A stretch of DNA of 23,792 bases, from contig JAVCBY010000086.1 in assembly GCA_037917625.1 (NCBI GenBank), forward strand, positions 1 through 23,792, in the 5' to 3' direction. Shown one piece after another: positions 1 to 23,792 of the stretch (position 1 is its first letter; the number at the start of each line of letters is the position of its first letter). Source of the stretch: Thermoproteota archaeon. Lineage in GTDB: Archaea; Korarchaeota; Korarchaeia; Korarchaeales; Korarchaeaceae. Below the pieces are notes generated by a model. The model searched no databases, was not told the DNA's origin, and saw only the letters and a program-made list of their open reading frames with translations. Position numbers and translations under genes: made by a program.

Positions 1-88
1 CCTTAGATGAGAGAAAAAATGAGAGTAGTGAGGCCACAGTGGTCTTTCCAACTCCTCCCTTCCCGGCTACTATGATCTTAAGTCCCAT
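1..88 (-). CDS. cooC: CO dehydrogenase nickel-insertion ATPase CooC, N-terminal part (runs off window)
   Basis: Not in ORF track. ATG at 88, 5 nt after the cooS stop, reads MGLKIIVAGKGGVGKTTVASLLSFFLSSK, with the deviant Walker A GKGGVGKT of MinD/CooC ATPases. Context directly after cooS. Confidence 0.85.
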   Translation of the reverse strand, partial: MGLKIIVAGKGGVGKTTVASLLSFFLSSK

Positions 89-93
89 AAAGG

Positions 94-2016
94 TCACCCT
101 GGCCAGCCGAGCTTCCTCCTCTTCTCCCTTATGTGCTCTATCATCACTTTAGCAGCTTTCTCCGGATCCGTCTCTACGAAGAACTTACCGCCTACCAAAC
201 TCTCGGCGTCCTTAGTCAGCAACTCCACGATCCTCTTGGAGCCTAGGACTGGAGGCACCGTCCCGAGGTGGACTAAGAGGCCGCTAGCCACGAAGTAGCT
301 ACCTATGCAAACAGCTTTCTCGCTGTACCACTCGGGAGCTGAGCCTGCGGCTGGGAGATCACTAATATCAACTCCTAGGTGATTAGCTAGCGCAGCTAAG
401 GCTATGAGCATCCTACTGCAATCCACACAACTCCCCATGTGGAGGGCTGGAGGTATTCCGAGGGCCTTGCATACCTCCCTCAAACCGGGCCCAGCTAGTT
501 CAGCAGCTTCTGGCTTGAAGAAGCCATGTTTACTCATGGCTATCGCCCAGCAGCCGGTGCCAACGACTAGGATATCGTTAGCTATGAGCTCCTTGGTTAT
601 CGCTACGTGAGAGCTATCTTGCCTCACCTTCGGGTTAGTGCATCCCACGACCCCAGCTATGCCCTTTATCTTGCCGCTCTTGAGGGCGTCCGCCAGGGGC
701 TCCAGGGTCCCCCCTAGTGCAGATAAGATTGCCTCGACGCTGAAGCCGACTACGGCTTCCATCTTCTCCTTCGGTATGAATACTTTCTCCTTCACCCTAT
801 TCTTGAAGTTCTCCACAGCTACCCCGAGTATCTTCTTAGCGCTCTCCCTAGCATTAGCTTTATCGAACTCTATGTGAATAGCTCCCGGTACCTTCGTCTT
901 AGGCTCAGTCGTTATTATCTTCGTGTGGTAGCATGAAGCTACATCCACTAGAGCTGGCATTATGCACTGATAATCCACTATCACAGCCTCTAAAGCTCCG
1001 GTGATTATCGCTAACTCCTGCTGGAGGAAGTTGCCGGCTATCGGGATCCCCAACCTCATCAGCACCTCATTACCAGTGCAACACATCCCGACCACGTTTA
1101 TGCCCTCAGCCCCCACGCTCTTAGCTAATTCTACCATCTCAGGGTCCTTAGCTACCTCAGCTATTTGCATCGATAACAGCGGGTTGTGGCCGTGGACCAT
1201 GACGTTAACTGAATCTTCCCTAAGCACGCCTAAATTAGCCCAGACCCTTATGGGCTTCGGCGTCCCGAACATTACATCGCTGAGGAGGGTAGCCATCATC
1301 GAACCGCTCCAACCATCAGCCAGAGCTGCTCTCAATCCTTGAGCTATCAAATTGAGCGGATCAGCATCTACTCCCATGTGAGTCCTATGCATTATCTCAG
1401 TTACCTCTCTATCTATGGCCCTGGGCGTTATCCCAAGCTTCCTCCACAGCTCCTTCCTCCTCTCAGGGGCATACGCGTTCAAGAACCTAAGGGGTGAATT
1501 ATCAGGCTTACCGAACTCCATCTCAGCTATCTCAACGACCTCCTTAGCTACTTCCGTTATACTCTTTCCCTCAGTCTCTATTCCTAAGGCCTTCGCTATG
1601 CCGAGTAGTTTCTGCTCATCGGCTATCTTGTAATCCTTGGCCCATCCATCCACTATCCCCCTGAAGACTTCCACTATGTCCCTAGCGTGATCGCTGTGGG
1701 AAGCTGCGCCAGCGGCGAGGGACCTCATGAGGTTCCTAGCTACTATCGTATCAGCGCTAGCGCCACATATCCCCTTATCCGGACCGTAGCCGAAGGGATC
1801 TATCCTGCAGGGACCCATGTTGCAGTTCCTGCAGCACACGCCCAACAATCCGAAGCCGCATTGAGGTTGTTGCTTTAGGTACCTGTGCCAAGCGGTCTCG
1901 ACGCCCTCTCTATCAGCTTTCTCAAGCAAAGGTGGGACCGTCGGATCTATCGATGCCTGCTGATAGAACTCCCTCTTAGTAGCCCTCAATACCCTCTCAT
2001 AAACACTCTCCTCCAT
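94..2016 (-). CDS. cooS: Anaerobic Ni-Fe carbon-monoxide dehydrogenase catalytic subunit
   Basis: D/B-cluster QCGFGLLGVCCRNCNMGPC...C; C-cluster ligands HGHNP, GMCCTG, DYQCIM, VVGCTN, GTGC, GSCVD; catalytic His (SHSDH) and Lys (SEKA). SD GGAGGTGA overlaps the cooF stop. Confidence 0.97.
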   Translation of the reverse strand: MEESVYERVLRATKREFYQQASIDPTVPPLLEKADREGVETAWHRYLKQQPQCGFGLLGVCCRNCNMGPCRIDPFGYGPDKGICGASADTIVARNLMRSLAAGAASHSDHARDIVEVFRGIVDGWAKDYKIADEQKLLGIAKALGIETEGKSITEVAKEVVEIAEMEFGKPDNSPLRFLNAYAPERRKELWRKLGITPRAIDREVTEIMHRTHMGVDADPLNLIAQGLRAALADGWSGSMMATLLSDVMFGTPKPIRVWANLGVLREDSVNVMVHGHNPLLSMQIAEVAKDPEMVELAKSVGAEGINVVGMCCTGNEVLMRLGIPIAGNFLQQELAIITGALEAVIVDYQCIMPALVDVASCYHTKIITTEPKTKVPGAIHIEFDKANARESAKKILGVAVENFKNRVKEKVFIPKEKMEAVVGFSVEAILSALGGTLEPLADALKSGKIKGIAGVVGCTNPKVRQDSSHVAITKELIANDILVVGTGCWAIAMSKHGFFKPEAAELAGPGLREVCKALGIPPALHMGSCVDCSRMLIALAALANHLGVDISDLPAAGSAPEWYSEKAVCIGSYFVASGLLVHLGTVPPVLGSKRIVELLTKDAESLVGGKFFVETDPEKAAKVMIEHIREKRRKLGWPG

Positions 2017-2020
2017 AGGG

Positions 2021-2590
2021 TCACCTCCCTATGAGAGAGGGGAAGCCCGAGGATGCCTTCTCGTAGATGACCCCTCCCATTCCTGTTATGAGCTCTAGAG
2101 CCCTCCTCCTCTTCTCCTCCATGAGCAGGTCCTCGGCTCTACCGAACCTGAGGGCGCCCGTTGGGCAGGCCTCGACGCATGCTGGTGGCAGCCCGGCCCT
2201 GAACCTATCGACGCAATGATCACACTTGATCACCTTCCCGACTCCACTGTAACTCGGGTGTCCGAATGGGCAAGCTAGCAAACATGTCCTGCAGCCTATA
2301 CACTTAGAGGGATCTGAGATCACGAATCCCTCATCCGTCTTATGCATCGAGCCAGTAGGGCAGCTCTTAACGCACGGGGCCGGGTCGCAGTGCATACACC
2401 TCATGGGGACGTAAATACCATCAGTCACGACGACGCTCGTCCTGGGCTTGGGCCTAGGTTCCTCAAAGATGGAAGTGTAAATGGACTTGCTCAAGGAATG
2501 CTCAACGGCACAAGCTATCTCGCAGCTCTTACACCCGACGCAACGGGAGGGGTACACATATATTAAGAATTCCTCGAGGGGTTGGGTCAT
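2021..2590 (-). CDS. cooF: CooF-type 4x[4Fe-4S] electron transfer protein
   Basis: CVGCKSCEIAC, CMHCDPAPCVKSCP, CIGCRTCLLACP, CDHC...PACVEACP; lies immediately upstream of cooS. Confidence 0.93.
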   Translation of the reverse strand: MTQPLEEFLIYVYPSRCVGCKSCEIACAVEHSLSKSIYTSIFEEPRPKPRTSVVVTDGIYVPMRCMHCDPAPCVKSCPTGSMHKTDEGFVISDPSKCIGCRTCLLACPFGHPSYSGVGKVIKCDHCVDRFRAGLPPACVEACPTGALRFGRAEDLLMEEKRRRALELITGMGGVIYEKASSGFPSLIGR

Positions 2591-2610
2591 GCGATCCCCT
2601 AGAATAGAGG

Positions 2611-2644
2611 GAATTTACAGAAATTAAACATTCCGAATTTCAGA
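2611..2644 (-). promoter_or_regulatory. cooF promoter (TATA-like TTTAATTT, 2628-2621) flanked by imperfect direct repeats
   Basis: GAATTTACAGA (2611-2621) and GAATTTCAGA (2635-2644) on + flank the TATA-like box about 30 nt upstream of the cooF ATG. Confidence 0.5.
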
Positions 2645-2656
2645 TTTTCATAAGGC

Positions 2657-3778
2657 TCATCTGCCCAATTTTTCCATTGAGGAAAGACGATATTTGTTAA
2701 TAATTGATACTTTAAGTTCCTTATACTTCTCCACGAGCTCCTCGCACTCGGGCGTGAGCCTGACGCCTCCCCTCAGATAACCTCCTCTAGAGCTCGTGAT
2801 CAAATTGAATCCCAAGATACTCTCCATCCTCCTTATCCTCTTGAATATAGATGATGGTGTCACTCCAATAGCTCTCGCTGCTTGACTCAAGCTCCCGAGC
2901 TCTCCTATAAGTGAGAGCAACTCCAGATCCCTCTCGTAAATTTCCTCCCCCTCCTCAGTTATCAACTTAATTGAGGGGACGAGCCTCACTCCCCTCACTC
3001 CTCCTCTCTCGCAACCCTCATCTAATATGCGGACGGCCTCTAGAGGAGGGGGGTTACTTTGATCGGGCGCGTTGAAGGGGCACCTACCCACTCTCCCCTC
3101 CGGATCCAGGTAGAGGAGCTTGCATCCGATCTCGCACCTCGGGCCCTCGATTATCTTGAATGGGAAGTCCCCTTTGAAGGCTATCCTGACATCGTAAATA
3201 CCCATGAACTTCGCTACTCGCCTACCGATCTCCAAACTTCGGTCTGAGGGATCCTCGATCCGGGGTGCCTTGAAGAGAGGAGGGGCTACCCACATCTCCA
3301 AGCCCATATCCTTAGCGAACTCTAGGATCGGGTTCAAATCTTCCTTCGAGCTCCGGAGGAACATGAGCTTCAGGTCAGATCCGTTTGAGATGAGGAACTT
3401 GAGGAGCTCTTTTGAGCTTTTGAAATCTCTCATTGAGGATGAGAACACGAAAATCCTGCTCGCATTGAGGAGAGATTCCCACGCTTTTCTATCAGATCTA
3501 GTCCTTGCGGGGACGAAAACATTGGATCTGAGGCCCCTCTCGATGGGAGCGCTTATCAGAAACGGGAGAGAGGAATGAAGCAGAGGATCTGGGCAGGAGA
3601 AGTGCACCTCGGGCCTATATCCCTCCCCTATGAGTATGTCCAATAGTAACTCCAGGGAGGATCCCTTGAGATAAGTCTCATAAACTCCCTCGCTCCAATT
3701 ACAGTGGGGACAGCTCAAATAACACTTACCAACGGCTCTCACGATGAGATCAACTTCCCTAGATGCTACTAACCCCAA
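2657..3778 (-). CDS. Putative CorR-like regulator: degenerate radical-SAM/twitch-like N-terminus fused to C-terminal ModE/LysR-type winged HTH
   Basis: C19-x3-C23-x2-C26; FSCPDPLLH where GGEP is expected; CEIGC..LDPEGRVGRCP twitch-like segment; C-terminal LLSLIGELGSLSQAARAIGV..SIFKRIRRMESILGFNLITSSRGG..GGVRLT. TTG start with GAGGTGA SD, overlapping the V4R gene by 20 nt. Confidence 0.8.
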   Translation of the reverse strand: MGLVASREVDLIVRAVGKCYLSCPHCNWSEGVYETYLKGSSLELLLDILIGEGYRPEVHFSCPDPLLHSSLPFLISAPIERGLRSNVFVPARTRSDRKAWESLLNASRIFVFSSSMRDFKSSKELLKFLISNGSDLKLMFLRSSKEDLNPILEFAKDMGLEMWVAPPLFKAPRIEDPSDRSLEIGRRVAKFMGIYDVRIAFKGDFPFKIIEGPRCEIGCKLLYLDPEGRVGRCPFNAPDQSNPPPLEAVRILDEGCERGGVRGVRLVPSIKLITEEGEEIYERDLELLSLIGELGSLSQAARAIGVTPSSIFKRIRRMESILGFNLITSSRGGYLRGGVRLTPECEELVEKYKELKVSIINKYRLSSMEKLGR

Positions 3779-4319
3779 TCTCCATCACCTCAGCTGAGAA
3801 TGTGCAGAAATCATTCCCAGTGGCGGCGCAGCTCTCCTCCACTAGGGGGCCGGTCCTTATGCCGAAGATGTCCTCGATCAGCGCTGACAATACGCCAGCT
3901 ACGAAGTGACATACTGGACCCTCTGCTCTCCTCCCCCTGGCCTCGAACGAGTCCCTGACGATTACCTTTATCTTACCTCCGGTCAGCTCTATGCTCCTCA
4001 CCTCACCGAAGCCCAGAGTCGAGAATACATCGCAAGCTATCTCGAAGATCCTCTTCCTCGTCAATCTACCCTCCTTAATTATCTTCATGATCCCCTTTTG
4101 GTTATGCTGCTTCATCATGCGGTAAGCGGAGTAGTAGAGGACGGGTCTCAGGGCCTTCTCACCCATGAGGGCAGATATACCTGACATGAAATCGGCCCAC
4201 CACCTAGTGGACATTATGACTACATCGCGTAAGATGACCTCGGAGAACTCAGGTATATCGACCCTAGCGTAAAGGACGCCCTTCTTATCCGGCCAGTTCC
4301 TCACTTCCCTTAAATACAT
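3759..4319 (-). CDS. V4R-domain protein (CorQ-like sensor)
   Basis: LGFGEV, DSFEA..GPVCHFVAGVLSA..EESCAATGNDFCTF (V4R C/E/C/C metal site). TATA TTTTTAAG about 21 nt upstream, so probably leaderless. Confidence 0.88.
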   Translation of the reverse strand: MYLREVRNWPDKKGVLYARVDIPEFSEVILRDVVIMSTRWWADFMSGISALMGEKALRPVLYYSAYRMMKQHNQKGIMKIIKEGRLTRKRIFEIACDVFSTLGFGEVRSIELTGGKIKVIVRDSFEARGRRAEGPVCHFVAGVLSALIEDIFGIRTGPLVEESCAATGNDFCTFSAEVMEIGVSSI

Positions 4320-4339
4320 ACCTGATTGACTGATTAGGA

Positions 4340-4486
4340 CTTAAAAAGGTTACTTCACCCGACCGATGGGGATCATATGTAAAAATTTTTTATGAGTTTT
4401 GAGTTAATTAATTATTCAAAGGTGACTCTCCCTCAAACCTTATTGAGGGGGTTGAGGCCCTATGGCTTTATAGTACTGCTACTATA
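4340..4486. promoter_or_regulatory. Divergent promoter region with several inverted repeats
   Basis: Minus TATA 4347-4340; plus TATA TTTATAG 4467-4473. Inverted repeats TTTGA-N13-TCAAA (4398-4420), CCCTCAA-N6-TTGAGGG (4430-4449) and TATAGTA-N4-TACTATA (4469-4486). Confidence 0.55.
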
Positions 4487-4502
4487 TGTCAGAGGCTTCT
4501 GT

Positions 4503-5624
4503 ATGAGGGTCAAGCCTTTCCTCGTCGAGAGGTTCATGAGCTCCTACGAGCACTTAGCTAAATTCAATATAGCTGAGACTTGCGTAGCTCCATTCAAGCT
4601 CAGCGAACTCCTAAATCTGATCGGTAGGGATCTCATTGAGGAGCTAAAGGATTTAGTCTTGGATTACGGTTACACTGAGGGCCTCCCTGAGTTGAGGGAG
4701 GGAATAGCTAAGCTCTACAAGAAGTTAGAGCCCGATGATATCCTCGTAACTAAAGGAGCAATAGATGCAAATTTCCAGGTATTCTACACATTATTGGAGC
4801 CAGGAGATAAAGTAATATCAATTTTTCCTGCTTATCAGCAGCTATACAGTGCGCCTGAATCCTTAGGAGCTGAAGTAGATCTTCTAGAGCTTAAGGAGGA
4901 GGAATCATGGCTCCCAAATCTAGATGAGCTCGAGAGGAAGGTCGATGAGAGGACCAAGTTAGTCGTGATTAATAACCCGCACAATCCGACTGGCAGTTTA
5001 ATGGATGAGAGGACTCTTAGGGAGGTAATAAGGATAGTGGAGGATTCAGGCTCCCGTCTCCTCTGCGATGAATCCTATCATGGCCTCTTCTTGGATGGAA
5101 GCTCAGTCCCATCAGCCGCAGATCTTAGCGAGAGAGTAGTAGTGACCAGATCTTTCTCTAAGCCCCTATCCATGACTGGCTTGAGGCTAGGGTGGATAGC
5201 TACGAGGGATAGAGAGCTAATAGAGGAGATAAAGCTCCGAAGGGATTACATGTCGATAAGCAATAGCGTTCTAGTTGAGAAGATAGCTGCGGAAGCTATG
5301 AAGAATGTCGATAGGATATATGAGAGGAGCCTCCGAATCCTCAAGGGAAACCTATCCGTGTTGAAGCAGCTCATTGAGAGCAGAGATTACTTACACTGGG
5401 TCCCACCCAGAGCTGGTAGCGTGGCTTTCCCAAGGTATGACTTAAATATAGGATCTGAGGAGCTAGCTTTAAGGCTCCTGAAGGAGAAGGGAACATTCTT
5501 AGTCCCCGGATCTTGCTTCGGTATAGAGAGGCACGTTAGGATAGGGTTCGGGGCTAGGCCGGAGATCTTCGAGGAGGGCGTGAGGAGGTTGGGCGAGTTC
5601 TTAGATTCCCTCCAAGGTGGGTAG
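4503..5624 (+). CDS. PLP-dependent aminotransferase class I/II
   Basis: INNPHNPTG, CDESY, SFSKPLSMTGLRLGW (PLP lysine), PGSCFG..HVRIGF. Start moved from 4392 to ATG 4503 on the basis of TATA spacing and the typical MRVKPFLVERF N-terminus. Confidence 0.92.
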   Translation: MRVKPFLVERFMSSYEHLAKFNIAETCVAPFKLSELLNLIGRDLIEELKDLVLDYGYTEGLPELREGIAKLYKKLEPDDILVTKGAIDANFQVFYTLLEPGDKVISIFPAYQQLYSAPESLGAEVDLLELKEEESWLPNLDELERKVDERTKLVVINNPHNPTGSLMDERTLREVIRIVEDSGSRLLCDESYHGLFLDGSSVPSAADLSERVVVTRSFSKPLSMTGLRLGWIATRDRELIEEIKLRRDYMSISNSVLVEKIAAEAMKNVDRIYERSLRILKGNLSVLKQLIESRDYLHWVPPRAGSVAFPRYDLNIGSEELALRLLKEKGTFLVPGSCFGIERHVRIGFGARPEIFEEGVRRLGEFLDSLQGG

Positions 5625-6785
5625 ATGAGATTCTTCAAACTATCTGCCATAACCTCCTTATTCAACGTAGGCTTCTACATAGCTACCTCCTTAATAGTCC
5701 TCTATTTCAGTGATATAGGCATGTCGGAATTTTTGATAGGGCTCGCCATGACATTAGCTCGCTTGAGTTACGGCTTAGCTTCCATGCTCTCCGGGGCTAT
5801 GGCTGATAGGGTGGGAAGGTATTATCCCATGCTGATGGGCTTCCTCCTAGGAGCTATGTCTATGATATTCCTCTCCCTCCTCAGATCTCAGTACTTAGCG
5901 ATCACTATGGTGATATTAGCTTGGATCTCTTACTCTATCTACAGCCCAGCGGCTTTAGCTTTAGTATCGGAGGTCTCCCGAGGGACAGCGACATCTTACG
6001 GTTGGTATTACTTCTTCCTAACTATAGGGCAGATAGTCGGCCAAGCTCTCTCAGGAAATATGATAAAGATAGGAGGTTACGGAGCTGCTTTCATACTCAG
6101 CGGTACCTTGAGCTTGATCTCAGCAGCACTGACTTGGCTCTGGTTCAGGGATGAGGGAGCTAAGGTGAGAGTGAGCTTATTGGAGGACCTTAGGAGGGGA
6201 GTTAGCATATTATTCAGGAACAAGTACCTCAGTTACTTAGCTTTATCCCTATCCCTTCACGGGATAGGGTTCACTATGTCCTTCACATTCATACCTCTAG
6301 TGGCCAGGCTGGATCAGGGGATGGACGAGCCCCAGATAGGATTAGCTCTATCGATCTGGAGCTTCGGGAACTTAATAGCTACAGTTCCCTTGGGGAAGCT
6401 GGCTGATAGGATAGGGGGGAGGGAGATGCTCTTATACCATTTAGCAGCTTCCTCAGCTGTCTGGTGGGTCTACCCATTCCTCAGAAATGAAATATTGATA
6501 TATGCTTTGATGATGATTCAGGGATTCGTTGGGGCCATGGATCTTCCAGCTAGAAGGCTACTGCTCGTAGGAATATCGGAGAAGGAAGTAGCTACAGCTA
6601 TGGGCTCCTTGGATTCGATAACATTCATCTTAAGCTCCTTGGGGAACTTGATGGCAGGTCTCACTTGGTACTTGGGGCACTGGGCCCCCTTCGCCTTTGG
6701 CTGTTTGATAAACACATTGGGCTTATTGATATTGCTGAAGATCGGGAACCCTAGCTCAGAGTTGCGATTCACCTCGCGTTTATAA
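5625..6785 (+). CDS. MFS transporter
   Basis: About 12 hydrophobic segments; motif A GAMADRVGR and GKLADRIGGR; abuts the aminotransferase stop. Confidence 0.92.
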   Translation: MRFFKLSAITSLFNVGFYIATSLIVLYFSDIGMSEFLIGLAMTLARLSYGLASMLSGAMADRVGRYYPMLMGFLLGAMSMIFLSLLRSQYLAITMVILAWISYSIYSPAALALVSEVSRGTATSYGWYYFFLTIGQIVGQALSGNMIKIGGYGAAFILSGTLSLISAALTWLWFRDEGAKVRVSLLEDLRRGVSILFRNKYLSYLALSLSLHGIGFTMSFTFIPLVARLDQGMDEPQIGLALSIWSFGNLIATVPLGKLADRIGGREMLLYHLAASSAVWWVYPFLRNEILIYALMMIQGFVGAMDLPARRLLLVGISEKEVATAMGSLDSITFILSSLGNLMAGLTWYLGHWAPFAFGCLINTLGLLILLKIGNPSSELRFTSRL

Positions 6786-6807
6786 GCAGCGGCTTCGGGA
6801 TCGCTAG

Positions 6808-7656
6808 ATGGATCCGATATATTCACTCATGCTGCTCATTGGGATAATTGCGGGGTTCCTCGGCGCCCTCCTCGGGATAGGAGGTGGGGTCATCATAATA
6901 CCCTGCTTGGTCATGTTCTTCGGCTTCAGCATAAAGGAAGCGATAGCCGTCAGTATAGTCAGCGTGGTCGCGACGAGCATAGCTGGAGCATCTAGATACG
7001 TGGATCAGAGGATGACTAATGTGAGACTCGGTATGTTCCTCGAGACAGCGACGACAGCAGGAGCTGTTTCCGGGGCTCTTCTGACGATTAAGGTCTCATC
7101 ATCTCTCCTCTATTTGATGATGGGGCTCCTATTGATATACCTCTCCATATCGCAGATATTGACGAGAAGGAGGGAGGAGGAGAAGTTGAGGGAGGATCTT
7201 TTCATCAGGGAGGAGGATGAGATAGCAAGGAAGATGGGCCTTTCTAACAGTTATCCGGATATCGCTGAAGGGAAGGAGGTGAAATATACAGTAATCAGGA
7301 CTAAATCTGGGCTAATAGCTTCATATTTAGCTGGCTTGATCTCAGCTATGTTAGGAGTCGGGGGAGGGATAATAAAAGTGCCCATAATGAATCAATTGAT
7401 GAACGTCCCGATAAAAGCTGCTGTAGCTACGAGCAAGTTCATGATAGGGGTAACAGCATCTACGGGAGCTCTCCTATACTTAGCTTATGGTCTCGTCAAT
7501 GAGGAAGCTGTAGCTCCAGTAGCGATAGGCGTTATGATAGGGGCAACTGCTGGAACATACGTCCTGAATAAGATGAAAACAAGCTCAATAAAGCTGGCAT
7601 TCGGCTTATTACTTCTTTACTTCGCTTATAATATGATAGTCAGGGGGATCTCATGA
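6808..7656 (+). CDS. TauE/SafE (TSUP) family transporter
   Basis: Duplicated GALLGIGGGVIIIP / SAMLGVGGGIIKVP motifs and AVATSKFMIGVTA. Confidence 0.92.
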   Translation: MDPIYSLMLLIGIIAGFLGALLGIGGGVIIIPCLVMFFGFSIKEAIAVSIVSVVATSIAGASRYVDQRMTNVRLGMFLETATTAGAVSGALLTIKVSSSLLYLMMGLLLIYLSISQILTRRREEEKLREDLFIREEDEIARKMGLSNSYPDIAEGKEVKYTVIRTKSGLIASYLAGLISAMLGVGGGIIKVPIMNQLMNVPIKAAVATSKFMIGVTASTGALLYLAYGLVNEEAVAPVAIGVMIGATAGTYVLNKMKTSSIKLAFGLLLLYFAYNMIVRGIS

Positions 7657-7943
7657 GAGTTGAGAGAGCTGTTTACCTCGCGCTCACAACTGGTATGGTC
7701 ATCAGCTTCTCCCTGCTCTCCATAGGCATCTTATTAGACCTAATAGGCATGAAAATTTACTCCACCTTTCTCTTAGCCGGGACATTTATCTTGGTCTTGA
7801 CTCCAATGGCCCGAGTCTTAGTTGCAATAATCGCTTTCGCTTCATCAAGGGAATTTTATAACGTGGCAGTTGCCTCCGTAGTCTTACTCTTCATGATCTT
7901 GGGCATCCTCATGGGATTGATCCTCAGGGTAGTGCCATCCTGA
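7653..7943 (+). CDS. DUF1634-like membrane protein
   Basis: Three TM segments, GTFILVLTPMARV motif, ATGA overlap with the TauE gene (the usual partner). Confidence 0.8.
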   Translation: MRVERAVYLALTTGMVISFSLLSIGILLDLIGMKIYSTFLLAGTFILVLTPMARVLVAIIAFASSREFYNVAVASVVLLFMILGILMGLILRVVPS

Positions 7944-8117
7944 TGATTCAGAAAAGATGCTTCTGACTAGATCCCTCCCAAATGGTTATATCTGGTTCGC
8001 GTGAAGCGTCCTCGATGAGGCTAGACCCTAAGGAACTGACTGAGCTTGCTTACGTGGAGGGTCGTAGTTTCGATCGGCAGAATGCATACAACTCAATGCG
8101 GAGACTGAGGTGGGTTT

Positions 8118-9059
8118 ATGAAATCAGTAGCTATGATAAATGATTGTGCTTATGTTGGCGAGGCATTAATAAAATATTTTCCTAAGGAACTCAAGATTAC
8201 GCACATAAAGAGGACTAGGGGTCTCTGGAGCAAGACGCTGGGCATAACTTACGGAATAATGAGAGCTAGAGCGGATGTCTATCATGTGCACTATCTGCTG
8301 CAGGACTGCTATATCGCAGAGAAGTTGGGGAAAAGACCACTGATAGGGCATGCGCATGGAAGCGACCTGAGAGCCAGCTTGAATCATCCCTTATGGGGTA
8401 GGATAGTCGAATATAATCTGAAGAGGTGCGATAGGGTTCTGGTGAGCACCCCCGACATCCTCAGCATAGCGAGGGAGTTTAGGGAGGATGCCGAATACCT
8501 CCCTAATCCGGTCGATATGCAGTTATTTTACCCGAAGCCTATTGAGAAACGCGAGAAAAGGAGAGTGCTCGTGGCATCGGATTCGAACTGGAGTGTGAAA
8601 GGGACTGACGTAGCGATCAGGGCGTTAAGCAAGATAAAGGAGGAGGTAGATGTCAGCATAATCTCATATGGGAGAGATCTAGACAGGACGCTATCTTTGG
8701 CGCGCTCTCTGGGCCTCCGCCTGAATTTGCTTCCGAAAGTTCCACATGAAAAGCTCAATCAGTACTACTGGGATGCTGACGTCGTCATGGATGGATTCAA
8801 GCTCGGCTCCCTTGGGATGGTCTCCTTAGAGGCGATAGCTTGTGGGAGACCTGCAGTAGTATATGTCTCATCGGAATATCCAGAGTACAGGGATTTCCCA
8901 TTGAAGGATGTAAAGGAAGAGGTGGAGATAGCTGAAGCAGTTCTCAACTCATCGGAGGGATTATGGGAGAGAGAGTACGAGTATCTGAGGAGAAATCATG
9001 ACCCAAGCATGATCGCGAGCAGAGTGCTGGAAATTTATCGATCTGTGGAGCAGAGATGA
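8118..9059 (+). CDS. Glycosyltransferase family 4 (GT-B)
   Basis: HAHGSD, LPNPVD, KGTD, GSLGMVSLEAIACGRP; SD GAGGTGG. Confidence 0.9.
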   Translation: MKSVAMINDCAYVGEALIKYFPKELKITHIKRTRGLWSKTLGITYGIMRARADVYHVHYLLQDCYIAEKLGKRPLIGHAHGSDLRASLNHPLWGRIVEYNLKRCDRVLVSTPDILSIAREFREDAEYLPNPVDMQLFYPKPIEKREKRRVLVASDSNWSVKGTDVAIRALSKIKEEVDVSIISYGRDLDRTLSLARSLGLRLNLLPKVPHEKLNQYYWDADVVMDGFKLGSLGMVSLEAIACGRPAVVYVSSEYPEYRDFPLKDVKEEVEIAEAVLNSSEGLWEREYEYLRRNHDPSMIASRVLEIYRSVEQR

Positions 9060-9099
9060 GATAGCGATTTTATCAAGGGCTTCAATTCGGCTCACTTCC

Positions 9100-9470
9100 C
9101 TAAACATCATGGGAAAATACACCTACGAACATGCTGACTCGGTTGGCTGCCTACCGATGATTAAAATGTTGGCAGAAAGCATGCTCCCGGTAATACATGC
9201 GGCTGGCTTAAGATACTGGTGCGGCTCCAACACTGTCGATATTGATAAAAGGTATCATTACAGTAGCCTACAGCTAAGAGGAAGTTTTGGAGGCTGGGAA
9301 GATATTTGCGAGGACCGAGGGCATAGTCCCTGCCCCCGAGACTGCTCACATGATAAGACAAGTGATTGAAGAAGTGAGAGCCTGTAGACGAGAGCAGAGG
9401 AGTAGAACAATAGTCCTCTGCTTCAGCTATCATGCCTACTGGATCTTAAGCATACGAATAATATTTAAAT
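9100..9470 (+). pseudogene. trpB2: C-terminal remnant of TrpB2-type tryptophan synthase beta-like PLP enzyme
   Basis: Across frames: GKYTYEHADS..LPMIKM..PVIHAAGLRY / [49 protein letters not shown].H / LLDLK. Frameshifts near 9215 and 9433, in-frame TAA at 9275-9277. Confidence 0.85.
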
Positions 9471-9539
9471 ATTTTATTCACTTCATACCCCCGGATTATT
9501 GAATTACGTTCTTAAATAATTCTAAGCTTTTCCCTCAGA

Positions 9540-9800
9540 AATGGGAACAATATAGCTGTGATCAAGAGATCTGATGCTCTCATAGGCTTCCCCAGAGTTC
9601 TTAACTTCTCTTGGGGGCTTCAAGTTTCCCTTATCCTCTATTCCCTACACCCAAAGAGTAGATCCTTCCCAGGAATCCTCGTAATCCTAGATCAGCGGAT
9701 ACTCCACTATGGCGATTGGGCTATGTCCTCCTAAATCTTTACCCCTTCTCCTCATTATTACGGAGGATGCATCTAAGATCAAAGGCCCTTGAGCTTCTCT
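9540..9800 (-). pseudogene. vapC: Decayed PIN-domain (VapC) toxin
   Basis: ILDASSVI..IAIVEYPLI*DYE, then in another frame EKLRTLGKPMRASDLLITAI; stops and frameshifts. Confidence 0.75.
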
Positions 9801-10021
9801 AACCCCTCTCTTCATCTTAACTTGAAGTTCCTCCTCTATGGACACTCTCCCCTCCTCGAGAAGTCCAGTTTCCATCAAAAGAGTGAGTTACTCCCCACCT
9901 AACCTGCCTTAATTTAGAGTATCTCCTTTAATTGGCCCTCCTTACTAATTCAGACCAGTTAACTGTAATACTTCATCAACTCATAGAGCCAATCGGGAGC
10001 GCTTAGGGTTATGTTCGTCGT
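9790..10021 (-). pseudogene. Decayed ribbon-helix-helix (VapB-like) antitoxin
   Basis: ACG (probably a mutated ATG) TNITLSAPDWLYELMK, frameshift, then VNWSELVRRA; directly upstream of the VapC remnant. Confidence 0.7.
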
Positions 10022-10135
10022 GCTGAGTTATGTGAATAAAGGTATTATAGACTAAAGTTCAAAAGATTAAAGCGTAATCTAATTAAATGATCTTTAGGTC
10101 AGTCATGCTTTTTACTTCAAGATTCGCTTACCCTT

Positions 10136-10843
10136 ATGGCCGAGTTGATATACCAGATAGATTGCTATATCACGGATTTTGAGGCTAGAGTGACGAGAAT
10201 CGAGGGGAATAAGCTATTCCTCGATAGAACCGCATTTCACCCGACCTCAGGAGGCGTAGCTAATGACACTGGATACATAGAGTCCAGCTCGGGTAAGTGG
10301 AGAGTAATCGATGTAACTGAGGAAGAGGAGGATATAGCTCATATATTAGATTCTAAACCCGATTTGGGCGTAGGAGATTTAGTGAGAGGGCATATAGATT
10401 GGGATAGGAGGTACAGGCTCATGAGACTCCACACAGCTGATCACATACTTACTGCAATCCTCTACAAGGAGAGAGGAGCTCTCGTCACGGGTGGCCATAT
10501 AGATCCTGAGTACGCGAAATCAGATTTCAGCTTGGAGAGAGGGGAGAGGGAGGTCTTCGAGGGGGCCATAAAGAAGGTAAATGAGATAGCTTCATCTGGA
10601 ATAGAGGTGAAGATATACTTCCTTTCGAGGGAGGAGGCGATGAAGATACCTGGGATAGTGAAGTTAGCTGCTAAAATGCCCCCAAGCCTTGAGAGACTGA
10701 GGATAGTGGAGATACCTGGGATCGATGTACAAGCTGATGGAGGGCCTCACGTTAAGAACACGAGGGAGATAGGGGAAGTCAAGCTCCTGAAAGTGGAGAA
10801 CAAGGGAAAGGGGAAGAAGAGGGTGTACTTCACGGCACCCTAA
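10136..10843 (+). CDS. alaX: Free-standing alanyl-tRNA editing protein AlaX-M
   Basis: LDRTAFHPTSGGVANDTG, RLMRLHTADH (HxxxH), QADGGPHVKNTREIG. Confidence 0.93.
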   Translation: MAELIYQIDCYITDFEARVTRIEGNKLFLDRTAFHPTSGGVANDTGYIESSSGKWRVIDVTEEEEDIAHILDSKPDLGVGDLVRGHIDWDRRYRLMRLHTADHILTAILYKERGALVTGGHIDPEYAKSDFSLERGEREVFEGAIKKVNEIASSGIEVKIYFLSREEAMKIPGIVKLAAKMPPSLERLRIVEIPGIDVQADGGPHVKNTREIGEVKLLKVENKGKGKKRVYFTAP

Positions 10844-10877
10844 ATCCTCTTATTTATAGTCAATTCGCTGATCTTCA

Positions 10878-11159
10878 TCAGACTAGGAAGGAATCCAGAG
10901 TGGATTCCCTCCTCTCCTTCAGATCCTTTTGTATGACGCTGAGGAGCTCCTCCCATCCAACTTCCCCCCTCACCCACTTCAGTAACTCCTCAGTCCTCCT
11001 AGACATGAGCTCTAGGAAGCTCCTCCAATTGATCATTCCTCTCACTTCCCTGTATATGTAACTCTGAAGCTTATTTCCGTACCATACAGCTAGCTTCTCA
11101 TCCATAACCCCCATCAACCTCTTTATCTCATCCTTTATCTCGAGGGGCTCCGGTATCAT
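10878..11159 (-). CDS. Small hypothetical protein with C-terminal PIP-box-like motif
   Basis: 93 aa, host-like codon usage, TATA TTTTTAAG (11188-11181) 22 nt upstream; ends RESTLDSFLV. Confidence 0.75.
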   Translation of the reverse strand: MIPEPLEIKDEIKRLMGVMDEKLAVWYGNKLQSYIYREVRGMINWRSFLELMSRRTEELLKWVRGEVGWEELLSVIQKDLKERRESTLDSFLV

Positions 11160-11164
11160 CGAAA

Positions 11165-11188
11165 TTTCCCCAATGGGAAACTTAAAAA
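11165..11188 (-). promoter_or_regulatory. TATA box with adjacent perfect inverted repeat (candidate operator)
   Basis: TTTCCC-CAAT-GGGAAA (11165-11180) lies between the TATA (11188-11181) and the start codon (11159). Confidence 0.45.
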
Positions 11189-11297
11189 TATCGGAGGGGC
11201 GATCAGATGTTCACTTCAACTCCGAGTCCCCATAGCGGGCCGCTCTACTCCCTGATATCTCTAGATGGGAGCTTAAGGGACTTAGAGATCTAAAGCT

Positions 11298-11873
11298 TTA
11301 ACATTGAAACTTCAGGGGGATTCTCTTCATCTTCAAGTCCTCTACGCGTACCTTGAAGTTGAAGGGCTCGGGGAGATCCTCCCTCACCCCTACTCTCTTC
11401 GACCTTGTTATGAGACTCGCATCAACGCTCAATCCATGCCTCAACTGTAGCTCTTGATAGGGATCGCATAAGAAAGCCTTATGAAAACTCTTATCCACGC
11501 CTAAATATTTTGTGACGCGTCCAGGCCCATATATAGGTTTACTGAGGGGCTCAAAAATCGCGAAATTTATGGGGATTATCCCCCTTATCAGTATCGCCCC
11601 CAGCTCCCCTTCCTCATGAGCGACTACATTGAGGAGCCACTGTCTGTGGACTCCGTAAATTAGAGCAGTACAAGGTTCACTTCCCATGGTCCTAGCTAGA
11701 TCCCCTCCCTTCCTAGCCCTAGATGCTGGATCCTCGGGACCGAAGTAAGGCTCCACTTCTATTATGATGCCTGCAGTCCCTCTCCTCTTGTTCAAGATGA
11801 CTTTGCCGAGTAGATCCATCGCGACTAAATCAGGTCTCCTCCGGAAGAAGCTCGGTTCGAGGACTTCCCTCAT
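11298..11873 (-). CDS. mpg: 3-methyladenine DNA glycosylase (MPG/AAG family)
   Basis: SFFRRRPDLVAMDLLGK, IIEVEPYFGPEDPAS, IYGVH..LLNVV, GAILIRG, GPGRVTKYLGV, RVGV. ATG 11873 preferred over 11966 (TATA at 11907-11901). Confidence 0.92.
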   Translation of the reverse strand: MREVLEPSFFRRRPDLVAMDLLGKVILNKRRGTAGIIIEVEPYFGPEDPASRARKGGDLARTMGSEPCTALIYGVHRQWLLNVVAHEEGELGAILIRGIIPINFAIFEPLSKPIYGPGRVTKYLGVDKSFHKAFLCDPYQELQLRHGLSVDASLITRSKRVGVREDLPEPFNFKVRVEDLKMKRIPLKFQC

Positions 11874-11975
11874 AGGCCCCTCTAGCGAAGTATCGGGATC
11901 TTTAAAGAGAATCATTGAGCCCTCTATACAATCGATGTGCGAAAAAGCTATTATAGTTAGCTTCAAATATACCGG

Positions 11976-12758
11976 ATGGATAGGCTCTCAACTGGGATAA
12001 GGAAGCTGGATGAAATGCTGGAGGGCGGTATACCCAAAGGCTTCCTCGTAGCTATCACAGGAGAGCCCGGGACTGGGAAATCGATATTGTGCCAGCATTT
12101 CGCGTGGCAAGGATATAAAGAGGGGGATAAAGTCATATACGTGACTACAGAGGAATCTAGGAACTCTATACTGGAACAAGCTGAACTCTTAGGGATGGAC
12201 CTGAGGAGGGGAGTTGAGGAAGGGAAGATTATAGTGATAGATGCCCTACTCGCGACTGATGAGTGGAGCTTGTCCTCCTTGGATCCGGAGGCATTAGTTC
12301 AGAAGGTAATAGATGCGAAGAAGAGGCTCGGATATGGGAGGGCTAGGCTCTTGATAGATTCCTTGAGCGCTTTCTGGTTAGATAAGCCAGCTATGGCGAG
12401 GAAGTACAGTTATTACATAAAGAAAGTCTTCAGTAAGTGGGATCTAACGATACTGGCTACATCTCAATACGCTATATCTACTTCTGAGGCATTCGGTTTC
12501 GGGATAGAGCATATAGCTGATGGAATAATTAGGTTCAGGAGGTCCGTCAAGGGAGGGAGGCTCAGGAGGTTCCTCATGATAGAGAAGATGAGGCAGACTG
12601 ATCACGATCTCAGGATGTATGAGATAGAGATAATTCCAGGAAGGGGGATGGAGATAATAGGGCCTGCTGAATTCTCTAAGGAGGATTATGCCCTCCCTAA
12701 GAAGGTGATGGAGAGGATAGCTGAGGCTAAGAGGAAGAGCGAGTCCGAGGTGCCGTGA
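11976..12758 (+). CDS. Single-domain KaiC/RecA-superfamily ATPase
   Basis: RLSTGIRKLDEMLEGGIP, Walker A GEPGTGKS, VTTEE, Walker B LLIDSL, EHIADGII, IEKMR. BRE/TATA at 11941-11956. Confidence 0.93.
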   Translation: MDRLSTGIRKLDEMLEGGIPKGFLVAITGEPGTGKSILCQHFAWQGYKEGDKVIYVTTEESRNSILEQAELLGMDLRRGVEEGKIIVIDALLATDEWSLSSLDPEALVQKVIDAKKRLGYGRARLLIDSLSAFWLDKPAMARKYSYYIKKVFSKWDLTILATSQYAISTSEAFGFGIEHIADGIIRFRRSVKGGRLRRFLMIEKMRQTDHDLRMYEIEIIPGRGMEIIGPAEFSKEDYALPKKVMERIAEAKRKSESEVP

Positions 12759-13537
12759 TGGATTTCAACATGATAGACCACTTCTCAAGGGCTGAGGTCA
12801 GGAAAGCTTTAATAGATTTCCTAAGGGGAAGGTGGGTCTCAGTTCAAACTGAAGATGAGTTCAGGAGGTACTTGAATGGGAAACCGTTGAGAGTGAGGGA
12901 TGAGCTCGAGCTTGATAGCATCATCCGCCTTCTGAGGCCTAGAACTTTTTACGGGACGATAGAGATTTATAAGAGGATAGAGAGTAGGGAGGATGTCTAC
13001 GATGAGGGGAATGTTATATCTGCAACGCCCACATGGGATATAGATAGTGAGATAGGGAACTGGAGAGCTACTGTTGAAGTGATAAGTGAGATCATAAATT
13101 TCCTGAGTGAGGAGGGAGTTAAGAACTCTGTATTCATAATTTGGAGCGGAAATGGGGCTCATGTTCACATACATCCTCTATCCATATCTCTGAAAGCCAA
13201 CCCTCTGGATATTGCTTGGTCCATCACGGAGTTCGTCAAGCTGAAGTTGGAGTCGAGAGTGGAGGAGATCAGGAGGAAGCATAATGCTGAGAAGCTAATT
13301 CTGGCGAATGAGATAATGCCAAGAAGGGTTTTCACAGCCCCTCTCTGTTTCCACAGGAAGTTGGATGTCGTCACAGTTCCTATAATCCCGGAGGATCTGG
13401 ATGATTTCGACATAAGCTGGACCTCCCCTAAGGATTTCAAGTTCTCGAGCGATTGGAATAAGTTCTCTGAGGGTGAGGCTGATGCCTTAGCTGAGAGAGC
13501 TTACGAATCGATCGGGGGGTTACCCCATAATGAGTAA
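12755..13537 (+). CDS. Stand-alone archaeo-eukaryotic primase (AEP) superfamily protein
   Basis: Motif I TWDIDSE (DxD), motif II IWSGNGAHVHI, RRVFTAPLCFH..VTVPI. GTGA overlap with the KaiC gene; C-terminus possibly frameshifted. Confidence 0.82.
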   Translation: MMDFNMIDHFSRAEVRKALIDFLRGRWVSVQTEDEFRRYLNGKPLRVRDELELDSIIRLLRPRTFYGTIEIYKRIESREDVYDEGNVISATPTWDIDSEIGNWRATVEVISEIINFLSEEGVKNSVFIIWSGNGAHVHIHPLSISLKANPLDIAWSITEFVKLKLESRVEEIRRKHNAEKLILANEIMPRRVFTAPLCFHRKLDVVTVPIIPEDLDDFDISWTSPKDFKFSSDWNKFSEGEADALAERAYESIGGLPHNE

Positions 13538-13576
13538 GAGAAGGAGGAAGGGGAAGAAGCTCGAGGAAATGCTCTG

Positions 13577-13624
13577 GTTCAATGAGCCTCCAGATTTTAA
13601 TGTTCAATGACTTCGGTTCAATGA
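13577..13624 (+). repeat. Three copies of GTTCAATGA
   Basis: Exact 9-mers at 13577-13585, 13602-13610 and 13616-13624. Confidence 0.8.
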
Positions 13625-13926
13625 GTCATATGTTTTCATTTTGATAAAGGTTACCTCAGGATATCGCTTAAGTCTCATGTTAATAGATACTCGGGATGTC
13701 CTCCTTCATGAAATCCCCTGTTTTCTCCCCTCTTAGACTCGAGATGAGATCCTCGCGAGACCTTCATGTGACTCATGAATGAGCAAAAATGCTTTGGAGC
13801 AGCTTCACGCCCTCTAGAGGGCACATTTTAGCAAGATAAAATTTGAGCCCCTGAGCTTAGGAGCTCCTCTCCAGGGAAAAGGATAAATAAGGTGAAACTC
13901 TTGAAGGTAGAGGGTGCCCCTAATCC

Positions 13927-14520
13927 GTGAGCTCGCAACTCAAACAGAGATTCCTCAAGCTCCTCAAGGAGGATGAAGAGTTCAGATATACGGTAGCTGG
14001 ATATCTCGGCCTTGAGGAGATTCTCAGGAGGCTCGATAGGCACGAGGAACAACTCGTGAAGCTGAGAGAAGATATGAACAAACTTAGGGAGGACATGAAT
14101 AAGCTGAGGGAGGATATGATTAGGGGATTCGATCTAATAGAGAGGAGGATATCCGCTTTAGGCGCGAGGTGGGGGATTCAAACTGAGGAAGCATTCAGGG
14201 AGGGGTTGAAGGGGATACTTGAGAGGGAGTTCGACGTCAAGGTGGAAAGGTGGATCGAGAAAGATGAGGAAGGCATCGTTTACGAGCACCCGAGTGAGAT
14301 TGAAGTAGATGTAGCCGTTAAAGATGGGAAGATAATGCTAATAGAGGTCTCATCTCATGTGAGGGCATCTGATGTCCTGATATTCAGGAGGAAAGCAGAG
14401 TTCTACAGTAGGAAAAGTGGGGTGAGAGTCGATAGAATGATAATGGTAACACCTTACGCCGATGAGAGGGCCCTTAAGACAGCTAGAGAATTCGGAATCG
14501 AGATATACACGAAAGTTTGA
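13927..14520 (+). CDS. DUF3782-type coiled-coil / PD-(D/E)XK nuclease-fold protein
   Basis: FLKLLKEDEEFRYTVAGYLG, heptad repeats, ALGARWG..EEAFREG, EVDVAVKDG..LIEVSS. Confidence 0.85.
   Translation: MSSQLKQRFLKLLKEDEEFRYTVAGYLGLEEILRRLDRHEEQLVKLREDMNKLREDMNKLREDMIRGFDLIERRISALGARWGIQTEEAFREGLKGILEREFDVKVERWIEKDEEGIVYEHPSEIEVDVAVKDGKIMLIEVSSHVRASDVLIFRRKAEFYSRKSGVRVDRMIMVTPYADERALKTAREFGIEIYTKV
14059..14121 (+). repeat. 3 x 21-bp coding repeat (KLREDMN/KLREDMN/KLREDMI)
   Basis: aagctgagagaagatatgaac / aaacttagggaggacatgaat / aagctgagggaggatatgatt. Confidence 0.9.
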
Positions 14521-14628
14521 GATCCTCTTGAGGGGAGTATTGAGTGTCATTGTATCGCGCATCTCGGGGCTCATAGTCGATCGTCAACTATAGATCGAGG
14601 GCTACCCTGACCTATTAGAGGTGAGTAC

Positions 14629-15480
14629 TTGAAGATAGAGATAGAGCCAGTGGACCTCGACTTGACCCTCTACCCATCGTTCGTCCTCTCTATCTTCAAT
14701 AAATTGAACGAGACTTATGTGAAAGTCGCAGGGAGGAAGAGAGGATGTAAGATGAGAGTTGAGGGGAGATTTTTGCTGACGGAATGCGAAGAAGCTTTAT
14801 ACTGGAGCGGAGCTTGGTTCATAGATATCTTGGATTCGGAGGAGACGAGATTATCGTGGCTCGTGAATCTACTCAGAGCGCAGTACCCAAATCTGGGGCT
14901 CTCCATAGATCCTCATGACCCACTCCACATCTTGATCCCGATCTTCCTCTCTCAATCCACTAGTTACCATGGTAATGTGATCAAGTGGTCTAGGAGGATC
15001 TGGGAGATTACAGATGATCCATTTGAAGCTGCAGAAATAGCTCCAAGGGTAGCTGGGAGCTATCAGTTGAGGAGGCTCAGAGAGTCATTTCCCTGTCTAT
15101 CATCAGCTATCAATGAGGATATCTGGACGACTAGGAGGAAGATGATGGGATGTAAGTACTGCGGACCTAAGGTCGCTGATGCATTCCTCCTCTTCGGGAT
15201 GGCTGATACTACATCAGTTCCAGTGGACGGGCACTTCATATCTATGGTCAGGAAGCTCGAGCTCTGGGATTTCGAACTCCCGAAGCGGAGTATGTGCAGT
15301 GAATATGGGTGTCACGAATGTCCTAATGAGAAGTGCATAAGGCGGCTCGCATCTAAATCGCTGGGAAGATTAGCTGGATGGATTCAGACAGCATTTTATC
15401 TCCATGAGAAGTTATATTGCTCGAGGAAATTGTGTCGAGAGTGCTTACTCAGATCTGAATGCATATCTAGGTCGGATTAG
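14629..15480 (+). CDS. HhH-GPD superfamily DNA glycosylase/AP lyase with two Cys4 clusters
   Basis: IFLSQST, HhH GCKYCGPKVADAFLLF, VPVDGH; CSEYGCHECPNEKC and CSRKLCRECLLRSEC. TTG start with SD GAGGTGA. Confidence 0.85.
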   Translation: MKIEIEPVDLDLTLYPSFVLSIFNKLNETYVKVAGRKRGCKMRVEGRFLLTECEEALYWSGAWFIDILDSEETRLSWLVNLLRAQYPNLGLSIDPHDPLHILIPIFLSQSTSYHGNVIKWSRRIWEITDDPFEAAEIAPRVAGSYQLRRLRESFPCLSSAINEDIWTTRRKMMGCKYCGPKVADAFLLFGMADTTSVPVDGHFISMVRKLELWDFELPKRSMCSEYGCHECPNEKCIRRLASKSLGRLAGWIQTAFYLHEKLYCSRKLCRECLLRSECISRSD

Positions 15481-15621
15481 TTACTCGAAATTAAGTGCCT
15501 TTAAGCGACTCCATTACTCAAGCCCCCATCCCGATCCGGTATGAGAGAGGTCTCGAATATGAAGAGCGATCTAAATCTCTGGGATGGATCTAAGGAGAAG
15601 TTTATTATGTGGGGCCCAGCC

Positions 15622-16668
15622 TCAATGAAGCCTCGCTTTCGATATCCTCTCATATATCTCAATTATCTCCTCCTCATCCAAAATAGCCATTCCGCTAACC
15701 TCTATGAGCATAGAACCGCTCTTGAAAAGTGTCCCTTGAAGAGAGTCATCTATCTTGAATTTGATGAATTGATCCCCTCTCCTCATTATCGAACCTATTT
15801 TCGATATATTTGCTACTGCCTCATCCATGCAGAATCCATCTATAAACTTGTTTATGAAGTAAACGCTTTTACCATCCCTAGCGCACCCCAGCTCCACTAA
15901 TGGTTGCTCTATCTCAGTGGCTACACCTTTCCCGCATGCACCGCAATTCTCATCCCTCTTCAGCTCTAACAAGCTGAAATCCATACTCCTAAGATCGGTG
16001 AAAAGGAGTTTGCCCTTCAAACTCGGCTCCCCGCTCACGATGAGCTTAGTAGCCTCAGATACAGATATAGCAGCTGTGAGGAACGTGATGCTAGGGTGGA
16101 CGCCAACAGTAGCGCATCTAGGCAGGAACTCATCCCGAAGCCCGGAGTAGAAGCATTCTAGACATGGGGTCTCCCCAGGGATTATCGTGCTCACAATACT
16201 GAACATCTCGACAGCCGCTGAGAATATGTAAGGCTTCCCCATCCTTAAAGCTGCTCTATTGGTTATATAACGCGTCCTTATATTGTCCAAACCATCTATG
16301 ATGAGATCGACATCCTCTATGAGCTTATCTATATTCTCATTCAGGATGGGAGTAGCGATAGCATCTATCTCCACATCAGGATTCATCTTAGTCAGGGAAG
16401 CCTTAGCGGCTTCTACCTTAGGCAGCCCGACATCATCTAAGTTGAAGAGGACCTGCCTGTGCAGATCTGTCTCTGAGACTATATCCCTATCGACTATCCT
16501 GATGAATCCGATGCCCATCCTCGTTAAAAGAAGAGCCGCAGGCGTCCCCAACCCGCCCATCCCTAGGATCGCTACTCTGGAGCTCTTAAGCCTCTCCTGA
16601 CCCCTCAAACCTATATCTCGAAGTACTAGCTGTCTAGCATAGCGGTCAATATCATCCTCTGTTAACAC
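15622..16668 (-). CDS. ThiF/MoeB/E1-like adenylyltransferase with C-terminal extension
   Basis: RYARQL, GMGGLG, DRDIVSETDLHRQ, DGLDN, CLEC and CGAC zinc pairs, active-site PRCATVGV. GTG start with GGAGGG SD. Confidence 0.93.
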   Translation of the reverse strand: MLTEDDIDRYARQLVLRDIGLRGQERLKSSRVAILGMGGLGTPAALLLTRMGIGFIRIVDRDIVSETDLHRQVLFNLDDVGLPKVEAAKASLTKMNPDVEIDAIATPILNENIDKLIEDVDLIIDGLDNIRTRYITNRAALRMGKPYIFSAAVEMFSIVSTIIPGETPCLECFYSGLRDEFLPRCATVGVHPSITFLTAAISVSEATKLIVSGEPSLKGKLLFTDLRSMDFSLLELKRDENCGACGKGVATEIEQPLVELGCARDGKSVYFINKFIDGFCMDEAVANISKIGSIMRRGDQFIKFKIDDSLQGTLFKSGSMLIEVSGMAILDEEEIIEIYERISKARLH

Positions 16669-16731
16669 GATCTCCCTCCAGTTAGCTGAAGCCTCGCATT
16701 TTTTAATTAAAGCGTAAGTTCTCGAGCGATG

Positions 16732-17085
16732 TTAAGCCTTCATTAACAACCATCCTACTTTCGTCTTTATGAGTACATATTCTCCATTCATTTTCCTCCC
16801 TTTAGCTAAGAATTTTATCTTATTTTCCGTTCTCTCTAACAATTCATACTCGCCGGAGTCCCATATTTTCACCTCACCAGCTCCGTACATACCTTCAGGT
16901 ATCCTCCCCTCGAAATCTATGTAAGAGAGGTCGTGGTCCTCAGTCTCTACAGCTAACCTCTTGACCCCCTTCTTCTCAGGGACTCCCTTAGGCAACGCCC
17001 AAGATTTCAGCACGTTATCCATCTCAAGCCTCAAGTCCCAATGCAACCTCCTAGCATGATGCTCTTGCACTACGAACCTAGGCAT
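16732..17085 (-). CDS. Stand-alone LigD-type 3'-phosphoesterase (PE domain)
   Basis: FVVQEHHARRLHWDLRLE, LKSWALPKG, RLAVETEDH, YIDFEGRIPEGMYGAGEVKIWDSG; 117 aa. Confidence 0.95.
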   Translation of the reverse strand: MPRFVVQEHHARRLHWDLRLEMDNVLKSWALPKGVPEKKGVKRLAVETEDHDLSYIDFEGRIPEGMYGAGEVKIWDSGEYELLERTENKIKFLAKGRKMNGEYVLIKTKVGWLLMKA

Positions 17086-17148
17086 GAGCTTACTTGATTT
17101 GAGTTAATAATACTCTGCCTGATGCTAGAGAGCAACGCTTATATAAGG

Positions 17149-18003
17149 ATGGTGTCCGAAGCCTTATGGTCGATTCAGTTCCTCGATCCGGGTAAGCAGA
17201 CCCTAGCTATCATAGGAGCGGGTAAGATAGGGACAGCTATTTTGAGAGCTTTGAAGGATGAATGGAACGTCATAGGGACTGGGAGGAGCGATGAGACTAT
17301 AGAGAGGGTGAGGAGGATTGGGGCTATAGCGACTAAGGATAATGCGATGGCTTGCAGGATGGCTGATGTGATAATACTCTCAGTGAAGCCATCCCATCTC
17401 AAGGATCTCCTTACTCTCTCGAGGTATCTAGAGGGGAAGCTGGTCATCTCCGTCTTGGCTGGGGTGAGGACATCGATCTTAGAGAGCGAGTTCCCCAAGG
17501 CTAGAGTAGTTAGAGCGATGCCCAACATAAATGCGATAATAGGAGAATCTGTAACTGCTATATCCGCTGGTAGGAGCGCTAGAGAATCAGATGTTGAATT
17601 AGCGGAGAGGATATTCAGGAAGTTGGGAGATGTCTTCATAGTGCCTGAGGAGTACATGGATCCGATAACAGCATTGATAGGGAGCGGTCCTGCATTGGTA
17701 AGCGAGATAATAGATGCTATGCTCTTAGGCGCTGTAGCGGCTGGTATGCCCAGGGAGTTAGCGTACAGGATGCTTTTGAGGCTCATAGAGGGGACTGTGA
17801 GGGTATTGGAGGAGACGGGGATGCACCCAGCTCAACTGAGGGATCTAGTTACCACACCAGGCGGGACTACTATAACTGGGATAAGCATAATGGAGGAGAT
17901 GAGGGTGAAATCAGGGATAATATACGCTATCAAGGGAGCTTCAGATAGAGCTAAGGAGATAGGAGCGCATATGGAGAGAGTGAGCGTCATACATCGAGGA
18001 TGA
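17149..18003 (+). CDS. proC: Pyrroline-5-carboxylate reductase (start uncertain)
   Basis: IIGAGKIG, ILSVKP, RAMPN, TALIGSGPA, LRDLVTTPGGTTI. Confidence 0.93.
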   Translation: MVSEALWSIQFLDPGKQTLAIIGAGKIGTAILRALKDEWNVIGTGRSDETIERVRRIGAIATKDNAMACRMADVIILSVKPSHLKDLLTLSRYLEGKLVISVLAGVRTSILESEFPKARVVRAMPNINAIIGESVTAISAGRSARESDVELAERIFRKLGDVFIVPEEYMDPITALIGSGPALVSEIIDAMLLGAVAAGMPRELAYRMLLRLIEGTVRVLEETGMHPAQLRDLVTTPGGTTITGISIMEEMRVKSGIIYAIKGASDRAKEIGAHMERVSVIHRG

Positions 18004-18122
18004 TCTTCCGACAATATCCTTTTTTAGTTATTTCGAATATGCCCCAACAAGCTTCTTATATCACTTCGGTAACTCCTGGAAATCTTTAAATCCGTGGAAT
18101 TGAGTGGCTTCGATGGTACCCT

Positions 18123-18398
18123 ATGAGGAAATGCAGGAGGAGAGGGAGGCCTCCATTCTACTTCAAGTATTACTCAGTCGATCGATCTGATGAAGCGATC
18201 ATACTTTATGAGCATGAGCTCGAGGCCATGAAGCTCGTCCATCTCGATGATAGGACTATAGAGGAGGCCTCCCTAATGATGGGACTCACTAAGACTACAT
18301 TCTGGAGGATCCTGGAATCGGGGAGGAAGAAGGTAACTAGAGCTCTCGTGGAGGGGAGGCCCATATCGATAGCTAGGAGGGATGGGAATCAAAAATAG
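18123..18398 (+). CDS. DUF134 family putative DNA-binding protein
   Basis: RRRGRP, ELEAMKLVHLDD.TIEEAS..MGL.KTTFWRILESGRKKV..ALVEG. Confidence 0.88.
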   Translation: MRKCRRRGRPPFYFKYYSVDRSDEAIILYEHELEAMKLVHLDDRTIEEASLMMGLTKTTFWRILESGRKKVTRALVEGRPISIARRDGNQK

Positions 18399-18469
18399 CT
18401 CCCTTAGGCTAGGCCTCCGAATCTCTCTAAAGGGTGGATCACTATCAGTAAGAGTATTTCCCCTCGTAT

Positions 18470-19100
18470 GGGCCTTCTTGACAACTATCTCGCGAAAACT
18501 TATGATTAAAGGCTCTCTTAACTCCTTAGACACAATTATTACTGGGCTCATGAAACCTGAAGAAGTATGGAATGGCTCTTGTGATCGGGGCTCTCGTGAT
18601 GGGTCTGGGATTAGTTACAGGCTCCTCAGCAACTCTTCTTGGCACTCGCAGGAGTTGCGCTTTTACTCGCATCCGGTCCTCCTAGCTTAAAATATAGAGG
18701 TAGAATATTTTGAGCTGGGAAGTGTGGCTTGGGACTTTCCATGTCCTCTCGAACAGTTATCCCTGATGCCAGCGCTCGCGGAACCCCCCATAGGAGTTCT
18801 AGTCTCAGCCGTGCTCACGACAAATGAGCATAGAGTTAGGCTTGAACAGAGGTGTTAAAACTTTAGCAGCTTCGCAAAGGAGTTTATCTCTATGCTGCGG
18901 GATCTTCAGCATAGGCATTTATCATAACCCCATAATCTCAAGGCTTCCCTTTAACAGCCCCTCTAGTTATCGTTACCTCAGGGCTATAAATTGGTCAAGA
19001 TGTTCAAGGGGGAGTTCTTGAAGCTGCGGATCCCCTCACCGCAAAGCTCCTCCAGAATTTCGGTATAATCTATATTGCTCGGCTGTCTATAGTTTACTTA
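18470..19100 (+). pseudogene. Heavily decayed UbiA-family prenyltransferase (MenA-like)
   Basis: Ordered fragments across frames: IITGLMKPE (18535), KYGMALVIGALVMGLGL, SGPPSLKYRG (18672), PIGVLVSAVLTTN, IE..LNRGVKTLA (18848), ADPLTAKLLQNFG (19026). Confidence 0.65.
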
Positions 19101-19226
19101 ATGTTCTCTGCTCAAGATTTCTACGTAACTGCAGTAGTGGACTCCTCATGGCTGAGTTCTCCATGTCTCCTTATGAACCCTCTTCTACGATTAATACTTT
19201 AGAGTCTTCAGTCAAGCTGAAGTTCG

Positions 19227-19970
19227 CTAGGGCACTCCATAGTATATCCTGGTCCCTCCCTCGATTCTCTCGATCCCAGTTATGAATATACCCCCCACTT
19301 CACTCGTGTTCCTGACGTGAGTACCAGTGCAGGGCATCGCGTTCACCCCCTTTATCTCCACTACCCTGTATCTCTCAGCTTTAGGGAGCCTACCGAGATT
19401 AGGAGCCCCATATATAACTTTCTCGAGATCCTCTGAAGGTACTTCCCTCACTACAACTTCCCTCCCTTCAAGAAGCTCGTTCGCACCTCTCTCTATCTCA
19501 GGTAGTAAGCTCTCATCTATCAGAGCTTTATAATCGACATATGCCCTAGGAGGGCCGTGGAAAGCCCCTAATGTCTCAGCCTCTCCTATGAGATCAGCTA
19601 TCACCCTATCTATCACGTGACCAGCTGTGTGCAATCTCATGATCAGATATCTCCTCTCCCAGTCCAGCTCCTGCTCAGCGATCTCCTCTAAAGTACCTCC
19701 CATCAACTTACAGTAGATTACGATGACGTCATCGTTCTCAAGGACCTTCTTCACTTCAGCTTCGAATCCCCTCCCGCGAATCCAACCCTGATCGCTCGGC
19801 TGCCCTCCTCCAAGGGGATGGAATACGGAGGAATCTGGGACTACGTAATAATAACTCCCCTTCTCCTTCAAGACTCTCAAAATCTCACTATTGCATCTCT
19901 TAGCGTAAGAATCCGTTAGGTAGATCTTCTTAGTGGGTGGAAGCCCCCTCGTTACTTCCTCTACTCTCAT
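19227..19970 (-). CDS. Second AlaX-type tRNA editing protein
   Basis: VFHPLGGGQPSDQG, IMRLHTAGH (HxxxH), MPCTGTHVRNTSEVG (CxxxH). Confidence 0.9.
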   Translation of the reverse strand: MRVEEVTRGLPPTKKIYLTDSYAKRCNSEILRVLKEKGSYYYVVPDSSVFHPLGGGQPSDQGWIRGRGFEAEVKKVLENDDVIVIYCKLMGGTLEEIAEQELDWERRYLIMRLHTAGHVIDRVIADLIGEAETLGAFHGPPRAYVDYKALIDESLLPEIERGANELLEGREVVVREVPSEDLEKVIYGAPNLGRLPKAERYRVVEIKGVNAMPCTGTHVRNTSEVGGIFITGIERIEGGTRIYYGVP

Positions 19971-20218
19971 AAGGGATCCTCTTAAGAGAAGTATAAAAGT
20001 TATGGGGTATGAGAATCCACCCTAGTAAGATAACACTCGTATTTTAGAGCAATTTAGCTATTCTCTCGGATATATCGAATATCAACTCCAGGGCCCTAAA
20101 TCGATCCCCATTTTAGTTAACTCAGAGTTGCTATCAGCGAGCCGATACACTCTGAACTTAACTATGCTATTTTTCTCATCTATTTCTCCGTTACTGAGAT
20201 CTATTCCATCCATGATAA

Positions 20219-20422
20219 TTAATTTTTGAAGAATTCCCTCAGGAGTCTCATCAAGATATCATCGTAGAGGATCCTCTCTAACACCTCGTTATCTAAACGA
20301 ACTTCCACACCTCTCACTACTCTGTTCCACCGTCCCTCAACTTTCGCTTTTATCTTCCCCTTGACATAGTTCCACGTATGGGAAGTATATCTCCACGGTC
20401 TTACGTATCTCCTCTGACTCAT
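20219..20422 (-). other. Short ORF, probably a fragment of a decayed hypothetical gene
   Basis: 67 aa with host-like codons; protein-like reading continues in another frame downstream (GIDLSNGEIDEKNSIVKFRVYRL). No family recognised. Confidence 0.35.
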
Positions 20423-20714
20423 CGCGTCGATTAAGAACTTACTGAGTCATCGAACATTTGCTCATTTGAAGAGTTGAAGTACTTATCGGCGAGGACTCAA
20501 CTAGCTCTACACAATCCCGCTGATGAGTATATCCCGCAGACCGGGAAGCACACTATCCTCGAGAATGGGATTCGTTGAGGATGTCTGATTCAATTGTAGA
20601 GGGAGCTGACGATCTTGTAGAGATTCTACTTCTCTGAGAGGTCTAAGGCAGCTTGCATGCCTCAGCAGTATTTATAGGAATATACTTTTATAGCTGAATA
20701 CTCCTCGTTATCAT

Positions 20715-20951
20715 GTGAACTGGAGAGAGCGAATAATAATAGATCCCAACGTTATGGCTGGGAAGCCTGTGATAAAGGGGACGAGGATCCCTGTCGATGC
20801 TATATTGAGGAGGCTCGGAGAAGGAGCGAGCATAGAGGAGATACTCGAAGATTATCCTAACCTAAAGGAGGAAGATATAAGGGCCGCTTTGATTTATGCT
20901 GCTGAATCACTAGCAGAAGAGGAAATAATACCGTTAGTGGGATCTCATTGA
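20715..20951 (+). CDS. DUF433 family antitoxin
   Basis: RIIIDPNVMAGKPVIKGTRIPV..IL..L..G.SIEEILEDYPNL..EDIRAAL.YAA. Confidence 0.93.
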   Translation: MNWRERIIIDPNVMAGKPVIKGTRIPVDAILRRLGEGASIEEILEDYPNLKEEDIRAALIYAAESLAEEEIIPLVGSH

Positions 20952-21290
20952 AGTTCCTCATCGATGAATGTGTGGGCAGAAGGCTGGTAGTTCTTCTGCA
21001 GAGATCTGGATACGATGCCGTCTTCGTAGGGGATTGAAAGCTCTCTTCTGATGAAGATGTTTTAAGAAAGGCTGAAAGTGATGGTAGAATACTGATAACA
21101 GACGATAAAGACTTTGGAAGGCTCATATTCAAGTTAAAGAGACCATCAATTGGATTCATATTAATCGGGACTGACACGACAGACCGATAAGAGGCTCGAT
21201 TCTCTGTTGGAAGTCTTGAAGAAGATAAATCCTAGTGGTAAGTTTATTGTGATAGAGGACGGCGCTATAAGGATAAAAAAGAATTCATAA
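20948..21290 (+). pseudogene. DUF5615 PIN-like toxin, inactivated
   Basis: TTG start overlapping the DUF433 stop: MKFLIDECVG..GD*KLSSDEDVLRKA..GRILITDDKDFGRLIF. In-frame TGA at 21035-21037 and a frameshift near 21185; the remainder DKRLD..GKFIVIEDGAIRIKKNS ends at TAA 21288-21290. Confidence 0.88.
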
Positions 21291-21622
21291 GGTAAAGTAG
21301 TAGGGAGATTTCGTTCATCTCTTTATATGACTTTACGTGCCGCGTATTTTCGCTGACTCAATTCGTTTCATAGTAACTTATCATAGCAAGCTGTTCAAGA
21401 GCTCCGTAGGGATCCAGTTTGACCAGCGGATGCTCTTGAGACCCCCTCGGATTTCGGGACGCCTTATACCTTCACAGGCATCAAGTCCAGATTGCTCATT
21501 TTACCGAGCCAATGCGAAGAAATTCATTAAAAATAATCGGAGATTTAACGTTTTTCATTGTCTCTTGAACGAGCTCCGCTTCACTTTTATGAGTATGCCG
21601 GTACATCGTTGAGTTAGCTCAC

Positions 21623-22561
21623 TCAATCACGATAAACTCTCATCTCATTTATCACACTTATCCAAGCTAATGCCACTTTCTCAGGATTATAACCTCCTCC
21701 CCCCAGGGCTATTAGCCTACCGAAGGCCTTCTCATGAGCTATCTCATGAGCGAATCTCACGACCTCTTTATGGACTCTGGGGCTGCACCTCAAGTGAGTT
21801 ATAGGATCGCCATCTAAACAATCCCCTCCGCACTGCACTACGACTAAGTCCGGGCTTATACCCCTCATGAAATCCTTAGCTTCCTCAAACTTAGTTAAGA
21901 ACTCAGGATCTCCATCTCCTGGCTTAAGCGTGATGTTCAGCTTAGTCCCCTCAGCTCCTCCCTTCCCCCTCTCCCACTCGAACCCAGTGCCGGGGTAGAG
22001 GTACCTCCCGTCCTCATGCACGTCAACTATGAATATCTCGGGATCCTCCTCGTACTCATAGTAAACTCCATCCCCGTGATGAGCATCCACATCTATGTAG
22101 AGCATTTTACGGAGACCTCTCCTCCTAGCTACCTCAAATAATACTCCTATATCGTTGAAGACGCAGAAGCCCGCGGCTGATCCCCTCCTCGCATGATGGA
22201 GTCCTCCCATGGGGTTGAAAGCGTGATCGACCTCCCCCCTTAGCACGGAGTCAAGAGCTCTCAAAGTAGATCCCACAACGTAAGCTGAGGCCTCGTAAAC
22301 TCCCTTGAAAGCGGGAGTGTCCCCGTAATCTAAGTAACCGGATCCCCTCTCGGACATCCTCTTCACGAACTCAATGTAATCCTTGCGATGGAATAAAGCT
22401 ATCTCCTCCTCTTCCGCCATAACGGGATCTAGGAGCACGAAGTCCCTCGGGAGGAGCTCATAGAACTTCACTATCCTGTAGGAGTTCATGGGATGATTCG
22501 GCCCGAATGAGTAGAGCGTCAGCTGAGGCCCGAAGAGGACTCCGACCCTGCACACCTTCAT
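21623..22561 (-). CDS. Zn-dependent histone deacetylase / AcuC family protein
   Basis: FGPNHPM, GDTP, GGLHHA, GFCVFND, DVDAHHGDG, GDPI, GGGGY. ATG 22561 has a GGAGGGG SD. Confidence 0.95.
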   Translation of the reverse strand: MKVCRVGVLFGPQLTLYSFGPNHPMNSYRIVKFYELLPRDFVLLDPVMAEEEEIALFHRKDYIEFVKRMSERGSGYLDYGDTPAFKGVYEASAYVVGSTLRALDSVLRGEVDHAFNPMGGLHHARRGSAAGFCVFNDIGVLFEVARRRGLRKMLYIDVDAHHGDGVYYEYEEDPEIFIVDVHEDGRYLYPGTGFEWERGKGGAEGTKLNITLKPGDGDPEFLTKFEEAKDFMRGISPDLVVVQCGGDCLDGDPITHLRCSPRVHKEVVRFAHEIAHEKAFGRLIALGGGGYNPEKVALAWISVINEMRVYRD

Positions 22562-22667
22562 CGCCCCTCCATTCAATATCCGCTTAAAATCTCGGAGACC
22601 TGTGGTATTAATTGCTCCTTGAAGTGGTAAGATCGCGAGCTGTTGGAACTTGGAAGAGCTTAATACA

Positions 22668-23076
22668 TCAATCTTTCACGCTGCTTCTAGCTCTATCCTC
22701 ATCCGCGAACTTCCAGATTCCTCTACGCGGGTAAAGTATCTGTATGCCCAGTTCCTCAGCTAAAGCATCGCTTATGAGGACTTCCTCAGCTAAAGGGTTG
22801 ATCAGAGCATTGGCTAAGACCTCCTCACTCACCCTGTCCTCAGTTAGAACTCTCACAAATACGGATCGAGGTGCTGCATATCCCTCGACATCACCACCAG
22901 CTGTACTGAGTGTGATCAGTAGAGACCCATCCGGTTGGGGCCAGAGGCCCTCTCTAGCCACATTCACAGGTATGAGCAGGTTCCTCGCTCATGAAACCCG
23001 TGTTCACGAGAGCTGTGAGCACAACTCTCTTGCCGAATTCTCTACTTCTGACCTCTATCCTCAATCTTATCGGCAT
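22668..23076 (-). pseudogene. Retropepsin-like (clan AA fold) archaeal protein, frameshifted
   Basis: ATG 23076 MPIRLRIEVRS..VVLTALVNTGFMSEEP, frameshift near 22978, then LLIPVNVAREGLWP..STAGG..EVLISDALAEELGI. Confidence 0.7.
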
Positions 23077-23188
23077 CTATATCTCCTCTCAATATCCTCT
23101 TAGCCTCCTCTTGGCTGATCGATTCTATCCTTATCCTCCCCCTTATCTCCTTGATCCTCACGTAGCCGACCTTAACTCTCCTGAGCAC
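23042..23188 (-). CDS. 48-aa basic microprotein upstream of the retropepsin-like gene
   Basis: GTG start about 22 nt after TATA TTTATTAA; MLRRVKVGYVRIKEIRGRIRIESISQEEAKRILRGDIDADKIEDRGQK; overlaps the next ATG. Confidence 0.55.
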   Translation of the reverse strand: MLRRVKVGYVRIKEIRGRIRIESISQEEAKRILRGDIDADKIEDRGQK

Positions 23189-23279
23189 GAATGATACTAG
23201 CCGCTCGGGTTAATAAACTTACATGAACGGGGTCTATCTCCTAGTCAGATAGAGCTGATATCGAGTTATTAAAAAAGAG

Positions 23280-23646
23280 TTATCTCACCCTCAGGATTCT
23301 ATACTTCGGAATGCTTCGAGGTCTCGACAGAAGGGACTCTTAACACTCCTGACCCCCTGAGCTCAAGATTCCCTCAGATCTCCTGAAGATGGGGGTAACC
23401 GTCATCCTCGCGAGCTGTAAGCTCGATGACACCCCCGAAACTCTCTATTTCATCCAACTTTACCTGATCTTAACTCAAGTTCGCCTGATAGTGCATCTAT
23501 AACTTCGTTCCAGCTACTCTCTCTGTAATGACTATGGAAGGGATCATAAGCTTCTCATCCGATATTTTCGAAATTAAAATAGCTATTTTCCTCCTCAGAA
23601 GGAGGAAATGTGTTATCAGGAATCTCGTGTCCAATATCAACGCCAT
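23280..23646 (-). pseudogene. vapC: Decayed PIN-domain (VapC) toxin
   Basis: ATG 23646 MALILDTRFLITH..KLMIPSIVITE, stop at 23499-23497; scrambled PIN-like C-terminal remnants downstream, so the 3' boundary is uncertain. Confidence 0.7.
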
Positions 23647-23792
23647 GCTCTCCTTTCCTCCAAGAGTTTGATAAGCTTCTCATACTCTTCCTCGCCGACT
23701 GGATCCCCCGGCTCTGGGATCCCTGGTTTCATGAGTATTATCTTTTGCCTTCTAAAGAAGCAAAAATAATTCCCTTTAAGGCATCTATATTT
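23637..23792 (-). pseudogene. C-terminal part of AbrB/VapB-like antitoxin, apparently frameshifted (runs off window)
   Basis: KIILMKPGIPEPGDPVGEEEYEKLIKLLEERRAWR* overlaps the VapC start; the upstream frame is interrupted. Confidence 0.5.

Follow-up and report, generated by a model that had tools for sequence, protein, structure and literature searches.

The genes described here lie on the minus strand at one end of a 23,792-nt stretch of korarchaeal DNA (the window). In the direction of transcription their order is a V4R gene, a gene for a 373-aa regulator, cooF, cooS and the beginning of cooC. With positions numbered along the window, the features are:

1-91, minus strand: 5′ end of cooC, a P-loop N-terminus recognized by frame translation; the contig end interrupts the gene
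94-2016, minus strand: cooS, 640 aa, catalytic subunit of Ni-CODH
2021-2590, minus strand: cooF, 189 aa, 4Fe-4S ferredoxin-type subunit (Pfam Fer4_11, E 1.7e-23)
2591-2656, minus strand: corR-cooF spacer, which contains a conserved GAAATTCGGAA block and then a TATA-like box, TTTAATTT
2657-3778, minus strand: corR-like gene, 373 aa, TTG start (ORF call)
2672-2986, minus strand: ModE/LysR-type winged helix-turn-helix (wHTH), CorR residues 265-369, from Pfam, TIGR, PDB profile and structure matches
2975-3766, minus strand: CorR residues 5-268, predicted radical-SAM core with a twitch-like extension, closest to MoaA
3011-3136, minus strand: twitch-like auxiliary-cluster segment, C215-x3-C219, beta-hairpin, C233-P234, C256
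3584-3598, minus strand: S-C-P-D-P, residues 61-65, standing where MoaA has the T-G-G-E-P SAM-binding motif
3701-3724, minus strand: CX3CX2C (C19, C23, C26), in alignment with the MoaA motif for the radical-SAM cluster
3759-4319, minus strand: corQ-like V4R gene, 186 aa, ATG start (ORF call)

CooS matches TIGR01702 with 754 bits (E 7.4e-227; cut-off 478), and the cooC fragment matches a 263-aa CooC-like ORF situated 3′ of cooS in the complete relative L047. By their ORF coordinates corQ and corR overlap by 20 nt, and the TTG of corR is the first start codon past an in-frame stop. In 27 of 29 loci, the V4R gene reaches its stop codon 8-29 nt ahead of the codon that aligns with CorR residue 11. 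Scans of the whole window for tRNAs and Rfam families gave no match.

A comparison of the corR-cooF spacer over 11 related loci showed that the conserved block is common to the five closest (the window and L044-L047), and the region 2591-2656 is a candidate both for the cooF promoter and for the CorR binding site. A palindrome across the cooF TATA region, GAAATT-N10-AATTTC, was considered as an operator and rejected, because L044 and L045 do not preserve it. A scan for sigma-70 promoters and terminators, using a model unsuited to archaea, returned background levels only.

Relationship to CorQ/CorR and linkage to CODH genes

CorQ/CorR of Thermococcus onnurineus NA1 reportedly (Kim et al., 2015) forms a CO-responsive activator of the CODH cluster. 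According to the literature, CO-dependent regulation is lost in a T. onnurineus corR mutant. Over residues 11-356 the 373-aa protein aligns with P0209 of T. onnurineus at 28% identity (E 9e-31). P0209 is a wHTH protein by its source name and is 100% identical to an ORF in locus L074, where a V4R gene lies upstream and cooF-cooS downstream. In the passages available from PMC2718504 and PMC4463584, the regulator TON_1016 heads the T. onnurineus CODH cluster TON_1016-1031. The full-length homology, together with the identical order V4R-regulator-cooF-cooS, therefore places the protein, as a korarchaeal representative, in the known CorQ/CorR family, in keeping with the first-pass annotation, which had called a CorQ/CorR-type pair at a CODH locus. 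Orthology to CorQ/CorR and a role in CODH regulation are, in our judgement, very probable.

The related loci were gathered with a single Thermococcus protein query and with profile searches of genomes. CorR stands directly before cooF-cooS in 12 of 13 korarchaeal loci, and a V4R gene lies upstream of it in 10 of the 11 that contain upstream DNA. The order V4R-CorR-cooF recurs in 19 of 20 Thermococci loci, 18 of which reach cooS, such that linkage to cooS is found in both groups. Of the 43 Korarchaeota genomes, 14 encode CorR and all of these are cooS-positive (14/20 with cooS versus 0/23 without). CorR is not obligatory for the cooF-cooS operon, however, because three cooS-positive korarchaeal genomes (G026, G005 and G002) have neither CorR nor V4R near these genes. 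The korarchaeal CorR proteins form a separate clade with support of 100/99. Further CorR clades carry source names of Desulfurococcales and Nitrososphaerota MAGs.

A MoaA-like domain joined to a winged helix

The N-terminal 265 residues of CorR had been assigned to the radical-SAM/twitch type from the sequence alone. Pfam Radical_SAM (PF04055) matches the protein with 14.5 bits (E 0.041) and does not reach its gathering cut-off of 29.5; because this match by itself is weak, additional tests were required. In hhalign, CorR aligns with the genome's own MoaA, a separate and ordinary one, over 235 columns (97.3%, E 1.9e-11). An AF2 model of CorR has a pLDDT of 87.4; one built from only five close sequences reached 54.8 and was set aside. 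Foldseek places MoaA first (E 1.5e-8) and gives 157 matches at E<=0.001, with all of those listed being radical-SAM enzymes. VIA-align aligns 250 residues of MoaA with model residues 5-268 (Z 19.0), with MoaA, SuiB, PqqE, anSME, BtrN and SpeY as the best structural matches. Both programs recognize the partial TIM barrel of radical-SAM proteins, and the nearest clusters in the ESM Atlas are all Radical_SAM. With hhalign, Foldseek and VIA-align all pointing to a MoaA-like fold, the original assignment is upheld, and the domain is almost certainly derived from a radical-SAM protein.

The hallmark of SPASM and twitch domains is a Cys-flanked beta-hairpin that follows the barrel and holds the auxiliary cluster. 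The CorR model contains a twitch-like hairpin of this kind, consisting of C219, strands 221-224 and 230-232, and then C233. In the hhalign profile comparison, C219 and C233 align with the second and third Cys of the MoaA CX2CX13C auxiliary motif. The Pfam models SPASM (PF13186) and Mob_synth_C (PF06463), which often miss twitch domains, gave no match to the 373-aa protein at E<=1.

The C-terminal domain is matched by Pfam HTH_1 at residues 283-346 (E 1.5e-11) and by the ModE_repress domain TIGR00637 at residues 282-359 (E 1.9e-14; 53.5 bits, the cut-off of 98.5 not being reached). A PDB profile search with the wHTH found 2ijl (1.4e-13) and ModE 1b9m (2.3e-9), and VIA-align superimposes it on ModE over 99 residues with 23% identity (Z 13.0). 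The domain thus resembles the DNA-binding domains of ModE and LysR, but it is C-terminal rather than N-terminal, and Pfam scans of the 373-aa protein detected neither a molybdate-binding nor a LysR substrate-binding domain.

With MoaA as the closest fold and ModE as the closest HTH, CorR might be a Mo/W-cofactor regulator, a MoaA-like sensor with a ModE-like HTH, that simply lies beside CODH genes; a CorR paralog in genome G037 is in fact located near a gene for a tungsten-type aldehyde:ferredoxin oxidoreductase. We consider this explanation extremely improbable, given the confinement of CorR to cooS-positive genomes, its place immediately ahead of cooF in two phyla, and the lack of a detectable molybdate-binding domain. 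The affinity to ModE has a bearing on surveys as well. CorQR has been surveyed through the ModE orthology group K02019, according to the supplement of PMC13077300, and a survey on this basis can collect unrelated ModE-like HTH proteins; in our profile search of 43 genomes, proteins consisting of a ModE-like HTH only were common in Korarchaeota.

Conserved cysteines and the degenerate SAM-binding motif

Across 87 family sequences, the N-terminal cysteines are present in 71 (C19), 68 (C23), 75 (C26) and 77 (C62) cases, and the twitch-type positions in 86 (C219), 86 (C233), 85 (P234) and 83 (C256). The N-terminal stretch is missing in 12 of the 87, six of which have an internal deletion and six of which are truncated ORFs. 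By this measure of conservation, the CorR cysteines are not there by chance. An additional cysteine, C215, is found in 21 of the 87 sequences, including 13 of 13 korarchaeal proteins and 0 of 42 from Thermococcaceae, so that the twitch-type site has four conserved cysteines in Korarchaeota and three in Thermococcus. The korarchaeal proteins retain eight cysteines in all, and alignment with Thermococcus CorR, the check proposed for their conservation, shows seven common to both. The earlier view of a CorQR-like system in a distant archaeal lineage holds, but the radical-SAM scaffold is not peculiar to that lineage: Thermococcus CorR, including that of T. onnurineus, has the same domain and cysteines, and on the sequence evidence the scaffold is a feature of the CorR family as a whole.

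The SAM-binding GGE motif is degenerate, as first read from the single sequence. In the hhalign columns S-C-P-D-P takes its place, with C62 at the position of the first Gly of the MoaA GGE, and a GGE-type motif is lost in 85 of the 87 family members, the family form being C-P-[N/D]-P. It is retained only in P0037 and P0052, both of which lack CX3CX2C. Aliphatic residues predominate immediately before the last Cys of CX3CX2C (I 25, F 7, V 6, L 6, G 5, A 4; n=75). The CorR proteins without CX3CX2C form a monophyletic clade (support 100/100) that is V4R-paired and adjoins cooF-cooS-cooC (L077). C62 is absent from the six sequences in which CX3CX2C is deleted internally.

Because the SAM-binding signatures are degraded, the domain is likely to be a non-catalytic Fe-S sensor, a reading that we favour with some reserve. 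CX3CX2C is retained in most members, and residual radical-SAM chemistry is therefore still conceivable: the domain might make or destroy a small effector, or SAM cleavage might be used in signalling, for which the complete core with its twitch extension and the Z of 19.0 to MoaA would be suitable. It is nevertheless very unlikely to be an active enzyme. The GGE motif is all but gone from the family and its two keepers have no CX3CX2C, most members have a non-aromatic residue ahead of the final Cys, one CODH-linked clade lacks CX3CX2C entirely, and the Pfam score is far under the gathering threshold.

The cysteines of the non-catalytic sensor would make up two putative cluster sites. The first consists of C19, C23 and C26, with C62 as the probable fourth ligand that would close the former SAM-site cluster. 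The second is the twitch-type site of C219, C233 and C256, joined in Korarchaeota by C215. The first-pass annotation had proposed that CO is sensed through the open Fe of a three-Cys cluster on CX3CX2C. That idea is weakened because C62, which is lost along with the motif, is a possible fourth ligand, because the motif-less clade stays V4R-paired and CODH-linked, because the twitch-type cysteines are universally kept, and because the korarchaeal proteins have eight cysteines, a number that suffices for two fully Cys-ligated predicted clusters. Direct binding of CO to a predicted CorR Fe-S cluster appears unlikely to us, and the sensing centre is more likely the conserved twitch-type cluster than the CX3CX2C site.

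The V4R partner, the signal and comparison with known systems

CorQ matches Pfam V4R (PF02830) above the cut-off (E 9.4e-10), and its C-terminus resembles the V4R part of MsvR (NF053755, E 1.7e-7); a PDB sequence search gave only a weak match, to MJ1460 (E 0.009). In an alignment of 17 CODH-linked V4R partners, C137, E149, E161, C164 and C172 are invariant. The extra CxxC of Thermococcus V4R proteins is missing from those of Korarchaeota.

It could be that CorQ is the true signal receptor, and that CorR's Fe-S domain plays a purely structural part or establishes a redox permissive state. In the text available from PMC6557876, the V4R domain is said to replace heme for CO sensing, and V4R cysteines are described in part of PMC3729527 as modulating the redox-sensitive DNA binding of MsvR. 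The partner is also conserved with its invariant Cys and Glu residues, and the pairing with CorR persists in the clade without CX3CX2C. However, no V4R gene accompanies the G037 paralog at its CODH-hydrogenase cluster, the seven to eight cysteines of CorR are conserved far beyond the needs of a structural role, and the CxxC of the Thermococcus partners is not shared by the korarchaeal ones. In bacterial sensors of known structure, moreover, the conserved V4R Cys/Glu set holds zinc, a metal that is not known to bind CO. On balance we are doubtful that CorQ is the true receptor.

Somewhat more room must be allowed for the possibility that the pair senses the cellular redox state or oxygen through its Fe-S clusters (e.g., by way of the reduced ferredoxin pool) rather than CO itself, with CO acting only indirectly through CooS/CooF. 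Full ligation of two clusters by the eight korarchaeal cysteines would leave no Fe free to take up a gas ligand, the korarchaeal CODH operon runs on, in the complete relative, into Hdr-like redox genes, and MsvR offers a precedent for redox sensing by V4R. On the other hand, CorQR is called CO-responsive in the portions of citing papers that were available, and its linkage is strictly to cooS, not to redox enzymes generally.

We propose that the korarchaeal pair is a heme-free regulator of the Ni-CODH operon in which a MoaA-like radical-SAM relic serves as a non-catalytic Fe-S sensor, and we hold this account as a whole to be probable. The overlapping corQ and corR are probably co-translated. 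The N-terminal 265 residues of CorR would be what is left of a MoaA-like radical-SAM/twitch enzyme after the loss of its SAM-binding signatures, and this module would work together with CorQ. The signal may be CO itself or the reducing state created by CO oxidation, and the wHTH would bind the cooF promoter region and control cooF-cooS-cooC. The analysis establishes the order of the genes, their homology, the fold, the conservation of the cysteines and the cooS linkage; the Fe-S content, the contact between CorQ and CorR, the target on the DNA and the kind of signal are what we infer. A more specific version would make CorR the first gas/redox sensor on a radical-SAM relic, in which the twitch-type auxiliary [4Fe-4S] cluster is the target of CO or of CO-derived electrons, C62 closes the former SAM site, and CorQ transmits or gates the change to the ModE-type domain. 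This version is speculative and rather unlikely, but if it is true, archaea would have a way of sensing CO that does not depend on heme.

The window contributes a korarchaeal member of the known CorQ/CorR system and no new type of system. It shares with T. onnurineus a V4R gene that overlaps a regulator gene of ~370 codons directly upstream of cooF-cooS, and a CorR that is homologous throughout its length, keeps the seven cysteines common to both groups and carries its wHTH at the C-terminus. It differs in coming from another phylum and a well-supported separate clade, in the eighth conserved cysteine, in the CorQ without CxxC, and in an operon that continues, in the complete relative, into Hdr-like genes, where that of T. 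onnurineus has a membrane hydrogenase.

MoaA is a GTP 3′,8-cyclase, a radical-SAM enzyme whose auxiliary [4Fe-4S] cluster is C-terminal. It is the best profile and structure match for CorR residues 5-268, with CX3CX2C and two of the three auxiliary cysteines aligned. Unlike MoaA, CorR has C-P-D in place of GGE, its first auxiliary Cys is unaligned, it has an extra cysteine in C256, and it is fused to a DNA-binding domain; its Radical_SAM match is sub-threshold and Mob_synth_C does not match. The twitch-type cysteines are those kept in every CODH-linked clade. With MsvR the system has in common a V4R domain with conserved cysteines, at the C-terminus of CorQ, but MsvR carries V4R and HTH on one chain without a radical-SAM-like domain, whereas here there are two proteins.

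Literature searches for CorR in connection with radical SAM or Fe-S found nothing relevant, the original CorQR paper being outside their reach. The accessible literature offered no explanation for a heme-free CO-sensing mechanism of CorQ/CorR, with sensing assigned to V4R in the available text of PMC6557876. In bacteria, CooA and RcoM are heme-based CO sensors with CO-responsive control of CODH operons, in the literature as far as it was available, and this same control is there described as the job of CorQ/CorR. Pfam and TIGR/NF profile scans of CorQ and CorR matched no heme-sensor or CRP-type family, and, unlike in CooA and RcoM, the candidate cofactors of CorR are Fe-S clusters. We suggest that the MoaA-like relic, with its seven to eight conserved cysteines, provides a testable lead on heme-free CO sensing in archaea.

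Gene organization and linkage to CODH

The regulator pair belongs to a run of five consecutive genes on the minus strand of the window:

Genes of the regulator-CODH unit
3759-4319, minus strand: V4R gene (corQ-like), 186 aa; PF02830, E 9.4e-10
2657-3778, minus strand: corR-like gene, 373 aa
2021-2590, minus strand: cooF
94-2016, minus strand: cooS; passes its NCBIfam model (754 bits, cut-off 478)
1-91, minus strand: 5′ end of cooC (P-loop, first codons only); matches the CooC-like ORF after cooS in a complete relative

The corR start is a TTG, the first start codon past an in-frame stop, and gives a 20-nt overlap with the V4R gene. ORFs and domain scans confirm the first-pass annotation in placing a V4R gene that overlaps a regulator upstream of cooF-cooS-cooC. 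Divergent from corQ, at 4392-6785 on the plus strand, lie genes for an aminotransferase-like protein (410 aa) and an MFS-type transporter (386 aa), a position retained in three relatives (L045, L046 and L047).

A survey of 43 Korarchaeota genomes found full-length CorR in 13 and a fragment in one more. All 14 are among the 20 genomes with cooS; CorR is absent from the other 23, which lack cooS. In 12 of 13 fetched loci (12 full-length, one contig-edge fragment) CorR immediately precedes cooF-cooS, and the V4R gene is present in 10 of the 11 that have upstream DNA. The exception, in genome G037, is a 345-aa CorR paralog without V4R; it sits at the distal end of a membrane-hydrogenase cluster, with 10 kb separating it from cooS. 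This paralog (P0011 type; C70:24236-25246, L053/L083) has GltD-like, CooF-like and aldehyde:ferredoxin oxidoreductase genes as neighbours. Among 97 Thermococcaceae genomes, 19 have CorR; the order V4R-CorR-cooF occurs in 19 of 20 loci, one of the 20 being a 463-bp fragment, and extends to cooS in 18, so that the proposed linkage to CODH is upheld in both phyla. At 27 of 29 loci the V4R stop codon is found 8-29 nt upstream of the codon matching CorR residue 11, and at the other two either V4R is frameshifted or CorR is broken; the two reading frames thus adjoin or overlap in both phyla.

The linkage is not universal, because three Korarchaeota genomes (G026, L080; G005, L081; G002, L082) have cooF-cooS without CorR or V4R in the 14-18 kb fetched around it, and CODH control must differ there. 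In G015 and G028, cooS sits at a contig edge.

Two further observations concern the wider operon. In the complete relative (L047, G014:C1, 11664-16500), the operon runs on past cooC, in a region corresponding to that beyond the window's left edge, with ORFs that we read from their translations as HdrA-like (651 aa), MvhD/polyferredoxin-like (360 aa), HdrC-like (161 aa) and HdrB-like (249 aa); the partner of korarchaeal CODH seems to be an Hdr-type module instead of an energy-converting hydrogenase. Separately, a 4.3-kb contig binned in a 'Thermotogota bacterium' MAG (L043/L059) carries a Thermococcus-like V4R-CorR-cooF-cooS unit whose CorR shares 59% identity with the T. barophilus protein; misbinning is the probable explanation, gene transfer a possible one.

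The 66-bp corR-cooF spacer contains the block GAAATTCGGAA followed by TTTAATTT, common to the five closest loci, which we read as a putative core promoter of the BRE/TATA type, possibly preceded by an activator site. A palindrome, GTTTTAAC-N5-GTTAAAAC, is found between corR and the cooF promoter at four loci (perfect in L048; near-perfect in L050, L051 and L055), and the window lacks it. Its role could be that of an operator or of a terminator.

A degenerate radical-SAM domain in CorR

The Pfam Radical_SAM score of CorR (14.5 bits, cut-off 29.5) is by itself unconvincing. Four lines of evidence nevertheless establish a radical-SAM fold in the N-terminal part, as had been proposed. First, a profile of 33 family members matches the organism's own ordinary MoaA (E 1.6e-13), a gene identified by Pfam Radical_SAM (2.1e-35) and Mob_synth_C (7.8e-16). 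Second, profile-profile comparison of CorR with this MoaA gives 97.3% probability (E 1.9e-11, 235 columns); the figures from a 61-sequence alignment are 96.0% and E 3.9e-9. For a SPASM-type radical-SAM protein that the genome also encodes, the probability is only 66.8% (E 5.3e-5). Third, an AlphaFold2 model built from 61 sequences (mean pLDDT 87.4; an earlier five-sequence model, pLDDT 54.8, was discarded) retrieves MoaA first from the PDB with Foldseek (E 1.5e-8), followed by SuiB, viperins, SkfB, DesII, BlsE and anSME. In a second structural alignment, residues 5-268 of the model fall on MoaA chain residues 4-329 (Z 19.0, 250 residues, rmsd 3.9), with Z scores of 18.1 for SuiB, 16.7 for PqqE, 12.9 for BtrN and 11.6 for the twitch enzyme SpeY. 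Fourth, residues 1-265 have radical-SAM clusters as their neighbours in the ESM Atlas (score 0.96).

The C-terminus is a LysR/ModE-type helix-turn-helix (HTH_1 at 283-346, E 1.5e-11; a ModE repressor model at 282-359, E 1.9e-14, under the model cut-off). Residues 265-369 match the ModE DNA-binding domain (Z 13.0, 23% identity), and PDB profile matches to the region include 2ijl (1.4e-13) and 1b9m (2.3e-9).

The genome's MoaA (310 aa; G000:C41, L002, 1354-3351) adjoins a 205-aa MoaD/MoaE-like ORF. Since it is a separate, ordinary gene, CorR is no replacement for MoaA.

Translation recovers every cysteine motif previously listed for the 373-aa protein: C19-x3-C23-x2-C26, S-C-P-D-P at 61-65, C215-x3-C219, C233-P234 and C256. 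The hhalign columns match CX3CX2C to the cluster motif of MoaA and C219 and C233 to the second and third cysteines of its auxiliary CX2CX13C, while S-C-P-D-P lies over T-G-G-E-P, which puts C62 in place of the first glycine of GGE. The suspected degeneration of GGE is family-wide: the position reads C-P-[N/D]-P across 87 sequences, with G-G-E kept by only two divergent ones, both without CX3CX2C. The residue preceding the last motif cysteine is usually aromatic in radical-SAM enzymes; in the 75 CorR sequences that carry the motif, aliphatic residues predominate there (I 25, F 7, V 6, L 6, G 5, A 4). The altered GGE and this residue argue for, but do not prove, a loss of SAM binding.

Cysteine conservation and the candidate sensing centre

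Cysteine at each CorR position, of 87 family sequences
C19: 71/87
C23: 68/87
C26: 75/87
C62: 77/87
C215: 21/87
C219: 86/87
C233: 86/87
C256: 83/87

All eight cysteines are kept in 13 of 13 korarchaeal sequences. Conservation extends, as anticipated, to Thermococcaceae, where C62, C219, C233 and C256 are present in 42 of 42 sequences, C215 in none, and CX3CX2C in 39, the remaining three being N-terminally truncated calls. In six representatives CX3CX2C is internally deleted; C62 is absent too, and C215 is present. Together with two metagenome relatives these form one clade (IQ-TREE support 100/100; korarchaeal clade 100/99, Thermococcaceae clade 100/100). On one contig of the motif-less clade cooC-cooS-cooF is divergent from V4R-CorR, and on two others V4R-CorR or CorR adjoins membrane-hydrogenase subunits.

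From these patterns we infer that C62 works together with CX3CX2C, the simplest case being a fourth ligand closing off the former SAM site, and that a CODH-linked, V4R-paired regulator can do without this site. Being the constant feature, the twitch-type site (C219/C233/C256) makes the stronger sensing-centre candidate. The first-pass annotation had placed CO at an open iron of the CX3CX2C cluster. This is the least supported part of its reading: C62 is lost along with the motif, the motif-less clade is CODH-linked, and with eight cysteines both sites of korarchaeal CorR could be fully cysteine-ligated, which does not favour an open iron.

Relationship to known CorQ/CorR systems

When 1.84 billion representatives were searched exhaustively with a profile, 674 proteins matched at E<=0.001, the majority through the HTH alone, with full-length matches in about 30 clusters. 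The family alignment comprises 31 full-length matches, P0004 and the window protein; the shorter matches P0007, P0008, P0021, P0028 and P0034 and the HTH-only matches were excluded. Members are attributed by their sources to Thermococcus barophilus, to a Desulfurococcales MAG and to a Nitrososphaerota MAG, and one source assigns a close homolog to Candidatus Korarchaeum.

The original CorQR paper reportedly named the V4R protein CorQ and the HTH protein CorR. Other papers describe CorQR as the CO-responsive activator of the T. onnurineus CODH cluster (PMC4791640, PMC13077300, PMC6557876), with the names reversed in PMC6557876 (CorQ, LysR-HTH; CorR, V4R). According to PMC2718504 and PMC4463584, the cluster TON_1016-1031 begins with a transcriptional regulator, TON_1016. 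The PMC13077300 supplement detects CorQR by KEGG K02019, the ModE orthology group, which would also catch ModE-like HTH-only proteins, of which Korarchaeota have many.

Among the CODH-linked V4R partners, C137, E149, E161, C164 and C172 are invariant (17-sequence alignment); Thermococcus proteins have an extra CxxC, which korarchaeal ones lack. In the domain scan the CorQ C-terminus is similar to the V4R portion of MsvR, in which V4R cysteines modulate redox-sensitive DNA binding, according to the abstract of PMC3729527.

With the T. barophilus protein as query we retrieved P0209 (369 aa), labelled T. onnurineus by one source, which is 28% identical to the window CorR (E 9e-31, residues 11-356) and has CX3CX2C, C-P-N-P and the twitch cysteines, all as in the window protein. 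Its sequence matches at 100% identity an ORF at locus L074 that has a V4R gene upstream and cooF-cooS downstream, in line with the suggested CorQR-like system. No paper stating a radical-SAM ancestry for CorR was found in the literature searched. The radical-SAM scaffold stands but is not confined to the distant lineage, since the T. onnurineus protein has the same motifs. With the window pair, the known CorQ/CorR family gains a new member in Korarchaeota. Descent of the CorR sensor domain from a MoaA-like radical-SAM protein is genuine and holds for the entire family, including the characterized T. onnurineus protein.
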